Below, one piece after another: positions 1 through 64,000 of a DNA stretch of 64,000 nt. The stretch is from Myxococcota bacterium (GTDB lineage: Bacteria > Myxococcota_A > Polyangia > HGW-17). Within the stretch, counting starts at the first letter, position 1. The number at the start of each line of letters is the position of its first letter. Location of the stretch: contig DAIRVS010000004.1 in the NCBI GenBank assembly GCA_036802685.1, forward strand, positions 2,651 through 66,650, given 5' to 3'. The position numbers and the translations under genes were made by a program. A model generated the notes under the pieces. That model had not been told where the DNA came from, did no database searches, and saw nothing but the letters and a program-made list of their open reading frames with translations.

Positions 1-1560
1 GTGAAACTGGCGTTCCCCGAGGGCGTGCGCCAGGTGGCCCCCGCGAAGACCGAGACGATCTGGCCCGGCGAGGAGCTGGTGGTGGCCATGCGCACCCCGG
101 CGACACTGGTGGAGGGCCCCCTGGTGCTCACGGGCCAGCTCGAGGGCGTGGACTTCCGCCGCGAGTACCAGGTGAAGCTGGACCCGGTGGCGGCCGCGGG
201 CAACGCCTTCGTGCCGCGGATCTGGGCCCAGGGGCGCATCGACGACCTCCAGGAGCAGGACGGCGGCCCCGACACGGTGAAGGAGATCGTCGCGATCTCG
301 AAGGACCACCATGTCCTGTCGCGCCACACCAGCCTGCTGGTGCTCGAGAGCCCGGCCATGGCCAAGGCCTTCGGCGTGAAGGACACGCGCCCGGCCGTGG
401 ACTGGACGGGGACCGAGGAGAGCCACGAGGCCGAGGTGTCCGGTCCTCCGGGGCTTCTGGGCAAGAACGCCGCGGGACGGGCCGAGGACATGATGGCCGG
501 CGCCGGGGCACCCCTCCCCTCGATGTCGGCGCCGCCGGCGGCGAAGATGTCCCGCATCGCGGCCGACGAGGAGATGGTGCCCATGGAGATGTCCCGCAGC
601 CGCCGGGGTCGCCGGATGATCCGGATGCGCAAGGAGTGGTACCGGGTGGCCGCGGTGAGCGTGGCGGCGGACTCGGCCGCGGCGGACTGGACCGAGGTGC
701 AGAAGCGCCGGGCGGCGTTGCTGGAGAAGCCCGAGAGCCGCGACCGTCTCCAGGCGCTGGTGCGCCAGTTGATCCAGGCCGGCTCCACCGAGGAGGCCGG
801 GAAGCTCGCCGCCCAGTGGCTGGCCAAGGACGCCATGGATGCCGAGGCCCTGGTGGTGCAAGCCGAGCTGGCCCTGCTGGCCGGCGAGGCCGACCGGGCG
901 GTGGAGTGGCTCGAGAGCGCGATCGACGCGAACCCGGGCGCAGAGGCCGCCCACGACCGCCTGTTCGGGACCTGGCGCGCCCTGGGCGACTTCCAGATGA
1001 TGTGTGCCCACGCGGTGCCCCGCGCCCTGTCGGCGCCGAAGAACTGGGAGCACCAGGTCGCCGCGGTGCAGTGCACGCAGGACTCCGCCCGCTTCCTCGC
1101 CGGACTCTCCGCCGGGGTGCGCGCCCAGGCCGAGCGGAAATTGAAGGAGGAGGCGAAGCCGACCCTGCGCCGCGACTCCCTGACCCTCGAGGCCACGTGG
1201 GAGGGCGACGCCCAGCTCGATCTGGTGGTGATCACCCCGGAGGGGCGCGTGGTCTCCTTCGCCGGCGGCGCCCGCCGCGTGGACGTCCAGTCCGCGCAGT
1301 CCCGGGTGACCGAGCAGCTCTCGAGCTCCATGGAGCGGCGCGGTCGCTACCAGATCTTCGTGGTGCCCCGCCGTCCCGGCGCCGGCTCGAAGAAGGCCGC
1401 CGGCCCGTCGACGGACCAGGCCACCGGCCAGGTGAAGATCACCTCCTACAACGCGCTGCGGACCCTCCGTTTCACCGCCGGGACCGCCCCCGTGCGGGTG
1501 GCCGACGTGGTCGTCTCGTCCAAGTTCCGCCTGGTCCCCGCCGATCCCGGTTGGGAATGA
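1..1560 (+). CDS. C-terminal part of a large multidomain protein, 5'-truncated by the window edge; VIT/vWA-associated-like region followed by TPR-like helical repeats
   Basis: ORF runs in frame from position 1 to the TGA at 1558-1560; Ala/Leu-rich helical repeats (LAAQWLAKDAMDAEALVVQAELALLAG...) look TPR-like; the upstream segment resembles the C-terminal part of VIT/vWA proteins; typical GC3-rich codon usage. Confidence 0.5.
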   Translation: MKLAFPEGVRQVAPAKTETIWPGEELVVAMRTPATLVEGPLVLTGQLEGVDFRREYQVKLDPVAAAGNAFVPRIWAQGRIDDLQEQDGGPDTVKEIVAISKDHHVLSRHTSLLVLESPAMAKAFGVKDTRPAVDWTGTEESHEAEVSGPPGLLGKNAAGRAEDMMAGAGAPLPSMSAPPAAKMSRIAADEEMVPMEMSRSRRGRRMIRMRKEWYRVAAVSVAADSAAADWTEVQKRRAALLEKPESRDRLQALVRQLIQAGSTEEAGKLAAQWLAKDAMDAEALVVQAELALLAGEADRAVEWLESAIDANPGAEAAHDRLFGTWRALGDFQMMCAHAVPRALSAPKNWEHQVAAVQCTQDSARFLAGLSAGVRAQAERKLKEEAKPTLRRDSLTLEATWEGDAQLDLVVITPEGRVVSFAGGARRVDVQSAQSRVTEQLSSSMERRGRYQIFVVPRRPGAGSKKAAGPSTDQATGQVKITSYNALRTLRFTAGTAPVRVADVVVSSKFRLVPADPGWE

Positions 1561-1633
1561 CCAGGAAAATGGACGCCCTCCAACCCGTGTCACACCCTCG
1601 AAAACCCCGGTTTTTCGCAATCCTTGTTCCAGG

Positions 1634-3103
1634 GTGCAGAAGGTGGAGGTCGTCAACGGTCTGGGCGCCTTGTTTCTCAACGAGGACTCCCGAATCGAGT
1701 TCTTCTCGAACCCCATCACGGAATACACGTGGAACCCGGACGGCAAGGGTTTCACGACTACCTGCAGGAGCCTCCCGGGAGAGCCCGGGACCCGGTGGAA
1801 GACCGTCGGGATGGTTCGGGACCAGCTCCCTGACCCCGGACCCGGGAAGACCGCCGCCGCCCCGGAGGAAGAGGCCGAGGTCACCCGGGAAAAGTGGACC
1901 GAGGACGCGAACGGTTTCATCAAGACAATCCGGTATTTCGACGCGAAGAATCAGCCACAAAAAGATCCTTGGGACGTGTTCGGCCGTCAGTACGAGCGCA
2001 ACGAACAGGGTCTGGTCCTGGCAGAGATGCCTTTGGATGCGCAGGGAAAACCGACCTCGCTGAAGAATGGGGTCGTCAAGTATACCTATGTTTACGACAC
2101 CGCGGGCAACCTCCTGACCGCGGGCGCCCAGGACGCCGCAGGAAAGCCGTTGCCGCCTAAGTATGTTTATTCCTCGAAGCGGTCCTGGGACGCGGTGGGC
2201 AATCTGGTGGGCGAGGTCTATCTGGATCTGGAGGGGAAGCCGGCCAAGGGGCGCGGCGGCCTCGGTGGCTGGAAGGCCAGGTATGACAACTCCGGAAACA
2301 TGACGGAGAAGCGCTTCTTCGATGTGGAGGGAAAGCCTGTCCTCTCCGACGATTCCATCGGTGGGGAGAAGTATGTGTCGGACGCGACGGGTCGACGGGT
2401 CGAGATCTGGAATCTGGGGCTCGACGGCAAGCCGATCCGAGGTCTCGACGGCTTTGCCGCCCGCAGGTTTTCCCGGGATGTCCCAAACCGGGTCGAGGAG
2501 ATCCGCTATCTGGATGTTCAGGGAAAACCCTGTGTAAACAAAGAAGGAGTCGCGCGGGTCAAAAAGAAGGAATCCCAGGACGGCCTGGTCTCGGAGGAGT
2601 GGTTCTACGGCCTCGACGATCGGCCGACCCTGAACGCCGAGGGCGTCCACGGAATCGTCGATACCATGGACGACAAGAGCCGGACGATGCAGACTTGCCA
2701 CTTTGGAACGGACGGGAAAAAGAAGGCAAATAATAATAATGTGGCTTGTAAAAAAATCATATTAGATAAAAATAATAATTTAATTGAAGAATGGTATTAT
2801 AATGTCAAAGGTGGTCTCGTGCTTCATCAAGAGGAGGGCGTCGCCGGCTGGAAGGCCAAATACGACCGATTCGGAAACCAGGTGGAGAGGTGGTACTACG
2901 GGACCAAAATGGAGCTCGTGATGCACCAGGAGGAGCATCTTGCCGGCACCGTATCGACCTACGATGCCCAGGGCGACTTCGTGGACATGAAGAAGTACGA
3001 CGAGAACCGCAAACCCATCGCCGACCCCGCCGAGGACGAATGGAATGATCCCGGGGACACGGGAGATGACGATCCTTCCACGGAAGTGAAGGAATGGGAT
3101 TGA
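1634..3103 (+). CDS. YD/Rhs-like repeat protein with multiple ~22-aa Y-x-Y-D-x-x-G-N-x repeats; the GTG start is uncertain
   Basis: Recurring motifs KYTYVYDTAGNLL, KARYDNSGNMTEKRFFDVEGKP, KAKYDRFGNQVERWYYG match the YD-repeat consensus (YxYDxxGRL); no signal peptide and no obvious SD; one repeat unit (2719-2810) is encoded by AT-rich DNA. Confidence 0.55.
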   Translation: MQKVEVVNGLGALFLNEDSRIEFFSNPITEYTWNPDGKGFTTTCRSLPGEPGTRWKTVGMVRDQLPDPGPGKTAAAPEEEAEVTREKWTEDANGFIKTIRYFDAKNQPQKDPWDVFGRQYERNEQGLVLAEMPLDAQGKPTSLKNGVVKYTYVYDTAGNLLTAGAQDAAGKPLPPKYVYSSKRSWDAVGNLVGEVYLDLEGKPAKGRGGLGGWKARYDNSGNMTEKRFFDVEGKPVLSDDSIGGEKYVSDATGRRVEIWNLGLDGKPIRGLDGFAARRFSRDVPNRVEEIRYLDVQGKPCVNKEGVARVKKKESQDGLVSEEWFYGLDDRPTLNAEGVHGIVDTMDDKSRTMQTCHFGTDGKKKANNNNVACKKIILDKNNNLIEEWYYNVKGGLVLHQEEGVAGWKAKYDRFGNQVERWYYGTKMELVMHQEEHLAGTVSTYDAQGDFVDMKKYDENRKPIADPAEDEWNDPGDTGDDDPSTEVKEWD

Positions 3104-3175
3104 TTCCCCGGGCATGAACCCTTCGTCGTCATGTGATGGTTCGAACCTCGACTGCGCCGATTCGACTCGACCGGT

Positions 3176-4039
3176 TCACCCCTGGGCGGCGAACTCCGCG
3201 CGGAGCTGGTCCACGCGCTGCCGGAAGCGGGCGGCGGTGGCGCCGTGGATCAGGATGTTGGCCAGGAGGACCTTCTCCTCGGTGGAGGGGTTCCCGTCCT
3301 TGTCCACCACGTCCTGGGTGTGGATCAGGTTGACCACGTGCAGCTCGGCACAGCCCGCGCAGGAGGCCAGTTCGATCTGCAGCGAGGGGGTCGTGCCGGC
3401 CAGCCGCAGGTGGTCCACCCAGACGTCGGAGCCCGCGGCCAGGGCCGTGGCGATGGCCTCCAGCGGGGCCAGGTCGAAGAACATGGCCACCCGCTCGCGC
3501 TCCACCCACTTCTGGCACTTCTCGCAGAACACGCGCTCCTTGAGGAAGGTCCACCACGCGAACACGAAGATCCCGAGGTAGGCGACGGCCTCGACGGCGA
3601 GCAGGAGGCCGTAGAACGTGCCCTTGACCTGGTTGCGCTTGAGCGTGAACCAGCCGACCTTCACCAGCTCCTTCACGAGGTCGATCACATAGGACGGGTC
3701 GGTGAGCATCTTCAGGTATTCCAGTTCATGCCGGGAGATCACGAACAGGAAGGTCACCCAGAACACGAACAGGGTGAGGACGCCGGCGAGCAGCATGGCC
3801 ACCAGGGAGGCGGCCCGGCTGCGGTTGCGCCCCAGGGACTCGCCGAAGACGTAGGCGCCGGCCACCGCGAACACGGCGCCGAAACTGATCAGGAAGTTGA
3901 CGTACACGAACGGGATGTACCGCACGGCGTACGCGTAGACGAACGAGATCGGGAACATGGCGGCAACGGCCAGGGCGAGGCCGAGGCCGACCCCCTTGGG
4001 ATCGAAGGTGCCGGTGGGTCGATAGGTGTGGTCCTGCAT
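3176..4039 (-). CDS. integral membrane protein (about 5 TM helices) with a C-terminal cytoplasmic CxxC...CxxC zinc-ribbon-like domain
   Basis: Hydrophobic segments over the N-terminal 170 aa; CEKCQKW...CAGCAEL pair of CxxC motifs; AGGAGG SD 6 nt upstream of the ATG; strong sigma70-like promoter upstream. Confidence 0.6.
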   Translation of the reverse strand: MQDHTYRPTGTFDPKGVGLGLALAVAAMFPISFVYAYAVRYIPFVYVNFLISFGAVFAVAGAYVFGESLGRNRSRAASLVAMLLAGVLTLFVFWVTFLFVISRHELEYLKMLTDPSYVIDLVKELVKVGWFTLKRNQVKGTFYGLLLAVEAVAYLGIFVFAWWTFLKERVFCEKCQKWVERERVAMFFDLAPLEAIATALAAGSDVWVDHLRLAGTTPSLQIELASCAGCAELHVVNLIHTQDVVDKDGNPSTEEKVLLANILIHGATAARFRQRVDQLRAEFAAQG

Positions 4040-4078
4040 GTACTGTTTCCTCCTGTCGCGCCGGGGGCGCAGGGGAGG

Positions 4079-4107
4079 AATCTATGCAGGACCGGGAAAA
4101 TGGTCAA
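4079..4107 (-). promoter_or_regulatory. sigma70-like promoter for the 3176-4039 gene: -35 TTGACC, 17-nt spacer, -10 TAGAAT
   Basis: Minus-strand reading TTGACC-attttcccggtcctgca-TAGAAT, followed by the AGGAGG SD and the ATG at 4039; sits in a short AT-rich intergenic patch. Confidence 0.45.
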
Positions 4108-4115
4108 TAATATTT

Positions 4116-4676
4116 TTAAGTGGGGATCGAGAGGACGTACCAGCGGCCGCCCACGTTCACCAGGGTGGCCTCGTCCTCGCCGTCGTCGAGCTTCCCGTTG
4201 AACTCGATTTTCATGTAGATCTTGATCCACAGTTCCTCGTCTTTGGATTTCTTGCCCACCAGGCGCACCTCGAGGTACTTCCAGTCCTTCGAGTGGTCGA
4301 GCTTGCGGTTCAGGCGGTCGAGGTCCCCCTTGCCGAAAGCGGGGTTCTTCCCGTCGGCCAGGGCGGCGCGCCAGGCGTCGTCTCCGCGCATCTTCGAGGC
4401 ATAGAAGGACAAGAGCGCACCCTCGGGGGTGTCGAAGCCCGGCGTGAAGCCGGCGGCGGTGGCGGGGGTGAGGGAGGGGGCGTCGACGTAACGTTCCCAG
4501 CCGTCGTCGCCGGGCTCGGTCTTCGGCGGCGTCCAGGCTGCGGCGGTGGGGCCGGGGGGCGTGACGACGGTCGCCTCCCGGGGCGGCGGCGTGTCGTTCT
4601 TCGGGACGTGAGCCTCCTTCTGATTCGTGCAGGCCGCGAGGGCGGGAAACAGGATCCAGAGCAGGACAGATTTCAT
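4116..4676 (-). CDS. lipoprotein of unknown function
   Basis: N-terminus MKSVLLWILFPALAAC carries a lipobox (LAAC); Pro/Thr-rich linker; no recognised catalytic motif. Confidence 0.6.
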   Translation of the reverse strand: MKSVLLWILFPALAACTNQKEAHVPKNDTPPPREATVVTPPGPTAAAWTPPKTEPGDDGWERYVDAPSLTPATAAGFTPGFDTPEGALLSFYASKMRGDDAWRAALADGKNPAFGKGDLDRLNRKLDHSKDWKYLEVRLVGKKSKDEELWIKIYMKIEFNGKLDDGEDEATLVNVGGRWYVLSIPT

Positions 4677-4724
4677 GGTTCACCTCCCGGGGTCACTCCC
4701 CGACGGGGTCATTCCCCGACTGTG

Positions 4725-5825
4725 TCACTCCCCGACGTCCACCATCCGCACGGCGTGGGTGCGGGCGACAGGATCCACGTCCACGATCAGGTAATGGCGG
4801 CCGACGCCGTCCCAGCGCATGGGCCAGCCGCCGCCGCCGCCGGAGAGGTGGCACTCGACGCCGCCCAAGTTGTATTTCACGTAGGTGTGGACGTGGCCGA
4901 AGAAGGCGAGATCCACGCCGTCCCGGGCGAATCGGGCGATGAGCGCGGCCGCCTCCTTGCGGCTCGAGAAGGCGCCGTTGCGCACACCGTTGGGGTCCAC
5001 CGGCGGGATATGCGTGACGAAGGCGTGCCAGCGGTCACGGGCGTCGTCGAGCCACCCGTCGAGCCAGGTGTTGACGGTCGGATCCATGGTGGCCGAGGCC
5101 GAGTCCACGAACGAGAAGGCCGCCCCCCGGAAGGAGAAGTGGAACGAGTGCCGTCCCACGTGGTGGTGCCAGACCATCTCGTCGCCGATGGCCACGTCGT
5201 GGTTCCCGCAGGTGGAATAGAAGGGCACGTTCAGGCCCTCGAGGGCCTGGCGGATTCGGGCGTACTCCTCGGGGCTCCCGTTGTCGGTGAGGTCCCCGGC
5301 CGAGACGACGAACCGCACGTCGGGTTCGTCGTTGAGGCGTCCGGTCAGGTCCTGGATCCGCCCGATCCCCTCCTGGATGTCCGAGAGCACGGCGAACCGG
5401 AACGGCCCGGTGACGTCGGCGTCGGGGGGTGCGAGGCGCACCACCGTGATGGCGCCCGGCGGCAGCGTCAGGCGCCAGCGCTTCTCCGTGGGGAGGCCGG
5501 CGGGCAGCGCCAGCGCAGTGGCGTCGGCGGTGGCGAGGGTGAGCACGGCGTCGGCGGGGAGGTTCCGCACGGTGAGCTCCCAGTCCGTGACGGCGTCTTC
5601 CCCCACTTCGAGGGTGAGCTCCTGGGTCGGCGCGTTGCACCACAGGTCCAGACGCCCTGGCTCCAGAGTGTCCACGATGGCCAGTCCATCGCGCACGACG
5701 AGGGTCACGCCGCCGGCAGCCCCGCGCCCCAGGGTCAGGTCCAGGCGGGCGCGCTCCCCGGGGCCGTCGGAGCAGGCCGCGAACAGGGAAAGGAGGAGGA
5801 GAGAAAGAAGGATAAGCCGCGTCAT
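4725..5825 (-). CDS. calcineurin-like metallophosphoesterase, lipoprotein
   Basis: Lipobox LFAAC; phosphoesterase signature motifs (FAVLSDIQEG, GDLTDNG, GNHD, GHVH); stop overlaps the start of the next gene. Confidence 0.75.
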   Translation of the reverse strand: MTRLILLSLLLLSLFAACSDGPGERARLDLTLGRGAAGGVTLVVRDGLAIVDTLEPGRLDLWCNAPTQELTLEVGEDAVTDWELTVRNLPADAVLTLATADATALALPAGLPTEKRWRLTLPPGAITVVRLAPPDADVTGPFRFAVLSDIQEGIGRIQDLTGRLNDEPDVRFVVSAGDLTDNGSPEEYARIRQALEGLNVPFYSTCGNHDVAIGDEMVWHHHVGRHSFHFSFRGAAFSFVDSASATMDPTVNTWLDGWLDDARDRWHAFVTHIPPVDPNGVRNGAFSSRKEAAALIARFARDGVDLAFFGHVHTYVKYNLGGVECHLSGGGGGWPMRWDGVGRHYLIVDVDPVARTHAVRMVDVGE

Positions 5826-5826
5826 G

Positions 5827-6965
5827 TCAGTACCGGAACACCGCGCCCAGGGTCACCCGGGTGGCGGACCCGCGCTCGGCGGCGGCCTCGAGCCCCCAGT
5901 GCCGGGAGAAGAAGTACCGCCCGCCCACGCCGAAGAAGCCCAGCACGCCCTGCAGGCCGCCGGCCCAGTCGTCGTGGCGGTGGCTGTAATAAAATTTGAG
6001 CTCTCCCCCGCGACCGGGTTCGCCGTCGGTGACGGGATGACCCAGGTACAGCCCGTAGGCCACCTCGACGAGCAGGTTCTGGGCGAGGTCGGGTTTCGTG
6101 GTCACCCCATCGTAGGCCGTGCGCTCGAGGCCCCAGCCGATGCCCAGCTCGGCGAAGGCGCCCGAGAGAGACGGGTGGATCCGTCGCAGATCCAGACGAC
6201 CGAGCGCGAGGGCTTCGGGGGTGAGCACAGTGAAGCCCTCGGGGACGAAGGCGTGCCGGGAAAGGGCGACCGAGAGCTCGAAAAAGGTGCCGTCCGTGGT
6301 CGGCGCACCGCCTGGGCGTGGCCCGAACGGGCGCCAGGCGAGTGCGCCGCGCAGCCGCGTGTTGCCGTCGGCCGGGGCGTGGAAGAAATCGCCGGCCGCG
6401 CGGAATTGGTGGAGGCGGGCGACGACGCCGGGGTTCCAGAAGTGGTCGTATCCGAAGTGCGGATCGGAGACGTGCATCCAGCGGGAGGCCAGCTCGATCG
6501 CGGGGGCCGAGCGGGCTGGCGACCCGGGGGGCCGCCCCGAGAACAAGGCGCCGGTGAGGTCCATGAGGGTGGCGAGGGCGAACAGGCCGAAGCCGCCCAC
6601 GGTGACGGGATAGGCCGCGTGCATCACCTGATCGGCGGCGTTGCTGTAGAGGATGGGCGCGAACCCCAGGGCGAACAGGGCGAGCCCCGCGCCCTTGTAA
6701 AGGAGCATCTTCTTCGCGCCGGCGCGGTCGCCGATCATCCAGTGGCCGCCCCCGGGGACGAGCATGCCGGGGACGAGGGAGAGCGCGGCGCCGGCGGCCC
6801 GGCGTGCGACGGAAGGGACTTCCGGTGCGGCGGAATCGCCGGGGGCGGCGACGGGATCGCCGGTGGCCAACAGCGCGCAGAAAAGGGAGATCAGCGTCAG
6901 GTTCACGGGGGTCCTCGCGGGTCGCGCCGCGCGCGACTCACTCGAAGTGAAGCGAAACCCGGTCA
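5827..6965 (-). CDS. hypothetical exported protein, possibly an outer-membrane beta-barrel (C-terminal ...VTLGAVFRY)
   Basis: C-terminus has alternating hydrophobics and an aromatic final residue, typical of OMPs; the N-terminal region is hydrophobic; start is ambiguous (ORF extends to 7002). Confidence 0.45.
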
Positions 6966-7089
6966 TGAAGGCAAGCTGTTTCGTGTCTCCGGTCACGCGC
7001 ACGCCGGGTTTTTACAGGTGTTCCGTGGCCGACCCCTGGCCTCAGGAAGTCGCGCGTGATAGACCTTGGAACAGGAGGACCTGGAAGCC

Positions 7090-7605
7090 ATGCGAGCCCA
7101 CCTCATCCTGATCGCCCTTCTGGCGGCGCTGTCGGCGTCGGGTCCCGGGTGCGCGCGGGTCACCACGAGCACCGTGCGCCCATCCGCCGCGCCGCTGGCC
7201 GCCGGCGCCTTCGTGCTGCTGGTGGTCGACAACCCGTTCCCCTCCCGCGACGGTAGCGAACGGGCGGCGGACGATCTGATCCGGGGTGTGGCGCGCCGGC
7301 TCTCTCGCGCCGGGGTTCAGGTGCGGGTGTCCCGGACCGTCCCGCCCGAGTACGCCGGGCAGCCGTGCGTGGTGCTCCAACTCGAGCGCTTTCGCCACGT
7401 GCGCCCCAAGGACCGCCTGTGGATGGGCGGCCTCGCCGGCCGCGCCGAGCTCGCCGTGCGGGTGCGCGTCTACGACCCCGGGGTGGCCGAGCCCGCCGCC
7501 GAGGCCCTCGTGGACAGCCGGACGGGCACCCACGGCCTCGCGGGCACCGACGACGAGGCCGTCGAGGCGGCAGTCGAGCGGGTCTCCGCGTTCCTGTTGA
7601 AATAG
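7090..7605 (+). CDS. lipoprotein of unknown function
   Basis: MRAHLILIALLAALSASGPGC signal peptide with lipobox; the ORF could start at 7066 instead. Confidence 0.55.
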   Translation: MRAHLILIALLAALSASGPGCARVTTSTVRPSAAPLAAGAFVLLVVDNPFPSRDGSERAADDLIRGVARRLSRAGVQVRVSRTVPPEYAGQPCVVLQLERFRHVRPKDRLWMGGLAGRAELAVRVRVYDPGVAEPAAEALVDSRTGTHGLAGTDDEAVEAAVERVSAFLLK

Positions 7606-7853
7606 CGCCCCAGAATTATTGATATATAGCTCAATATTTTCCCGAATTCACCGCTTGCATCCGGCTTCGCGCGCGGTACAACAAGTGCAGGGACGGCAGA
7701 AACTGTACAAGGTTTTTTGGTAGGTCGCTTTTTGGGTAGGCGCTCGCGTTTTCAGTAGGCCGATGTGGCGTGTTGTAGCGTTCGAGTCCTGGAGTTGTCG
7801 ATTTCCGTCGTACAGCGCCGAAAAGATTCTCCTCCTGCCGTCCCCCTTCTTTT

Positions 7854-9824
<1,971 letters not shown>

Positions 9825-9941
9825 ACAGAATGCCCCCCGTTTCTTCAAGGGTTTTTCCGATCTTTTTCACGGCGGTTTTTCGCTTTATCGCGCCCCGGAA
9901 CTGGTGTAGATTGAGGCGCCTTTCGGGGATGAATAGGACGC

Positions 9942-11120
9942 ATGGGCACACTCTTCACAATCATGGTCGCCACGCTGGTGTTGAACGCGGATCCGCAACT
10001 GGAGCGCCTGCAGGTGAAGCTGCAGCCGCCCCAGACGACCTCGGCGGCCGAGCTCGCCGCGATCATGGCCATGGCCCCCCAGGCGAAACTGGTGCGCGCC
10101 GAGGGGCACGTGAACGTGCAGGCTTTTTTGGACTCGTCCAGCCACTGGAGCGCCGACGACGGGAACATCTACTTCACCGAGTGGAAGAGCACTCCCCGGG
10201 GATCGGGCTGGCGCGTCCGGGCACTGTTGGATAGTAAATATTTATATAATACCCATATATTCCTGCCGGCCGACTCCTCCCAGATCGGGCTCAACCCCGA
10301 CGGCTCCATGGTGATCCTGCGCGGCAACAAGGCGGTGACCTACTCCCCACGCGGCCGGCTGCTGCGCACGGCGGCGCTGCCGTTTTCCCGCAACCTCGAG
10401 GGGATCCACGCGGTGGGCAACGGGGAGCTCCTCCTGTGGTCCCGCGGCACCATCTATTACCAGAAGGCCGACGGCACCCTCGCCTGGCGGCAGATCCTCG
10501 ACGCCGGCGCCAAGAACGCGCAGTACTACGGCGTGGCCCCCTACTTCGCGCTGGAGTTGAACAACGGGGTCATCGAGGCGCGGCGCTGGTCCGACGGCCG
10601 TCGCGCCTGGTCCCACCGCCTGTTCGCGCCGGGCAACCAGACCAGCTACTACGGCTTCCTCGCCGACGGCAGTTTCCTGATCCTCAAGGGCTACCAGGAG
10701 GCCCACGTGATCGCCCCCGACGGGCGCATCCGGGCCGTCCACCGGTTCGCCCACCGCGTGCAGCAATTGTTCCTGCACCAGTTCCGGATGGGGATGTACT
10801 GCTTCGTGGACAACAACCGCCTGGGGTACTTCAACCTCGAGACCGGCCGCATGGAGTGGCTCGCCGAGCTGGGGAGCCCGCCGCAGACGCCGGGCCGGAT
10901 GTACAACGAGTTTCTGACCTTCCAGTTGCAGAACCGGCTGGTCGCCTTCGAGGCCGGCGGCCGGGTCCTCTGGTCGGTGCGCCTGCCCATCTCGCCCTAC
11001 GTGCGGGACCCGTCGAACTACCGCAACCCCTACACCATGATCCGCATGCCGGGCGGCAACCTGGCGGTGGTCTCCCAGGCCGGGGTCTATTTCGTCTATC
11101 CACCCGCCCGATCGCATTGA
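9942..11120 (+). CDS. hypothetical protein, possible beta-propeller (PQQ/BamB-like repeats)
   Basis: Repeated W/Y-rich beta-strand-like segments; first gene of a same-strand group of three; short or no leader. Confidence 0.5.
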   Translation: MGTLFTIMVATLVLNADPQLERLQVKLQPPQTTSAAELAAIMAMAPQAKLVRAEGHVNVQAFLDSSSHWSADDGNIYFTEWKSTPRGSGWRVRALLDSKYLYNTHIFLPADSSQIGLNPDGSMVILRGNKAVTYSPRGRLLRTAALPFSRNLEGIHAVGNGELLLWSRGTIYYQKADGTLAWRQILDAGAKNAQYYGVAPYFALELNNGVIEARRWSDGRRAWSHRLFAPGNQTSYYGFLADGSFLILKGYQEAHVIAPDGRIRAVHRFAHRVQQLFLHQFRMGMYCFVDNNRLGYFNLETGRMEWLAELGSPPQTPGRMYNEFLTFQLQNRLVAFEAGGRVLWSVRLPISPYVRDPSNYRNPYTMIRMPGGNLAVVSQAGVYFVYPPARSH

Positions 11121-11139
11121 TCTCACAGGAGCAGTATCC

Positions 11140-12912
11140 ATGGCCCTCTGGTTTTTTCTGTCCCTGCTGCTGACGCAGCCCGCCCCGACGGGCATCCTGA
11201 AAACCTCCGAGCTCAAGCCCGGCATGAAGGGCTACGGCCTGACCGTCTTCTCCGGGGAGACCCCGGTCAAGTTCGACGTCGAGGTCATCTCGGTGATGCG
11301 CCGCGCCATGCTGGATCAGGACCTGATCCTCGTGCGCTGCTCGCACCCCATCCTCGAGCACGCGGGGGTCATCGCCGGCATGAGCGGCAGCCCGATCTAC
11401 ATCAACGGCAAGTTCGCCGGGGGTCTGGGCTACGGCTACCAGTTCGCGAAGGATCCCATCGCCATGCTCACGCCGGCCGAGGACATCGTGAACACCACCC
11501 GGCGTCCGGTGCAGAACCTCGACCCGTGGGGCCGGCCGCCGACCCAGTCCGCCGACGCCTGGACCCAGCGGGTGCGCAACTCCCTGGTGGCCGTCAACAA
11601 CCCGCTGGCCCGCTCCCAGGGCGAGAGCCTGATCCGGCCGCTGGGCGTCGCCCTGTCGGTCTCGGGCGTGCCCGCCGGCCAGTTCGGCGACCTGTTCCCG
11701 CTGCTCTCCCAGCTCGGCCCGGCCGCCCCCTCGGGCGCCGGCGGCCCCGACGGCGTCGCCCGCAAGTTCCAGCCCGGCGGCCCGGTGGCCATCTGGCTCG
11801 TCTCCGGCGACATCAACGTGGCCGCCATCGGTACGGTGACCTACCTCGAGGGCGACCGCGTGGCGGTGTTCTCCCACCCGTTCCTGAGCATGGGCGAGAT
11901 GCGCCTGCCCGCCGGCCACGCGACGATCCACACGGTCATCGCGCGGGCCTCGAACTCCATGAAACTGGGCACGTTCACCACCCCCAAGGGCGCGCTGATC
12001 AAGGACGAGCAGGCCACGGTCGTGCTCGATCAGGCCGCGGAGCCGGGCTTTCTGCCGGTCACCGTGAGCGTGGTCGCCCCGGGCGAGAAGGCCAAGACCT
12101 ACAACTTCCAGGTGGCCCGCCACCGCCTGCTCTCGGCCAACCTGTCCGCCAGCCTCGTGCGCGTGGCCATGAACCGCCTGGCCCAGAACGCGTCGGATCT
12201 CACCTACACGGTGGACCACGAGTTCCAGATGGACGGGATGGCGCCGATCCGCTTCACGGACTCCTTCTCCTCCACCCAGGGGCTGGCCCTGAGCTTCCCG
12301 AACTCCTGGGGCGGCTGGGGCAACACCTCCCGGGGCGAGGTCGCCCTGCAGTTGCTTTTGAACAACCCGTTCACCCGCCTGGCGATCTCCCGGGTGAAGG
12401 TGAACGTGCACGTCACCACCGGGCTCAACCAGTTCCAGATCAAGAAGGTCGAGGTGGCCTCCCCCATGGTGCGCCCGGACCGCGAGTTCGCCGTCCTCGT
12501 CACCCTCAAGCCCCTCATGGGCCCCGAGGTCACCCGCCAGGTGACCATGAAACTGCCGAAGGAGTTCGCCGACTCCCGCGTGTTCCTCGAGGTGACCGCC
12601 GGCCGGGACACCCCGGTGGACGCCGCCGAGCCCAAGGATCTGCCGGGCCTGCTCGACTACATCCAGAAGTCCATGGACGCCCACACCCTCGTGCTCTCGG
12701 TGCGGACCCCCGCCCCGAAGGTGGACCTCGAGGGCGTCTTCGTGTCCGACGTCCCGCTCTCGGTGCTCGATTCCCTGGTGCGCCGGGGCGTCAGCACGAT
12801 CCCCCGGGTGGACCAGACCCTCCATCGTCAGATGATCCGCTTCCCCGAGCTGCTCTCCGGGGGCGCCAAGTGCAACCTGATCGTGAAATCCACGGAAGAA
12901 GAGGCGAAATGA
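11140..12912 (+). CDS. secreted S55 (SpoIVB-like) serine-peptidase-domain protein
   Basis: N-terminal signal-like segment; GMSGSPIY motif characteristic of the SpoIVB/S55 catalytic serine. Confidence 0.5.
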   Translation: MALWFFLSLLLTQPAPTGILKTSELKPGMKGYGLTVFSGETPVKFDVEVISVMRRAMLDQDLILVRCSHPILEHAGVIAGMSGSPIYINGKFAGGLGYGYQFAKDPIAMLTPAEDIVNTTRRPVQNLDPWGRPPTQSADAWTQRVRNSLVAVNNPLARSQGESLIRPLGVALSVSGVPAGQFGDLFPLLSQLGPAAPSGAGGPDGVARKFQPGGPVAIWLVSGDINVAAIGTVTYLEGDRVAVFSHPFLSMGEMRLPAGHATIHTVIARASNSMKLGTFTTPKGALIKDEQATVVLDQAAEPGFLPVTVSVVAPGEKAKTYNFQVARHRLLSANLSASLVRVAMNRLAQNASDLTYTVDHEFQMDGMAPIRFTDSFSSTQGLALSFPNSWGGWGNTSRGEVALQLLLNNPFTRLAISRVKVNVHVTTGLNQFQIKKVEVASPMVRPDREFAVLVTLKPLMGPEVTRQVTMKLPKEFADSRVFLEVTAGRDTPVDAAEPKDLPGLLDYIQKSMDAHTLVLSVRTPAPKVDLEGVFVSDVPLSVLDSLVRRGVSTIPRVDQTLHRQMIRFPELLSGGAKCNLIVKSTEEEAK

Positions 12913-15017
12913 TGAAGAACACCCTGCTGCTCGTGCTGCTCATGACGCTCGCGACCCCGGCCGCGGCGGCCCCCACCAAGTTCTGGGAACTGGAGAACCA
13001 CAACAGTTTCTTCAACGGCAAGTCCGAGGGAGCCCTGCTGCTCTCCGGCGGCGGGCTCATGCCCGGCCTGCGCGCGACGAAGCTCGAGACCAAGGAGAAG
13101 CTCCCGGGCCTGTTCTCCACGGTCGCCCGGTTCGCCGGCGGGAAGGTCCTGGTGGGCGGGGCCGACGCGGCCACCCTCTGGACGGTGGAGGCCGGACGCC
13201 TCAAGCTCCTGACCACCTTCGAGGGCGACGTGATGGTCACCCGCATCGTCGAGCTCCCCGGCGGGGACGCGCTGGTGGCCACGCTGCCCCGGGGCAACAT
13301 CTACCGCGTGAAGCCCGACGGCAAGCAGGAGCTCTTCGTCAAGCTGCCGGTGGAGCACGTGTGGAGCCTGGTGGTCAACGGCAACACCGTGTACGCCGGC
13401 TGCGGCCCCAAGGCCTCGGTCTACAAGATCGACCTGACGTCGCGCAAGGCGACCGCTTGGTGGAGCGTCGAAGAGAAGCACGTGATGGCGATGCAGTTCG
13501 TGCCGAAGAAGGGCCTGATCGTGGGCACCACCCCCGAGGCCCGCGTGTACCTGCTGCCCGAAGCCACCGGCGCCCCGGCCGCCACGCTGCTGTACGACTT
13601 CCCCGGCAACGAGCTGCGCGACCTGGTCGTCCTGGGGGACGCCGTGTACGCGGCCGTCAACCAACTGCAGTACCGCAGCACCGGCCCGTCGCCGACGCAG
13701 CCGCTGAAGACCGACCTGGGCGCCGGCGGCGGTCCCAAGGCCCCGATCACGGCCATGGAGCGCAAGGACCTGCCCACGCAGCAGGTGGTCTCCGGCACCG
13801 GCTCTTTGTACATGCTCGGCGGCCGCGGGGAGATGGAGAAGGTCCTCGATCTCGCCAAGGGTTACTTCACCCAGCTCCAGCTCGAGGGTGACCGCGTCTA
13901 CGCGGCCGACGGCCACTCGGGCCGAATCTACCGCGTCGAGACGAAGTCCTTCTCGGCGGCCATCGTCCTCGAGGTCGAGGAGCGCCAGGTCCTGGGCTTT
14001 TGGCTCAACGGCGAGAAGGAGGGCTTCGTGGTGGCCGGCGACGGCGCCGCCGCCTACGCCCTGTCCCGCGACCGCGGCAAGGCGGTCACCTACACCAGCG
14101 CGGCCCTTGACGCCGGCGTGCCCGCCTCCTTCGGCGCGCTGCACCTGTACGCCTCGGATTCGGCGGTGAAGGTCGAGACGCGCACGGGCACCACCGAGGA
14201 GCCCGACGACAAGCTCTGGAGCCCGTGGAAGCCCGTGTCCGGCGGCGTTCGCGCCCCCGACGGCGGCTTCGTCCACACCATCGGCTCCGCGCCGGCCCGC
14301 TTCTTCCAGTTGCGCGTGACCTGGAACCCCGGCTCCGCCACGAAGATCGAGAAGATCCGCGTGTTCTACGCGCCCCTCAACCTGGCCCCCAAGCTGGCCG
14401 AGATCCGCGTGGGCGCCTCCCGCGGCGGCCCGGGCCCCTACGGTGATCCGGTCATCCCCGAGGTCGTCCCCGTCCGCTCAGGCGACGTCTCCATCTCCTG
14501 GCAGGTCGTGAACAACGACGGCGACGTGCTGGAGTATCGCCTGTGGGTGCGCAAGGTGGGCGAGAAGACCTGGCGCCCGCTCACGCCCAAGGCCCCCGTG
14601 ACCGGCACGTCCTTCACCTGGAAGGCCGCCGCCTTCGCCGACGGGCTGTACGAGGTCCGCGTGCTCGCCAGCGACGCCCCCGTGAACTCCCCGGGCACCG
14701 AGCTCACCTCGGAGCTGGTCTCCAAGCCGTTCCTGGTGGACAACACCGCGCCGAAGATCAGCGCCCTGGTCATCAAGTCCCCGGCCGTGTCGTTCACCGC
14801 CGCGGACGTGGCCTCCCGCCTGATCGGCGTGCAGGTGCGGATCGACGACGAGCCCTGGAAGCCCGTGCTGCCGGTGGACCGCATCCTCGACTCCCTCTCG
14901 GAGAAGTTCCAGTTCACCCTGCCGGCCACCCTCGAGAAGGGCGTCCACCTGCTGCAGATCCGCGTCGCGGACGAGGCGGGCAACGTCCACGTCATGAGTC
15001 AGGAATTTACTTTTTAA
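12909..15017 (+). CDS. secreted beta-propeller protein with a C-terminal FN3/Ig-like region
   Basis: ATGA overlap with the upstream gene; signal peptide MMKNTLLLVLLMTLATPAAAAP; repeated blade-like segments; the longer ORF 11526-15017 is rejected as a frame artefact. Confidence 0.6.
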   Translation: MMKNTLLLVLLMTLATPAAAAPTKFWELENHNSFFNGKSEGALLLSGGGLMPGLRATKLETKEKLPGLFSTVARFAGGKVLVGGADAATLWTVEAGRLKLLTTFEGDVMVTRIVELPGGDALVATLPRGNIYRVKPDGKQELFVKLPVEHVWSLVVNGNTVYAGCGPKASVYKIDLTSRKATAWWSVEEKHVMAMQFVPKKGLIVGTTPEARVYLLPEATGAPAATLLYDFPGNELRDLVVLGDAVYAAVNQLQYRSTGPSPTQPLKTDLGAGGGPKAPITAMERKDLPTQQVVSGTGSLYMLGGRGEMEKVLDLAKGYFTQLQLEGDRVYAADGHSGRIYRVETKSFSAAIVLEVEERQVLGFWLNGEKEGFVVAGDGAAAYALSRDRGKAVTYTSAALDAGVPASFGALHLYASDSAVKVETRTGTTEEPDDKLWSPWKPVSGGVRAPDGGFVHTIGSAPARFFQLRVTWNPGSATKIEKIRVFYAPLNLAPKLAEIRVGASRGGPGPYGDPVIPEVVPVRSGDVSISWQVVNNDGDVLEYRLWVRKVGEKTWRPLTPKAPVTGTSFTWKAAAFADGLYEVRVLASDAPVNSPGTELTSELVSKPFLVDNTAPKISALVIKSPAVSFTAADVASRLIGVQVRIDDEPWKPVLPVDRILDSLSEKFQFTLPATLEKGVHLLQIRVADEAGNVHVMSQEFTF

Positions 15018-15025
15018 TTAATTAA
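15014..15025. repeat. perfect 12-bp palindrome TTAATTAATTAA giving stop codons in all three frames on both strands, immediately upstream of uvrC
   Basis: Read directly from the sequence; it contains the TAA stop of the 12909-15017 gene and is an extreme AT island in a GC-rich context. Confidence 0.9.
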
Positions 15026-15029
15026 AAAC

Positions 15030-16886
15030 ATGGACCTGCGCGACCCCGCCGCCCGGGAGACTCTCCTCGCCAGCCTGCCCCACGCCCCCGGCGTGTACGT
15101 CATGCGCAACGCCGCCGCCCAGGTGCTCTACGTGGGCAAGGCCAACGACCTCTTCTCGCGGGTCCACTCGTATTTCCGGGCCTCCGGGGATACCCGGCAC
15201 TTCGTGTCGCGCCTGCCCGACGAGCTCGCCGACCTGGAGGTGTGGGTCACCCAGAGCGAGCGCGAGGCGCTCCTGCTCGAGAACAACCTCATCAAGGAGT
15301 TGAAGCCGCGCTACAACGTGCGCCTGCGCGACGACAAGAGCTACCTGATGATCCGCGTGCACCTTCTGCACCCGTGGCCGCGCTTCGAGACGGCCCGCGG
15401 TCTTCCGCAGGAGGACGGGGCGCGGTGGTTCGGGCCCTACCACGCAGCCTCGGCCGTGCACTTTTTCCTGTCGTTCATCGGCCGGTACTTCCGGTTCCGC
15501 ACGTGCTCGGACGCGGCGTTCGCCTCCCGGAAGAAGCCCTGCCTGCAGTACCACATGGGGCGCTGCGAGGCCCCCTGCTGCCGCGAGGTCGACGCGGCGG
15601 CCTACCGGCGCCGGGTGGAGAAGGCGCTCCTGTACCTCGAGGGGAGCTTCGAGCGCCTGATCCGCGACGTCCGCCGGGAGATGAAGCAGGCGGCCGCGGA
15701 CCTGGAGTTCGAGAAGGCCGCCGGGCTGCGGGACCTGCTGTTCGCGCTCGAGAAGTGCGCCCAGCCCCAGCGCGTGGTGACCGCGGACCTGACGCCCGTG
15801 GACGCGGTGGGCTTCGTGCGGGAGGGGGGCCGGCTGTCCCTGGTGGTGCTCGAGGTCCGCGCCGGCCAGCTCGGGGTGCACCGCCAATTGGTCGTGGACG
15901 CGCCCGGGGAGCTGGACGCCGGCGAGATCCTCTCTTCCTTCCTGTTCCAGCACTATGCCTCCCGGACCGAGCTCCCGGACCGCGTGCTGGTGCCGTTTGC
16001 CCCGGACGCGGCGGCGGCGCTGGGGGCCCAGCTCTCGGAGACGGCCGGCCGGCCGGTGGTCCTCGTGGACGGTTCGGCCAATCAGGCGGGGAAGGACTCC
16101 GCCGAAGGGAAGTTGCTGCACCTGGCCGAGGTCAACGCCCGTCACCGCCTGACGCTCCAGGCCGAGCTCGAGGTGGACGCCGACCTGGGCCGCCTGGCCG
16201 TCCGTCTGCACCTGCCGGGGGTCCCGCGGCGCATGGAGTGCTACGACGTCTCCCACACCCAGGGGCGGGACACGGCGGCCTCGATGGTGGTCTTCGTCGA
16301 CGGGCGCCCTGCGCCCAGGGCCTATCGCCAGTTCCACGTGCGCGACGTCGCCCCCGGGGACGACTACGGCGCCCTGCGCGAGGTCCTGGCCCGCCGGGTG
16401 GCGCGCGCGGGGGAGGAGGGCTGGGAGCTGCCGGACCTGATGGTCATCGACGGCGGCCGCGGCCAGTTGCGCGCGGTGACCGGGATCCTGGAGCAGGCCG
16501 CCGCCGCCGCCGGGCTGTCCCTCGAGCGGCTGCGCGTGGTGTCCCTGGCCAAGCAGCACGACGTCGACGGTCCCCCCGAGCGGGTGTTCCTGGCCGGCCA
16601 GAAGGATCCCCTCCCGATCACCCCCGCCGCCCGGGAGCTGCGCCTGCTGATCCGCCTGCGGGACGAGGCCCACCGCTTCGCCAACCGGGCCCGCGTGAAG
16701 CGCCAGGAGAAGGTCTTCTCGTCGAAGCTCTCCGAGGTGCCCGGCCTGGGCCCGAAGCGCGTCACCGCCCTTTTGCGCGCCTTCGGCAGCGTGGAGCGCG
16801 TGCGGACCGCCGACCCGGCCGAGTTGGCGAAGGCCGGCCGCTTCAGCCTCGGGCTCGCGCAGAAGATCCTGGAGTTTCTGAATTGA
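15030..16886 (+). CDS. uvrC: excinuclease ABC subunit C
   Basis: N-terminal GIY-YIG domain (GVYVMRN...VLYVGKA), UvrC cysteine cluster, C-terminal RNaseH-like and (HhH)2 domains; no SD, AT-rich leader. Confidence 0.9.
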   Translation: MDLRDPAARETLLASLPHAPGVYVMRNAAAQVLYVGKANDLFSRVHSYFRASGDTRHFVSRLPDELADLEVWVTQSEREALLLENNLIKELKPRYNVRLRDDKSYLMIRVHLLHPWPRFETARGLPQEDGARWFGPYHAASAVHFFLSFIGRYFRFRTCSDAAFASRKKPCLQYHMGRCEAPCCREVDAAAYRRRVEKALLYLEGSFERLIRDVRREMKQAAADLEFEKAAGLRDLLFALEKCAQPQRVVTADLTPVDAVGFVREGGRLSLVVLEVRAGQLGVHRQLVVDAPGELDAGEILSSFLFQHYASRTELPDRVLVPFAPDAAAALGAQLSETAGRPVVLVDGSANQAGKDSAEGKLLHLAEVNARHRLTLQAELEVDADLGRLAVRLHLPGVPRRMECYDVSHTQGRDTAASMVVFVDGRPAPRAYRQFHVRDVAPGDDYGALREVLARRVARAGEEGWELPDLMVIDGGRGQLRAVTGILEQAAAAAGLSLERLRVVSLAKQHDVDGPPERVFLAGQKDPLPITPAARELRLLIRLRDEAHRFANRARVKRQEKVFSSKLSEVPGLGPKRVTALLRAFGSVERVRTADPAELAKAGRFSLGLAQKILEFLN

Positions 16887-16892
16887 GTGTAG

Positions 16893-16975
16893 TGCGAGGA
16901 AGGGGACTCGAACCCCTACAGACAGCGTCCACTAGCACCTCAAGCTAGCGCGTCTACCAATTCCGCCATCCTCGC
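16893..16975 (-). tRNA. tRNA-Leu (anticodon GAG), class II with a long variable arm; CCA not encoded
   Basis: Minus-strand sequence GCGAGGA...TCCTCGC forms a 7-bp acceptor stem; anticodon stem CTAGC/GCTAG with loop TTGAGGT; T-arm GGGGTTCGAGTCCCC; 16-nt variable arm. Confidence 0.8.
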
Positions 16976-17010
16976 GGGCCCGCGGCGCTGTGCACCGGGG
17001 GGCGTGCATG

Positions 17011-17039
17011 ATCTAATGAGGTTTCGGGAGATTGTCAAT
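17011..17039 (-). promoter_or_regulatory. possible tRNA-Leu promoter: -35 TTGACA, 17-nt spacer, -10 TTAGAT, followed by a GC-rich discriminator
   Basis: Minus-strand TTGACAatctcccgaaacctcatTTAGAT about 35 nt upstream of the tRNA 5' end; the -10 match is weak. Confidence 0.3.
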
Positions 17040-17053
17040 CGGAAAATGCCGGG

Positions 17054-17083
17054 TTGATTCCTTGACCCCGGTTGGGGCATAAT
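17054..17083 (+). promoter_or_regulatory. possible sigma70-like promoter for cutA: -35 TTGATT, 18-nt spacer, -10 CATAAT
   Basis: TTGATTccttgaccccggttggggCATAAT about 30 nt upstream of the GGAGG SD and the ATG at 17116. Confidence 0.35.
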
Positions 17084-17115
17084 GCGCGCGAACTTTTTCC
17101 CGGAGGCCCCGCCCG

Positions 17116-17439
17116 ATGTCGACCTTCGAACCCGTCGTGGTCCTGATGACGACCCCCGATCCCGCCTGTGCCGAGGCCATCGCCGACCGGTTGCTGGCGC
17201 TGAAGTTGTGCGCCTGCGTCAACGTGGTGCCGGCTGTGCAGTCCCAGTTCTTCTGGCAGGGGGCCTTCCAGACCGCGGCGGAGTCCCTGTGCGTCATCAA
17301 GACCGGGCGCCACCTGCTGCCCCAGCTCGAGCAGGCGGTGCGGTCCATGCACCCGTACCAGGTGCCCGAGCTCATCGCGCTGCCCGTGGTCTGGGGCAAC
17401 GCCGACTTCGTGGCCTGGGTCGAGAGCGCCGTGTCATAG
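17116..17439 (+). CDS. cutA: divalent-cation tolerance protein CutA
   Basis: 107-aa protein with the CutA1 signature (VVVLMTTPD...CACVNVVP...SQFFWQG). Confidence 0.85.
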   Translation: MSTFEPVVVLMTTPDPACAEAIADRLLALKLCACVNVVPAVQSQFFWQGAFQTAAESLCVIKTGRHLLPQLEQAVRSMHPYQVPELIALPVVWGNADFVAWVESAVS

Positions 17440-17458
17440 GACCGGGAACGGAGCGGGC

Positions 17459-18868
17459 ATGCACGCCTTCGAGCGATTCATCCACTACTACAACGACACC
17501 GTCGGTCCCACGATTCTGCTGGCCCTGCTGATCCCGGTGGGCATCCTCTTCACCGTGCTGCTCAAGGCGATCCAGTTCCGCAAGTTCGGTCTGGCGGTGC
17601 AGGTGGTGTCGGGGAAGTTCCACCAGCCCGGGGAGCCCGGCGACATCACGCACTTCCAGGCGCTGTCGGCGGCCCTCTCGGCCACCGTCGGCATCGGCAA
17701 CATCGCGGGCGTGGCCACGGCCATCGCCTGGGGCGGCCCCGGCGCGGCGTTCTGGATCTGGATGACCGGCTTTCTGGGCATGGCGCTCAAGTACGCCGAG
17801 TGCACGCTGGCACTGCACTACCGCGAGACCGACTCCGCCGGGATGGTCGCCGGCGGCCCGATGTATTACATCAAGAAGGGGCTGGGCCCGCGCCTGGGCC
17901 GCGCGGCCACGGTCCTGGCCGTGATGTTCGCCGTCGGGACGGTGATCTGCTCGTTCGGCACCGGCAACATGCCCCAGTCCAACTCCATGGCCCAGGCCCT
18001 CGACGGCGCCTACGGGATCCCCACCTGGGCCTCGGGGCTGGTCATTGCCGCGCTGGTCTTTCTGGTCATCGTGGGCGGCATCCGCCGCATCGGCGCGGTG
18101 GCCTCGAAGCTGGTGCCCTTGATGGCCGCGTTCTACATCCTGGGCGGCGTGGCCGTGCTGCTGGTCAACCACGACCGGGTCGGCCCCGCCTTCGCGCTGA
18201 TCTTCCGCGACGCCTTCACCGGCGAGGCCGCGCTCAAGGGCGGCTTCATCGCCGCCGTGATCTGGGGCATCAAGCGCGGGCTCTACTCCAACGAGGCCGG
18301 GCAGGGCAGCGCGCCCATCGCCCACGCCGCCGCGCAGACCCCGTACGCCGTGCGCGAGGGCCTGGTCTCCATGCTCGAGCCGTTCATCGACACCGTGCTG
18401 ATCTGCACGCTCACCTCCCTGGTCATCGTGGTCGGCGGGCTGAACGTCCCGGACGCCACGGGTTTGAAGCCGGTCCTCGACGGCGCGGTGCTCACCACGC
18501 GGTCGTTCGAGAGCGGGCTCGACCCCGTGGGGCTGGGGTGGCTCGGCACGCAGGTGGTGGCCATCTCCACCGTGCTGTTCGCGCTCTCCACGGCCATCTC
18601 GTGGTCCTACTACGGCGACCGCGCGGTGACCTTCCTGTTCGATCACCCGCGGGCCGTGCTGGCCTACCGCATCGTGTTCTCCGTCGTCATCTTCGTGGGC
18701 GCCGTGCAGTCGATGAAGCTCGTGTGGGGCTTCGCGGACATGGCCATCACGTTCATGGCCTTGCCGAACCTGCTCGCCCTGTGTATGCTCGCGCCCAAGG
18801 TGCTGTCCCTCACCCGGCAGTACTTCGAGGAGCACGCGCGGCTCGTCGCGCGGCCGCCGGAGGCCTAA
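17459..18868 (+). CDS. alanine/glycine:cation symporter (AGCS family)
   Basis: Polytopic membrane protein; AGCS signature AWGGPGAAFWIWMTGFLGMALKYAEC. Confidence 0.85.
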   Translation: MHAFERFIHYYNDTVGPTILLALLIPVGILFTVLLKAIQFRKFGLAVQVVSGKFHQPGEPGDITHFQALSAALSATVGIGNIAGVATAIAWGGPGAAFWIWMTGFLGMALKYAECTLALHYRETDSAGMVAGGPMYYIKKGLGPRLGRAATVLAVMFAVGTVICSFGTGNMPQSNSMAQALDGAYGIPTWASGLVIAALVFLVIVGGIRRIGAVASKLVPLMAAFYILGGVAVLLVNHDRVGPAFALIFRDAFTGEAALKGGFIAAVIWGIKRGLYSNEAGQGSAPIAHAAAQTPYAVREGLVSMLEPFIDTVLICTLTSLVIVVGGLNVPDATGLKPVLDGAVLTTRSFESGLDPVGLGWLGTQVVAISTVLFALSTAISWSYYGDRAVTFLFDHPRAVLAYRIVFSVVIFVGAVQSMKLVWGFADMAITFMALPNLLALCMLAPKVLSLTRQYFEEHARLVARPPEA

Positions 18869-18889
18869 CCCCTTTTCCCAGGAGCCCTC

Positions 18890-20830
<1,941 letters not shown>

Positions 20831-20854
20831 TCCACCTCAGAAAGGAAAGTACCC

Positions 20855-21334
20855 ATGAAACAGGCTGTCATCTCCACCAACTTCGGCGACATCGTGCTGG
20901 AGTTCTTCCCCGACAAGGCCCCCAACCACGTGGCCAACTTCCTCAAGCTCGCCGAGAGCGGCTTCTACGACGGCACCATCTTCCACCGCGTGATCCCGGG
21001 CTTCATGATCCAGGGCGGCTGCCCCAACTCCAAGCCCAACGCCCGTGGCGTCCCCGGCACCGGCGGCCCCGGCTGGAACGTCAAGGCCGAGTTCAACGAC
21101 GTCAGCCACGTGCGCGGCATCCTCTCCATGGCGCGCTCGTCGGATCCCGACAGCGCGGGCTCCCAGTTCTTCATCTGCCACGCCGACTCCAAGTTCCTCA
21201 ACGGGCAGTACACCGTGTTCGGCAAGGTCGTCTCCGGCATGGAGGTCGTGGACCAGATCGCCGAGCTCGACCGCAACTCCAAGGACATGCCCCGCGAGCG
21301 CGTGGAGATGAAGGTCACCGTCCGGGGGAGCTGA
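20855..21334 (+). CDS. ppiB: cyclophilin-type peptidyl-prolyl cis-trans isomerase
   Basis: FHRVIPGFMIQGG...SMAR...GSQFFI cyclophilin motifs. Confidence 0.9.
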   Translation: MKQAVISTNFGDIVLEFFPDKAPNHVANFLKLAESGFYDGTIFHRVIPGFMIQGGCPNSKPNARGVPGTGGPGWNVKAEFNDVSHVRGILSMARSSDPDSAGSQFFICHADSKFLNGQYTVFGKVVSGMEVVDQIAELDRNSKDMPRERVEMKVTVRGS

Positions 21335-21335
21335 C

Positions 21336-21779
21336 GTGCCCCCGATCTCCGATCCCATCATCGTTTTCACCGACGGCGCCTGCTCGGGGAACCCCGGCCC
21401 CGGCGGCTACGGCGTCGTGCTGCGCGCGGGCGGCAACCAGCGCACCATCTCGGGCTGGCTCGGCGACGCCTGCACCAACAACATCGCCGAGCTCACCGCC
21501 ATCCTGCGCGCCCTCGAGGCCATCCGCGATCCGTCGCGCCCCGTCCACCTCTACAGCGACTCCGCCTACGCCCTGGGCCTGCTCACCCAGAACTGGAAGG
21601 CCAAGGCCAACACCGAGCTGGTGGCCGAACTGAGGCGCAAGGTCCGGGAGTTCCCCCGCCTGAAGCTCATCAAGATCGAGGGTCACGCCGGCCATGAGGG
21701 CAATGAGCTCGCCGATCGCCTGGCCCGCGCCGCCATCGTCGCCCGCGCCACCACAGACGAATATCAAAAAATGGGCTGA
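21336..21779 (+). CDS. rnhA: ribonuclease HI (GTG start)
   Basis: DGACSGNPGPGGYG...E...D...HAGHEGNELADRLA catalytic DEDD residues; 1-nt spacing from the ppiB stop. Confidence 0.9.
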   Translation: MPPISDPIIVFTDGACSGNPGPGGYGVVLRAGGNQRTISGWLGDACTNNIAELTAILRALEAIRDPSRPVHLYSDSAYALGLLTQNWKAKANTELVAELRRKVREFPRLKLIKIEGHAGHEGNELADRLARAAIVARATTDEYQKMG

Positions 21780-21784
21780 CCAAT

Positions 21785-21817
21785 CTGACACCCGGGTGTC
21801 AGAGATTTGACACTTTT
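21785..21817 (+). terminator. possible intrinsic terminator or operator: palindrome CTGACACCCGGGTGTCAG, then a third TGACAC half-site and TTTT
   Basis: 18-bp perfect inverted repeat 6 nt after the rnhA stop; TGACAC/GTGTCA occurs three times in 29 nt; followed by a U-run. Confidence 0.4.
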
Positions 21818-22049
21818 CCTGACGGATTCCGTCAATCGCGAAGGTTTTCACGACTTGGTGATCGGTTGCGCACGGGTGCAACTGTTTTTCCTTCAGGTTG
21901 TACAAGGTTTTTTTTGTGAATTTCATGAGAAAATAAAGTATTGGGTGATGGCGAAGCGGATCTGGCACGGGTGATGCAGCACTGGGCGCCAAGTCCGGCG
22001 GACGGGGAAAGTCCTCCCGGCCTTGGCTTCCGCACGAAAGGAACCGCTC

Positions 22050-23261
22050 ATGGAGAACCTGAAGAACAGCGCGCGCGTGTTGAACTACATCAAGGGCATC
22101 CTGAACTACAAGGAGACCCCGGGCTACGTGCTGCTGAACCCCGGTCCCGTGCTGACCACCCCGCGGGTGAAGGCCGCCCTCGTGCACCACGACACCTGCC
22201 ACCGCGACGCCGACTTCGCCGTGATGGTTCGCTCGCTGCGCGCCAAACTGAAGAAGGTGTTCCGCGGCGACGAGCGCCACGAGGTCGTGCTGATCACGGG
22301 CTCGGGCACCTCGGGCATCGAGGCGACCATCTCCTCCACCATCCCCGAGGACAAGAAGATCCTGGTGCTGATCAACGGCGCCTTCGGCGAGCGCTACCGC
22401 GAGGTGGCCCAGGTGCACCGGCTGAACCTCGAGGTGCTGGACTTCGGCTGGTGCAACCCCATGGACGTGGCCGCCGTCGAGGCGAAGCTGGCCGCCGACC
22501 CCGAGATCTGCGCGGTGATGATGGCCCACCACGAGACCTCCGTGGGCCTGATCAACCCCATCGGCGAGATCGGCGCGCTGTGCCGCCGCCACGACCGCCT
22601 GCTGCTGGTCGACGCGGTGTCTTCCCTGGGCGCCGAGGACCTCGACGTGGTGCGCGACAACATCGACATCTGCCTGAGCTCGGCGAACAAGGCCATGCAG
22701 GCCATCGCCGGCGTCGCCTTCGTGTGCGTCAACGACCGCGCCTGGAAGGTCATCGACAAGGTCCGCCCCCGCGTGTACTACCTGGACCTCAAGCGCTACC
22801 GCAAGTACGCCATCGAGGAGGAGCTCACCCCGTTCACCCCCGCGGTCAACGGCTTCTTCGCCCTGGACGCGGCCGTGGACGAGCTGCTCGAGGACGGCGT
22901 CGAGAGCCGCTGGGAGCTCTACCGGGCCCGCAACACCTTCCTGCGCGAGGCCTTCGCCGGCATGGGCCTGAAGCTCCTCGACGTGAAGGGCCAACGCTCC
23001 TCGTCCCTCACCATCGTCGAGGTGCCCGAGTACATCTCCTTCGCCGAGCTCTACGAGCGCATGAAGGGCTACGGGTTCATCATCTACGGGTGCAAGGGCG
23101 TCCTCTCGGACCGCTACTTCCAGATCGCCAACATGGGCGACCTCAACGACGAGATGCTCCAGAGCTTCGTCAACACGCTGCAGTTCGTGCTCTTCCGCGC
23201 CCGCCGCGAGGCCGGCCAGGTCATGGCCGGCGACCTCGACGCCGTCGCCGTTGACGCCTAG
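22050..23261 (+). CDS. class V aminotransferase (serine-pyruvate / 2-aminoethylphosphonate-pyruvate transaminase-like)
   Basis: PLP class-V fold motifs (ITGSGTSGIEA, SSANKAMQAIAGVAF with the Lys); start taken at MENLKN with an AAGGA SD (the ORF begins at 22023). Confidence 0.8.
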   Translation: MENLKNSARVLNYIKGILNYKETPGYVLLNPGPVLTTPRVKAALVHHDTCHRDADFAVMVRSLRAKLKKVFRGDERHEVVLITGSGTSGIEATISSTIPEDKKILVLINGAFGERYREVAQVHRLNLEVLDFGWCNPMDVAAVEAKLAADPEICAVMMAHHETSVGLINPIGEIGALCRRHDRLLLVDAVSSLGAEDLDVVRDNIDICLSSANKAMQAIAGVAFVCVNDRAWKVIDKVRPRVYYLDLKRYRKYAIEEELTPFTPAVNGFFALDAAVDELLEDGVESRWELYRARNTFLREAFAGMGLKLLDVKGQRSSSLTIVEVPEYISFAELYERMKGYGFIIYGCKGVLSDRYFQIANMGDLNDEMLQSFVNTLQFVLFRARREAGQVMAGDLDAVAVDA

Positions 23262-23309
23262 CAGCCCGCACAGCTTGACGCCCACGCCTGATTCGCCTAC
23301 CGTGGCCCC

Positions 23310-23825
23310 ATGGGCCCCCGCCTTCTCCTATCGCGCCTGATCTTCACGGGAATGCTCGCCGTGGCGCTCGCCGCCGCCTGTCCGGCCGGCGCCCAGGTGC
23401 GCCCCGGGCCGGTCACCATCAAGGCGGCCAAACTGCGGGTGCCCTTCCCCCGGAACTGGCTGTCGGCCGAGCCCAACGCCTACCTGCCCCAGAGCGTGCA
23501 CTGGTACCACCCGGCCGGCGCCCGCATCGTGATCACGGCGACCCCGAAGAAACCGGCCGACACGCTGGCCACCTGGACCGAGGCCGTGAAGAAGATCGCC
23601 GCCGCCCGCAAGCTCACCCTCGACGCGCCCAAGCCGACGAAGGTCGCGGGCGCCGACGCCGTGCGCCTCACCGCCCGCACGCGCACCCACCAGGTCGAGT
23701 TCCTGTTCTTCTTCCTGAACGACCAGTTCGTGCTGGTGAACTTCACCTGCGAGGCGAAGACGCCCGGGACCTGCGTGGTCGCCCCCGATTACGAGCGCAT
23801 GGTGTCCGGCCTCGAGCCGCTGTGA
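23310..23825 (+). CDS. hypothetical exported protein
   Basis: Signal-peptide-like N-terminus LIFTGMLAVALAAACPAGAQ; no recognised domain. Confidence 0.5.
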   Translation: MGPRLLLSRLIFTGMLAVALAAACPAGAQVRPGPVTIKAAKLRVPFPRNWLSAEPNAYLPQSVHWYHPAGARIVITATPKKPADTLATWTEAVKKIAAARKLTLDAPKPTKVAGADAVRLTARTRTHQVEFLFFFLNDQFVLVNFTCEAKTPGTCVVAPDYERMVSGLEPL

Positions 23826-23846
23826 CAACTTCCCAGGAGTTTGCTC

Positions 23847-24965
23847 ATGAAACGAATGATGACGCTCACCGGGGCCCTCGTCGCGCTGACCGCGCTGACC
23901 GCTTGCGACGACGGCGGCGGTGGCGGCTGGTACTATGACGTCGACTACATCGAGATCACCGACGACCTGCCCGCGCCCGGGAACCCCGCCGGCGCCTGCG
24001 GCGTCCCCGAGGAGGCCCTGCCCGCGGACACCGCCACGCCCACCCGGGTCATCGGCGACGGCACCCCCGCCTCCTGCACCTCCGCGGCCGTGGTGGAGGC
24101 GGTCGCCCAGGGCGGGATCATCACCTTCGACTGCGGCCCCGACCCGGTGACCATCGTCCTCGAACAGACCGCGAAGATCCGCAACGACACGGGCCCCGAG
24201 ATCGTGCTCGACGGCGGCGGGCTGGTGACCCTCTCCGGCGGAGACCGGCGGCGCATTCTTTACATGAACACCTGCGATCCGGACCAGGTCTGGACCACCC
24301 CCCACTGCAACGATCAGGACCACCCGCGGCTCACGGTGCAGAACCTGACCTTTATCGACGGCAACGCCGAGAACGAACCCGCCGAGACCGCCGGGGGCGG
24401 CGCCATCTTCGTGCGCGGCGGCCGCTTCCGCGTGATCAACAGCCGCTTCTTCGGCAACTCCGCGTCCCCCACCGGCCCCGACGTGGGCGGCGGCGCCATC
24501 CGCGTGTTCGACCAGTTCGAGGACCGGCCCGTGTACGTGGTGCACAGCACGTTCGGCGGCCGCGAGGACCTGGCCAACGTCGCCTCCAACGGCGGCGCGG
24601 TGTCCTCCATCGGCGTGAACTGGACCATCCTCAACAGCGTGCTCTCGTACAACCGGGCCATCGGGAACGGCGGGAACCCGGCCGAGGCGGGCACCCCCGG
24701 CGGCGGCTCCGGCGGCGCGATCTACAACGACGGGAACACCCTCACGCTCACGCTGTGCGGCGTGGCCATCGAGCACAACGAGGTCAACGCCTACGGCGCG
24801 GCCATCTTCTTCGTGAGCAACAACCACGACGGCACGATCCACATCGACGACTCGGTGATTCGGAACAACGTCAACCACTCGAACCACCCCTGGCAGATCC
24901 TCCCGGGCATCTCCGGCCACGACGACACGGTGCTGGACGTCGACGACGACTCGATCATCGAGTGA
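23847..24965 (+). CDS. lipoprotein with a right-handed parallel beta-helix (pectate-lyase-like) fold
   Basis: Lipobox LTAC; repeated GG/N-rich beta-helix rungs (GGGAIFVRGG, GGGAIRVF, NGGAVSSIG, GGSGGAIYNDGN); CCAGGAG SD upstream of the ATG at 23847. Confidence 0.6.
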   Translation: MKRMMTLTGALVALTALTACDDGGGGGWYYDVDYIEITDDLPAPGNPAGACGVPEEALPADTATPTRVIGDGTPASCTSAAVVEAVAQGGIITFDCGPDPVTIVLEQTAKIRNDTGPEIVLDGGGLVTLSGGDRRRILYMNTCDPDQVWTTPHCNDQDHPRLTVQNLTFIDGNAENEPAETAGGGAIFVRGGRFRVINSRFFGNSASPTGPDVGGGAIRVFDQFEDRPVYVVHSTFGGREDLANVASNGGAVSSIGVNWTILNSVLSYNRAIGNGGNPAEAGTPGGGSGGAIYNDGNTLTLTLCGVAIEHNEVNAYGAAIFFVSNNHDGTIHIDDSVIRNNVNHSNHPWQILPGISGHDDTVLDVDDDSIIE

Positions 24966-24988
24966 GCGCGTCCGGCGAGCTCACGGCT

Positions 24989-25047
24989 CCCCCCGTAGCC
25001 TGGCGACCGAGGACGGTCGCTTGGCTACAGGGGGCTAGTTTCTTTGG
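24989..25047 (+). terminator. intrinsic terminator: long GC-rich hairpin (CCCCCGTAGCCTGGCGACC...GGTCGCTTGGCTACAGGGGG) followed by a T-rich tract
   Basis: Inverted repeat read directly from the sequence in the convergent gap between the 23847-24965 and 25065-26102 genes; followed by CTAGTTTCTTTGG. Confidence 0.6.
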
Positions 25048-25064
25048 AAAGACATCCACCGAAC

Positions 25065-26102
25065 TTAAAAATCCAATAGTTCTGAAACCAATCGCCGTTG
25101 TTCGATGACACGCAGGCAGTAGGCGTTCTCGCCGAAGGCGCCGGTGTTGGCCGCGGCCATGGCCGTGCAGCCCCCGCGGCAGGTCTCGGCGAAGGCGCAG
25201 GCATCACACGCGCCGGTGAGGTGGCGGCGCTTGTTCCGGAAGCGCTCGAAGCGCGCGTCGTCGTTCCAGAGCTCGGCGAGCGGCGTCTCGCGCAGGTTGC
25301 CCACGATGAACTCGTCCCCCAGCGACAGGCACGGGAGCACCGCGCCGTCCGAGCGGATCCCGATGACCGCGATCCCGGCCATGCAGCCGGGGAAGCGCGC
25401 GTGGTAGGTCGCAAGGTGCCCGGAGAGCGGGTGGTAGCCGAAGTCGTCCATCGGGCACAGCCACAGGTCCGGGTCGTGCTCGAGGTGCCAGGTGACCTTC
25501 TCGCAGAAGGTGGCGAACTCGTCCACCGAGAGCGACCAGTCGCCGGTGAAGCGATCGCCGCCGGGGTTGGCGATCTGCACCTGCCAGGTGATCCCCGAGG
25601 CGCGGAAACGGTCGGCCAGCGCGTCGAACTCGTGGAAGTTCAACCGGCAGAACGTGGTGATGGCGTTGACCCGGGGGTGTCCGGTGGCCACCAGATCGCG
25701 CAACAGCCCCATCACCCGGTCGTGGCCGTCGACGCGGCGCATGGCCCGCACGGTCTCGGGGGTGGCGCCGTCCAGGGACACCCCGATGATCCACGGGTCG
25801 AGCGCGACGAGGGTGTGAAGGACCTGCGGCGTGACCAGGAGGCCGTGGGTGATCAGCACCGGCCGCAGCCCGTGGTCCTTCACCGCCCGGGCCACGGTCT
25901 CCCACCCCGGGAACAGCAGCACCTCGCCGCCGATGAGGGTCAACTCCTCGCACCCGAGCGCGGCCAGCTCGCCCACGAGGCGCACCCAGTCGTCGGTGCC
26001 GTACTCCCCGGCCCGCGGTGGCCCCGAGTTCGACGAGCAGTGCACGCACCGCAGGTTGCAGCGGTTGGTGAGCTCACAGACGGCGTATCTGATCGGGTTC
26101 AT
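25065..26102 (-). CDS. radical SAM/SPASM-domain enzyme, second maturase-like gene of the pair
   Basis: CNLRCVHC (CxxxCxxC) rSAM cluster near the N-terminus; C-terminal SPASM Cys pattern (CLSLGD...GACDACAFAETCRGGC); start overlaps the upstream stop (ATGA). Confidence 0.85.
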   Translation of the reverse strand: MNPIRYAVCELTNRCNLRCVHCSSNSGPPRAGEYGTDDWVRLVGELAALGCEELTLIGGEVLLFPGWETVARAVKDHGLRPVLITHGLLVTPQVLHTLVALDPWIIGVSLDGATPETVRAMRRVDGHDRVMGLLRDLVATGHPRVNAITTFCRLNFHEFDALADRFRASGITWQVQIANPGGDRFTGDWSLSVDEFATFCEKVTWHLEHDPDLWLCPMDDFGYHPLSGHLATYHARFPGCMAGIAVIGIRSDGAVLPCLSLGDEFIVGNLRETPLAELWNDDARFERFRNKRRHLTGACDACAFAETCRGGCTAMAAANTGAFGENAYCLRVIEQRRLVSELLDF

Positions 26103-27253
26103 GTGGGATCTAGCAGGGCGGCGGTGATCGCCCGGGTCTCCAGGCGGTGGTGGCAATACTCGTTCTCGAAACGGTCGCGGCAGACGGTGAGCAGGATGTC
26201 CGGGCAGCCGCCGTGGCAGACGCCGGCGTGGGGGCACGAGGCGCAGGCGCCGCGCAGGTTCTTCGCGTGGCACCAGGCCAGGTTGTCCCGGCAGCGCTCC
26301 TCGTCGAGGATGCGCGAGAGGCCGCCGGGGTCGCGGACGTTGCCCACCACGTTCTCGGGGAGCGCCAGCGCCGAGCAGGGGGTCACGTCGCCGTTGGCGC
26401 GCACGAACAGGTTCAAAATCCCGCCGGTGCAGCGCTTTTGCCAGGTGCGATGCAGAAGCGAGAGCGGGTGGCGGTTCGAGGGTGTCACCAGGTCGTCCAT
26501 GGGCACGATCCGATGCGGGTGGGCGGCGAAGATCGCGGCGACCCGCTCGCCCAGCGCGTGGTACTCCTCGGGGGAGAGCAGGATCCCGCGCGGGGTGCGG
26601 CCCTTGCCCGAGACCATCTGCACCTGCAGGCCGAAGCCCCGGGCGCGGGCGAAGTCCCAGAGCCCTTCGAGCTGGTCCAGGTTGAGCCGGGAGAAGGCGG
26701 CGATCAGGCTCACCTGCAGGCCGGCGGCGGTGAGCGCGTCGAGGCCGGCGAGGGTCTTCGCGTGGCTGCCCGGGCCGCGGACGGCGTCATGCACGGCCGG
26801 GTCCACGCCGTCGAGGCTCACGGTGACGAGCAGGATCCCGGCCTCGCGCCAGGCGCGGGCGATCGCGGGCGTGACGAGCGTGCCGTTGGTCACGAGGCGC
26901 ACCGGGAAGCCGGCCTCCCGGCCCGCGGCGATCACGTCCATCAGGTCCGGGCGGCAGCAGACCTCGCCGCCGGTGAGGGAGAGCTCGAGCATGCCGGCCG
27001 CGCGGGCGTCGCGCAGCACGTCCCGGATCTCCGCGAGCGTGAGCTCGTCGGGGCAGGCCCGGGGCGCGTCCACGTAGCAGTGGGGGCAGGCGAGGTTGCA
27101 GGCCCAGGTGATCTCGAGCTCGAGGATGTAGGGGTGGCGGTAGGTGAACTCGCGGGGCGTCTTGTCAGCCGGGTCACCGGACTTGAAGTACCGGAACGTG
27201 TCGCCGTCGCGGCGCACCCGGATGCCGTCGTGGGCCGAAGGACGCTCGGTCAT
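26099..27253 (-). CDS. radical SAM/SPASM-domain enzyme, first maturase-like gene of the pair
   Basis: CNLACPHC rSAM motif; SPASM/twitch cysteines (CTGGILNLF...PCSALAL...CASCPHAGVCHGGC); TGATG overlap with the upstream repeat-protein gene. Confidence 0.85.
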   Translation of the reverse strand: MTERPSAHDGIRVRRDGDTFRYFKSGDPADKTPREFTYRHPYILELEITWACNLACPHCYVDAPRACPDELTLAEIRDVLRDARAAGMLELSLTGGEVCCRPDLMDVIAAGREAGFPVRLVTNGTLVTPAIARAWREAGILLVTVSLDGVDPAVHDAVRGPGSHAKTLAGLDALTAAGLQVSLIAAFSRLNLDQLEGLWDFARARGFGLQVQMVSGKGRTPRGILLSPEEYHALGERVAAIFAAHPHRIVPMDDLVTPSNRHPLSLLHRTWQKRCTGGILNLFVRANGDVTPCSALALPENVVGNVRDPGGLSRILDEERCRDNLAWCHAKNLRGACASCPHAGVCHGGCPDILLTVCRDRFENEYCHHRLETRAITAALLDPT

Positions 27254-27975
27254 CAGAGATCGGTGCTGCGCACGCCGCCGCCGTAGCGGGGCATGGCGCC
27301 GTACTTGAGCGCGGGGGGCCGCATGGGCGTGGGTTTCATCTCCGGGGCCATCTCGCCTTCCTCCTCCTCCGCGTCGGGAGAGGGGGCGGGGGGCCGGACG
27401 CCGGCGCTGTAGCGGTGCTTGGAGTAGACCTCGTCGTCCATGGGGGCCGGGGGCGGGTCGTCGGTCTTCATCTCCGGCTCGGGTTCGACGTCGACGGGGG
27501 GCCGGACGCCGGCGCTGTAGCGGTGCTTGGAGTACACCTCGTCGTCCATGGGCACGACGCCGGTCGGCGTGGCGTCCTTGGTGGCCGGCTCGGTGGTCGT
27601 CGGGGTCGTGGGCACGGGGGCGTCGGGCTTGACGGCCGTGGTGCCCTCCTGCTTGCCGTTGGAGCAGGCGGCGCCCGAGAGGGCGACGGTGGCGGCCACG
27701 GCGACGGCGGTGCCCGAGAAGCGCTGCGCCAAGGTCCACAGGCGCACGAGTCGCGGCGAGGTCTCGGTCTCCATGCGGTCCCGGAAGGCGGCGTACACCC
27801 CCGAGAAGGTGCGGCGGTCCCCGGCCATGAGCGCGCACAGGCCGTGCTGCAGTTGGGCCTCGGCGTTGGCGGGCTCGAGGTCGGCGGCGCGGCCGAACCA
27901 CTCCCGGGCCTCGGCGAGGCGGCCGGCGGCCAGCGCGGCGCGGCCCTGTTCGATGCAATGGGTGGCTTCGTTCAT
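27253..27975 (-). CDS. TPR-like N-terminus, single TM/anchor, and Pro-rich C-terminal region with tandem repeats (2x PMDDEVYSKHRYSAGVRPP plus a degenerate third) - candidate substrate of the adjacent rSAM enzymes
   Basis: GAGGAGG SD; protein repeats are mirrored by a 108-nt-period DNA repeat (27393-27553) with a single mismatch; C-terminal ...PALKYGAMPRYGGGVRSTDL. Confidence 0.6.
   Translation of the reverse strand: MNEATHCIEQGRAALAAGRLAEAREWFGRAADLEPANAEAQLQHGLCALMAGDRRTFSGVYAAFRDRMETETSPRLVRLWTLAQRFSGTAVAVAATVALSGAACSNGKQEGTTAVKPDAPVPTTPTTTEPATKDATPTGVVPMDDEVYSKHRYSAGVRPPVDVEPEPEMKTDDPPPAPMDDEVYSKHRYSAGVRPPAPSPDAEEEEGEMAPEMKPTPMRPPALKYGAMPRYGGGVRSTDL
27393..27553. repeat. intragenic direct repeat: two ~57-nt near-identical copies 108 nt apart, encoding the PMDDEVYSKHRYSAGVRPP units
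   Basis: gccggacgccggcgctgtagcggtgcttggagta[g/c]acctcgtcgtccatggg occurs at ~27393 and ~27501. Confidence 0.85.
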
Positions 27976-27994
27976 GGGAACCTCCTCGCGATGG

Positions 27995-28507
27995 TCACAA
28001 CTTGTCCATCACGCGCTCGCAAAGGTCGGTGACGCGCGGATCCTGATACTTCATGGGCAGCGTCTGGCAGCGGATGCGCAGCACCCGGGGCATGTACGGC
28101 TTGCGACCGTCGGCCAGGGACTCGAGGATGCGCGTGAGCAGCCGCAGCACGGTGGGCAGGTGGCTGATCTCCAGGGCGCGCTCGCAGAACTCCATGTCCG
28201 AGGGGACCTTCTCGTGTTCGTCGAGGATGCGGCGGGCCTCCTTGAGGAACTCGGAGGGCTCCTCGAGGCGCAGGCACTTCTTCACCTGGGCGGCGACGCT
28301 GCCGTCCGACGGGCTCTCGATCTTCTTCTCGCCCTCGGCCTTGCGGATCATGTCGCCCAGCTTGGACGAGTTGAACAACTTCTCGACGTCGGACTTGCTC
28401 ACGCGCATGCCGCTGCCGCGCGGGGCGGGCTTCTCGTCCTTCTTCCCGCGGCCCGAGGAGCGGTCGCGCTTGGCGTCGATCTCCTTCCAGGTGGGTTTGT
28501 CGGCCAT
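27995..28507 (-). CDS. hypothetical protein (Lys/Glu-rich N-terminus)
   Basis: 170-aa ORF tightly spaced in the operon (2 nt after the upstream stop); no recognised motif. Confidence 0.55.
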   Translation of the reverse strand: MADKPTWKEIDAKRDRSSGRGKKDEKPAPRGSGMRVSKSDVEKLFNSSKLGDMIRKAEGEKKIESPSDGSVAAQVKKCLRLEEPSEFLKEARRILDEHEKVPSDMEFCERALEISHLPTVLRLLTRILESLADGRKPYMPRVLRIRCQTLPMKYQDPRVTDLCERVMDKL

Positions 28508-28509
28508 CG

Positions 28510-29073
28510 TCAGCCCTCGGCGCTCTGCGGCGCCCCGTGCAGCACGAGCACCGCCTGGTAGACCTCCTGGTTCAGCGCCACGGCGACGTCCTCGGGGACC
28601 TCGAAGCGGCGCGCCATCTCCCGGGCGAACTCGGGGTGCAGGAAGTTCTGGTTGAGCACGAAGTGGAAGACCGCGCGGCGGTACAGGTACTGCCGCACGC
28701 CGGCGCGCAGCTCGTCCACGCGGGCGGCGGGCAGCACGCCCGAGGTGAGCTTCTCGAGCAGGGTCTTCTCGTCGTCCGAGAACTCCTCGTCGGCGTACGC
28801 GGTCATGAACAGGAAGGCCGTGAAGCAGTCGCGGGCGGCGTCGGTGGAGAGCGCCTGCAGGTCGCCGTCCGACAGGGGGCGGTACTCGGCCAGGAGCGCG
28901 GAGAAGTTCTCGCCGGGGAAGAACTCGCCGACGACCTGCTGCAGGTACTCCCGCTCCCGGGGGTCCATCTCGCCGTCGGCCTGGGCGACCTGCACGAGCC
29001 CGCGGAAGATGGTCGTCTTGTCGGCGGGGGTCAGCGTGGTGTCACGCAGGATGGGTTCCAGTTCCAAAGCCAT
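28510..29073 (-). CDS. TerB-like (tellurite-resistance TerB / DjlA N-terminal-like) domain protein
   Basis: Paired helical acidic motifs (ADKTTIFRGLVQVAQADGEMDPREREYL..., DDEKTLLEKL) typical of the TerB fold. Confidence 0.5.
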   Translation of the reverse strand: MALELEPILRDTTLTPADKTTIFRGLVQVAQADGEMDPREREYLQQVVGEFFPGENFSALLAEYRPLSDGDLQALSTDAARDCFTAFLFMTAYADEEFSDDEKTLLEKLTSGVLPAARVDELRAGVRQYLYRRAVFHFVLNQNFLHPEFAREMARRFEVPEDVAVALNQEVYQAVLVLHGAPQSAEG

Positions 29074-29076
29074 GAT

Positions 29077-29406
29077 TCACCTCTTTTCCTCGATTTTCTT
29101 CAGGTACTCCTGGAGGAGCTTCAACTCCTTCATGCCCACGGAGTTGAACTTGATCCCCATCTCGTTCTCGGGAGCGGGCTTGAACCAGGCGACCTCGCCC
29201 TTGAGCTCGATGGCGGCGTCCAGGTCCGGGAAGGTGATCACCAGGTCCACCTGCGCGCCCACCGGCTCGGGCTCGGAGGTGGCCAGACGCAGGCCGCCCA
29301 GACTCAGATCGTAGATGCGGTGGTTGAGCAGGAACTCGCGGCCCGTGTAGTCGACGAAGGCTTCCAACTCGAATCGTTTGTGACGGCGCTTGTCCTTGGA
29401 GGTCAT
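29077..29406 (-). CDS. PilZ-domain protein (c-di-GMP-binding motifs present)
   Basis: RRHKR (RxxxR) and DLSLGG (DxSxGG) PilZ signature motifs; start taken at MTSKDK (the ORF extends to 29493). Confidence 0.7.
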   Translation of the reverse strand: MTSKDKRRHKRFELEAFVDYTGREFLLNHRIYDLSLGGLRLATSEPEPVGAQVDLVITFPDLDAAIELKGEVAWFKPAPENEMGIKFNSVGMKELKLLQEYLKKIEEKR

Positions 29407-29464
29407 CAGGTGGCGGCCCTTTCCCGAAGGTTCGGTGACTGCACGGGGTGCAAAACCGTCCACC

Positions 29465-29493
29465 AGCGTAAAAGAGCGGTGCGGTCCCGTCAA
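29465..29493 (-). promoter_or_regulatory. possible promoter of the PilZ-to-rSAM operon: -35 TTGACG, 17-nt spacer, -10 TACGCT
   Basis: Minus-strand TTGACGggaccgcaccgctctttTACGCT about 55 nt upstream of the PilZ ATG. Confidence 0.3.
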
Positions 29494-29538
29494 GTTGAAA
29501 AATGCGCGCGCGTGGGAGCGTGAAGGGGCGTTCGTCGA

Positions 29539-30303
29539 TTATTTGCCGGCGGCGGGCTTGTCCTCGCCGGCCTGGAGCACCTGGACCCCCTTGGGCGGCG
29601 TGAAGACGAACTTCTTGTCGTCGATGGGCTTGTTCATGGTGATCTCGGAGAAGGTGATCTGGTTCTTGTTGCCCTCGTGGTCGTAGACCAGGCTGGACAC
29701 GACGGCGCCCGCGGCGTCCACCACGAACATGACGATCTTGAAGTGCGGCGAGCGCTTCTTGGGCAGCAGTTTCAGGGCCTTCTGACCGGGGCCGGCGAAC
29801 TTGGAGTTGGGCACGATCTTGACGTGGAACTCGTCGGTGAGCTTGCCCTGGCCCCACAGGAACTTCACCGGCGTGGGCAGCGCGGAGTCCTTCACGTCGC
29901 GCCACAGCGCCTGCTTGCTGCTGGGCTCGTACATCCAGGCCTTCTTGCCGTCGATGAGGAACATCTTCTTGTCCGGCGCCAGGTAGTCCCACAGCATGAA
30001 GCCCGGCTTCTTGATGTAGATCACGCCGCTCTCGGCGGGCTGGTCCCCGTGGAACTTTTTGGAGAAGACCTGCTTGAACTTCGCCTGAAACGTGTTGATT
30101 TTGTTGTAATAATTCTGAGTCACCGCGATGGCGGCCAGGGCGTCGGGGAGGTTGTAGGTCTTCAGATCCTCCTCGGGCTCGGCGGGCTTGGCCGGCGTGG
30201 GCGCCGGGGGCGTCGTCGGCTTGGCGGCCGGCGGGGTGACCGGCTTGGGCGGAACCTGCGCCAGGGGGGCGAACAACAGGACGAGCGAGATCAGGGTGTG
30301 CAT
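29539..30303 (-). CDS. LolA-like outer-membrane lipoprotein carrier
   Basis: Signal peptide, Pro-rich linker, then a LolA-fold-like region (KINTFQAKFKQ...YIKKPGFMLWDY...GKKAWMYEP). Confidence 0.6.
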   Translation of the reverse strand: MHTLISLVLLFAPLAQVPPKPVTPPAAKPTTPPAPTPAKPAEPEEDLKTYNLPDALAAIAVTQNYYNKINTFQAKFKQVFSKKFHGDQPAESGVIYIKKPGFMLWDYLAPDKKMFLIDGKKAWMYEPSSKQALWRDVKDSALPTPVKFLWGQGKLTDEFHVKIVPNSKFAGPGQKALKLLPKKRSPHFKIVMFVVDAAGAVVSSLVYDHEGNKNQITFSEITMNKPIDDKKFVFTPPKGVQVLQAGEDKPAAGK

Positions 30304-30550
30304 GAAAGTCTCCTGCCTTGGGACCGGGCGCGGCGCGCTCCGGCACGGTCCATACGCCGGCCGGGGCCCCGGTATTCACCGCGCGCCGCGAACCTAGCAC
30401 GGGGGCGACCCCGGCGGCAACGGACAACGACACCCCGCCGCGGGAAATTTCCCAGGTCCGCGGAGGCTTGCATTTTTCCCCGTGCATCCCCTGAGAAATG
30501 ATGTATCTTGACGAGCATTTCGGGGCGACGCGGTCGCCCGGGAGGTCACG

Positions 30551-31222
30551 ATGACGCGACATTTCCTGTGGTGCCTGTGCCTGGTGGGCGCGGTGGTCGC
30601 CTGTGACGCGAGTCCGGCTGAAGAAAATAATGATAATTTGAACAATGTAAATAATGTAAATAATATTAATAATCTCAATAATATTAACAATTTAAATAAT
30701 ACAAATAATTTGAATAATATAAATAATATTAACAACACCAACAACACGACCCGCATCCCTCCGAACCAGAACAAGACCGAAGCCCAGGCGCTGGCGCAAC
30801 TGTTCCCCGGTGCCACCTCCGAGGTCGCCACCAGCGCCAGCGGGAACTATTATGTGCTGCGCGACGGCGCCCAGACGGTGGTGGGCTACGGCCTGACCGC
30901 CACCCATTACGGCTTCAACGCCCAGATCACCACCCTGCTCGGGGTCTCGGCCGACGGCGTCACCGTGGGCCTCGAGACCATCAACCAGCGCGAGAGCTGG
31001 TGGTCGTTCGTCCCCGAGAGCTGGTTCACGGAGTTCACCGGGGTCGACACCGCCGCGATCACGCTGCTGCCCGGCTACGACGAGAACTGCTATCGCTGCA
31101 CCGCCCTGTACGACGCCCTCGGCGTGGACGCCGTCTCGGGCGCCACCTACACCTCCGACGCCCTGATCAAGGACGCCATGGACGGTTATCTGCACTGGTC
31201 CGAGGTGGTCCCGGCCGAGTAG
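30551..31222 (+). CDS. FMN-binding-domain lipoprotein with an N-terminal Asn-rich (NNxNN) linker
   Basis: Lipobox VVAC; C-terminal DAVSGATYTS matches the FMN_bind covalent-attachment motif; 30613-30760 encodes a poly-Asn tract using AT-ending codons. Confidence 0.65.
   Translation: MTRHFLWCLCLVGAVVACDASPAEENNDNLNNVNNVNNINNLNNINNLNNTNNLNNINNINNTNNTTRIPPNQNKTEAQALAQLFPGATSEVATSASGNYYVLRDGAQTVVGYGLTATHYGFNAQITTLLGVSADGVTVGLETINQRESWWSFVPESWFTEFTGVDTAAITLLPGYDENCYRCTALYDALGVDAVSGATYTSDALIKDAMDGYLHWSEVVPAE
30613..30760. repeat. AT-rich low-complexity codon tract (AAT/AAC repeats) encoding NNDNLNNVNNVNNINNLNNINNLNNTNNLNNINNINNTNNTT
   Basis: Seen directly in the sequence; local GC about 20% against about 70% background. 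Confidence 0.9.
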
Positions 31223-31271
31223 GCCCCCCTTTGACCCCAAAGTAATTCTGCGAAAAATTTTCATCCGGGAG

Positions 31272-31300
31272 TTGACATCGGTCGGGTGGAACTTATACCT
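31272..31300 (+). promoter_or_regulatory. sigma70-like promoter of the arsR-family/redox operon: -35 TTGACA, 16-17-nt spacer, -10 TATACC
   Basis: TTGACAtcggtcgggtggaacTTATACC about 50 nt upstream of the GGGAGG SD and the ATG at 31350. Confidence 0.4.
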
Positions 31301-31307
31301 TCTGCGA

Positions 31308-31329
31308 CATATATCGATTTCGGTATATG
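31308..31329. promoter_or_regulatory. 22-bp imperfect palindrome CATATATCGATTTCGGTATATG, candidate ArsR-family operator
   Basis: 18/22 self-complementary positions; lies between the -10 and the SD of the ArsR-family gene. Confidence 0.45.
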
Positions 31330-31349
31330 AAAACCCGGGAGGCCCCGTC

Positions 31350-31712
31350 ATGCAGCCCAGCTTCGAACCCGAAACCGCCGCCGCCGTCGCCGCCGTGCTC
31401 TCCAATCCCGTCCGGCTCCGGCTGGTGGAACGGCTCCTCGCCGGCCCGTGCATCGTCGGCGACCTGGTGGAGGCCACCGGGCTCGGCCAGGCGGTGGTGT
31501 CCAAGCAACTGGGGTTGCTGAGGGCCGCCGGGCTCCTCGCCTGCGCCCCCCAGGGCCGTTGTCGGGAGTATCGCCTGGCCAGCCCCGGGGACGCGGCCGC
31601 GCTCGTGGCGGCGCTGGGCGGCTTGGCCAAGGCCTGCGCGGCCAACCTGCGTGACTGTCCGAAACAGGCCGTCCGGTCGCCCCGGACGGATGAGAAACGC
31701 ATCCGGCAATAA
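31350..31712 (+). CDS. ArsR/SmtB-family winged-helix transcriptional regulator
   Basis: HTH region VGDLVEATGLGQAVVSKQLGLLRAAGLL; small (120-aa) regulator at the head of the redox gene set. Confidence 0.75.
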   Translation: MQPSFEPETAAAVAAVLSNPVRLRLVERLLAGPCIVGDLVEATGLGQAVVSKQLGLLRAAGLLACAPQGRCREYRLASPGDAAALVAALGGLAKACAANLRDCPKQAVRSPRTDEKRIRQ

Positions 31713-31724
31713 GGAGGTATCGTC

Positions 31725-32366
31725 ATGATCCAGATCATCAAGAATTATTCCCAACTCGTCACCGAATCCGACCACCTGAAGGGGCCGCTGGTCATCGGCT
31801 TCTTCGGGGATTTTTCCCAGGGCGCCAAGGAGACGCTCCCCGCGTTCAAGGCGTTCTGCGAAAAGCACCCGCGGTGGCCGGCCTATCTTGTGGACGTGGG
31901 GCGCGTCCGGGACGTGCATGGGCGCTTCCAGGTGGCCCAGGTGCCGGCCGTCATCCTCGTGGAGAACGGCGTCGTGAAGAAGCGCCTGGTGGGCTCGGCC
32001 ACGGCCGCCGCCTATGAGGCCGCCTTCGTGGGTGGCGAGGCTCCAGGCGCGGGGTCCTCCGGCGTCGGCGCGGCCCCGTCGGCCGCCTCGGAGAAGGCCG
32101 CGCGGCCCGCCCGTTCGGTCACCGTGTTCACCACCCAGAGCTGCCCGTGGTGCGTGCGGGTGAAGAACTACCTGCGGCAGCACAACGTGAGCTTCAAGGA
32201 GGTCGACGTGGGCCGCGACCCGCAGGCCGCCCGCGAGCTGGTGCGGCGCACCGGGCAGACCGGCGTGCCCCAACTGGACATCAACGGATCCTACGTGGTG
32301 GGGTTCGACCAGGCGAAGATCGACCGGCTGCTGGGCCTTGCGGGCCCTGCCTCGGCGATGAACTGA
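31725..32366 (+). CDS. thioredoxin-fold N-terminal domain fused to a glutaredoxin-like (CPWC, YruB/NrdH-like) domain
   Basis: C-terminal VTVFTTQSCPWCVRVKNYL...GVPQLDINGSYVVGFD glutaredoxin-like motifs. Confidence 0.7.
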   Translation: MIQIIKNYSQLVTESDHLKGPLVIGFFGDFSQGAKETLPAFKAFCEKHPRWPAYLVDVGRVRDVHGRFQVAQVPAVILVENGVVKKRLVGSATAAAYEAAFVGGEAPGAGSSGVGAAPSAASEKAARPARSVTVFTTQSCPWCVRVKNYLRQHNVSFKEVDVGRDPQAARELVRRTGQTGVPQLDINGSYVVGFDQAKIDRLLGLAGPASAMN

Positions 32367-32388
32367 AGGAAAAGAAGGAGAGGGACAT

Positions 32389-32680
32389 GAAGATCGTGCC
32401 GTTGAACGAACAGGTGTTGCTGCGTCCGGTGAAGGACGAACCCGCCCCCGGTGGCCTGGTGCTGCCGGAGTCCGTGCGGGAGGACGGTGATCTCGCCGAG
32501 GTCGTGGCGATCTCGCCGCTGGTGGTGAACGCCGATCTGGCGGTGGGAGATCGCGTCCTCGTGCGCCGGTTCTCGGGGACCGGGCTCGAGTGGGAAGGGG
32601 AAAAACTGCGCTTCGTGGCCGCGGGGGATCTGCTGGCCAAGCGGGTGGAGGCCGACGCCATCCCGGGCGCAGGAGACTGA
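32389..32680 (+). CDS. GroES/Cpn10-like co-chaperonin-fold protein (standalone, no adjacent groEL)
   Basis: MKIVPLNEQVLLRPV...PGGLVLPES mobile-loop-like segment; 97 aa; GAAGGAGAGGG SD. Confidence 0.6.
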
Positions 32681-32714
32681 TCGGAATGACTTTCGAAAGA
32701 AGAGAGGTGAAATC

Positions 32715-33062
32715 ATGTTGCAGACGAAACTCGAACACATCCAGACGACAAAACAGTATCAGGAGCTCGTGGAGAGCGGAAAGAAATTCGCCGTGGTCTG
32801 CGGCCGCATGGGACCCATGTGCATCCCGGTCTACGACGTCATGGACAACCTGAAATCGAAGTACCCGGACGTGACCTTCCTTGACATGGAGTTCGACGCA
32901 CCGGTGGCCGCCGAGACGATCCGGCGCCTGCCCGAGACGCGCTCGTTCTCCGGGCTCCCCTTCACGGTGTACTTCCGCGACAAGCAGGTGGTCGCCGCCA
33001 CCTCCAGCATCCAGACCAAGCAGCAGGTGAAGGAGATCCTGGACGCGAAACTCAAGGACTGA
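32715..33062 (+). CDS. thioredoxin-like protein with an atypical C-x6-C (CGRMGPMC) active-site region
   Basis: Trx-fold length and pattern (FAVVCGRMGPMCIPV...) but not the canonical WCGPC. Confidence 0.6.
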   Translation: MLQTKLEHIQTTKQYQELVESGKKFAVVCGRMGPMCIPVYDVMDNLKSKYPDVTFLDMEFDAPVAAETIRRLPETRSFSGLPFTVYFRDKQVVAATSSIQTKQQVKEILDAKLKD

Positions 33063-33093
33063 GGGACGCCCGCTCCCCTTCCGGAGGTGAATC

Positions 33094-34047
33094 ATGGACC
33101 CTCAAGCCTATGACGTGATCGTGCTCGGCGGCGGCCCCGCGGGGCTGACGGCCGCGATCTACCTGGCCCGCGCGAGGCTCTCGACGCTCGTGCTCGACAC
33201 CGGCTCCACCGGCGGGCAGATGAACCTGACCCACGAGGTGGCCAACTATCCGGGCGTGGCGTCCACGACCGGCGCCCAGTTGGGGCAGGTGATGCGGGCC
33301 CAGGCCGAGGCCTTCGGCGCCCGCGTGATCTCCCAGGCCGAGCTCGGGCGCCTGGCGCTCGACGGGCCGGTGAAGTCCGTGGAGGTGGAGGACGAGGGCG
33401 TCTTCACGGCCCGAGCGGTCATCCTGGCGCCCGGCGGCGCGCCCCGGACGCTGGGGCTGGACTCCGAGGCCCGCTTCAAGGGCCGCGGGATCTCGTACTG
33501 CGCCACCTGCGACGGCGACTTCTTCACCGGGCAGGACATCGCCGTGATCGGCGGCGGGAACTCGGCCCTCGAGGAGGCGGTGTCCCTCACGAAGTATGCG
33601 TCCTCGGTGACCATCCTGCACGAGTTCGATCACTTCCAGGCCCACCCCTGGGCGGTGGAACAGGCGCGCGTCAACCCGAAGATCCGGTTCCTCCTCGAGC
33701 AGACGATCACCGGCTTCGAGGGGGACGACCGGCTCACCGCGGTCACCAGCGTGCACAAGCGCACCGGCGAGGCGGTCCGGGTGCCCGTGACGGGGACGTT
33801 CGTCTTCATCGGGTACGTCCCGCGCACGGCCGGACTGCCCCCGTCAATCCGGTTGACCGAACGGGGGGAGATCCTCACCGACGAGCTCATGCGCACCTCG
33901 GTGCCGGGCGTGTTCGCCGCGGGGGACGCCCGGGCCAAGCGCTACCGGCAGATCACCACGGCCGTCTCCGACGGGACCGTGGCCGCGATCCAGGCCACTG
34001 AATATCTCAGCGGGGAAGGGACGCCCGCAACAGGGCGTTCCGTCTGA
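33094..34047 (+). CDS. trxB: thioredoxin reductase
   Basis: FAD site VIVLGGGPAGLTAA, redox-active CATCDG, NADPH site GGGNSALEEA. Confidence 0.9.
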   Translation: MDPQAYDVIVLGGGPAGLTAAIYLARARLSTLVLDTGSTGGQMNLTHEVANYPGVASTTGAQLGQVMRAQAEAFGARVISQAELGRLALDGPVKSVEVEDEGVFTARAVILAPGGAPRTLGLDSEARFKGRGISYCATCDGDFFTGQDIAVIGGGNSALEEAVSLTKYASSVTILHEFDHFQAHPWAVEQARVNPKIRFLLEQTITGFEGDDRLTAVTSVHKRTGEAVRVPVTGTFVFIGYVPRTAGLPPSIRLTERGEILTDELMRTSVPGVFAAGDARAKRYRQITTAVSDGTVAAIQATEYLSGEGTPATGRSV

Positions 34048-34079
34048 GGCGACGACGTCGCCGGAACGATCAGCCCGCG

Positions 34080-34829
34080 TCAGCGGGGCAGGAAGCGCAA
34101 AGTAGCCTTGTTGTCCTTGACGACGACCTGGATCTCGACCTCGGCGCAGCCGTGGGCCTGCTTGACCTTGGGGATCTGGCTCGAGAGGGTGGCGAAGAAC
34201 CGGTCCGGCGTGATCCCCTCGAGGCTCTCGCCGGTGGACAGCCGGGCCCGCACGAAGTTCTCGTAGGCGCGGCGCAGGGCGGGATCGGACGACGCGCCCG
34301 GGGCGGAGGGTTGTGCGGCGGCGGCGGCCGGGGTGTTCGCCGCGGGCGGCGCCTTGCGGTCCTCGGCGGCCGCGGGTCGCTCCGCTGCCGCGTCGTTTCG
34401 GGCGCCCTCGGCCGCGGCCTGCTGGTTGCGCAGTTCGGCGATCCTGGCCATGGCCGCCTCGAGCTCGCCCCGGGTGCGGACGTTGTCGAGCACGCTCTCG
34501 GGCAGGCCCTCGTCGCGGAGCTTGCGCCGCATGCGCTGCAACTGCCGCTCGTACACGCCGTCCTCGATCTCGCGCAGCACGCGGTTCCAGTACTGCTCGT
34601 AGGTGCGGAACTTGGTCTCCATGCGGGCCAGCAGGAACTTGAGCGCGGTGTTGTTGGGGGGGTTCTCCTTGAGCAGCCGCAGCTCGAGCTGGATGTTCTT
34701 GCGCAGCTGGACCGGTTCGAACCGCTCGAGTCCGAGGAAGAACTGCTCGTACACCACCCGCAGTTTGTCGATGCTCGAGTCGAGCAGGTTCAGCCGGGCG
34801 GTCAGGGCCTTGTTTTCCTCGAACGACAT
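34080..34829 (-). CDS. hypothetical coiled-coil protein (Ala/Pro-rich central region)
   Basis: 249-aa ORF located 3 nt after the upstream CDP-alcohol phosphatidyltransferase gene. Confidence 0.5.
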   Translation of the reverse strand: MSFEENKALTARLNLLDSSIDKLRVVYEQFFLGLERFEPVQLRKNIQLELRLLKENPPNNTALKFLLARMETKFRTYEQYWNRVLREIEDGVYERQLQRMRRKLRDEGLPESVLDNVRTRGELEAAMARIAELRNQQAAAEGARNDAAAERPAAAEDRKAPPAANTPAAAAAQPSAPGASSDPALRRAYENFVRARLSTGESLEGITPDRFFATLSSQIPKVKQAHGCAEVEIQVVVKDNKATLRFLPR

Positions 34830-34832
34830 CTG

Positions 34833-35675
34833 TCACTCCGACCTTGGGTCATCCGGCGCCCGGCCGGGGTCCAGGGACACCTGCATCTCGATCTCCTCGA
34901 TCACCGGCAGGGACGGGTTGGACTGCATCTCGACGAGCAGGCCGGCTTCGCGGGCGGCCTCCTGCAGGGTGCGGGCGCGCTGCAGGTTCTTGCGCTCCAC
35001 GGCCTCCATGAACAGCGCGAAGTACTCCACCGCCGAGAACAGCGACAGGATCAGCGACAGGTACAGGATGAACAGTCCCATGCGATGGTAGTCCAGCCAC
35101 CAGCCGGTGCCCCACAGCGGATAGGGGAAATTCACGAGCAGGAAGGTCAGCCCGAAGAACTGGAAGGCCGTCTTCTGCTTGCCGGACTCGGAAGCGGCGA
35201 TGACCACCCCCTCGCCCATGGCCAGGGCCCGCAGGCCGGTGACGGCGAACTCGCGGAACAGCATCAGGATCAGCAGCCAGGCGGGGATCAGGTCCATGGC
35301 CACCAGGGTGACCATGATCGAGAGCGTGGTGAGCTTGTCGGCCAGCGGATCCAGGAACTTCCCCAGCAGGGTGATCTTCCCGGTCTTTCGGGCCAGGTAG
35401 CCGTCGAGGAAGTCCGAGAAGCCGGCGAACAGGAAGAGCAGGGCCGCCCAATAGTGGGCCAGCGGAGTGCCGCGGTCGAGGACCGCCAGGATGACCGGGA
35501 TCAGGGCCAGGCGCGAGAGGGTGATGAGGTTGGGCAGGTTGCCGACCTCCTCGCCCAGGGAGCGGATGCGGAAGTCGCTGACCTTGCGCCGGCGCACGAA
35601 GCGGAGCCGGAGGATCCGGGGGACCTGCGCCAGGGCGCGCACCGCGACGTTCTTGGTGGGGGCGGCCGGCGTCAT
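34833..35675 (-). CDS. CDP-alcohol phosphatidyltransferase family protein (PgsA/phosphatidylglycerophosphate-synthase-like)
   Basis: D-G-x2-A-R...G...G-x3-D-x3-D motif (SDFLDGYLARKTGKITLLGKFLDPLADK); polytopic; ATGA overlap with the upstream gene. Confidence 0.75.
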   Translation of the reverse strand: MTPAAPTKNVAVRALAQVPRILRLRFVRRRKVSDFRIRSLGEEVGNLPNLITLSRLALIPVILAVLDRGTPLAHYWAALLFLFAGFSDFLDGYLARKTGKITLLGKFLDPLADKLTTLSIMVTLVAMDLIPAWLLILMLFREFAVTGLRALAMGEGVVIAASESGKQKTAFQFFGLTFLLVNFPYPLWGTGWWLDYHRMGLFILYLSLILSLFSAVEYFALFMEAVERKNLQRARTLQEAAREAGLLVEMQSNPSLPVIEEIEMQVSLDPGRAPDDPRSE

Positions 35676-36856
35676 GACTGCAGCAGGAGGGAGCCGCTCC
35701 CGGCGACCTGGATGAAGGAACTGTGGCTGTACTGGGCGACGACGTAGCCGTCCCAGCCGACGAGGCGGTCGATGGAGGCGATCAGGTACTCCTCCTCGGG
35801 CAGGGGCACGCTGTAGAGGCGGCCGGGCAACTGGATGATGACCGAGCCGCGTCCGCGGAAGGAGATCAGGGGGAGCTTGTGCTGCTCGCCCCGCAGCCAG
35901 CCATTCTCCCATTTGAGATCGCCGGCGAAGGCCACGACGCGCTCCTCGAGGATGTAGAGCGGGCTGTCCTCGAGGTTGAAGCCCATGAACATGTGCTTGT
36001 CGGTGGGGACCAGGGACACGACCCCGCGCCCCTGGCACTCCACGAGGTCGCCGGTGAGCTCGGAGGTGATCCGGCGCTCGCCGGCCTGGCCGCGCATGCG
36101 CTCCTGGGCCGGGATGATCGAGAGGCCCATGTGCCAGCACAGCACCAGCTTCTCCCGCACGAACCAGGAGCCGGCGACGGGGATCTTGATGCACTCGGGG
36201 GTGAACACCAGGTGAGGCCCCGGGTGGATGTCGAGCACGCACAGGCGATCCGTGGCGCGGCTGTCTCGCTGGGTGGGGCGCGCGATCGGGCCGGGGGTCA
36301 CCTGGTCGCCGGGCATGGGCGTGACGTCCGCGTCGATGAGCATGCCCTCGTCCTCGGGTTCGGGCTCGGGCTCCTCGTTCAGGACCGGCGTCTGCGTGGC
36401 CGGGTGGGCCGAGAGTACGGCGCGCACCGAGGAGAGCAGGTCGTTGAGCTCGGGGGACAGGTCGACGACGTTGCCGATCATGGGGAGCCCCAGCATGCGG
36501 CGGACCTGCTGGTAGAAGGACACGGCCTCCTGGTTGGCGGGATCCGAGAGGACCGCTTGCTCGACCTCGGCGTAGCCCAGGTGGATGTCGCCCTGGGCGA
36601 AGTATTCGCACCCGAGCTTGAAGTGCAGGGCGGGCTCCCCGGGGAACTGCAGCAGCAGCTGCTTGAAGATGGCGGTGGCCGAGGCGTGATCCCGCTGGGC
36701 CACGAGGATGTTGGCCAGAAGCGAGAGAGCGCGCGGCTCGCCGGGGTGGCGCACCAGCGCCTTGTCGATGCGCGTGCGCGCGCCGACGATGTTGCCGGCG
36801 ACGTACAGTTCGGTGGCGTCCAGCAGCAGTTGGTCGAAGGTGACATCGGGCGTCAT
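35672..36856 (-). CDS. TPR-repeat N-terminal domain fused to an AIM24-like (DUF124) C-terminal domain
   Basis: N-terminal helical TPR-like repeats; C-terminal beta-rich region resembling AIM24-family proteins; annotation is tentative. Confidence 0.5.
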   Translation of the reverse strand: MTPDVTFDQLLLDATELYVAGNIVGARTRIDKALVRHPGEPRALSLLANILVAQRDHASATAIFKQLLLQFPGEPALHFKLGCEYFAQGDIHLGYAEVEQAVLSDPANQEAVSFYQQVRRMLGLPMIGNVVDLSPELNDLLSSVRAVLSAHPATQTPVLNEEPEPEPEDEGMLIDADVTPMPGDQVTPGPIARPTQRDSRATDRLCVLDIHPGPHLVFTPECIKIPVAGSWFVREKLVLCWHMGLSIIPAQERMRGQAGERRITSELTGDLVECQGRGVVSLVPTDKHMFMGFNLEDSPLYILEERVVAFAGDLKWENGWLRGEQHKLPLISFRGRGSVIIQLPGRLYSVPLPEEEYLIASIDRLVGWDGYVVAQYSHSSFIQVAGSGSLLLQS

Positions 36857-36914
36857 GGGTGCTATTCTTACACCAACTCGCGCCCGAGCGCTTCATTTTT
36901 TTGGATGGTCGGCG

Positions 36915-37337
36915 ATGTGGACATTACTGGTATTTCAACTCTTCTGGACGCAGGCCGCGGTGGATCCCCTCGGTGAGATGGTGGCCCGCAACTTCGTCGA
37001 TCACCTGGCCAACCGCGACCTGGGACGGACCACCGCGCTGATGTCCGCGACGGTCAACTTCGACGGCCGCGTCGCGACCGGGGACGAGGCCAAGATCGCC
37101 CTGCTGCAGCGCACGTTCGCCGGTCATCCGGCGCCAATCCGCTTTTCGCGGGTCACGGTGATGACCGGGGCCCAGGCCCTGGCCCGCTTCGGAAAGCCGC
37201 CGGCGCGCCTCGGAGAACTGGAGCTGGACCGCGCCCTGGTGGTGCTCGCCCGCAGGAAGATCGGCGGACTGGTGATCGTCCTGCGCGAGGAGGACAAGAT
37301 CCCCGGACGCTGGCGCGTGGTCGCGCTCACCGATTGA
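36915..37337 (+). CDS. hypothetical exported protein
   Basis: MWTLLVFQLFWTQAAVDP signal-like N-terminus using AT-rich codons; no SD. Confidence 0.4.
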   Translation: MWTLLVFQLFWTQAAVDPLGEMVARNFVDHLANRDLGRTTALMSATVNFDGRVATGDEAKIALLQRTFAGHPAPIRFSRVTVMTGAQALARFGKPPARLGELELDRALVVLARRKIGGLVIVLREEDKIPGRWRVVALTD

Positions 37338-37785
37338 TCATTTCTCGAACAGCACGGGGATCTTGGGGCCGTCCACGACCTTGCCCTTGGTATGGAACCA
37401 GGCCGAGCCGTGGTACTCCCAGGTGGTCTCGAGGAGGGTGTCCTGCAGGATGTTGTCGTCCTTGGCCGTCCAGGAGACCCGCAGGCGGACGACGGCCTTC
37501 TTCGCGGTCTTGTCCGGCGTGATGCGCACCACGGTGATGGAGTTGAAGGCCAGGTGGCGCTCGGCCACGTCGAGGCTGTCGAGGTAGGCGGCGCGGAAGG
37601 CCGGCGGCACGTAGTCCTTGGAGATCTCGCCGTTGAACCAGCGCAACTGCTCGTAGAACTGCATGACCGAGGGCTCCAGGGAACCCAGCGTCTCCTTGTT
37701 CTTCATGCCGCCGGCGCAGGCGGTCACGCCGAAGGCGGCGGCCAGGCACAGGAGGATCGGGACCAGCGCGGGGGGACGGCGGCTC
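37338..37785 (-). CDS. lipoprotein of unknown function
   Basis: MSRRPPALVPILLCLAAAFGVTAC lipobox; ATGA overlap with the upstream lipoprotein gene. Confidence 0.55.
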
Positions 37786-38582
37786 ATGGCACGAAGTCCG
37801 CGCAGGCGGTGGCGTCGCCGGTGACGTTCAGTTCCCAGGCCGGGTTGGTGATCCCGGCGCCGACCTGGATATCCAGGGTGCCGCAGTAATGCACGACGCC
37901 GACCGCGTCCTGGCCGGTCACGCGCAGGGTGTAGAAGCCGGTGGGCACGCCCTGCACGGTCCGCTCGGGCTGGCACGCGCCGCTGTAGGTCCCGCTCGTG
38001 AGGGCCTGTTCGGCCTCGTCGTAGATCGCCACGTTCACGGTGGACACGGCGGGGTCGGCCGCGGCGCAGGCGGCGCCGTTCCAGGTGAACTTGTACCAGA
38101 GGGTGCCGGCGAAGTCCGTGAAGAACGACTCCAGGTCGAAGTCCACCTCGCGCACCTCGGGGGGGTTCCCGTCGTTGTACACGCGGGTCTCCACCGTCTT
38201 GACCTGGGAGATCGGCTGCCGCGCCGAGTCCAACAGCGTCACCTGGACCGTGTAGGGTCCCTGGGGGAAGGGCGTGCACTTGTCGTCCGAGACCGAGTAC
38301 TCCATGGCCGTGCAGAGGATCTCGCCGGTGTGGAGGTAGTTCTCGGGGCCGGTGATGGTGATCGAGGCGTAGGTGGCGTCCACGTCCAGGCAGGTGTCGA
38401 AGCTGATCTCGTTGCCCAGGAAGATGCGCTTGCCGTTGATCGTCCACTTGGTGCGCATCTGCACCGGCACGTAGGTCGAGCCGGAGCCGCACGGAGGCTG
38501 GTTGTCGTTGTCGCAGGCGGCCGGCAGCAGCAGGGTCAGGGCGAGCAGGGGAAGGGCGATGGCGGCTTTCATGGAGCTCCTG
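37784..38582 (-). CDS. Cys-containing lipoprotein of unknown function
   Basis: MKAAIALPLLALTLLLPAAC lipobox; AGGAG SD; the ORF extends upstream but the N-terminal extension is Arg/Pro-rich junk. Confidence 0.55.
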
Positions 38583-38654
38583 TCGTCTGGGAATGAGACC
38601 CCTCGTGGGCCTCGGGCATGAAGTATCACGGAACCGGCCTTTCGGCAACGGGCG

Positions 38655-40082
38655 TCATTCAAACAGATTGGACTCGTCCCCGACCGACCGGCCGCCCGAG
38701 GTCCGCAACTTTTTTTCGAACCGGGTCTTGCCGCCGCGGCCGGGACCGTAGGCCTGCTCCCGCAGACGGGCCAATTCGGCGTCGGTGGCCCGCACCTTCT
38801 CGGCGCGGTCGAGGTAGCCGCGCGCCTTCTTCCGGTGCATGAGCGCCGCCTCGAGCCGGGTCTGGGACAGGCCGAGGTGGAGGCGGGCCAGGGCCAGCAG
38901 GCTGGAGAAGGCCTCCTCGTCACCGAGCCGGGACACCAGGGTGCGGTGGGTGGCCAGCGCGTCGTCGTGGAGCCCGGCGCTCTCCTGGAGCTGGGCCAGG
39001 GTGAGCATATCGCCGGTGGACTCGCGGTCCTTCATCAGGCGCATGTGGCGGCGGTGGGCGTCCACGGCCAGGGTGAAGGCCTGGTTCTTCGCGTGCAGAT
39101 CGCGCAGCAGACGCCAGGCGTGGGCGAGGAACGGGTTCGCTTCGAGGGCGGCCTCGAGGTGGCGCCGGGCCTCGGGCTCGCGCTGGGCGTGGAAGTAGAT
39201 GTTGCCCAACAGCAGCAGGGCCTCGGGATCGCCCGGCTCCAGACGCAGGGCGTTCTCGAGCTCGACGACGGCGTCGGGCCGGTTGCCCAGGCGCAGGTGG
39301 ATGACGCCGCGCAGGTAGTGCAGCAAGGCGATGTTCGCGTAGCGCTGCATGATCTTCTCAAGCTCGTCCTGGGCGGCCGCGGGCTCTTCGCCCCGGAGCA
39401 GGGCGCGCACCCGGGCCAGCTCCGGCACCAGCTCCGGCGGGAGCCGCCGGTTCCAGGCGCGGGCCATCTCGACGAGCCGCCGGGCCGCGGCGACCTCGGC
39501 CGCGGAACCCGAGTCCAGGAGCGGTCGCAGCGTGGGGACGACCTGGTCCAGGCGTCCGAGCCCCAGTTGGCAGCGGGCGAGGGCCAGGCGCACGGCCCCC
39601 GCGTTCAGTCCGGGGTCGGCGAGGGCCGAGGTGAGCGGGGCCAGGGCCTCGGCGTGGCGCTCCTCGAGCAGGAGGATCAGTCCCAGCCGGAAGGCGGGCT
39701 CCCGGTCGGCCTGGCCGGGGTCGGCCAGCGGCGAGAGGAGACGGCGGGCCTCGCCGGGCCGTTGATCGTAAAAATGGACCATGGCGCGGGCGTAGGGGCC
39801 AAAAGGCGCCCGGAGGCCGGCCACCGCTGCCGGCAGGGGTCGCCCGCCGTGGACCGCGCAGAGGGCGGACAGGCGCAGCCACTCCCAGGCGGTGGCGCGA
39901 GGCCAGCCGGCGATGCCGTCGGGGGCCAGCTCCCGCACCTGCGCGCAGGCGGCTGCCTCTTTATTTTGTGCCCATAAAGCCCGGGCCGAACGGACGGTCT
40001 CGCGGGGGGAGGGGGTCCGGCAGGCGGCCAGCGCCGACAGGACCAACAACATTGCGATCTGCACTGGGAAATTCGGCTTCAT
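38655..40082 (-). CDS. TPR-repeat lipoprotein
   Basis: Lipobox LSALAAC; multiple TPR units (LGNRPDAVVELENALRLEPGDPEALLLLGNIYF...). Confidence 0.65.
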   Translation of the reverse strand: MKPNFPVQIAMLLVLSALAACRTPSPRETVRSARALWAQNKEAAACAQVRELAPDGIAGWPRATAWEWLRLSALCAVHGGRPLPAAVAGLRAPFGPYARAMVHFYDQRPGEARRLLSPLADPGQADREPAFRLGLILLLEERHAEALAPLTSALADPGLNAGAVRLALARCQLGLGRLDQVVPTLRPLLDSGSAAEVAAARRLVEMARAWNRRLPPELVPELARVRALLRGEEPAAAQDELEKIMQRYANIALLHYLRGVIHLRLGNRPDAVVELENALRLEPGDPEALLLLGNIYFHAQREPEARRHLEAALEANPFLAHAWRLLRDLHAKNQAFTLAVDAHRRHMRLMKDRESTGDMLTLAQLQESAGLHDDALATHRTLVSRLGDEEAFSSLLALARLHLGLSQTRLEAALMHRKKARGYLDRAEKVRATDAELARLREQAYGPGRGGKTRFEKKLRTSGGRSVGDESNLFE

Positions 40083-40296
40083 GTAAATCCGCAACGACAG
40101 GGCGCCACCCGGAGGTGTGAATAAAACTTTACATCTCCGCAGCGGAAAGTAACAAAAACGCATCGAATATGGTATGGTAAAATGCCAAATCGACGGAAAT
40201 CGACCCGATCCCGGCCGATTTCCCTGGATTTTCGTCCTGGCATGCGAATTGCTCAAAACGACGTGGTCGTTACACGACTTATTTGGAGGTTGAGCC

Positions 40297-41073
40297 ATGA
40301 GACACCAATTCCTCGTTATCCTCTTTGGTTCCGTTCTGATGTTCGCCCTGACGGGCTGTCCGGACCGGCACAACGACTGCCGGTGCAGTTATTGTGACGA
40401 CTCCGGCTGCTGGGCCTGCGACTGCGATTATTGCTGGCCCGTGGACAACGAGCCGTGCACCGACGGCGTCACCTGCGACGACGGCTATCTCTGCACCGAT
40501 TACGGTTGCGCGAAGCTGTGCGGTCACGAGGCCGACTGCGGCGAGGGCGAGGTCTGTCTCGACGCCGGCTACTGCGGCCCCGAGGAGGCGCCCGACACCC
40601 GCTGCGTCTCCGACGACGACTGCGGCAACGGCTTCATCTGCGAGCCCGACGAGAACGGCGACCTGTTCTGCGTGCCCGGCTGCCAGAGCAACGACGAGTG
40701 CGACGAGGGCTTCGTCTGCACGTCCTGCGGCCGCTGCGCCCCCGAGGACAACCCGGTGTGCGGCGACTCCAAGGTGTTCTGCTCCGACGACGCGGAGTGC
40801 GGCGCGAAGGTCTGCACGGCCGACAACAAGTGCGGCCTGGTCTGCGACGAGCTGGAGCCCGTGTGTCCGACCGGTCAGATCTGTGTCGAGGCCGAGTGCA
40901 TCGACGACCCGGCGCCGGTCTCCCCGGAGTGCGTGTTCTCCAGCCACTGCGAGGCGGGCCACGTCTGCATCAACGCCTACTGCCACGCCACCTGTGAGAC
41001 CCATGACCAGTGCGGCTACGGCGAGTTCTGCGACCTGGGCGTGTGCAAGGCCGACTATCGCCCCGAAATCTGA
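40297..41073 (+). CDS. Cys-rich secreted lipoprotein with Myxococcus-type cysteine-rich repeats
   Basis: Lipobox LTGC; more than 40 Cys in repeated C-x-D/E-G-x-C units; GGAGG SD. Confidence 0.65.
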   Translation: MRHQFLVILFGSVLMFALTGCPDRHNDCRCSYCDDSGCWACDCDYCWPVDNEPCTDGVTCDDGYLCTDYGCAKLCGHEADCGEGEVCLDAGYCGPEEAPDTRCVSDDDCGNGFICEPDENGDLFCVPGCQSNDECDEGFVCTSCGRCAPEDNPVCGDSKVFCSDDAECGAKVCTADNKCGLVCDELEPVCPTGQICVEAECIDDPAPVSPECVFSSHCEAGHVCINAYCHATCETHDQCGYGEFCDLGVCKADYRPEI

Positions 41074-41140
41074 TCGCCGGACGTCCCCCCGAGCTGGTCC
41101 CCTGATCCTCCCGATCCCCCGTCCGTTCCAAGAACCACAA

Positions 41141-42883
41141 CTAATTTGCCAGCAGGGTCTCGTGCAGATCCAGGCCGAAGGCGCGCGGCGACACGACGAT
41201 GTTGGGCGGGCTCTGCACGCGTTTGAAGAAGGAGCGGGCGATGGCCGTCCGGACCTCGCGGGCGGCGGTCTCGAAGGCGTCGTCGGTCATCTTGTCGTAC
41301 ACGCGCAGGCCCCGCGCGTCCGGGATCCACAATTCCGGATCCAGCGCCCGCGCCTCGAAGAGCGCCCGCAGCTCGCCGGGGGTTCGGCGGCGCTCGATGA
41401 GCTCCACCCCCAGGGGGGCCTCGACGTGGTAGTCGAAGGGATCCCCCTTGCCCTCGAGGATGTTCTGGTTCTCCGAGAGCTCGGCGCTGGGGATCAGGTC
41501 GTAGATCTCCTGCGGAAGGATTTCCCGGTGCGGATCCAGCTCCCGGCCGAGGGCATATACTAATAATTTATGCACGTCCCCGAGGGGCATGAGCGCGCCG
41601 ATGAGATCGCCGTACAAGGTGGCGTAGCCCCGCTGGAACTCGGTCTTGTTGCCGTTGCCCACGACCAGGGCGCCGAGCTCCTGGGCCCAGGCCATGAGCA
41701 CGTTGCCCCGCTCGCGGGCCTGGAGGTTCTCGAGGGTGAGGGTGGCGGGCGGGCGCCCGAGGAGGCCGGAGAGGCGGGCGGTGTGGGCGTCCACCACGTC
41801 CCCGATCGGGTGCACGACGTAGCGCGCACTCAGGGCGCCCGCGATGCGGTCGGCGAGCCCGCGGGTGACCGCGCTGTTGAAGCGCGTGGGCAGGTTCACG
41901 CAGGTCAGGCGGTCGGCGCCCAGCGCCCGGGCGACCAGGACGGCGTCCACGGCCGAGTCGATGCCCCCCGAGAGCCCGATCACGGCCCCGCAGCCGGGGC
42001 GGGTCCGCTCGAAGAACTCCCGGATGCCGAAGGTGAGGGCCCGGGCCAGCCGCGCCTCGGGGCGGACCGGGGACGTCTCGAAGGGACCCCGGGGCGCCTC
42101 GAGAGGGAGCTCCCACACCGACGGCTCCTGCGACCACGGCGCTCCTTCGAGGATCCCCCCGGAGGTCAGGGCGAAACAGTCACCGTCGAACAGGACGAGG
42201 TTCTTGCCCACGTCTTCCAGGCTGGTGGCGTTCACGTACACCAGGGGCAGCCCGGTCTCGGCCACCCGCCGGGCCGCCACCGAGCGGCGCAGGGGCGGCT
42301 TCTCCAGGTGGAACGGCGAGGCGTTGATTACGCACAGGAGCTCGGCGCCCAGGCCGGCCAGCCGCCTGGCGGGGTGGAGCGGCTCGCCGTCGTCCCAGAG
42401 GTCCTGGCAGACCAGCACGCCAAGGCGCAGGTGGCGTCCGCCGGCCAGCGGCACGTCCACGGGCGCGACGTCGTCGATGGACCCCGGGTCGAAGTAGCGC
42501 GAGTCCTCGAGCACGCCCTCGTTGGCCAAAAGTACCTTGCGGCTCCGGTGGAGCTCCCTGCCGCCGGCGAGCACCACCGCGCCGTTGTGACGCAGTTCGG
42601 CGGCGCCCTCCCGTCCGGCGAAGGTGGCGCCCAGCACCACCGCGATCCCGGAGGTGGCGGGGACGAGGAGCTCTTCGAGGACCCGCTCCTGGCGGCGCAG
42701 CAGGTCGGGATCCAGATGGATGTCCCCCAGGCAGTAGCCGGTCAGCGCCGTCTCGGGGAAGACGACGAGGTCGCAGCCGCGGGTCCGGGCCTCGGCGATC
42801 CGCCCGCAGAGGCGTCGGGCGTTCTCCTCCACCGCGCCGAGGCGGGGCATGAACGGGCAGGCGAAGATCCGGATGGCGGTCAT
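41141..42883 (-). CDS. nadE: glutamine-dependent NAD+ synthetase (N-terminal CN-hydrolase domain plus C-terminal NAD synthetase)
   Basis: Nitrilase-type catalytic E...K...C region (DLVVFPETAL...ELLCVINASPF); C-terminal ATP-PPase SGGIDS motif; start taken at MTAIRIF. Confidence 0.9.
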   Translation of the reverse strand: MTAIRIFACPFMPRLGAVEENARRLCGRIAEARTRGCDLVVFPETALTGYCLGDIHLDPDLLRRQERVLEELLVPATSGIAVVLGATFAGREGAAELRHNGAVVLAGGRELHRSRKVLLANEGVLEDSRYFDPGSIDDVAPVDVPLAGGRHLRLGVLVCQDLWDDGEPLHPARRLAGLGAELLCVINASPFHLEKPPLRRSVAARRVAETGLPLVYVNATSLEDVGKNLVLFDGDCFALTSGGILEGAPWSQEPSVWELPLEAPRGPFETSPVRPEARLARALTFGIREFFERTRPGCGAVIGLSGGIDSAVDAVLVARALGADRLTCVNLPTRFNSAVTRGLADRIAGALSARYVVHPIGDVVDAHTARLSGLLGRPPATLTLENLQARERGNVLMAWAQELGALVVGNGNKTEFQRGYATLYGDLIGALMPLGDVHKLLVYALGRELDPHREILPQEIYDLIPSAELSENQNILEGKGDPFDYHVEAPLGVELIERRRTPGELRALFEARALDPELWIPDARGLRVYDKMTDDAFETAAREVRTAIARSFFKRVQSPPNIVVSPRAFGLDLHETLLAN

Positions 42884-42996
42884 GGGCGGGACTCCTTCGG
42901 GGACCGTTTCTACCACAAGCCGCCAAAAAGGGCACCGTCGGGCGACAGCTTGCGCCCGGACGGGAAACATGACAAAACGCGGGCGGAGGAACTCGG

Positions 42997-44061
42997 ATGC
43001 GCCATATCGCCGTCGGCCTGCTCGCCTGGACCCTGGTGTCGACCCTCGCCTGCAAGAGGACCGCGGGTCCGGTCCGTCCCCCGCGTCTCCCGGAGCCGCC
43101 TCCGGCGACCGTCACCCCCCATGTGCCCCTGCTGAACTTCGAGCGCTTCGGCCTGCTGTTCGTGATCCCCACGGCCCGGAACTACTACATCCAGCTCTCG
43201 GAGAGGGTGCAGACCGAACCCGCCGAGCTCGACAAGGACCAACTGCGCCTGCAGCAGGTCGTCCCGCCCGTGGTGATGACCCACGCCCCCTCGCGGCCGC
43301 TGATGCCCGAGGCCCACGACCGCGGGTACGTCCTGATGCGGGATACCGAGGCCGTGTGCCAGGGCCAACTGGCCGAGCCCGTCCTGCTGGGCCGCCTGAT
43401 CCCCAACAGCGGCGAATGGGACGGGTGGGAGCTCGACCCGTGGTCCGATCCGAAGCCCGCCCTGGCCACCGCCGAGAAGAAGATGCCCCTCGGGGATCTG
43501 TGGACCCAGTCGGGGGTGGTCACCGCCGGCGCCCTGCAGGGTTGCGTCAAGGTGCGCACGAAGGACGACTCGTTCCTGTGGGCGCGCCCGGCCCACCTCC
43601 CGCAGCCCGCTCTCCTGCCGCGCAACCCGCAGGGCCTTCTCGAACAGCACGAAGCCGCAGGTAAAAAACATCTCCTCGATGCCGGTTTCCGCGACAAGGT
43701 CAAGGAGTTCGAGGCCGACATGGGCGAGGAGATGGAGCCCAATTACGTGGTGAACGTGTACTCCGACGGCCGGTCCACTTTGGTGGAGGCCCGCGGTACC
43801 GTGGGCGAATCGGACTGTGGCGGCGGCGGCCATGAGTTGTGGATGCTGTGGCGGGTGACCGACGGCCAGTGGGAGGAGCTCGGACGTCAGGAAGGCGTGC
43901 AGCACATCCTGCTGATCGGGGACCTCAACGGCGACGGCCTGCTCGAGCTCGTCATCCGCGATGGTTTCTACAACTTCGGGGTCACCCTCTACCAACTCGA
44001 GGGCCTGCACCTGAAGAAGGTCATGCGCACCGAGTACCCCTCCCACGAAGGCGTCTGCTAG
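42997..44061 (+). CDS. lipoprotein of unknown function
   Basis: LVSTLAC lipobox; no recognised domain. Confidence 0.55.
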   Translation: MRHIAVGLLAWTLVSTLACKRTAGPVRPPRLPEPPPATVTPHVPLLNFERFGLLFVIPTARNYYIQLSERVQTEPAELDKDQLRLQQVVPPVVMTHAPSRPLMPEAHDRGYVLMRDTEAVCQGQLAEPVLLGRLIPNSGEWDGWELDPWSDPKPALATAEKKMPLGDLWTQSGVVTAGALQGCVKVRTKDDSFLWARPAHLPQPALLPRNPQGLLEQHEAAGKKHLLDAGFRDKVKEFEADMGEEMEPNYVVNVYSDGRSTLVEARGTVGESDCGGGGHELWMLWRVTDGQWEELGRQEGVQHILLIGDLNGDGLLELVIRDGFYNFGVTLYQLEGLHLKKVMRTEYPSHEGVC

Positions 44062-44077
44062 AGGACCGACCGATCGC

Positions 44078-44107
44078 GATTTCGATTTCGATTTCGATTT
44101 CGATTTG
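44078..44107. repeat. hexanucleotide tandem repeat (GATTTC)4-GATTTG in a convergent intergenic gap
   Basis: Read directly: gatttcgatttcgatttcgatttcgatttg. Confidence 0.9.
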
Positions 44108-44128
44108 GAATGGGATGAATCCCCGCGG

Positions 44129-44929
44129 TCAGATCTCGATGATCCGCAGGGACACCAGCATGGTCTCCTTCGGGTCCTTGCCCAGCTCGTTGGGGTAACC
44201 GAAGGGGGAGAGCTCCCAGGGCACCGCGTGGGGCAGCACCGAGAACAGGAACCGGGCGTGGACGTGCCCGGAGGCGATGTAGACGACCTTGGGATACCGG
44301 AAGATCAACTCACCCAGGCGGTCCGAGCCGACGTAGGGCAGGATGTCCTCGTGGACGCTGGGAGCGAGCAGTTTCACGAAGGAGGCCGTGTGCGTGATCA
44401 CGAAGATGCGGTCGGCCCGAGCGCTGGCCGCCTCGAGTTGGCGTTCCAGGAGCTGGAGTTGCCACTCGAGCACGTCCCGGGGCTTCGGGAGGCCGGGCCA
44501 CACGCAGCAGGTGGCGTCCGGCGTGGTCAACTGGCCCCCGGGGTAGTCCTCGTACCAGCCCGTGACGCCCACCACGGCCACGGGGTCGAACCAGGCGGGC
44601 GCCAGCCCCAGATATTCGGCGCCCGCGGTGGCGACCACGCGGGGCAGCACGGTCTCATACAATTGGCGGCTGTCCAGCAGGCCGTTGGAGTCGGTCACCC
44701 AAAGGTCATGATTGCCCGGGAGGAACAGCACCCGCGGCACGATCTCGAGCAGGCGCCGCAGCGTGGCCCCCAGGCGGGAGAAGCCCGAGAACAGATCGCC
44801 GCCGAGCACGAGGGCATCCACCGGGACGTTGCGCAGGCGCTCTTCGAGCACCGGCAGCAGGCCGGGGTTGTGATCGAAGTGGAGATCGCTGATGAAGGCC
44901 AGTCGCACGTGATGGTTCCAGATCCGGGG
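44129..44929 (-). CDS. calcineurin-like metallophosphoesterase; the start is uncertain (GTG near 44929 preferred over ATG at 45103)
   Basis: LAFISDLHFD...GGDLF...GNHD...GHVH phosphoesterase motifs; the upstream 60 aa of the long ORF are G/P/R/S-rich and overlap GC-rich hairpins. Confidence 0.55.
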   Translation of the reverse strand, partial: PRIWNHHVRLAFISDLHFDHNPGLLPVLEERLRNVPVDALVLGGDLFSGFSRLGATLRRLLEIVPRVLFLPGNHDLWVTDSNGLLDSRQLYETVLPRVVATAGAEYLGLAPAWFDPVAVVGVTGWYEDYPGGQLTTPDATCCVWPGLPKPRDVLEWQLQLLERQLEAASARADRIFVITHTASFVKLLAPSVHEDILPYVGSDRLGELIFRYPKVVYIASGHVHARFLFSVLPHAVPWELSPFGYPNELGKDPKETMLVSLRIIEI

Positions 44930-45010
44930 GCGTCCGCGGCGTTCGGACGAAAAAGTCCCCGGAGAGGGAGAATATAAACCAGGTTCTGCCGTCCTCCTAC
45001 CCGAAAAATC

Positions 45011-45054
45011 GGTCCCGGTCCTTTCCGGGACCGGCCGGTCCTTACCGGGGCCGG
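45011..45054. repeat. two tandem ~22-nt GC-rich hairpin-forming units (GGTCCCGG-tccttt-CCGGGACC and GGCCGG-tcctta-CCGGGGCCGG)
   Basis: Perfect 8-bp inverted repeat with a 6-nt loop followed by a diverged duplicate; lies upstream of or within the N-terminus of the 44129 gene. Confidence 0.7.
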
Positions 45055-45204
45055 AAAACCCGTTCACCCAGGTGATTATTTCCGCCTCGCGCGCCTTTCT
45101 CAAGAAAAGACGTGCTTAAAAGGGGAGATCATGCTATACAATTCCGCGAATCACGGGCGAGTCGCCAGTTTTGGCACCTGCCAGCAACCATAGGAGGTAT
45201 CACC

Positions 45205-45879
45205 ATGAAACGTTTTGCTTTACTCATCGCGACCCTTGGCTTCTTCTCCGCCTGCAACTCCTCGGACTCCATCATCACCTGCGACCGGTATGACGAGTGG
45301 CTGGCCTCGTGCAGCAACTGCTCGATGACCCTCTCCTGCGAGGACAACTACGACTCGCTGGCTCCGGACGTGCAGATCGACCTCGACGACTGCGCCGACT
45401 ACACCCTGATGGATAATCTGTATGTGTGCGGCGACTGGACCGGCGACGTCCAGTACTGTGTTGATCTGGGCTACCAATACCTGGGCATCAGTTGCGACGA
45501 CTACTGGTGCGGCGATGGCATCTGCGACCATGGCGAGGACGAGTTCAACTGCTCGACCGACTGCACCGGCGGCCCGTACTGCGGCGACGGTAGCTGCGAC
45601 ATCGACGAGGATCCCGTGGGTTGCCCGTTGGACTGCGCCTACATCGTCTGTGACGACTACCAGACCTGGCTCGAGAGCTGCTTCGACAACTGCACCGCGG
45701 CTGACTCCTGCGACGCCGAATACGGCGTGCTCGATGACGTCACCGCGGCCGCCGTGTGGGACTGCGCCGAGTTCCTGGCCGATGAGGCGACCGAAGGCCT
45801 GTGCCTGGAGAACACCAACGGCGAGTGCGACATCATGCTCGAAGAGGAGCTGGGCTCCTACGGCGACTGCACCTACTAG
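45205..45879 (+). CDS. Cys/Asp-rich secreted lipoprotein (calcium-binding-like CGDGxCDxxEDxxxC units)
   Basis: Lipobox FFSAC; about 30 Cys; GGAGG SD 7 nt upstream. Confidence 0.65.
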   Translation: MKRFALLIATLGFFSACNSSDSIITCDRYDEWLASCSNCSMTLSCEDNYDSLAPDVQIDLDDCADYTLMDNLYVCGDWTGDVQYCVDLGYQYLGISCDDYWCGDGICDHGEDEFNCSTDCTGGPYCGDGSCDIDEDPVGCPLDCAYIVCDDYQTWLESCFDNCTAADSCDAEYGVLDDVTAAAVWDCAEFLADEATEGLCLENTNGECDIMLEEELGSYGDCTY

Positions 45880-45932
45880 TCCCCGTGTTTGTTAGTCTCT
45901 ACCCCCTGATTTCCCCCTGATACAAGCAAAAA

Positions 45933-45996
45933 TCCGACAGGTTCGACGGGTCCGACCAGTCCGACAGGTCCGACAGGTCCGACGAGTCAGACCGAC
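45933..45996. repeat. about seven imperfect tandem copies of the 9-bp unit GTCCGACAG immediately 3' of the J-domain gene stop
   Basis: tccgacag gttcgacgg gtccgacca gtccgacag gtccgacag gtccgacga gtcagaccgac; also flanked by 2x CCCCCTGAT at 45903-45922. Confidence 0.85.
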
Positions 45997-45999
45997 TTC

Positions 46000-47406
46000 C
46001 TACTCTTTTTTCTTGAACAGGTTCAGAAAGCTGCCGGTGGTGCGGGTCAGGGGGTTCGCGGCGTTCTTGGCGCGGCGCTCGAGGAGCCGCAGTTCGCGGG
46101 CGGCCTCGATGTGCTCGGCGTTGATCTCGACCGCCCGGATGAAGTACTGCCGGGCCGTGGCTATCTGCTCCATGTCCATGCAGACCTTGCCCAGGTAAAA
46201 ATAGAAGTCGGCCTCCCGGGGGGTGAGCTGGATGGCCTTCTGCAGGGCGGCCTTGACCTCGTCGCGCACGGCCACCCGGTCGTTGTCGGGGTTGAGGTAG
46301 CGCAGCCACGCCCACATGGCCAGGTGGCTGCCGTCCTCGTTCTTCTGGCGGGCCTCGAAGAACATCTGTTCGGCCAGGGTGTACTCCTTGCGGCGGAAAT
46401 GAATGATCCCCTTCTGATAGCAGACCTCGGCCTCGAGCACCCGTCGCACCTCGGCCTCGTCCTCGCGGGTCTGGGCGGGCTTGCGGTACTTCTCGCGGGT
46501 GGCGGGATCCTTGAGTTGGTCGTAGGCCTCCGTGAGCCGGGCGAAGGCGGTCTGCGCCTCGGCGACGAAAGCGGTCAGGCCCCGCCGGGAGAGGGTGTCC
46601 GGGTGGAGCCGCCGCGCCAGCTCCTTGAAGCGGGCCTCGATCTCCTCGGTCGTGGCCGTGAGCGCCAGGCCGAGCCGGACGAACGGGTTCTCGTCGTCGA
46701 GGGAGGCCCAGAGCTGGCGCAACTCGAGGACGGCCTCGGGCTCCGGAGGCGCTCCGGGCGTCGCGGGGGCGGCGGCGACCGTCGGGGTTGCGGGGCCGGC
46801 CTCGCTGGCGGGAGCGCCTCCGTCGCAGGGCACCTGGTCCTCGGCCGGGATCGCCTGCAGCAGGCGGCACGAGGCCAGGCTGTACAGCAGGCTCAGGATG
46901 TCCTTGAACGACAGCGGGGAGGTGGCGCGCAACTGGGTGACCGTGCTGGGGGTGGCCTGCAGCACGCGGACGAGCTCCAGCTCCGGGGGCGTGAGCTCGA
47001 AGTGCCCGACCAGGGCGGAGAGCCGCGGCGAGACACCGAGGCGACAACGGGAGAGCTCCCTCGTCTCGGCCTCGAGCCGGACCAGGTCGTACCGCTCGCG
47101 CAGCCCGCGCCGGATCCACGGCAGGGGGTTGACCCCGTCGCCGGCGGGGACGGTCACGGGCTCGATCTGGACCTGTTCCACCGTCGGATTGAACAGGCCC
47201 AGCAGGTGCTCGCCCACCGAGGCCGACGCCAGTTTCGGGTTGGGGCTTTCGGCCCGCACCGGCAGCCCCTGCCGGAAATGCACGGTCAGGTCGCCCTGGG
47301 GGTCGGGCACCCGCAGAAAACCCTCGAAATGGGAATCCAGAAGATGTATGAGAAGAAGTGGCGGAGGCACTTGCGAGACGGGATACCAGGCCATGACGGA
47401 TGTCAC
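46000..47406 (-). CDS. J-domain (DnaJ-like, HPD motif) protein with an N-terminal DUF4388-like region and C-terminal TPR-like helices
   Basis: EIEARFKELARRLHPD J-domain helix II/III; C-terminal TPR-like helices; ends KKKE. Confidence 0.65.
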   Translation of the reverse strand: MTSVMAWYPVSQVPPPLLLIHLLDSHFEGFLRVPDPQGDLTVHFRQGLPVRAESPNPKLASASVGEHLLGLFNPTVEQVQIEPVTVPAGDGVNPLPWIRRGLRERYDLVRLEAETRELSRCRLGVSPRLSALVGHFELTPPELELVRVLQATPSTVTQLRATSPLSFKDILSLLYSLASCRLLQAIPAEDQVPCDGGAPASEAGPATPTVAAAPATPGAPPEPEAVLELRQLWASLDDENPFVRLGLALTATTEEIEARFKELARRLHPDTLSRRGLTAFVAEAQTAFARLTEAYDQLKDPATREKYRKPAQTREDEAEVRRVLEAEVCYQKGIIHFRRKEYTLAEQMFFEARQKNEDGSHLAMWAWLRYLNPDNDRVAVRDEVKAALQKAIQLTPREADFYFYLGKVCMDMEQIATARQYFIRAVEINAEHIEAARELRLLERRAKNAANPLTRTTGSFLNLFKKKE

Positions 47407-47436
47407 CTCGATCCCGGCAGTGTAGTGGAAATTCGA

Positions 47437-47850
47437 ATGAAGTCAATCATTCCACATGGTTCATCCCGCAATGGGGAGCGTCACGCGGTCCGGATCGCGG
47501 GTCGCGGTCCGCTCGCCGGGTACGTCCGGGTGGCCTCGGGCTTCGGTTCGCGGTTGCGCGGGCTCCTGGGCACGCGGGCGCTGGACCCCGGCCACGGGCT
47601 GTTGCTCGTCCCCTGCACGTCGATCCACATGTTTTTCATGTCCATCCCCTTGGACGTGGCCTTCCTGGACGCAGATGGGATGGTTGTGGATATATATAAA
47701 AATATCAAACCCTGGCGGATGTCCCGTCTCCACCCGGAGGCCTTTGCCGCCTTGGAGCTGGCCGCGGGCACCTTCGAGGCCGCCGGTCTCGAGCGGGGTG
47801 ACCGGCTCGAGTTCACCCGGTTGGCGTCTACGCCGGAAGTTACAGGATGA
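47437..47850 (+). CDS. DUF192 (COG1430)-family protein
   Basis: LLLVPCTSIHMFFMSIPLDVAFLDADGMVVDI matches the DUF192 core. Confidence 0.6.
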   Translation: MKSIIPHGSSRNGERHAVRIAGRGPLAGYVRVASGFGSRLRGLLGTRALDPGHGLLLVPCTSIHMFFMSIPLDVAFLDADGMVVDIYKNIKPWRMSRLHPEAFAALELAAGTFEAAGLERGDRLEFTRLASTPEVTG

Positions 47851-48922
47851 CGCTGGTCCAGCCGAAGGGATCTTCCTTCCGGCCGTACTGGATGCCGAGC
47901 AGGTCGGCGTACATGCGGCGGGCGATGGGACCGGACTGGCCATCGGCCACCTGGTGTTCGTGACCGCAGAAGGCGATGTGGGACACGGGGGAGATGACTG
48001 CGGCGGTGCCGGTGCCGAACACCTCGGTGATCCCGCCGGACACCACGCCCGAGATCACCTCGGCGATGGAGACCGGGCGCTCCTCGACGGTCAGGCCCTG
48101 GTGCCGGGCGAGCCGGATCACCGAGTCGCGGGTGATGCCGGGCAGGATGCTGCCGTTGAGCGGGCTGGTGACGAGGCGGCCGTCGATGATGAAGAAGATG
48201 TTCATCGTGCCGACCTCCTCCACGTTGCGGCGCTCCAGGGCGTCGAGCCAGAGGACCTGGGCGTAGCCCGCCTTCTTGGCCTCCCACTGGGACGCCAGCG
48301 AGGCGGCGTAATTGCCCGCGCACTTGGCCTCGCCGGTGCCGCCGCGCACGGCGCGGAAGTACTTGTCGTTCACATAAATCTTGACGGCATTCAGGTTGTC
48401 GTTGTCCTGTGGATAGTACGAAGCCACCGGACTAGCGATGATGAAAAATAAATATTTGTTCGACGGACGCACGCCCAGGGCGGCGTCGGTGGCGATCATG
48501 GTGGGGCGGATGTAGAGCGCGTAGCCGTGCTTGGGCGGGATCCAGCGCTCGTCGGCGCGCACCAGTTCGCACAGGCCCTGGAAGGCCGCCTCCTCGTCCA
48601 GTTTGGGCATCACCAGACGCTGGGCCGAGCGGCTCATGCGGGCGAAGTTGTCGCGGGGCCGGAAACCATACACATGGTTATTCTCGCCTCGATAGACCTT
48701 CATGCCCTCGAAGATCTCCTGGCCGTAGTGCAGGCACATGGCGGCGGGATCCATCGTCAGGGACTGGTAGGGGACGACGCGCGGGTTCTGCCACCCGACA
48801 CCCTCCTCGTAATCCATCATGAACATGTGGTCGGAGAAGTACTTGCCGAAGCCCAGGCCCTGGGTCCATTCAGGGATCGGCTTGCGCTGGGAGTCTGCGC
48901 AGATCGTCACGGAAATCGACAT
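47840..48922 (-). CDS. ilvE: branched-chain amino acid aminotransferase
   Basis: Fold-IV PLP enzyme motifs (EGMKVYRG..., ...GTGEAKCAGNYAASL, GTMNIFFI, LPGITR); start taken at MSISVT with a GGAGGTG SD. Confidence 0.85.
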   Translation of the reverse strand: MSISVTICADSQRKPIPEWTQGLGFGKYFSDHMFMMDYEEGVGWQNPRVVPYQSLTMDPAAMCLHYGQEIFEGMKVYRGENNHVYGFRPRDNFARMSRSAQRLVMPKLDEEAAFQGLCELVRADERWIPPKHGYALYIRPTMIATDAALGVRPSNKYLFFIIASPVASYYPQDNDNLNAVKIYVNDKYFRAVRGGTGEAKCAGNYAASLASQWEAKKAGYAQVLWLDALERRNVEEVGTMNIFFIIDGRLVTSPLNGSILPGITRDSVIRLARHQGLTVEERPVSIAEVISGVVSGGITEVFGTGTAAVISPVSHIAFCGHEHQVADGQSGPIARRMYADLLGIQYGRKEDPFGWTSVIL

Positions 48923-49004
48923 GGGGTTCACCTCCGGGTTGGGCGCCCGTTGGGGGCGCGGGTTCCGGCTCGGGTTATGGCACGTTTCCGCGCGTTTGGG
49001 CAAC

Positions 49005-49033
49005 TTGAAAAAGACGCGCAAACAATGTAAGTT
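49005..49033 (+). promoter_or_regulatory. sigma70-like promoter for proS: -35 TTGAAA, 17-nt spacer, -10 TAAGTT; followed by an A/T-stem leader hairpin
   Basis: TTGAAAaagacgcgcaaacaatgTAAGTT; downstream GGTTTTTCG...CGAAAAAAACC inverted repeat in the leader. Confidence 0.4.
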
Positions 49034-49095
49034 CGCGCGGTCGCGGTTTTTCGTGTCCGCTGCGAAAAAAACCCGCCTGGAAAGGGTTCCACATC

Positions 49096-50826
49096 ATGCG
49101 AGTTTCCAAACTGGTCGCCAGAACGCTGCGGGAAGATCCCAAGGACGCCCCGCTTAAAAGCCACAACCTGCTGCTGCGCGGCGGGTACATCCTGCAGGTC
49201 GCTGCCGGCATCTACACGATGATGCCCCTGGCCAAGCGCATCGCGCAGAAGATCGAGCGCATCATCCGCGAGGAGATGAACCGGATCGAGGGCCAGGAGA
49301 TCACCATGCCGGTGGTCATGCCCCGGGAGCTCTGGGACGAGGCCGGGCGCTACGAGGCCGTCGGCCCCGAGATGCTCCGCTTCCGCGACCGCAACGGCCA
49401 GGACATGCTGCTGGGCATGACCCACGAGGAGCCGGTGGTGCAAGCGGCCCGCGCCCACATCACCTCCTACCGCCAACTGCCGGTCATGATGTACCAGATC
49501 CAGACCAAGTTCCGCGACGAGGCCCGCTCCCGCGGCGGCCTGATCCGGGTGCGCGAGTTCACGATGAAGGACGCCTACTCCTTCCACGCCACCCATGAGG
49601 ACATGCTGGCCTATTACGACCGCTGCCACGCCGCCTACGGGCGCATCTTCCGCCGGGCCGGCCTGGTCCACTTCGTCGACGTCGAGAGCGACACCGGCAT
49701 GATGGGCGGCGGCATGTCCCACGAGTTCATGTTCCTGACCGACGTGGGCGAGGACACCCTGTTCCTCTGCGACGGCTGCGGCTACCGCGCGAACCGCGAG
49801 GTGGCCCGCTTCGCCTTCTCCCCCGCCGGTGGGGCCGAGCCGGCCCCGTTGGAGAAGGTCGCCACCCCCGGCATGAAGACGATCGAGGAGGTCTCGACGT
49901 TCCTCGGCGTGCAGGCGGCCGACACCGCCAAGGCCGTGCTCTACGTCCACGACAAGAAGGACTTCGTGTTCGTGCTGATCCGCGGCGACTTCGAGGTCAA
50001 CGAGACGAAGCTGGCTAAGATCCTGGGCAAGGGCGAGCTCAGGCCGGCCCAGGACGAGGAGATCCGCGCCCTGGGGGCGGTGCCCGGCTACGCCAGCCCG
50101 CTGGGTCTGGACACCACGAAGTTCACCCTCCTCGTGGACGAGACCGTCCTGCGCTCGGCCAACCTGGTGACGGGGGCCAACGAGGAGGGCTTCCACGTGC
50201 GCAACTTCAACGCCGCCCGGGACCTGAAGGGCGGACGCCCGGTGGAGCTCGCCACCCCCCGCGAGGGGGACGCCTGCAGCGCCTGCGGCGCCCCGTTGCG
50301 CGTCTCCCGCGGCATCGAGATCGGGAACATCTTCCAGTTGGGGACCAAGTACTCCGCTCCCATGCGCTGCGAGTTCCTGGACGCCGACGGCAAGAGCCGG
50401 CCGATGATCATGGGTTGTTACGGCATCGGCGTGGGTCGTCTGCTGGCCTCGGTGATCGAGGAGCACAACGACGCCTACGGACCGATCTGGCCGATCTCCA
50501 TCGCCCCCTACGAGGTGCACGTGTGCGTGCTCGACGCCCAGAAGGGCGGCGTGGGGGAGGCGGCCGCCGGGCTCGTGGAGAAGCTGGAGGCGGCCGGGGT
50601 CGAGGTTCTGGTGGACGACCGCAACGAGAAGGCCGGCGTCCAGTTCGCCGACGCCGATCTGTTCGGCGTGCCCCTGCGGCTGATCCTCTCGCCGCGGAAC
50701 CTGGCCCAGGGCATGGTGGAGTTCAAGCTCCGCGGCCGCAAGGAGAGCGAGATGTGGCCCGTCGACGAGGTCCCCGCCCGCCTGGCCGAGGTGATCGCCC
50801 GTGAAAAAGCGAAATATCTGGATTAA
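49096..50826 (+). CDS. proS: prolyl-tRNA synthetase (bacterial type, with editing domain)
   Basis: Class II aaRS motifs 1-3 (FRDE...GLIRVREFTMKDAYSF..., GCYGIGVGRL), INS editing domain, anticodon-binding domain. Confidence 0.9.
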   Translation: MRVSKLVARTLREDPKDAPLKSHNLLLRGGYILQVAAGIYTMMPLAKRIAQKIERIIREEMNRIEGQEITMPVVMPRELWDEAGRYEAVGPEMLRFRDRNGQDMLLGMTHEEPVVQAARAHITSYRQLPVMMYQIQTKFRDEARSRGGLIRVREFTMKDAYSFHATHEDMLAYYDRCHAAYGRIFRRAGLVHFVDVESDTGMMGGGMSHEFMFLTDVGEDTLFLCDGCGYRANREVARFAFSPAGGAEPAPLEKVATPGMKTIEEVSTFLGVQAADTAKAVLYVHDKKDFVFVLIRGDFEVNETKLAKILGKGELRPAQDEEIRALGAVPGYASPLGLDTTKFTLLVDETVLRSANLVTGANEEGFHVRNFNAARDLKGGRPVELATPREGDACSACGAPLRVSRGIEIGNIFQLGTKYSAPMRCEFLDADGKSRPMIMGCYGIGVGRLLASVIEEHNDAYGPIWPISIAPYEVHVCVLDAQKGGVGEAAAGLVEKLEAAGVEVLVDDRNEKAGVQFADADLFGVPLRLILSPRNLAQGMVEFKLRGRKESEMWPVDEVPARLAEVIAREKAKYLD

Positions 50827-51499
50827 GCCCATATCCCGCATCCTCCGCTGCTGGGGGATCACCTGCGCCGTGGGCGGCGTGGTCCTCATGGCCTGGGTCC
50901 TTCTGTCTTCGCCTCCGACGATCGGTCACACGCGCCGGAATCTCGCCACCGAGCTCTCCCGGCTGGGCTTCTCGGTGGCCGAGTCTGACATCGTGGTGGC
51001 CGGCGGCCTGCCCCGGGACGGGGCCCGGTGGGCCACCCATGAGAGGACCGTGGTGTTCCTGGGGGCGGGGCGGCTCAGCCGCAGGCTGGACCTGTGGGCG
51101 GTCCGGGCGGAGTTGTCCCCCGGGGGCGTGCCCCTCGCGCTGCGGGATCTGCGGAACCTCAGCGGCACCTTCTGGCACAACGAGCGCCAGGCGGCGGTCG
51201 GTGCGAAGTGGGCACTGTGGCCATCGCCGGCCATGCCCGGTCTTTTTCACCTGGTCTGGCTCCCCGACCCAAACCGCCGGTTCGGGCTGCGGGTGACCCC
51301 TGCCCCCGAGGACGCCGCCGTCGCGCTCACGGAGGGACACGCCCGGATCTCGGGGACCGTCGCCGGGCGCCCGGTCGAGGTGCGCGTGGACCTGCAAACC
51401 GGGGAGGTCCTGACCCGTGGAGACGTCACGGCCTCCCTCGCCGAGGGGGAGGCGCCCGCGGGCCACGCCCGGCTTGCCGGACCCACGAAAGTCAGGTAG
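50801..51499 (+). CDS. hypothetical membrane-anchored protein (GTG start; overlaps the proS end)
   Basis: One N-terminal TM segment (ITCAVGGVVLMAWVLL); start is uncertain. Confidence 0.4.
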   Translation: MKKRNIWIKPISRILRCWGITCAVGGVVLMAWVLLSSPPTIGHTRRNLATELSRLGFSVAESDIVVAGGLPRDGARWATHERTVVFLGAGRLSRRLDLWAVRAELSPGGVPLALRDLRNLSGTFWHNERQAAVGAKWALWPSPAMPGLFHLVWLPDPNRRFGLRVTPAPEDAAVALTEGHARISGTVAGRPVEVRVDLQTGEVLTRGDVTASLAEGEAPAGHARLAGPTKVR

Positions 51500-51520
51500 G
51501 GTGGGCTGCGAGGAGACCCC

Positions 51521-52623
51521 ATGACCCCCGTCGAGATCGCCATCACCGCAGCCGCGTTTCTCACGTTCATCATGATGGTGTTCATTTTCATGTTCTTCAC
51601 GACCACCGGTCTGGGCAAGCGCAAGGAGCGCGAGTTCACGTTCGCCGGGACCGAGGAGCTGCACGACCTGTATGCGCAGGTCCCCGGCGCCTGCCCCGAG
51701 GCCTATGCGATCCCCGGGGTCAACGCCCTCCTCGAACAGATCCGCCAGGCCGTGGCCGACGGCCAACTGTTGCGGGCCCGGGTGCTGGCCACGCTGGTGG
51801 GGGAGCTCAAACAGGAGCCTGACTTCTGTCCGCGGGAGCTGCGTCAGGTGCTGCTGCCGGATCTGCACCAACTGAAGATCCCGGTGAGCGCGGCATTGAT
51901 CGCCTCCCGGGTGGCCCACCCGGCCATGCGATCCCCCCTGACGCCGGTGCTGGCCACCCTGGCCGGTCCGCTGCTCTCGGACCAGAGCGAGCCGCTGGCC
52001 GCCTACGACCTGCGCGGGGAGCACCGCGCGGCCAACCGGCGCCGGCTGGAGCCCGTCGTGGACATGGTCTATCAACTGAGCCGGCTGCTGCTCACCTTCG
52101 AACCCGAGTTGTTCTACGTCGAGGAGGAGCTGGACCTGATCCACGTGCAGGGTCAACAACTGGGCGCCTGGATGCCGGCGCTGCTCGTCGGGGGTCGTTT
52201 CCTCGCGCGCCCGCCCGAGCAGCAACTGGTGCTCGTCGCGCGCAAGTTGGCCCTGTTCCGGCCCGAGTTCCGCATCCTGACGGCGGTTCCCACCGAAGAG
52301 TCCTTCCTCGAGCTGGCCGGCCCCCTCGAACACCTGGCTTCGGGCCGGGAGGACCGGATCCTGGGCTGGAACCTGGTGCAGGCGACCTCCCGGGAGCGGT
52401 GCGTCCAGGCCCTCGGAATCCTGGGCCCCGTCGGTCCCGAGGTGCTGCTCCAATGGCGCAAGGGCGCGCTCCTCACCTGTTCGCGGCTGGCGTTGCTGGT
52501 GACGGCCCAGTGGACGCCTCTGCGGAACATCCTGGCCGAGGAGAATGATCCCGGGGTGCGGGTGGATCTGATGTCCTTTCTGGCCGGGGATCATTTTCAC
52601 GAGTCCCTCCTGCAGTTGCGGTC

Positions 52624-52627
<4 letters not shown>
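51521..52627 (+). CDS. hypothetical membrane-anchored protein
   Basis: N-terminal TM (AITAAAFLTFIMMVFIFMFF); stop overlaps the histidine kinase start (ATGA). Confidence 0.5.
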
Positions 52628-54885
<2,258 letters not shown>

Positions 54886-54899
54886 CGGAGGGCAAAAAC

Positions 54900-56885
54900 A
54901 TGAAACGCTGTCTCGGAATCCTGATCCTGCTGGCGCTCGCGTCCTGCGACGACGATCCGTCGAACCACGGCACGAACAACGTCAACAACACCAACAACAC
55001 CAACAACCAGGACCTGCCGCCGCCCCTGTGCCAGAGCGCGACGGGGGGCGCGGTGACCTTCACGGACGTCTCGGCCGAGGCCGGGATCGATCCCGACGGC
55101 GCCCACCTGCTGGGCAACCGCCTCGGGGCGGTGGACCTCGACGGAGACGGTTATCCCGAGCTCGTCGTCCACACCGGGGACGGCTACAACCGGGACGCGG
55201 CCGACGCCCAGGATTTCCAGCGGAAGAAGCGCGTGTTGCGCAACATGGAGGACCCACAGAACCCCGGACGCCGGATCTTCGTCGAGCACACCTCGGCGTC
55301 GGGCTACGACACCGTGCCGGGTACCGAAGAGGGCGGTCGGGGCGCCAGTTTCGCGGTGGCGGGGGACGTGAACGGCGACGGGCACCTGGACCTGGTGTCG
55401 GTGGTTTACGCCTCCACCGCCGAGACCGCGGTGGTGGACGACACCACCGTGCTCCTGGGGGATGGCGCCGGCCACTTCACGCCGGAGGAACGGGACCAGC
55501 CCTGGGTGAATGATCTGTATTATTCGGTCACCTCCGCGGCCTTGACGGACTACAACCGGGACGGCTCCCTCGACCTCTTCATGGGGTATTCTTACAAGAC
55601 CTACGGCATCTCGCCGCAGCAGGACCGGCTGTTCCGGAACTCGGGTTCCGGCGTGTTCGGCGACGTCACCGATTCGGCCGGGCTCACCACCTTCTCCGGC
55701 GGGGAGGCCGAGGGCCGCAACCACAAGGCCACCTGGGGGGTCACCGTGTGCGACATCAACCGGGACGGCTGGCCGGACCTGCTCTCCAGTTCTTACGGTC
55801 GTGCGTGGAACCAGTTGTTCCTGGGCGTGGACGGCCGCACGTTCACCGACGCGTCGGAGTCCTCGACCTATCGTTCCGACGACGTCGTGGACTACTCCGA
55901 CAACCAGTTCTATGTCTGCCACTGCATGTATTTTGCTGGTCCCGAGTGTGACGAGGTGGAGCCCGGGCAGGCCTTGATTGAATGCTCCAATCAGAACGAC
56001 TACTGGTACGTGGGAGTCGACGACCAGCCCCACCGCAACGCCGGCAACACCTTCACCACCCTGTGCGCGGACTTCGACAACGACGGCGATATGGACGCCT
56101 ACCATGCCGAGATCCAGCACTGGCACATCGGGAAGAGCTCCGACCCTTCGCAGTTGCTGCGCAACACCGGTGAGTCTCCGCTGCGCTTCGAGCGTCCCGG
56201 GAACGCGGCCACCGGATTGTCCCGCGAGCACGAGATGGTCGATTGGAACGAGGGGGACATCACGGCCGCCGCTCTGGATTTCGACAACGACGGTCTCCTG
56301 GACATCCTGGTGGGCGACTCGGACTATCCGGGCACCAAAGCCCGCCTGTTCCGCCAGAACCCCGATCACACCTTCGAGGAGGTGGCCGAGGAGCTGGGGC
56401 TCATGGCGCCCCGCGCCGGCGGCGTGACTTATTTGGATTATGACCAGGATGGAGATCTCGACCTCCTCGTCGGCTTCTCACGCATGCGCTGCGACTCCGG
56501 GAACGACTGCATCTTCGACGAGCCACGGGTGCGCCTGTTCCGCAACGAGGGCGGCTCGACCCGGAACCGGGTCGTCTTCCGACTGCGCGGCGGCGGCGTC
56601 TACGGCTTCGCCAACACCTTCGCCATCGGCGCCCAGGTGAGCGTGACCGCCGGCGGCGTGACCCAGGTGCGAGAATTGATGTCCGCGTACGGGCACTTTG
56701 GCATCCTCACGCCCCTGGACCTGTGGTTCGGGCTGGGGGACGAGTGCGCGATCGAGCGCGTGGAGATCCGCTGGCCCAATCTCGAGAACACCGTCACCGT
56801 GCTCGAGAATGTATCAGCAAATTATATTTATTACCTCGACGAGGTGGAAGGACTGCTGCAATGGGAAGCGCTGCCCGTCGACTGA
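54900..56885 (+). CDS. CRTAC1-family lipoprotein (FG-GAP/VCBS repeats plus a C-terminal ASPIC/UnbV domain) with an N-terminal NNVNNTNNTNN linker
   Basis: Lipobox LALASC; repeated DxDGDGxxD FG-GAP-like calcium-binding motifs; C-terminal ...RLFRNEGG...VRVEIRWPN resembles the UnbV_ASPIC domain. Confidence 0.7.
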   Translation: MKRCLGILILLALASCDDDPSNHGTNNVNNTNNTNNQDLPPPLCQSATGGAVTFTDVSAEAGIDPDGAHLLGNRLGAVDLDGDGYPELVVHTGDGYNRDAADAQDFQRKKRVLRNMEDPQNPGRRIFVEHTSASGYDTVPGTEEGGRGASFAVAGDVNGDGHLDLVSVVYASTAETAVVDDTTVLLGDGAGHFTPEERDQPWVNDLYYSVTSAALTDYNRDGSLDLFMGYSYKTYGISPQQDRLFRNSGSGVFGDVTDSAGLTTFSGGEAEGRNHKATWGVTVCDINRDGWPDLLSSSYGRAWNQLFLGVDGRTFTDASESSTYRSDDVVDYSDNQFYVCHCMYFAGPECDEVEPGQALIECSNQNDYWYVGVDDQPHRNAGNTFTTLCADFDNDGDMDAYHAEIQHWHIGKSSDPSQLLRNTGESPLRFERPGNAATGLSREHEMVDWNEGDITAAALDFDNDGLLDILVGDSDYPGTKARLFRQNPDHTFEEVAEELGLMAPRAGGVTYLDYDQDGDLDLLVGFSRMRCDSGNDCIFDEPRVRLFRNEGGSTRNRVVFRLRGGGVYGFANTFAIGAQVSVTAGGVTQVRELMSAYGHFGILTPLDLWFGLGDECAIERVEIRWPNLENTVTVLENVSANYIYYLDEVEGLLQWEALPVD

Positions 56886-58879
56886 TCCTGGTCCTCGCCC
56901 TGCTGGTCCCGATCCTGGGCTCGGCGGCCTGCGCCGAGCCCGGCGAGAAGCACACGCCGGTCGTGCAGGAGTGGCACGAGATGTCCGTGATGTACGTGTT
57001 TCCGTCGGTGGTCCTGCCGGGCACGCGCCTGTGGGTCGAGGGAGGCCCGTTCCCCGACGAGAGCTTCGGCGCCACCGAGGTCCTGCTCGAGGGGACCTTC
57101 CACCACGACGACGGCTTCGTCCACGTCTTCGAGAGCCTGCCCGCCGTGCGTCACCGGGCGGATCGCGTCTACGTGGACCTCTCGGACGAGGTCTTCGGCC
57201 GCATCTGCGGGGGAGCTCCGCGTCCGGGTCAGTTGCTGGTGAACGTCCGGGTCCGCTCCACCTCCCTCTTCTCGGGGCGCGCCTACTCCTCGTCCACCCT
57301 CCCGGCCGATCTGGTCACCGCCCTCGAGCTCGCCCCGGAGCTCGCCGCGGTCCAGGCCGACCCCTTCGTGAGCCTGGAGGGGAAACTGGGCTTCACCGGA
57401 CGTCGGCTGGTGCTCTCCGAAGAGGAGGGCGTCAGCGTGGCCGTCCTCGAGGGTTGTCTGCTCCCGGAGGGGGCTGGCGGACCCTGCGAGACGGTCGGCC
57501 GGCCGGTGGGTCCCGTGGAGCTGCCCGTCACCGATCCCGACCCCCGCACCCGGGACGGCGGCTCGGTGGTCCTGCCCTCCTTCGTGTTCGGCGTGCATCC
57601 GGCCAACTTTACAGGCACGCTGCGGCTGCGCAACCGCCCGGCCCTGGGACCGGAGGCGGACTCCGCGGCCCTGCCGGTCTCGCTGGAGCTGCTCGAGGTG
57701 GAACTGACCCAAGTATCCACCGTCCGATCCTCCCTGGGGGGGTACGTGGACATCCACGGGCACGCCTTCGCGCCCGCCGCCGAGGGGTGCGCCACGACGT
57801 TCTCCCTGCTGGGCACCTGGACCCCCGAGGGCGGTTTGTCCGAGGCGCTGGACGTGATCTGGATCCCGGAGATCCGAGACGGGGAGCTGGCCCGTCACGT
57901 GCTGGACGGGCAGGCGGATCTCGGGGAGGTGCTGGACCTGCGGACCGCCCGGGGAGTGGTCGAAGCCGATCTGACCGCGCGGGTCTGCTGTGGCGCCGAC
58001 TGCGAGGAGAGCAACACCGTTCCCATGCGACTCGAGCTCGTGCCCGTCCTGCAGAAGGTCCAGTTGGTGTATCAGGACAGTTACTACTCGGCGCTGGCCC
58101 AGTGGGGGCTCACCGGCGTGGACTCGGCCATCCGGGACCGGGCGCGGCAGGTCATCCGCGGCCTGTACGAAGGCATCCACCTCGAGATCACCGAGGACGA
58201 GATCGCCGACTACCGGCTATACTCCCGCGTGGAGATCCACGGCTTCGACCCCAACGGCTATGGGTTGCTCGGCTACGACAACTCCCCGGGCAAGGACGTC
58301 GGCAACGTGCGCCTGCATGACGTGCTGGGTGGGCACAACGCCCTCACCCAGGAGGACGGCTATCCGGGCTATGGTGGGGTGTTCCTGCACAGTTTCTTCG
58401 GGCTCTCCCTGCATCCACCCGTGGGTCTCACCCCCATGGAAATCGCCGACGCGCTGTTCGACCGGGTCTTCGACCCGTTCCGGCCGGACCGCAAGGGGAC
58501 ACCTGTGAACGCCCAGGAGGCGGCCTCCCATACGCCCGTCTCCCACGGCCCTTCCTGCGCCTCGGTGGGCACCAACCGGCTAGAGCGCGTCGCCTGCGCC
58601 GTGTACGTGCTGGGAACCCTGCTGGGCACCACCCTCGCCCATGAGATCGGCCACAGCCTGGGGCTCGCCCAGCCTTATGTGGACGGGGCCTTCCATAACC
58701 CCGGGGACGCGCCCCTGCGCCTGATGGACGCCGGCAACGCGCGGTCCTTCGTGGAGCGCGCCGGCCTCAGTGAGGCCGGGTTCGAGGCGTTCTGCACCGA
58801 GGATTTCCTCTACCTGCGCGATGTCCTTCCGGATCCGGATCGGGAGGGCAGCGGCACCGGGCGTCCGGCCTGCAACTAG
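56861..58879 (+). CDS. putative zinc metalloprotease lipoprotein (HExxH: TLAHEIGHSLGL)
   Basis: Lipobox ILGSAAC; HEIGHSLGL zincin motif near the C-terminus; start overlaps the upstream gene. Confidence 0.55.
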   Translation: MGSAARRLILVLALLVPILGSAACAEPGEKHTPVVQEWHEMSVMYVFPSVVLPGTRLWVEGGPFPDESFGATEVLLEGTFHHDDGFVHVFESLPAVRHRADRVYVDLSDEVFGRICGGAPRPGQLLVNVRVRSTSLFSGRAYSSSTLPADLVTALELAPELAAVQADPFVSLEGKLGFTGRRLVLSEEEGVSVAVLEGCLLPEGAGGPCETVGRPVGPVELPVTDPDPRTRDGGSVVLPSFVFGVHPANFTGTLRLRNRPALGPEADSAALPVSLELLEVELTQVSTVRSSLGGYVDIHGHAFAPAAEGCATTFSLLGTWTPEGGLSEALDVIWIPEIRDGELARHVLDGQADLGEVLDLRTARGVVEADLTARVCCGADCEESNTVPMRLELVPVLQKVQLVYQDSYYSALAQWGLTGVDSAIRDRARQVIRGLYEGIHLEITEDEIADYRLYSRVEIHGFDPNGYGLLGYDNSPGKDVGNVRLHDVLGGHNALTQEDGYPGYGGVFLHSFFGLSLHPPVGLTPMEIADALFDRVFDPFRPDRKGTPVNAQEAASHTPVSHGPSCASVGTNRLERVACAVYVLGTLLGTTLAHEIGHSLGLAQPYVDGAFHNPGDAPLRLMDAGNARSFVERAGLSEAGFEAFCTEDFLYLRDVLPDPDREGSGTGRPACN

Positions 58880-58901
58880 GCCCAGGAGTCGGGAAGACAA
58901 C

Positions 58902-59939
58902 GTGCGCCGGTCCCTGCCGCTCCTGCTCCTGCTGATGTCCGCCTGCGACTGGTTCGGCGCCCGCCAGGAGAAGCCCGCCCCGGAGAAGCCCGTCCGTTTC
59001 TCCGAGGATCCGGCCTACCTGGCCCTGGTCCGGGACAGCATGACCCGGGAACGCGGGCCGTGGGATCGCTACCTCTCGGCGGGGGGCAACCTGGTGCGGG
59101 ACGGCCGCCGGTTCAAGGCTTACGTCTTCTTGCGCCAGGGAATCTCCATCCAGCAGATGCAGAGCGTGCTGGTTCTGGGGAAGACCGAGCTGGTCTCCGG
59201 GGAGTCGCCCGTGGCCGCGACCCGGGAGCTCGACGGCACCATGCACGAGCTGCACCTGGTCCGGCTCGGTCCGGTCTTCGACCAGCACTTGCTGTTCACC
59301 ACCCTGGGGCGCCAGGTGTCGGGCTACCAGGTCATCACCAGCGTCTATTGGGACGTGCACGAGGTGCTGGGAGGACGCTGGGGGTTTCGCGAGGTGTGGA
59401 AGGTCTCCCACGTCTATGACCCGACGATCCCGGAGAGTTATTCGCCGCCGGACTTTCATTACTGGGATGTGGACGACGACGGCGTGCAGGAGATCGTCGT
59501 CACCAACCCGTGGAAGGGGGCGCCGCCGCCCTGGCGGTACCGCTGGGCGGTCTTTCGGTGGCACCCACCCACCCGCCGCCTCATCCCGTTGCGGGGGCTG
59601 GCCCTGTTCCCCTTCCGTGACCAGGAGCCTGACTGGCTGGTATGGTCCGTCCTCGAGCAGCAGCGGATGCAGCAGACCGACGAGCTCGTCCGCGCCTTCG
59701 CCACGACCCCCTCCTGCGACCCGTCTCCCGCGCTGCTGCAGGCGCTGGCCTATTTCCCCGGCCAGCCGGAGGGTGCCCCGGTGATTCTGCACCGCGACGA
59801 GCGGTCCTGCCGGCTCCAGGCGGACCTCGTCTCGGCCAAGGAGCGGATGCGCATGGAGGTGGAGTTGGTCGCGGACGTCACGCCGTTCATGACCCGGTGG
59901 CGGATCTGCCGCATCCAGTTGTTCCGGATCAGGCGTTGA
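58902..59939 (+). CDS. lipoprotein of unknown function (GTG start)
   Basis: VRRSLPLLLLLMSAC lipobox; no recognised domain. Confidence 0.5.
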   Translation: MRRSLPLLLLLMSACDWFGARQEKPAPEKPVRFSEDPAYLALVRDSMTRERGPWDRYLSAGGNLVRDGRRFKAYVFLRQGISIQQMQSVLVLGKTELVSGESPVAATRELDGTMHELHLVRLGPVFDQHLLFTTLGRQVSGYQVITSVYWDVHEVLGGRWGFREVWKVSHVYDPTIPESYSPPDFHYWDVDDDGVQEIVVTNPWKGAPPPWRYRWAVFRWHPPTRRLIPLRGLALFPFRDQEPDWLVWSVLEQQRMQQTDELVRAFATTPSCDPSPALLQALAYFPGQPEGAPVILHRDERSCRLQADLVSAKERMRMEVELVADVTPFMTRWRICRIQLFRIRR

Positions 59940-61104
59940 AGTGCATCTCGGCGGCTGACGGACACAAGGTGCACACGATGCCCTGGATGATCTGATCCTG
60001 GACCACCGGGGAGATCCACAAATAGAGGGAGGTGCCCGAGACGGGGCAGGAGGTGATCCGCCCGGTCTCGAGGGCGTCCTCGAGGTTGCCCAGGATCTGA
60101 GGGGAGAAGAACGCCAGGGGGGTCACATGGAAGCGCTGGCCGATCAGGCCGTCCCCCAGCCACTTCCGGGCGGACTCGTTGACCCAGGTGACGACCATGC
60201 GGGTGTCCAGGAACAGCATGCCGAAGGGATGCTGGATGAAGGCGGCCTGCAGGTCGAAGGGCGGGGGAGGTCCGGGTTCGGGGACGCGGGCGGGGATGGG
60301 GCCGGACTCCGCCTCCGGGGCGCCGTCGCTGCAGGCGAGATCCCCGAGGGTGAGCAGCCGGTCCCGCGGGGCGAAGGACAGCAGGCCGAACAGGAAGGCG
60401 GCCAGTTTGGGCGAGATCGTCCGGCGCTCCAGCGGGAGGTTCAGTTCGCCGGACTGGTGGAACACCGGCAGCACGCCGAACGTGAGCTCGTGCAGCAGCA
60501 CGCCCAGCGCGAAGGCGTCGGCCCCGGCGTTGGGCATGCCGCCCGAGAAGATCTCGGGGGGCAGGTATTCGCGGGTGACGTTCATGGCGAGCCAGTCGTC
60601 GAGGCGCCGCATGGGCACGAAGTCCAACACCACCACCCAGGGATCCCGGGGACCCTTGGTGAGGAAGATGTTCTCCGGCTTGATGTCTCCGTGGAGCATG
60701 TTCCGGTCGTGGATGGTCCGCAGGCAGGAGGCGACCTGGGCGCCGACGGACCGGATGAAGAACTCGGACAGTTCCCGGTGTCCTGAGATGTGCCGCGCCA
60801 GGCTCTCCCCCTCCAGGAGGTCCATCACCCAGTAGGGCCCGAGCTCGGGGTCTTCCCCAAAGTCCAGGGTCCGGACCAGGTGCGGGTGCGTGAACTGCAG
60901 TCCGAAGCGGGCGCCGGCGAGGAAGTGCTGGACCTGGTCAGGCTGCAGCGGGCCCTCCTTGCGCAGGAGGATCTTCACGGCCACACTCCGGTGCTCGGCG
61001 GTGTCCTCGGCCTCGAACACGGCGGAGAGGCCGCCGGTCCCGGCCAGCCGGACGAGCCGGTACCGGTTCTGCAGGGTGCGGGGAATCTCGAAGATCGGGT
61101 TCAT
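59929..61104 (-). CDS. Ser/Thr protein kinase with a C-terminal PAS-like sensor domain
   Basis: Gly-loop LAGTGGLSAVF, VAVK, catalytic HGDIKPENIF, DFV (DFG-like); C-terminal PAS-like segment. Confidence 0.8.
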   Translation of the reverse strand: MNPIFEIPRTLQNRYRLVRLAGTGGLSAVFEAEDTAEHRSVAVKILLRKEGPLQPDQVQHFLAGARFGLQFTHPHLVRTLDFGEDPELGPYWVMDLLEGESLARHISGHRELSEFFIRSVGAQVASCLRTIHDRNMLHGDIKPENIFLTKGPRDPWVVVLDFVPMRRLDDWLAMNVTREYLPPEIFSGGMPNAGADAFALGVLLHELTFGVLPVFHQSGELNLPLERRTISPKLAAFLFGLLSFAPRDRLLTLGDLACSDGAPEAESGPIPARVPEPGPPPPFDLQAAFIQHPFGMLFLDTRMVVTWVNESARKWLGDGLIGQRFHVTPLAFFSPQILGNLEDALETGRITSCPVSGTSLYLWISPVVQDQIIQGIVCTLCPSAAEMHFNA

Positions 61105-62873
61105 GGGAGCACCGTCCTCAGGGTCAACTGCCCCAGCCTATCCTTTTTTCGAAGACAACAATAGTGCGTTCTTGGGGTGCCCCTTCCCGGGGAGGAGAGG
61201 GGCAGCACCAGACAGAACGTCACGTAGCCCGGGAAGGAGCGCTCCAACATCGCGCGGGTCCGCTCGGTGGGCGGTCCCCGCCCGATCCAGGCCACGTTGG
61301 GGTTGCACAGGATGTCCGCGTCCAGGGCGCGGACATGGGACCAGGAGGCCTGCTTGAGGTGGCCCGGTTTGGAGAAGGATCCCGTCTTCACCTTCATCCG
61401 GGCGACCGTCGGGTCGGTCAGGCCGAAGGTGTCCACCACGCGTCCGACGCGGCTCTCGAAGGCGAGGGCGCCAGCGCCCCCGACGACCATGACGACGCGG
61501 CGGCGCACGGCCTCGGGGATGAGCCGTCGCAGGGCTCGCCCCACCTGCTCCCGGTCCCGGGCGAAGTGCACCATGCCCGCTACGCTCTCCATCATGAATT
61601 GGGTGCGTTCGGAGGCCAGGGAGGCGCGGGAGAAGCGCCAGGAGGCGAGGCCGACGGTCGAGACGAACCCGGCGCACGCGAGGGTGGCCAGGGGCCAGGC
61701 GATCCGGGGCCGGCCGGTCTTCTCCGCGAGCCAGAGCGACCAGGCGGCGATCCCCGCGGCGAGGCACGTCAGGAAGAGGGGCCAGGCCGGCGCGAAGAAC
61801 CGGAACTGGGCCATGAAATCCCCCCCCGAGCGCACGATGTGGATACCCAGCAGCAGGAACAGGCCCGCCGCCAGGACGAAGAGCCGGCGTGCGCCCGGGA
61901 GGCGCTCCCCGGTGCCGGGCAGGGCGATCCCCGCAAAGAGCGGGAGGGTCCAGTACAGGTGATAGGTGGTGAAGAAGGCGTGGGCGTAGGCGCGCCCGTG
62001 GCGGAACAGGAAGCCGGGGTCGATCCCGGAGACCTTCGTGTGGTACGTCATGGGCAGCCACTGGCCGTAGATCAGGCGTCGCCAGAGGAAATGGGCGCCC
62101 ACGATCCCGGAAAAGAGCAGCAGACCGGTCGCCGGGCGGGTCAGGGCCCGCAGGGAGAACCGTCCGGTCACGTTCGATCGTTCGTCCATCCAGGCGGCCA
62201 GCAAATGCCAGCCGAGCGCGGCCGCGCCGAGGAACACGCCCTCGGGGCGGGTGAGCGCGCAGGCGGCCCAAAGCAAGCCGGCCTTCCAGGATCGTCCCGC
62301 CGCGTGCGGTCGCCCGGCGGCCGTCGGGCGGCCTGCTTGCCAGGTGGCCAGGGTGGCCGCGGTCAGGAGTGCGGCGAAGAGCATGGTCTCCATGCCGGTG
62401 GAGACCCAGAAGGCGAACGGACCGAAGGTGACGGATGACAGCAGGACGCCGGAGACGAGGGTCAGGTGCAGGCCGCGCGCCGGCTCCGGGGCGAGCCGCC
62501 GGACGAGGCCGGCCAGGGAGACGAGGGTCCAGCCCGCGGCGAGGGCGGAGAGGACCCAGGCGGTGGCCGGCAGGGGGAAGGAGAGCCGGTGGGCGCCGGC
62601 CAGCAGGACCACCCAGAGGAAGTTCGAGTACCCCTCCACCGCTTCGCCCGGGTTGTACTCGGGGACGCCGTGGCGGGCCAGGTTGACGGCGTACCGGAAG
62701 GAGATGTAGGCGTCGTCGCAGGTGAACCAGGTCAGGAAGGTGGTGTGGACCAGCAGCAGGGCGGCCGCGGCCGCCAGGAGGAGCCAAACCGGGAGGACCG
62801 CGTCGGTCCCGTCCGGGTGCGGGAGCCGTCCTCTCCAGATGGTGATGAACTCCCGGAGGTCTCTCAAGGTCAC
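61101..62873 (-). CDS. polytopic membrane protein, GT-C-fold glycosyltransferase-like (ArnT/PMT-like N-terminal loop)
   Basis: More than 10 TM segments; conserved acidic first periplasmic loop (FTCDDAYISFRY); ATGA-type overlap with the neighbouring genes. Confidence 0.45.
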   Translation of the reverse strand: MTLRDLREFITIWRGRLPHPDGTDAVLPVWLLLAAAAALLLVHTTFLTWFTCDDAYISFRYAVNLARHGVPEYNPGEAVEGYSNFLWVVLLAGAHRLSFPLPATAWVLSALAAGWTLVSLAGLVRRLAPEPARGLHLTLVSGVLLSSVTFGPFAFWVSTGMETMLFAALLTAATLATWQAGRPTAAGRPHAAGRSWKAGLLWAACALTRPEGVFLGAAALGWHLLAAWMDERSNVTGRFSLRALTRPATGLLLFSGIVGAHFLWRRLIYGQWLPMTYHTKVSGIDPGFLFRHGRAYAHAFFTTYHLYWTLPLFAGIALPGTGERLPGARRLFVLAAGLFLLLGIHIVRSGGDFMAQFRFFAPAWPLFLTCLAAGIAAWSLWLAEKTGRPRIAWPLATLACAGFVSTVGLASWRFSRASLASERTQFMMESVAGMVHFARDREQVGRALRRLIPEAVRRRVVMVVGGAGALAFESRVGRVVDTFGLTDPTVARMKVKTGSFSKPGHLKQASWSHVRALDADILCNPNVAWIGRGPPTERTRAMLERSFPGYVTFCLVLPLSSPGRGTPRTHYCCLRKKDRLGQLTLRTVLP

Positions 62874-63775
62874 TTGTTGTGGGAGCAGACCCGGTTGCGG
62901 CCGGAGTGTTTGGCTTCGTAGAGGGCGCGATCGGCGGCCTCCACCAGCTCCTGGGGAGAGCCGATCAGGGGATCGGGGAGGCTGGCGATCCCGATGCTGA
63001 CGGTCACGGTGAGGTGCTGTCCCTCGTACAGGAACGGCCGGTTGGCGATGTTCATGCGCAGCCGGTCGGCCAAAATGAGGGCGTTCTCATGTGGTATGCC
63101 GCGGGTGATGAGGGCGAACTCCTCGCCGCCGTAACGGGCGAACACGTCCTCGGAGCGGATCGAACCCGTCACGCGGCGCGCCATTTCCACGAGCACGGCG
63201 TCCCCGCACAGGTGCCCGTAGGTGTCGTTGAAGCGCTTGAAGTGGTCCAGGTCGAACATGAAGAGCGTGACAGGAAAATGGTGCCGCAGTGCGTAGGCGA
63301 ACTCGGCTTCGAGCCGCTCGACGAAGTACCTCTTGTTGTAGGTCTTGGTCAGGCCGTCGCGGAGGGCGGACTCGAACATCTGGCGCTGGAAGTTTTCCTC
63401 GACGTTGTCGTGGTAGGTGAACTTGAGGATCGAGGTGGAGCCGACCTGGATCTTGTCGCCGTCGCGCAACAGGCGCCGAGTGACGCGCTCACTGTTGATG
63501 TAGGTGCCGTTGGTGCTGTTGAGGTCCTCGAGCATCACCTCGCCGCCGGGCAGCGCGATGAGCCGGCAGTGGGAGCGGCTGATCCCGTCGTCGATGAGCA
63601 CAATCTGATTGAGGTGGCCTCGGCCGATGACCATCTCCTCGTTGTCGATGCGGAACATCTGGCCGACGTTGCTGCCGGCGATGATGATCAGGCAGGCGTA
63701 GTTCTTCTTCTGAGGACTCTGCAGGTTTGTGATGTTGACGATCTTGGTGCTTTCGGAAATGTCTTCTCCGGACAC
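62870..63775 (-). CDS. FHA-domain-containing diguanylate cyclase (GGDEF; active site GGEEF present), GTG start
   Basis: FHA motifs (GR...SR.H...N.STNGT); GGDEF domain with RYGGEEF and inhibitory-site-like RxxD; AGGAGG SD. Confidence 0.8.
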   Translation of the reverse strand: MSGEDISESTKIVNITNLQSPQKKNYACLIIIAGSNVGQMFRIDNEEMVIGRGHLNQIVLIDDGISRSHCRLIALPGGEVMLEDLNSTNGTYINSERVTRRLLRDGDKIQVGSTSILKFTYHDNVEENFQRQMFESALRDGLTKTYNKRYFVERLEAEFAYALRHHFPVTLFMFDLDHFKRFNDTYGHLCGDAVLVEMARRVTGSIRSEDVFARYGGEEFALITRGIPHENALILADRLRMNIANRPFLYEGQHLTVTVSIGIASLPDPLIGSPQELVEAADRALYEAKHSGRNRVCSHNK

Positions 63776-63827
63776 GAGGTCCTCCTGCGGTGGACGGAAA
63801 GGGGCTTAAACGCTTTCCGGTGGGCGA

Positions 63828-63855
63828 ATCCTATTCCATTTTATTAGCATGTGCA
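63828..63855 (-). promoter_or_regulatory. possible sigma70-like promoter for the FHA-GGDEF operon: -35 TTGCAC, ~16-nt spacer, -10 TAGGAT
   Basis: Minus-strand TTGCACatgctaataaaatggaaTAGGAT about 50 nt upstream of the GTG start; GGAAAG/CTTTCC hairpin in the leader. Confidence 0.3.
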
Positions 63856-64000
63856 AGCCCCGAACCGGCGGATCTCATCATTCGGCGTCCGCGGCCGATC
63901 CGGTTGAAGAGATCACCACGTCCGAGGGGTTTTTTAGCACGAGGTGGAGGATCTCCTGCGTCGCACGTTGGACCTCCAGGGCACCCGGAAATACAAATTA

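Follow-up and report, generated by a model that had tools for sequence, protein, structure and literature searches.

We identified a conserved set of three genes, recurring from the Myxococcota to the Planctomycetota, that encodes two radical SAM/SPASM enzymes (rSAM-A and rSAM-B) and an adjoining protein with a short motif in its tail. The genes keep their association, the motif its invariance and the proteins their domain content, while the enzymes belong to no known family, and the three-gene cassette matches no description in the databases or literature searched. It is likely to be an undescribed maturation cassette, in which two cytoplasmic enzymes would modify the motif of the adjoining protein before its tail is exported. 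We have good confidence, from sequence comparison, that the adjoining protein (240 aa in the window, the whole 64,000-nucleotide stretch of DNA analysed here) is the substrate.

Gene order and the conserved core

Six minus-strand open reading frames are present at 25065-29493, as established by an ORF check and by reading the sequence, with coordinates matching those first assigned. The features discussed below are:

29077..29406, minus strand: PilZ-domain protein, 109 aa, of the canonical c-di-GMP receptor type; first of the six genes
28510..29073, minus strand: TerB-like protein, 187 aa (Pfam PF05099); lineage-specific accessory
27995..28507, minus strand: 170-aa protein, cassette-specific accessory, with invariant N-terminus MADKPxWxEIDAxRDR, basic disordered region and ARM/HEAT-like C-terminus
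27253..27975, minus strand: putative substrate, 240 aa, with TPR-like domain, internal signal-like segment and disordered motif tail
27721..27975, minus strand: substrate residues 1-85, folded TPR-like helical domain, predicted cytoplasmic (pLDDT and Foldseek)
27664..27720, minus strand: substrate residues 86-104, uncharged, ending in lipobox-type AATVALSGAAC; candidate internal Sec/lipoprotein signal or signal-anchor
27495..27552, minus strand: repeat copy 1, encoding PMDDEVYSKHRYSAGVRPP; core motif S149-V157 at 27505-27531
27387..27444, minus strand: repeat copy 2, DNA 98% identical to copy 1; core motif S185-V193 at 27397-27423
27261..27318, minus strand: degenerate third copy at the C-terminus, PPALKYGAMPRYGGGVRST, DNA 62% identical to the reference copy; conserved in alignment A1
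26099..27253, minus strand: rSAM-A, 384 aa, radical SAM and full SPASM domain (Pfam)
25065..26102, minus strand: rSAM-B, 345 aa, radical SAM and full SPASM domain (Pfam), paralogue of rSAM-A

The preliminary description had the six genes 0-20 nt apart, with the last three joined by TGATG and ATGA, and the sequence bears out both points. The PilZ stop and the TerB-like start are separated by 3 nt, the TerB-like stop and the start of the 170-aa gene by 2 nt, and the stop of the latter and the start of the 240-aa gene by 19 nt that include a GAGGAGG Shine-Dalgarno sequence. The 240-aa gene then overlaps rSAM-A by 1 nt (TGATG), and rSAM-A overlaps rSAM-B by 4 nt (ATGA). Coordinates give overlaps between cassette genes at other loci as well as in the window, and we read them as translational coupling. 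The PilZ start at ATG 29406 agrees with the homologues, which are uniformly 109 aa; a longer ORF from a TTG, reaching 29493, disagrees with them and was rejected.

Homologues of rSAM-A form about 95 clusters at 41-91% identity, after which identity drops to 35% or less, a sharp family boundary. We inspected nine distant loci (L015, L017, L019 and L101-L106), from MAGs that their sources name as Polyangiaceae, Planctomycetes, Phycisphaerae and Desulfuromonadaceae. In all nine, rSAM-A then rSAM-B are accompanied by a protein of one build: some 85 residues of TPR-like domain come first, then a brief stretch free of charged residues that in most cases terminates in a lipobox-type cysteine, and last a disordered tail with the motif. 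The co-occurrence of the enzyme pair with a motif-bearing neighbour, on which the original proposal depended, also extends to all close loci; L105 keeps the triad, in a permuted order. The two enzymes are separately orthologous across all loci: in the distant ones, rSAM-A orthologues are 45-54% identical and B-type orthologues 44-48%, compared with about 30% between A and B. Every carrier found is an uncultured MAG. No conserved protease or exporter was found in the nine distant neighbourhoods.

Of the six-gene unit first described, the conserved core is thus only the last three genes; PilZ, TerB-like and 170-aa genes are a tightly linked, lineage-specific extension. The trio is restricted to a small number of Haliangiales/Kofleriaceae-like Myxococcota, all uncultured, and in these it invariably adjoins the core. 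The PilZ protein matches PF07238 (E 4.6e-16; 59.5 bits, cut-off 22.5) and has the RxxxR (R7-R11) and D-x-S-x-x-G (D33-G38) motifs; it is 79-92% identical to its counterparts in L001, L003 and L004 and absent from the nine distant loci. The TerB-like protein, 60-76% identical in the same three loci, matches PF05099 over residues 14-49 only (E 1.9e-9; 38.2 bits, cut-off 24.4) and has no NCBIfam matches. The 170-aa protein has no Pfam match; with an ARM/HEAT-like helical repeat domain at about residues 70-170, it is probably a peptide- or protein-binding adaptor.

The two radical SAM enzymes

Pfam places both enzymes among the radical SAM proteins (E-values 4e-21 and 2e-24) with SPASM domains (1e-12 and 7e-6). 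The cysteines of rSAM-A are C52x3C56x2C59, C275...G-x4-C293, C337x2C340x5C346x3C350 and C367, a set invariant in the family; those of rSAM-B are C15x3C19x2C22, C240...G-x4-C258, C299x2C302x5C308x3C312 and C329. Each enzyme therefore has the CxxxCxxC cluster and the full seven-cysteine SPASM array earlier ascribed to it. The two are 33% identical to each other. rSAM-A has a conserved N-terminal extension of about 45 residues, with no RRE-sized domain, and rSAM-B begins directly at the cluster motif; no RRE or PqqD-like domain could be recognised in either enzyme or in any cassette gene. Among solved structures, those of SkfB and PqqE, which modify peptides, are the nearest.

For neither enzyme is any NCBIfam cut-off reached: the best scores, 132-141 bits, compare with cut-offs of 265-725. 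Among the models are anSME (TIGR03942; 48 bits, cut-off 349), PqqE (79 and 99 bits, cut-off 381), MftC (110 and 132 bits, cut-off 265), nif11_3 (141 bits, cut-off 725), AhbD (123 and 132 bits) and NirJ2 (109 and 116 bits), the last two with cut-offs of 500. HxsB/HxsC, GRRM and QhpD are absent among the best 25 matches listed. The enzymes accordingly stand outside the known families, anSME and PqqE included, as had been suspected. Since the AhbD/NirJ-type scores are of similar strength, sequence similarity alone leaves the substrate class unfixed.

The putative substrate and its motif

In Pfam the 240-aa protein has sub-threshold TPR matches and nothing else. Its predicted structure has five helices, with pLDDT 90-95 over residues 1-80 and 79 over 81-90, and the best 50 Foldseek matches listed from the PDB are TPR or TPR-derived proteins, with weak E-values of at least 0.016. 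Across phyla, residues A23, F27, A40, L42, L49, F57, L79 and W80 do not vary. The close homologues make up ten clusters. In alignment A1 the 15-mer EVYSKHRYSAGVRPP is invariant, although the substrate proteins of the window lineage are only 41-87% identical.

The uncharged segment (13-20 residues in the family) ends in a lipobox-type cysteine, C104, which is invariant in A1. Of 29 family members, 23 match the residue pattern of PROSITE PS51257, with the match at residues 98-129; this cysteine lies about 100 residues in from the N-terminus, outside the normal lipoprotein-signal rule. It is missing in two members (L015 and L102), and the -2 residue is atypical in four. In 21 sequences, lysines and arginines flanking the segment number 75 on the N-terminal and 30 on the C-terminal side, a positive-inside bias. 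We would sooner compare the segment with an internal lipoprotein-type signal than with a simple membrane anchor. The preliminary description of a TPR/TM protein therefore stands for its N-terminal domain and not for the plain transmembrane part; we suggest instead a protein exported, and perhaps lipidated, by way of this segment.

The tails carry one to four copies of the motif S-x-H-[R/K]-Y-S-[G/A]-G-[V/I]. We compared 43 instances, taken from 25 proteins: 42 have Ser-2, and all have Ser+3 and Gly+5, though the search pattern permitted alternatives there; the invariance of His0 and Tyr+2 was preset by the pattern. The surrounding sequence is unalignable between proteins, and the motif region is predicted to be disordered (pLDDT below 55). 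In six-frame translations of the fetched loci, H-[RK]-Y-S-[GA]-G was confined to the substrate genes of related loci, with none in the 80 unrelated rSAM loci fetched, and its occurrence is beyond chance. The 19-aa repeats described earlier, compared as 58-nt DNA units, are present as two near-identical copies and one degenerate copy, but the real conserved unit is the nine-residue motif, of which these repeats are the form found in the window; the third copy belongs to a second conserved element, MKPTPMRPPAxKYG...RYGGG. In the Planctomycete member, ExbD/TolR domains, a periplasmic domain type, lie between its two motifs.

Related systems, proposed maturation and alternatives

In the His-Xaa-Ser system (TIGRFAMs), HxsA occurs with the rSAM pair HxsB/HxsC and with HxsD. 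The cassette likewise has an rSAM/SPASM pair and a substrate with repeats and abundant His and Ser, but its motif is dispersed in one to four copies rather than tandem H-x-S, and it lacks an HxsD-like gene. H-x-S is absent from the repeats, as noted at the outset. MftC, of mycofactocin biosynthesis, is the nearest characterised relative by score (132 bits for rSAM-A), and rSAM-A is 32-35% identical to proteins that their sources name MftC; PqqE, of PQQ biosynthesis, is near in structure. MftA ends in GVY, and many distant cassette members have G-V-Y after the motif. The cassette loci, however, lack MftA/MftB and PqqA-D genes. MftC-type C-terminal decarboxylation was rejected, because the motif recurs and lies inside the protein, and because the window lineage has V-R in place of V-Y. 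The cytoplasmic rSAM/SPASM enzyme anSME modifies a short motif of full-length sulfatase before Sec export, and the cassette would resemble it in this order of events; the substrate has neither a sulfatase domain nor, as first observed, the C/S-x-P/A-x-R motif. The TIGR04133 "rSAM_w_lipo" enzyme neighbours a small lipoprotein, by description a similar genetic pairing, but is a single-enzyme system, and rSAM-B and rSAM-A score 95 and 58 bits against its cut-off of 425.

Cyclophane-forming rSAM/SPASM maturases (the triceptide 3-CyFEs XyeB/FxsB/OscB; RrrB, Arg-Cdelta to Tyr-C3; DynA/DarE) likewise adjoin precursors with short, often repeated aromatic motifs (PMC11851443), and the cassette motif holds H-[RK]-Y and [RK]-Y and no Cys. 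The DynA model gives 70 bits against 450 and WgkB 78 and 101 against 650; the remaining cyclophane-maturase models are absent among the best 25 NCBIfam matches listed. The cassette also differs in having two obligate paralogous enzymes, no protease or exporter, and, in place of a short leader-core peptide, a substrate of 160-320 aa in which a folded TPR-like domain is combined with a signal-like internal segment. Bufferins are RiPP precursors with Sec or lipoprotein signal peptides whose modification in the cytoplasm comes before export by general Sec; about 16% of Buf2 bufferins are predicted lipoproteins, some precursors are protein-sized, and the "premature export" problem has been discussed for them (PMC12452194). 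They differ in their MNIO/DUF692 enzymes, DUF2063 partner and Cys-based motifs, and in an N-terminal signal peptide where the cassette has about 85 folded residues ahead of its signal.

We propose that the TPR-like domain (about 85 residues) stays in the cytoplasm, where it most likely docks the enzymes in the role of a leader, and that the uncharged segment with its lipobox-type cysteine sends what follows it across the membrane, namely a disordered, Pro/Glu/Thr-rich tail bearing one to four motif copies. Each enzyme would abstract a hydrogen atom within the motif by 5'-deoxyadenosyl radical chemistry and install one modification. Thioether formation, the best-known SPASM chemistry, is excluded because the motif lacks Cys. 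The likeliest products, put forward tentatively, are side-chain cross-links on the invariant His and/or Tyr, for example a His-x-Tyr cyclophane of three residues or a link between Lys/Arg and Tyr; rSAM enzymes form C-C, C-O and C-N cyclophane links within motifs of 3-5 residues, and the precedents include Arg-Cdelta to Tyr-C3 and repeated motifs (PMC11851443). Modification would precede export, and must outpace it, since the enzymes are cytoplasmic and the motifs predicted to lie outside the cytoplasm. Export of the tail seems probable; the positive-inside bias, the lipobox-type pattern of most members and the periplasmic type of the Planctomycete domains all point that way. Its lipidation and cleavage at the cysteine, in most members, is a step that we suggest with more reserve; with no dedicated protease or exporter conserved, these events would fall to the general Sec/Lgt/Lsp machinery. 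In the window lineage, the PilZ, TerB-like and ARM/HEAT-like proteins might make maturation dependent on c-di-GMP or envelope stress, by coupling or gating. Their genes are tightly linked to the core, which makes a regulatory tie to c-di-GMP plausible; actual control of the system by c-di-GMP is doubtful.

These three proteins could instead form a separate signalling or stress unit that shares a transcript or synteny with the core and has no role in maturation, which we consider rather unlikely. The core stands without them in all nine distant loci, and they are neither enzymes nor known RiPP accessories. Yet the 170-aa protein is found in only 12 clusters, coinciding with substrate-gene contigs where comparable, and a gene of about 170 aa holds the same position in every cassette locus examined. 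The spacing is 2-19 nt in the window and short or overlapping in relatives, the accessories are conserved better than the substrate (60-92% against 41-60%), and the six-gene block is intact in L003 despite different flanks (a WYL gene upstream in place of LolA, and different genes downstream). Such a separate unit touches the six-gene claim only and is compatible with maturation by the three-gene core.

It is very unlikely that the enzymes have a small molecule or cofactor as their substrate (tetrapyrrole-like, for instance, as with AhbD/NirJ) and that the TPR/motif protein is a membrane scaffold or carrier. AhbD and NirJ2 scores that equal those of peptide maturases, and the lack of an RRE domain, would fit this, but both scores are far under their cut-offs, and none of the neighbourhoods inspected shows conserved genes for tetrapyrrole or other biosynthesis. 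Beyond its N-terminal domain, the one protein that is always present as a partner conserves nothing but a short motif, repeated within a disordered region, and this is a peptide-substrate signature. Quite unlikely, too, is that the motif is an unmodified binding or sorting signal (for metal, cell wall or a partner protein) and that the enzymes modify another site or protein, such as a third party recruited by the TPR-like domain. The strict cross-phylum coupling to two rSAM/SPASM enzymes would then go unexplained, and the loci offer no other conserved candidate substrate, even though His, Tyr, Ser and Lys/Arg commonly serve as ligands or contacts and the ExbD/TolR domains of the Planctomycete member suggest a role in envelope interactions. 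For the reading that we prefer, maturation of the motif-bearing neighbour by the enzyme pair, the 240-aa protein named as substrate candidate in the preliminary description is well supported by comparative genomics, and the cassette is a good lead for experiments.

The six-gene block and its close relatives

The cassette consists of six genes on the minus strand.

Genes of the cassette
29077-29406 (-): PilZ gene (PF07238)
28510-29073 (-): TerB-like gene (partial PF05099)
27995-28507 (-): 170-aa gene (no Pfam match)
27253-27975 (-): 240-aa gene for the putative substrate (sub-threshold TPR matches only)
26099-27253 (-): rSAM-A gene (Radical_SAM and SPASM)
25065-26102 (-): rSAM-B gene (Radical_SAM and SPASM)

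The preliminary description had these genes spaced by 0-20 nt, and all six ORFs are indeed present, with gaps of 3, 2 and 19 nt between the first four. The 19-nt gap ahead of the 240-aa gene contains a GAGGAGG ribosome-binding site. The last three genes overlap as described, through a TGATG junction (1-nt overlap) between the putative substrate gene and rSAM-A and an ATGA junction (4-nt overlap) between rSAM-A and rSAM-B. The near-identical repeats reported in the 240-aa gene are two copies of 58 nt each, 98% identical, and the degenerate extra copy is a third with 62% identity. A search of 24800-30600 against Rfam returned zero matches at E of 1 or less, a tRNA search around the cassette found none, and a promoter and terminator scan of the region gave nothing on the minus strand. 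By eye we noted TTGACG-N17-TACGCT at 29493-29465, upstream of the PilZ gene; it matches at only 8 of 12 positions, and no promoter is claimed.

Clustered at 90% identity, relatives of the 240-aa protein make up only ten clusters in a set of 5.8 billion proteins. Two peptide patterns from the substrate alignment, scanned against 185,579 species genomes, identified real relatives in seven, all of them MAGs from uncultured Myxococcota under the labels Haliangium, Kofleriaceae, "Deltaproteobacteria" or Myxococcota. An eighth match (L014) was rejected; it covers the TPR part only, in an unrelated multi-TPR protein near TolQ/ExbD-like genes, and rSAM genes are absent. The neighbourhood is conserved within this narrow group, with the order PilZ, TerB-like, 170-aa, substrate, rSAM-A, rSAM-B intact in every close locus examined. 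This order is held even where both flanks differ, as in L003, which has a WYL gene upstream and not the LolA gene.

The PilZ protein is canonical, as had been stated (PF07238, 59.5 bits against a cut-off of 22.5, E 4.6e-16); its RxxxR and [D/N]xSxxG binding motifs read RRHKR (from residue 7) and DLSLGG (from residue 33). The TerB-like assignment is tentative: PF05099 is matched above its cut-off (38.2 bits against 24.4, E 1.9e-9), but only over profile positions 69-104 of 118 (residues 14-49), and NCBIfam gave no match. No Pfam or NCBIfam model covers the 170-aa protein. It was considered as a RiPP recognition element (RRE) and rejected, its predicted fold being an ARM/HEAT-like solenoid and not a winged helix. 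None of the three accessory proteins is an enzyme. The accessories are 60-92% identical between the window and three close loci (L001, L003 and L004), compared with 41-60% for the substrate. For the 170-aa protein 12 clusters were found, and its three longest carrier contigs match in length contigs that carry the substrate gene.

Several features flank the cassette. A convergent 374-aa ORF at 23841-24965 (+) ends 100 nt from rSAM-B; its N-terminus (LTALTAC) resembles that of a lipoprotein, it contains repeated GGGAI/NGGA-type segments, and Pfam gives no match. On the other side, ORF 30551-31222 contains a tandem array of about 100 nt at 30633-30735 (+), nearly all A/T with a period of 9/18/45, which codes for a linker rich in Asn (NNLNNVNNVNNINNLNN...) within a lipoprotein-like protein with an FMN_bind domain. 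Local GC is about 0.59-0.60 at the array, compared with about 68% for the genome. Divergent from the LolA/cassette region and upstream of it, 31272-33062 (+) holds a redox/chaperone set with an ArsR-type HTH protein and a thioredoxin-glutaredoxin fusion; the GroES-like and second thioredoxin-like ORFs are assigned by analogy with L004 and L005 only. Because the set is laid out alike in these two close relatives, synteny extends past the cassette, and does so only in close relatives.

Relationship of the two enzymes to known families

Both enzymes have the reported CxxxCxxC cluster and complete SPASM cysteine array (C-x9-15-G-x4-C ... C-x2-C-x5-C-x3-C ... C, seven cysteines, C-terminal), and both exceed the Pfam cut-offs for Radical_SAM (PF04055) and SPASM (PF13186). 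In addition, rSAM-B passes TIGR04085 (54.5 bits against 27). The cluster and SPASM motifs are invariant across 28 rSAM-A relatives. The enzymes are paralogues with 33% identity, and the nearest solved structures are SkfB and PqqE (E about 1e-12 to 1e-16).

We compared each enzyme with NCBIfam release 20, using the curated cut-offs and the best 25 matches listed per enzyme. No family model among these matches reaches its cut-off, and on this comparison neither enzyme falls in a curated radical SAM family, which leaves the candidate undescribed system of the preliminary description standing. Membership of anSME (TIGR03942) is ruled out by 47.7 bits against 349 for rSAM-B and by its absence from the best 25 for rSAM-A, and neither a sulfatase domain nor the C/S-x-P/A-x-R motif was found in the substrate. 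Membership of PqqE (TIGR02109) is ruled out as well (98.9 and 79.1 bits against 381), and no pqq genes (PqqA-D) occur in the window neighbourhood of the cassette. The HxsB and HxsC models are not among the best 25, so they score no higher than the 25th match (47 and 58 bits), ruling out these families too. The MftC model (TIGR03962) falls short of its cut-off of 265 with 132.4 bits for rSAM-A and 109.5 for rSAM-B, no MftA- or MftB-like ORF is found at the cassette, and the motif described below is internal, unlike the C-terminal GVY of MftA. Also below cut-off are DynA (NF041298; 70.2 bits against 450 for rSAM-A), nif11_3 (141 against 725 for rSAM-B) and TIGR04133 (95 against 425).

The rSAM-A family is sharply delimited. 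It comprises about 95 clusters at 41-91% identity with E of 1e-79 or better, and the next matches have 35% identity or less and E of about 1e-37; proteins named MftC by their source (32-35% identical to rSAM-A) lie past this gap. Close relatives of the enzymes carry only the name "radical SAM protein". A reading of the cassette as a defence system was rejected, PADLOC giving only weak, generic viperin-type similarity (45-56 bits for two full viperin models) and no matches to the four non-rSAM cassette proteins.

Spread of the core cassette and anatomy of its putative substrate

Outside the close relatives we inspected nine distant loci, all with rSAM-A followed by rSAM-B; the named carriers are Planctomycetes, Polyangiaceae, Phycisphaerae and Desulfuromonadaceae. 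A-type enzymes are 45-54% and B-type enzymes 44-48% identical within type, compared with about 30% across types, so each type forms its own set of orthologues. The preliminary description had linked the pair to a repeat-bearing neighbour, and a substrate-like gene accompanies it in 9/9 distant loci, directly upstream except in L105. There the TPR/lipobox gene is downstream of rSAM-B (7210-7716 (+)), and the contig ends before any motif. The neighbours share a TPR-like domain of about 85-110 residues ending in RLW, an uncharged stretch of 13-20 residues, and a low-complexity tail with 1-4 motifs. None of these nine loci has a PilZ, TerB-like or 170-aa gene, and across them we found no protease, transporter or other recurring gene and no HxsD-like or further conserved gene. 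A lipoprotein-type sulfatase gene lies upstream in L105 (3156-4487 (+)) and an FGE-sulfatase-domain protein is near the L015 cassette; both are probably coincidental.

A substrate-profile search added further family members. Most of its 1,324 matches were set aside as generic multi-TPR proteins, the family members occurring only among short single-stretch matches. A metagenome scan with the rSAM-A family alignment ran on the generic rSAM patterns CNLxCxHCY and NGDVTPCSA and serves as a negative control only: of the 80 loci listed (L021-L100), none exceeds 39% identity or contains the motif. In all, the core spans Myxococcota, Planctomycetota and Desulfuromonadaceae, at least three groups at phylum level, and all of the carriers seen are uncultured.

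The tail motif has the consensus S-x-H-[R/K]-Y-S-[G/A]-G-[V/I], from 43 instances in 25 proteins. His0 and Tyr+2 were set by the search pattern itself, which permitted other residues at Ser+3 and Gly+5; these two are nevertheless present in 43/43 instances, and Ser-2 occurs in 42. At position 1, 36 instances have Arg and 7 have Lys; at position 6, 41 have Val and 2 have Ile. The sequence around the motifs cannot be aligned. In the lineage of the window, the 15-mer EVYSKHRYSAGVRPP is invariant in one or two copies, though the substrates are 41-87% identical overall; Cys104 is invariant as well, and so is part of a C-terminal element, MKPTPMRPPAxKYG...RYGGG. Among all the loci fetched, the 80 unrelated rSAM ones included, the motif was confined to substrate genes. 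As the preliminary description stated, the repeat is not of the H-x-S type: the motif is not a tandem His-Xaa-Ser and occurs in 1-4 dispersed copies. Two variant relatives from the profile search, P0175 and P0271, retain the TPR-like domain and lipobox, lack HRYSGG and have in its place repeats of RPxxxKYG or PRYA type. Such repeats are similar to the conserved C-terminal MRPPALKYGAMPRYGGGVR of the window protein (within 27253-27345) and may represent a second site of modification.

The 240-aa protein had been described as a "TPR-like/TM protein". The first half of this label is tentative. AlphaFold2, run on a ten-sequence alignment, gave a confident domain of five helices (pLDDT 90-95 over residues 1-80, falling to 79 over residues 81-90); the rest is predicted to be disordered (pLDDT 38-56). 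The best 50 Foldseek matches in the PDB are TPR or TPR-derived proteins with weak E-values (0.016 or more), Pfam TPR matches are all below cut-off (for example TPR_2, 21.3 bits against 27), and the family profile also retrieves many multi-TPR proteins. No NCBIfam model matches the protein in the window or in seven distant relatives. The TM part is better described as an uncharged segment ending in a lipobox-type cysteine.

For the lipobox we used the residue pattern {DERK}(6)-[LIVMFWSTAG](2)-[LIVMFYSTAGCQ]-[AGS]-C of the PROSITE PS51257 rule, under which the cysteine is expected about 15-35 residues from the N-terminus after a short positive n-region. The window protein fits the residue pattern (AATVALSGAAC, with C104 as the cysteine), as do 23 of the 29 members in all; four more have the cysteine with an atypical -2 residue, and two have no cysteine. 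The usual positional rule is broken, as the cysteine is at residues 98-129, behind a conserved folded domain of about 85 residues. A mis-called start, with an ordinary lipoprotein beginning near M68, was rejected since the first 85 residues show protein-level conservation across phyla and have a confidently predicted fold.

Lysine and arginine flanking the hydrophobic segment are biased to its N side (75, compared with 30 on the C side, in 21 sequences). One member without a lipobox cysteine, on a Planctomycetes contig (L015, 6033-7004 (+)), carries ExbD/TolR domains inserted between its two copies of HRYSGGV (two matched stretches, Pfam E 1.9e-17); folded envelope domains can thus lie between motifs. 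ExbD/TolR is a periplasmic domain type. The charge bias, the lipobox pattern and this member together argue for a cytoplasmic N-terminal domain and an exported motif tail. Lipidation of the tail and cleavage at the cysteine may follow in most members; we only infer this step, as a lipobox some 100 residues into the protein departs from the positional rule. A gene for the outer-membrane lipoprotein carrier LolA (29539-30303 (-); TIGR00547, 127.5 bits against 112) lies 132 nt upstream of PilZ, a position kept in L001, L002, L004 and L005. Its place beside a putative lipoprotein is suggestive, and may be plain synteny.

Proposed maturation and alternative explanations

These comparisons show a strict triad across phyla, formed by a paralogous radical SAM/SPASM pair and a protein whose one conserved tail feature is a short, Cys-free motif containing His, Tyr and Ser, in predicted disorder. 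The proposed process, in which radical SAM/SPASM enzymes would mature a precursor encoded alongside, is of a known kind. Unusual are the obligate paired paralogues, a folded TPR-like "leader" ahead of an internal lipoprotein-type signal, the absence of a dedicated protease or exporter and, in one Myxococcota lineage, the PilZ/TerB-like/ARM-like module. We propose that the motif would be the site of modification, with one step for each paralogue. The TPR-like domain would dock the enzymes, since the cassette has no RRE. Modification would precede export, and the general Sec/Lgt/Lsp machinery would take the place of the absent protease and exporter. Modification of sulfatases by anSME is a precedent for such cytoplasmic modification before export. 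A further one is provided by the bufferins, whose Sec-targeted precursors are modified in the cytoplasm; their signal peptides were termed highly unusual for RiPPs, and premature export was discussed (PMC12452194).

For the product, a side-chain cross-link at His and/or Tyr is the most plausible candidate. Radical SAM enzymes form C-C, C-O and C-N cyclophane links in aromatic motifs of 3-5 residues, RrrB joins Arg-Cdelta to Tyr-C3, and links on repeated motifs are also known (PMC11851443). An aromatic-X-X pattern can be read in both H-[RK]-Y and Y-S-[GA], and no triceptide-family model in NCBIfam is near its cut-off for either enzyme. Triceptides are defined by aromatic-X-X motifs in which the aromatic ring is joined to C-beta of the third residue. 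As the motif lacks cysteine, thioether chemistry is excluded; epimerisation, Ser oxidation or a protein-derived cofactor are also conceivable.

The target may not be a peptide at all, and similarities at the level of AhbD and NirJ do exist; their scores are far below the cut-offs and the matching pathway genes are absent, making a non-peptide substrate very unlikely. It is also quite unlikely that the motif is a binding or sorting signal and not a modification site, as this would leave its coupling to two radical SAM enzymes unexplained. Functional independence of the PilZ/TerB-like/ARM-like trio from the core deserves more weight, given that the core occurs elsewhere without the trio, but the confinement of the trio to this cassette and its tight spacing point to a functional link, and we consider independence possible but on the unlikely side. 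Returning to the modified tail, its most detailed form is speculative and rather doubtful: the cassette would produce a novel type of envelope molecule, a lipid-anchored, intrinsically disordered periplasmic polypeptide in which the two dedicated enzymes would turn S-x-H-[R/K]-Y-S-G-G-V into His/Tyr-derived cross-links or a protein-derived redox or metal-binding cofactor. The folded TPR-like domain, ahead of an internal lipoprotein signal, would be a leader of a new sort that keeps the chain in place for modification until signal peptidase II cuts it off, so that no dedicated protease or exporter would be needed, and in one Myxococcota lineage the trio would confer gating by c-di-GMP.

HRYSGG, RYSGGV, SHRYSG and HKYSGG have zero occurrences in the searched literature, and HRYSAG matched surnames only. 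Keyword searches combining radical SAM/SPASM with TPR, Myxococcota, Planctomycetes, lipoprotein or triceptide returned no description of the cassette. Pfam and NCBIfam have no model for the substrate or the 170-aa protein and no family-level model for either enzyme. Radical SAM/SPASM maturases are a main source of new peptide chemistry, including the cofactors PQQ and mycofactocin and the antibiotic darobactin. Given the invariant Cys-free target motif, one or two uncharacterised reactions very likely lie behind the cassette. The architecture of the substrate is unusual too, with a folded domain followed by an internal lipoprotein-type signal and a disordered tail. Its confirmation would build on the recent finding that some modified peptides use the general Sec pathway and would offer a clean system for studying the timing of modification relative to export. 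The link to PilZ would represent a rare example of a post-translational maturation system controlled by a second messenger.

What the first reader, a model, noticed from the sequence alone, without database searches (positions are those of the whole stretch)
27253..27975. Near-identical tandem peptide repeats (PMDDEVYSKHRYSAGVRPP) maintained at the DNA level inside a membrane-anchored TPR protein
Two ~57-nt stretches 108 nt apart (around 27393 and 27501) differ at a single base and encode identical 19-aa units. A third degenerate copy, ...KYGAMPRYGGGVRS, lies 5 residues from the C-terminus. Such high nucleotide identity suggests recent duplication or gene conversion, or selection on the exact sequence. 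The shared core R-Y-(S/G)-(A/G)-G-V-R, with invariant Tyr and Arg, looks like a recognition or modification motif. The protein also carries an N-terminal cytoplasmic TPR-like domain and one hydrophobic anchor (AVAVAATVALSGAACS) ahead of a Pro/Thr/Glu-rich linker. This suggests a scaffold that displays the repeats on the far side of the membrane or tethers them.
Basis: seen in the sequence. Interest (0 to 1): 0.65.

Follow-up and report, generated by a model that had tools for sequence, protein, structure and literature searches.

The report
Repeat-core lipoprotein precursor for radical-SAM enzymes
The two near-identical repeats are real: they are copies of a short motif (His-Arg/Lys-Tyr-Ser-Gly/Ala-Gly-Val) conserved across bacterial phyla in an exported protein that is almost always encoded next to two radical-SAM enzymes, so this is most likely an undescribed system that chemically modifies a protein before export.

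Summary
Window 27387-27444 and 27495-27552 are 57/58 identical, lie 108 nt apart and encode identical 19-aa units in a 240-aa ORF (27253-27975, minus strand). A degenerate third copy lies near the C-terminus.

The ORF overlaps the first of two tandem radical-SAM/SPASM genes.

At least 74 representative protein clusters share one architecture:
- a roughly 75-aa two-TPR domain;
- a short hydrophobic stretch that usually ends in a lipobox Cys;
- a disordered or variable exported region with 1-4 copies of H-[RK]-Y-S-[GA]-G-V.

These come from Myxococcota, Planctomycetota/Phycisphaerae and "Deltaproteobacteria". In 16 of 17 gene contexts examined, the rSAM pair follows the precursor.

No Pfam or NCBIfam model covers the precursor or reaches its cutoff for either enzyme. 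The motif strings are absent from the searchable literature.

Best explanation (inferred, not shown): this is a multi-core protein substrate. The TPR domain serves as a leader. Both rSAM enzymes modify each core in the cytoplasm. Sec export and signal peptidase II then remove leader and signal peptide together.

The closest analogues are the HXS antiphage system and bufferins. It belongs to neither family.

Verdict: a new variant of a known kind. Interest 0.65.

The parts
27253..27975 (-). Precursor / substrate gene, 240 aa (TPR-like leader, internal lipoprotein-type signal peptide, disordered Pro-rich region with cores)
   Evidence: ORF. Shine-Dalgarno AGGAGG upstream. Ten close homologues. 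Wider family. Purifying selection against the 88%-identical orthologue in L004.
27760..27975 (-). aa 1-72: two-TPR-like four-helix domain, proposed cytoplasmic leader / docking module
   Evidence: Pfam TPR_2, TPR_16 and TPR_11 hits are below the gathering score (E 2.6e-4 to 2e-3). AF2 gives pLDDT >90 for residues 1 to about 88, with helices 3-16, 20-33, 38-50 and 54-69. The best Foldseek PDB matches are consensus TPR designs (1na3_A, TM 0.70 normalised to the target). Residues conserved across phyla include A23, L49 and F57.
27664..27759 (-). aa 73-104: amphipathic 'RLW' helix, short hydrophobic region and lipobox-like LSGAAC with invariant Cys104 (probable internal signal peptide II)
   Evidence: L79, W80 and C104 are invariant. 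56/74 family members have [GAS]-Cys directly after the hydrophobic run. The uncharged run has a median of 15 residues.
27496..27552 (-). Core unit 1: PMDDEVYSKHRYSAGVRPP (aa 142-160)
   Evidence: Against L004 there are no amino-acid changes but 3 synonymous changes.
27388..27444 (-). Core unit 2: PMDDEVYSKHRYSAGVRPP (aa 178-196); 1 nt differs from unit 1
27268..27306 (-). Degenerate C-terminal copy KYGAMPRYGGGVR (aa 224-236). It aligns with the last canonical H[RK]YSGGV copy of distant relatives.
   Evidence: 62% DNA identity; alignment columns 380-395; 'loose' PRYGGGV. The 28 C-terminal residues are unchanged against L004 despite 5 synonymous changes.
26099..27253 (-). rSAM/SPASM enzyme 1 (384 aa). 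Its start overlaps the precursor stop (TGATG).
   Evidence: Pfam Radical_SAM 2.2e-24 plus SPASM. The best NCBIfam hit is MftC at 132 bits against a cutoff of 265. Overlap. Orthologues at 41-57% identity occur in several phyla, followed by a drop to about 33-35%.
25065..26102 (-). rSAM/SPASM enzyme 2 (345 aa). It has an ATGA overlap with enzyme 1 and is 33% identical to it.
   Evidence: Present in all 16 rSAM-bearing contexts.
27995..29493 (-). Clade-specific upstream operon genes: 170-aa protein of unknown family (27995-28507), TerB-like (28510-29073), PilZ (29077-29493). A LolA gene lies further upstream at 29539-30303.
   Evidence: The TerB-like and 170-aa genes were confirmed by tblastn in all Myxococcota-clade loci and are absent from distant loci. 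PilZ is listed in the called-gene tables of L001-L003 and found by Pfam in the window. None of these is part of the minimal three-gene module.

Best explanation
The 240-aa protein is the dedicated substrate of the two radical-SAM/SPASM enzymes encoded directly downstream. It carries several copies of the modified core, which is H-[RK]-Y-S-[GA]-G-V.

Proposed sequence of events:
1. The pre-protein is made in the cytoplasm. Its folded two-TPR N-terminal domain acts as a leader or docking module, because neither enzyme has a PqqD-like recognition domain.
2. The two paralogous rSAM enzymes each modify every core (two good cores plus one degenerate core here). The most likely chemistry is cross-linking or another change centred on the invariant Tyr, with the flanking His/[RK] and the Val four residues on.
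3. The short hydrophobic segment and lipobox at residues about 86-104 send the C-terminal part through Sec. Lgt and signal peptidase II acylate Cys104 and cut in front of it. One cut therefore removes leader and signal peptide together.
4. The product is a lipid-anchored, Pro-rich, disordered periplasmic or outer-membrane protein that displays the modified motifs.

Shown here: gene anatomy, translational coupling, motif conservation, copy-number variation, co-occurrence and exported-protein features.

Inferred: that the motif is the modification site, the nature of the chemistry, the leader role of the TPR domain, lipoprotein processing, and the final function.
For: Coupling. The precursor stop overlaps the rSAM1 start (TGATG). 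The rSAM1 stop overlaps the rSAM2 start (ATGA).

Co-occurrence. rSAM1 lies immediately downstream of the precursor in 16 of 17 contexts from at least three phylum-level groups. rSAM2 is adjacent in 14 of these and displaced by a 1.2-4.7 kb insertion in 2. No other gene is shared by the distant loci.

Motif.
- EVYSKHRYSAGVRPP is invariant in 10 homologues down to 41% identity.
- 134 strict copies occur in 74 representative clusters. Outside the positions fixed by the search pattern, Ser is 98% at +3, Val 97% at +6 and Ser 83% at -2.
- The motif occurs only in precursor genes, across about 270 kb of fetched loci plus the 64-kb window.
- Copy number is 1-4.
- The cores sit in regions of low AF2 confidence (pLDDT roughly 50-60) with no predicted secondary structure.

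Enzymes.
- Both have CxxxCxxC, GGE and a full CxxCx5Cx3C SPASM motif.
- Their nearest solved relatives are the peptide modifiers SkfB, PqqE, SuiB and CteB.
- Neither has an N-terminal RRE-sized domain. rSAM1 has only a conserved extension of about 35 aa.

Export.
- A lipobox-type Cys is present in 56/74, after an uncharged run with a median of 15 residues.
- ExbD-like domains follow the hydrophobic segment in P0131 and P0143.
- P0186 has a PEP-CTERM tail scoring 19.9 against a cutoff of 16.

Precedent. HxsB/HxsC mature the exported HxS-repeat effector HxsA in the cytoplasm (PMC13128918). Bufferins are RiPPs with Sec signal peptides (PMC11626156).
Against: - No biochemical or mass-spectrometric evidence exists for any modification.
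- A folded 75-aa domain in front of a lipoprotein signal peptide is unusual, and its processing by Lgt/LspA is untested.
- 18 of 74 members lack the Cys.
- Cytoplasmic modification of a region destined for export requires post-translational export, which is not shown.
- One family member (P0186, L018) has no adjacent rSAM pair.
- TPR domains are generic interaction modules, so the protein could be a partner of the enzymes rather than their substrate.
- The third copy lacks the His and Ser and may not be a substrate.
Confidence: 0.65

Rival explanations
1. The protein is a scaffold, not a substrate. It is a permanent type-II membrane protein whose cytoplasmic TPR domain recruits the two rSAM enzymes to the membrane, where they act on something else (a lipid, cofactor or unlinked peptide). 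The conserved periplasmic motif is an unmodified binding or recognition element.
For: TPR domains mediate protein-protein contacts. The motif lies on the side of the membrane opposite the cytoplasmic enzymes if export is co-translational. rSAM1 has a weak match to the lipid-modifying tetraether synthase 7tol (E 3.5e-7).
Against: No other candidate substrate gene is conserved in the distant loci. The enzymes' best relatives are peptide-modifying SPASM enzymes, not lipid enzymes. An 8-residue motif this invariant, with variable copy number inside disordered linkers, is the usual signature of RiPP cores. The hydrophobic run is too short (median 15 uncharged residues) for a stable transmembrane anchor and ends in a lipobox.
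Confidence: 0.15
2. It is a classical multi-core RiPP. The modified cores are cut out of the precursor and released as small diffusible peptides. The linkers, and the passenger domains in other members, are only spacers.
For: Copy number is variable, spacers are Pro-rich and acidic, and the cores are conserved while the spacers vary.
Against: No protease or transporter is conserved with the module. Folded ExbD-like, roughly 400-aa and PEP-CTERM passenger domains sit between or after the cores in some members. The lipobox implies a tethered product. No conserved cleavage motif flanks the cores beyond Ser at -2 and Pro at +9/+10.
Confidence: 0.12
3. The feature is an ordinary recent internal duplication in a low-complexity linker. 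The DNA identity reflects only a recent duplication or gene conversion, and the adjacency to rSAM genes has no bearing on the repeat.
For: Paralogous copies within a genome differ by 0-1 nt, against 1-7 nt between genomes. They share lineage-specific synonymous states: GTC in both window copies, GTG in both L004 copies, and TAT/CGA/CCG in both L003 copies. P0003 looks like a collapse of copy 1 and copy 2.
Against: The peptide is invariant across homologues down to 41% identity, and the core is conserved across phyla. Units show synonymous but no amino-acid changes. Co-occurrence with the rSAM pair holds in 16/17 contexts. Concerted evolution is compatible with the main explanation and does not replace it.
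Confidence: 0.04

Closest known systems
HXS antiphage system (HxsA effector with His-Xaa-Ser repeats, rSAM enzymes HxsB and HxsC, small protein HxsD); Nat Commun 2026, PMC13128918
   Same: Two adjacent rSAM enzymes with two Fe-S cluster regions. The substrate is an exported protein carrying several short His/Ser-containing repeats. Maturation takes place in the cytoplasm before export, and N-terminal processing is linked to maturation. The mapped modified site SHRSS shares an H-R-x-S pattern with H-R-Y-S here. That resemblance is a lead, not a test.
   Different: There is no HxsD-like small partner in the minimal module. The precursor has a TPR leader and an internal lipobox signal instead of an N-terminal signal peptide and a peptidoglycan-binding domain. 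The motif is an 8-residue Tyr/Gly-Gly-Val core, not HxS triplets. HxsB/HxsC models are not among the 25 best NCBIfam matches of either enzyme, and no NCBIfam model hits the core region at E<=10. HXS is 99.7% Pseudomonadota, whereas this family is in Myxococcota, Planctomycetota and 'Deltaproteobacteria'. The window context is housekeeping genes, not a defence island.
Bufferins (MNIO-modified RiPPs with Sec signal peptides); PMC11626156, PMC12452194
   Same: A ribosomal precursor is modified in the cytoplasm and then exported by the general Sec pathway. The signal peptide replaces a dedicated leader protease and transporter. The gene module is minimal and has no dedicated exporter.
   Different: The modifying enzyme class differs (MNIO/DUF692 with a partner, versus two rSAM/SPASM enzymes). 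Bufferins have Cys-based cores and a metal-chelating function. They have no TPR domain ahead of the signal peptide and no lipobox.
Mycofactocin (MftA/MftB/MftC) and PQQ (PqqA/PqqD/PqqE) maturation
   Same: MftC is the best NCBIfam match of rSAM1 (132 bits) and the next sequence neighbours are about 33-35% identical. PqqE is among the closest solved structures. Both systems act on a Tyr-containing peptide. Many cores here read G-V-Y, like the MftA C-terminus (that comparison rests on my own knowledge of MftA).
   Different: Scores are far below the equivalog cutoffs (132 against 265; 99 against 381). The cores are internal and repeated, not a C-terminal GVY. The residue after Val is not conserved. 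There is no MftB/PqqD RRE protein and there are no downstream tailoring genes.
Long-leader RiPP precursors (Nif11- and nitrile-hydratase-like leader families) and multi-core rSAM RiPPs such as triceptides (compared from my own knowledge)
   Same: A protein-domain-sized leader of about 70-80 aa precedes the core region. rSAM2's best NCBIfam match is 'nif11-class peptide radical SAM maturase 3' (140 bits). Repeated short aromatic-containing cores with variable copy number are shared with multi-core rSAM RiPPs.
   Different: The leader here is TPR-like and is followed by a signal peptide. The score is far below the cutoff (140 against 725). No triceptide maturase model is among the best matches. 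The products of those systems are small secreted peptides.

Membership tests
Radical SAM / SPASM peptide-modifying enzymes (superfamily level) | CxxxCxxC radical-SAM cluster motif, a GGE SAM-binding motif and a C-terminal SPASM domain with CxxCx5Cx3C | tested here: met
   Both enzymes exceed the Pfam gathering scores: Radical_SAM 87.0 and 75.9 bits (cutoff 29.5), SPASM 26.7 and 47.8 bits (cutoff 21.5). The motifs are visible in the sequences.
Mycofactocin system | MftC equivalog score (TIGR03962, cutoff 265 bits) | tested here: not met
   rSAM1 scores 132.4 bits and rSAM2 109.1 bits.
Mycofactocin system | Short MftA precursor ending in C-terminal G-V-Y, plus an MftB RRE protein | tested here: not met
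   The precursor is 240 aa and ends in ...GVRSTDL. The cores are internal. No small RRE gene is conserved in the loci.
PQQ biosynthesis | PqqE equivalog score (TIGR02109, cutoff 381 bits) | tested here: not met
   98.9 and 78.4 bits.
HXS (HxsABCD) system | HxsB and HxsC equivalog-level similarity of the two rSAM enzymes | tested here: not met
   Neither model is among the 25 best NCBIfam families for either enzyme. The 25th-ranked hits score 57.9 and 46.6 bits. Direct comparison with HxsB/HxsC sequences could not be run.
HXS (HxsABCD) system | HxsA-type effector (N-terminal signal peptide, peptidoglycan-binding domain, tandem HxS repeats) and an HxsD partner | tested here: not met
   No NCBIfam model matches the core region at E<=10. 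The architecture is TPR, internal lipobox, then H[RK]YSGGV cores. No small conserved partner occurs in the distant loci.
Sactipeptides / ranthipeptides | Cys donors in the core for thioether formation | tested here: not met
   The cores contain no Cys. There is a single Cys per precursor, at the lipobox, and it is absent in 18/74.
Triceptides (three-residue cyclophane RiPPs) | Aromatic-X-X motif cross-linked by a 3-CyFE rSAM/SPASM enzyme | not testable with these tools
   H-[RK]-Y and Y-S-[GA] triplets exist in the core, but a cross-link can only be shown by MS or NMR. No triceptide maturase model is among the best NCBIfam matches.
Bacterial lipoproteins (Lgt/LspA substrates) | Positively charged n-region, short hydrophobic h-region, and a lipobox with small residues at -1/-2 before an invariant Cys | tested here: met
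   In the window the segment is R75..R78..R85, then FSGTAVAVAATVALSGAA, then C104. C104 is invariant in 10/10. 56/74 have [GAS]-Cys after an uncharged run with a median of 15 residues.
Bacterial lipoproteins (Lgt/LspA substrates) | Signal peptide located at the extreme N-terminus | tested here: not met
   The Cys lies at a median position of 108 (104 here), behind a folded domain of about 75 aa. Processing therefore remains an inference.
TPR repeat proteins | Pfam TPR gathering score; helix-turn-helix repeat fold | tested here: inconclusive
   Pfam TPR_2 scores 21.3 bits against a cutoff of 27. AF2 gives four confident helices, and the best Foldseek hits are consensus TPR proteins, but with E about 0.015.
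Bufferins | MNIO (DUF692) enzyme and DUF2063-type partner | tested here: not met
   No such gene appears in any locus gene table. The enzymes here are rSAM/SPASM.

The most novel reading that the evidence does not exclude
This would be a phylum-spanning, previously unnamed protein-maturation system. A folded TPR 'leader' placed upstream of a lipoprotein signal peptide holds the pre-protein in the cytoplasm. Two paralogous radical-SAM/SPASM enzymes then install new chemistry on a Tyr-centred core (H-[RK]-Y-S-G-G-V). A single signal-peptidase-II cut removes leader and signal together. The result is a lipid-tethered envelope protein that displays 1-4 modified motifs. It would be a functional cousin of the HXS envelope-defence effector, with a different motif, leader logic and taxonomic range, and possibly a different role (envelope defence, metal or redox chemistry, or adhesion).
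Probability: 0.35. Interest if true: 0.8.

Novelty: new variant of a known kind. Interest (0 to 1): 0.65.

Why it matters
- It would add a new substrate family and probably a new reaction to radical-SAM peptide and protein chemistry. The 8-residue core is clean, almost invariant and easy to test.
- It would be a second example, after HXS, of two rSAM enzymes maturing an exported repeat protein, in phyla where nothing of the kind is described.
- The arrangement (folded TPR leader, then lipoprotein signal peptide, then cores) suggests a general way to couple cytoplasmic modification to Sec export without a dedicated protease or transporter.
- Some members fuse the cassette to ExbD-like or PEP-CTERM passenger domains. 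The motif may therefore be a portable post-translational 'tag' for envelope proteins.
- The family is currently annotated only as 'hypothetical protein', 'TPR protein' or 'ExbD', so it is invisible to RiPP mining tools.

Tried and rejected
- Tandem Repeats Finder missed the repeat because the copies are spaced. The repeat finder found it.
- A shorter product from an internal Met is rejected. Met67 is not conserved in P0008 or P0009. The N-terminal domain is conserved at protein level, and a strong Shine-Dalgarno precedes the first ATG.
- Pfam, NCBIfam (June 2026) and PADLOC give no family for the precursor, and nothing above cutoff for either enzyme. PADLOC shows only generic viperin-like rSAM similarity.
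- Literature searches for the motif strings (HRYSGGV, HKYSGGV, HRYSAGV, RYSGGVY, YSGGV) found nothing. Keyword searches found only analogues: bufferins and HXS.
- A direct sequence comparison with HxsB, HxsC and HxsA could not be made. The paper names only the genome (E. coli MEM) and no tool could locate the locus there.
- The AF2 model of the upstream 170-aa protein, run without an alignment, was poor (mean pLDDT 60) and was not used.
- The Cys as a thioether donor is rejected: there is one Cys per protein regardless of core number, and it is absent in 18/74.
- A sulfatase-type S-x-[PA]-x-R reading of S-A-G-V-R is rejected. The Arg is not conserved family-wide, and the anSME model scores 46.9 against a cutoff of 349.
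- L011 matched only the TPR part and has no rSAM pair or motif, so it is not a family member.
Full report
**1. The observation**

The ORF at 27253-27975 on the minus strand encodes 240 aa. An AGGAGG Shine-Dalgarno lies about 8 nt upstream of its ATG. The repeat finder reports two 58-nt copies, 27387-27444 and 27495-27552, that are 57/58 identical with a spacing of 108 nt. A third copy at 27261-27318 is 62% identical. The first two encode identical PMDDEVYSKHRYSAGVRPP units (aa 142-160 and 178-196). The third encodes KYGAMPRYGGGVRS close to the C-terminus. Tandem Repeats Finder missed them because they are spaced, not head-to-tail.

**2. Is the DNA identity more than chance?**

- I took codon usage from 11 confident genes of the window (3045 codons, GC3 0.947). 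Two independent encodings of the 19-aa unit would differ at 7.0 codons on average, and P(<=1 difference) is 0.0009.
- The 45 nt that encode the invariant EVYSKHRYSAGVRPP differ by only 3-7 nt between the window copies and orthologues whose proteins are 43-60% identical. Against the 88%-identical orthologue in L004 they differ by 1-3 nt. Strong constraint and shared ancestry therefore explain most of the similarity.
- Copies within one genome are closer still: 1 difference in the window, 1 in L004 and 0 in L003. They share lineage-specific synonymous states. This is the pattern of concerted evolution or repeated duplication, but it rests on very few sites.
- P0003, a close relative with one copy, reads like a recombinational collapse of copies 1 and 2.
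- Against the orthologue in L004, the two units and the 28 C-terminal residues show 3, 1 and 5 synonymous codon changes and no amino-acid change. The linkers do change. This indicates purifying selection on the peptide.

**3. Anatomy of the gene and its operon**

- The precursor stop overlaps the start of a radical-SAM/SPASM gene (rSAM1, 26099-27253; TGATG). The stop of rSAM1 overlaps the start of a second one (rSAM2, 25065-26102; ATGA).
- The two enzymes are 33% identical paralogues. Both have CxxxCxxC, GGE and a full SPASM cysteine motif.
- Upstream, with gaps of 2-19 nt, lie a 170-aa protein with no family, a TerB-like protein and a PilZ protein. A LolA gene precedes them.
- AF2 with a 26-sequence alignment predicts residues 1 to about 88 with pLDDT >90: four helices plus a long helix at 74-101. 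The rest has low confidence (block means 40-68) and no predicted secondary structure.
- The best PDB matches of the model are consensus TPR proteins. Pfam TPR hits are sub-threshold.

**4. Close relatives**

Ten homologues at 41-100% identity, all from uncultured Myxococcota (Haliangium/Kofleriaceae-like MAGs), keep EVYSKHRYSAGVRPP invariant. They also keep Cys104 and the 'RLW' element invariant, and carry one or two units. All these loci keep the block TerB-like, 170 aa, precursor, rSAM1, rSAM2. PilZ precedes it in the window and in the gene tables of L001-L003. In L006 and L007, insertions of 4.7 kb and 1.2 kb separate rSAM1 from rSAM2.

**5. The wider family**

- rSAM1 has about a hundred relatives at 41-57% identity in Planctomycetota, Phycisphaerae, Polyangiaceae, Desulfuromonadaceae and 'Deltaproteobacteria'. 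Identity then drops sharply to about 33-35%, where mycofactocin maturases begin.
- In all six distant loci fetched through rSAM1, the rSAM pair is preceded by a 215-323-aa protein with the same plan: TPR-like domain, 'RLW-x-x-Y', a hydrophobic run, usually a Cys, then a variable region with 2-4 copies of [SG]-H-[RK]-Y-S-G-G-V.
- A profile search of 1.84 billion representatives, followed by a strict pattern, gives 74 clusters with 134 copies. Copy number is 1 in 25 clusters, 2 in 39, 3 in 9 and 4 in 1.
- Outside the positions fixed by the pattern, Ser is 98% at +3, Val 97% at +6 and Ser 83% at -2. Position +7 is Y 46%, R 22% and F 11%. Pro dominates at +9/+10.
- The window's 'SKHRYSAGVRPP' is a local flavour that also occurs elsewhere, for example YSGHRYSAGVRPP in P0133.
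- The window's degenerate C-terminal copy aligns with the last canonical copy of distant relatives. Similar degenerate C-terminal copies (SRYQGGL) occur in the 540-aa members.
- The reverse test also held. Starting from precursors P0138 and P0142, the rSAM pair is again immediately downstream. The PEP-CTERM variant P0186 is the single exception and lies beside transposase-like ORFs.
- Overall, 16 of 17 contexts have the pair. The motif occurs nowhere else in the fetched loci or the window.

**6. Topology and processing**

- 56 of 74 members have a Cys directly after the hydrophobic run, with G, A or S at -1. The uncharged run from the last charged residue to the Cys has a median of 15 residues (range 12-23). 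The Cys lies at a median position of 108.
- This is the anatomy of a lipoprotein signal peptide, not of a 20-residue transmembrane helix. It is unusual only in sitting behind a folded 75-aa domain.
- Members without the Cys have A-x-A-like sites or run straight into the first motif.
- The passenger regions are those of exported proteins. P0131 and P0143 have ExbD/TolR-type domains (64 bits). P0186 has a PEP-CTERM sorting domain (19.9 bits against a cutoff of 16).
- The core-bearing part is therefore extracytoplasmic, while the enzymes have no signal peptides. Modification must precede export, as proposed for HxsA and bufferins.

**7. Mechanism proposed**

The minimal module is three genes. The distant loci share no protease, transporter or RRE protein. 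I therefore infer the following:

- The TPR domain is a leader-like docking module for enzymes that lack an RRE. rSAM1 has only a conserved N-terminal extension of about 35 aa, 'DG..RYF....EY.Y..PFILELE'.
- Each core is modified by both enzymes in the cytoplasm.
- The general Sec/Lgt/LspA machinery then exports, acylates and cleaves the protein. Leader and signal peptide are discarded in one step.

The chemistry is unknown. The most robust residues, including in degenerate copies, are [RK]-Y-x-[GA]-G-[VL]. A Tyr-centred cross-link to the Val/Leu four residues on, and/or to the preceding His/[RK], is a reasonable guess, but it is only a guess. In multi-copy proteins, HK and HR cores are mixed more often than random. 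Of 49 proteins, 32 are mixed, 17 are HR-only and none is HK-only (permutation P 0.006, not corrected for phylogeny). This may hint at two sub-site types for two enzymes.

**8. Comparison with known systems**

- No Pfam or NCBIfam model covers the precursor.
- Both enzymes score far below every equivalog cutoff: MftC 132 against 265, PqqE 99 against 381, nif11-class maturase 140 against 725.
- Their closest solved structures are SkfB, PqqE, SuiB and CteB.
- The nearest functional analogue is the HXS antiphage system. There, two rSAM enzymes plus HxsD mature the exported HxS-repeat effector, with a +8 Da modification on SHRSS and rSAM-dependent N-terminal processing (PMC13128918). The H-R-x-S resemblance to H-R-Y-S is noted as a lead only.
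- Membership in the HXS family fails on the enzyme models, effector architecture, the HxsD partner and taxonomy.
- Bufferins share the logic of using a Sec signal peptide in place of a leader protease, but use MNIO enzymes.
- The window context is housekeeping (UvrC, transketolase, cyclophilin, RNase H, thioredoxin reductase), not a defence island.

**9. Verdict**

The repeat is real and meaningful. It marks the cores of an uncharacterised, cross-phylum family of exported substrates for a radical-SAM enzyme pair. Three points are corrected: the definition of the core, the nature of the 'anchor', and the weight that can be placed on the DNA identity. It is a new variant of a known kind (rSAM-matured ribosomal peptides and proteins). 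All enzymology remains to be shown.

Noticed in passing
window 30633-30735 (inside ORF 30551-31222, + strand): An AT-rich tandem repeat of period 9 (about 10.8 copies) sits in a roughly 70% GC genome. It encodes an Asn-rich run (NNVNNVNNINNLNNINNLNNTNN...) just after the lipobox of a 223-aa FMN_bind-domain lipoprotein.
   Followed up: partly
family proteins P0131-P0286: In proteins with two or more cores, HK and HR versions are mixed more often than chance. Of 49 proteins, 32 are mixed, 17 are HR-only and none is HK-only (permutation P 0.006, not corrected for phylogeny). This may correspond to two sub-site types for the two enzymes.
   Followed up: partly
L018:5001-6242 (P0186): This family member has a PEP-CTERM sorting tail and a single core but no adjacent rSAM pair. 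It lies beside transposase-like ORFs, so it may be an orphan substrate modified in trans or a rearranged locus.
   Followed up: partly
L012:6033-7004 (P0131), P0143, P0160, P0170: Some variants place ExbD/TolR-like domains between the first core (just after the signal segment) and a C-terminal core. NCBI names P0131 'biopolymer transporter ExbD'. The ExbD domains of P0160 and P0170 were judged by eye only and not scanned.
   Followed up: partly
window 27995-29073 (-); L001, L003-L008, L010: The upstream 170-aa protein and the TerB-like protein are more conserved (65-95% and 62-88% identity) than the precursor (43-88%) within the Myxococcota clade. They are absent from distant loci. Their function is unknown, and the AF2 single-sequence model was uninformative.
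   Followed up: partly
L006:4204-8853 and L007:9847-11037: Insertions of about 4.7 kb (three genes for secreted or lipoprotein-like proteins) and about 1.2 kb (lower-GC DNA with a 186-aa ORF) separate rSAM1 from rSAM2 in two MAGs. The pair therefore need not be translationally coupled.
   Followed up: partly
rSAM1 orthologues, N-terminal residues about 10-45 (window 27119-27226, - strand): A short extension conserved across phyla precedes the CxxxCxxC motif (V.V.R...G..RYF....EY.Y..PFILELE). It is too short for an RRE and is a candidate docking element for the TPR leader.
   Followed up: no
window 23841-24965 (+) and 23310-23825 (+): Directly after the operon, on the opposite strand, lie two secreted or lipoprotein-like proteins of 374 and 171 aa with no Pfam or NCBIfam family. 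The 374-aa protein has a lipobox (LTALTAC) and Gly/Asn-rich repeats that suggest a beta-helix.
   Followed up: no
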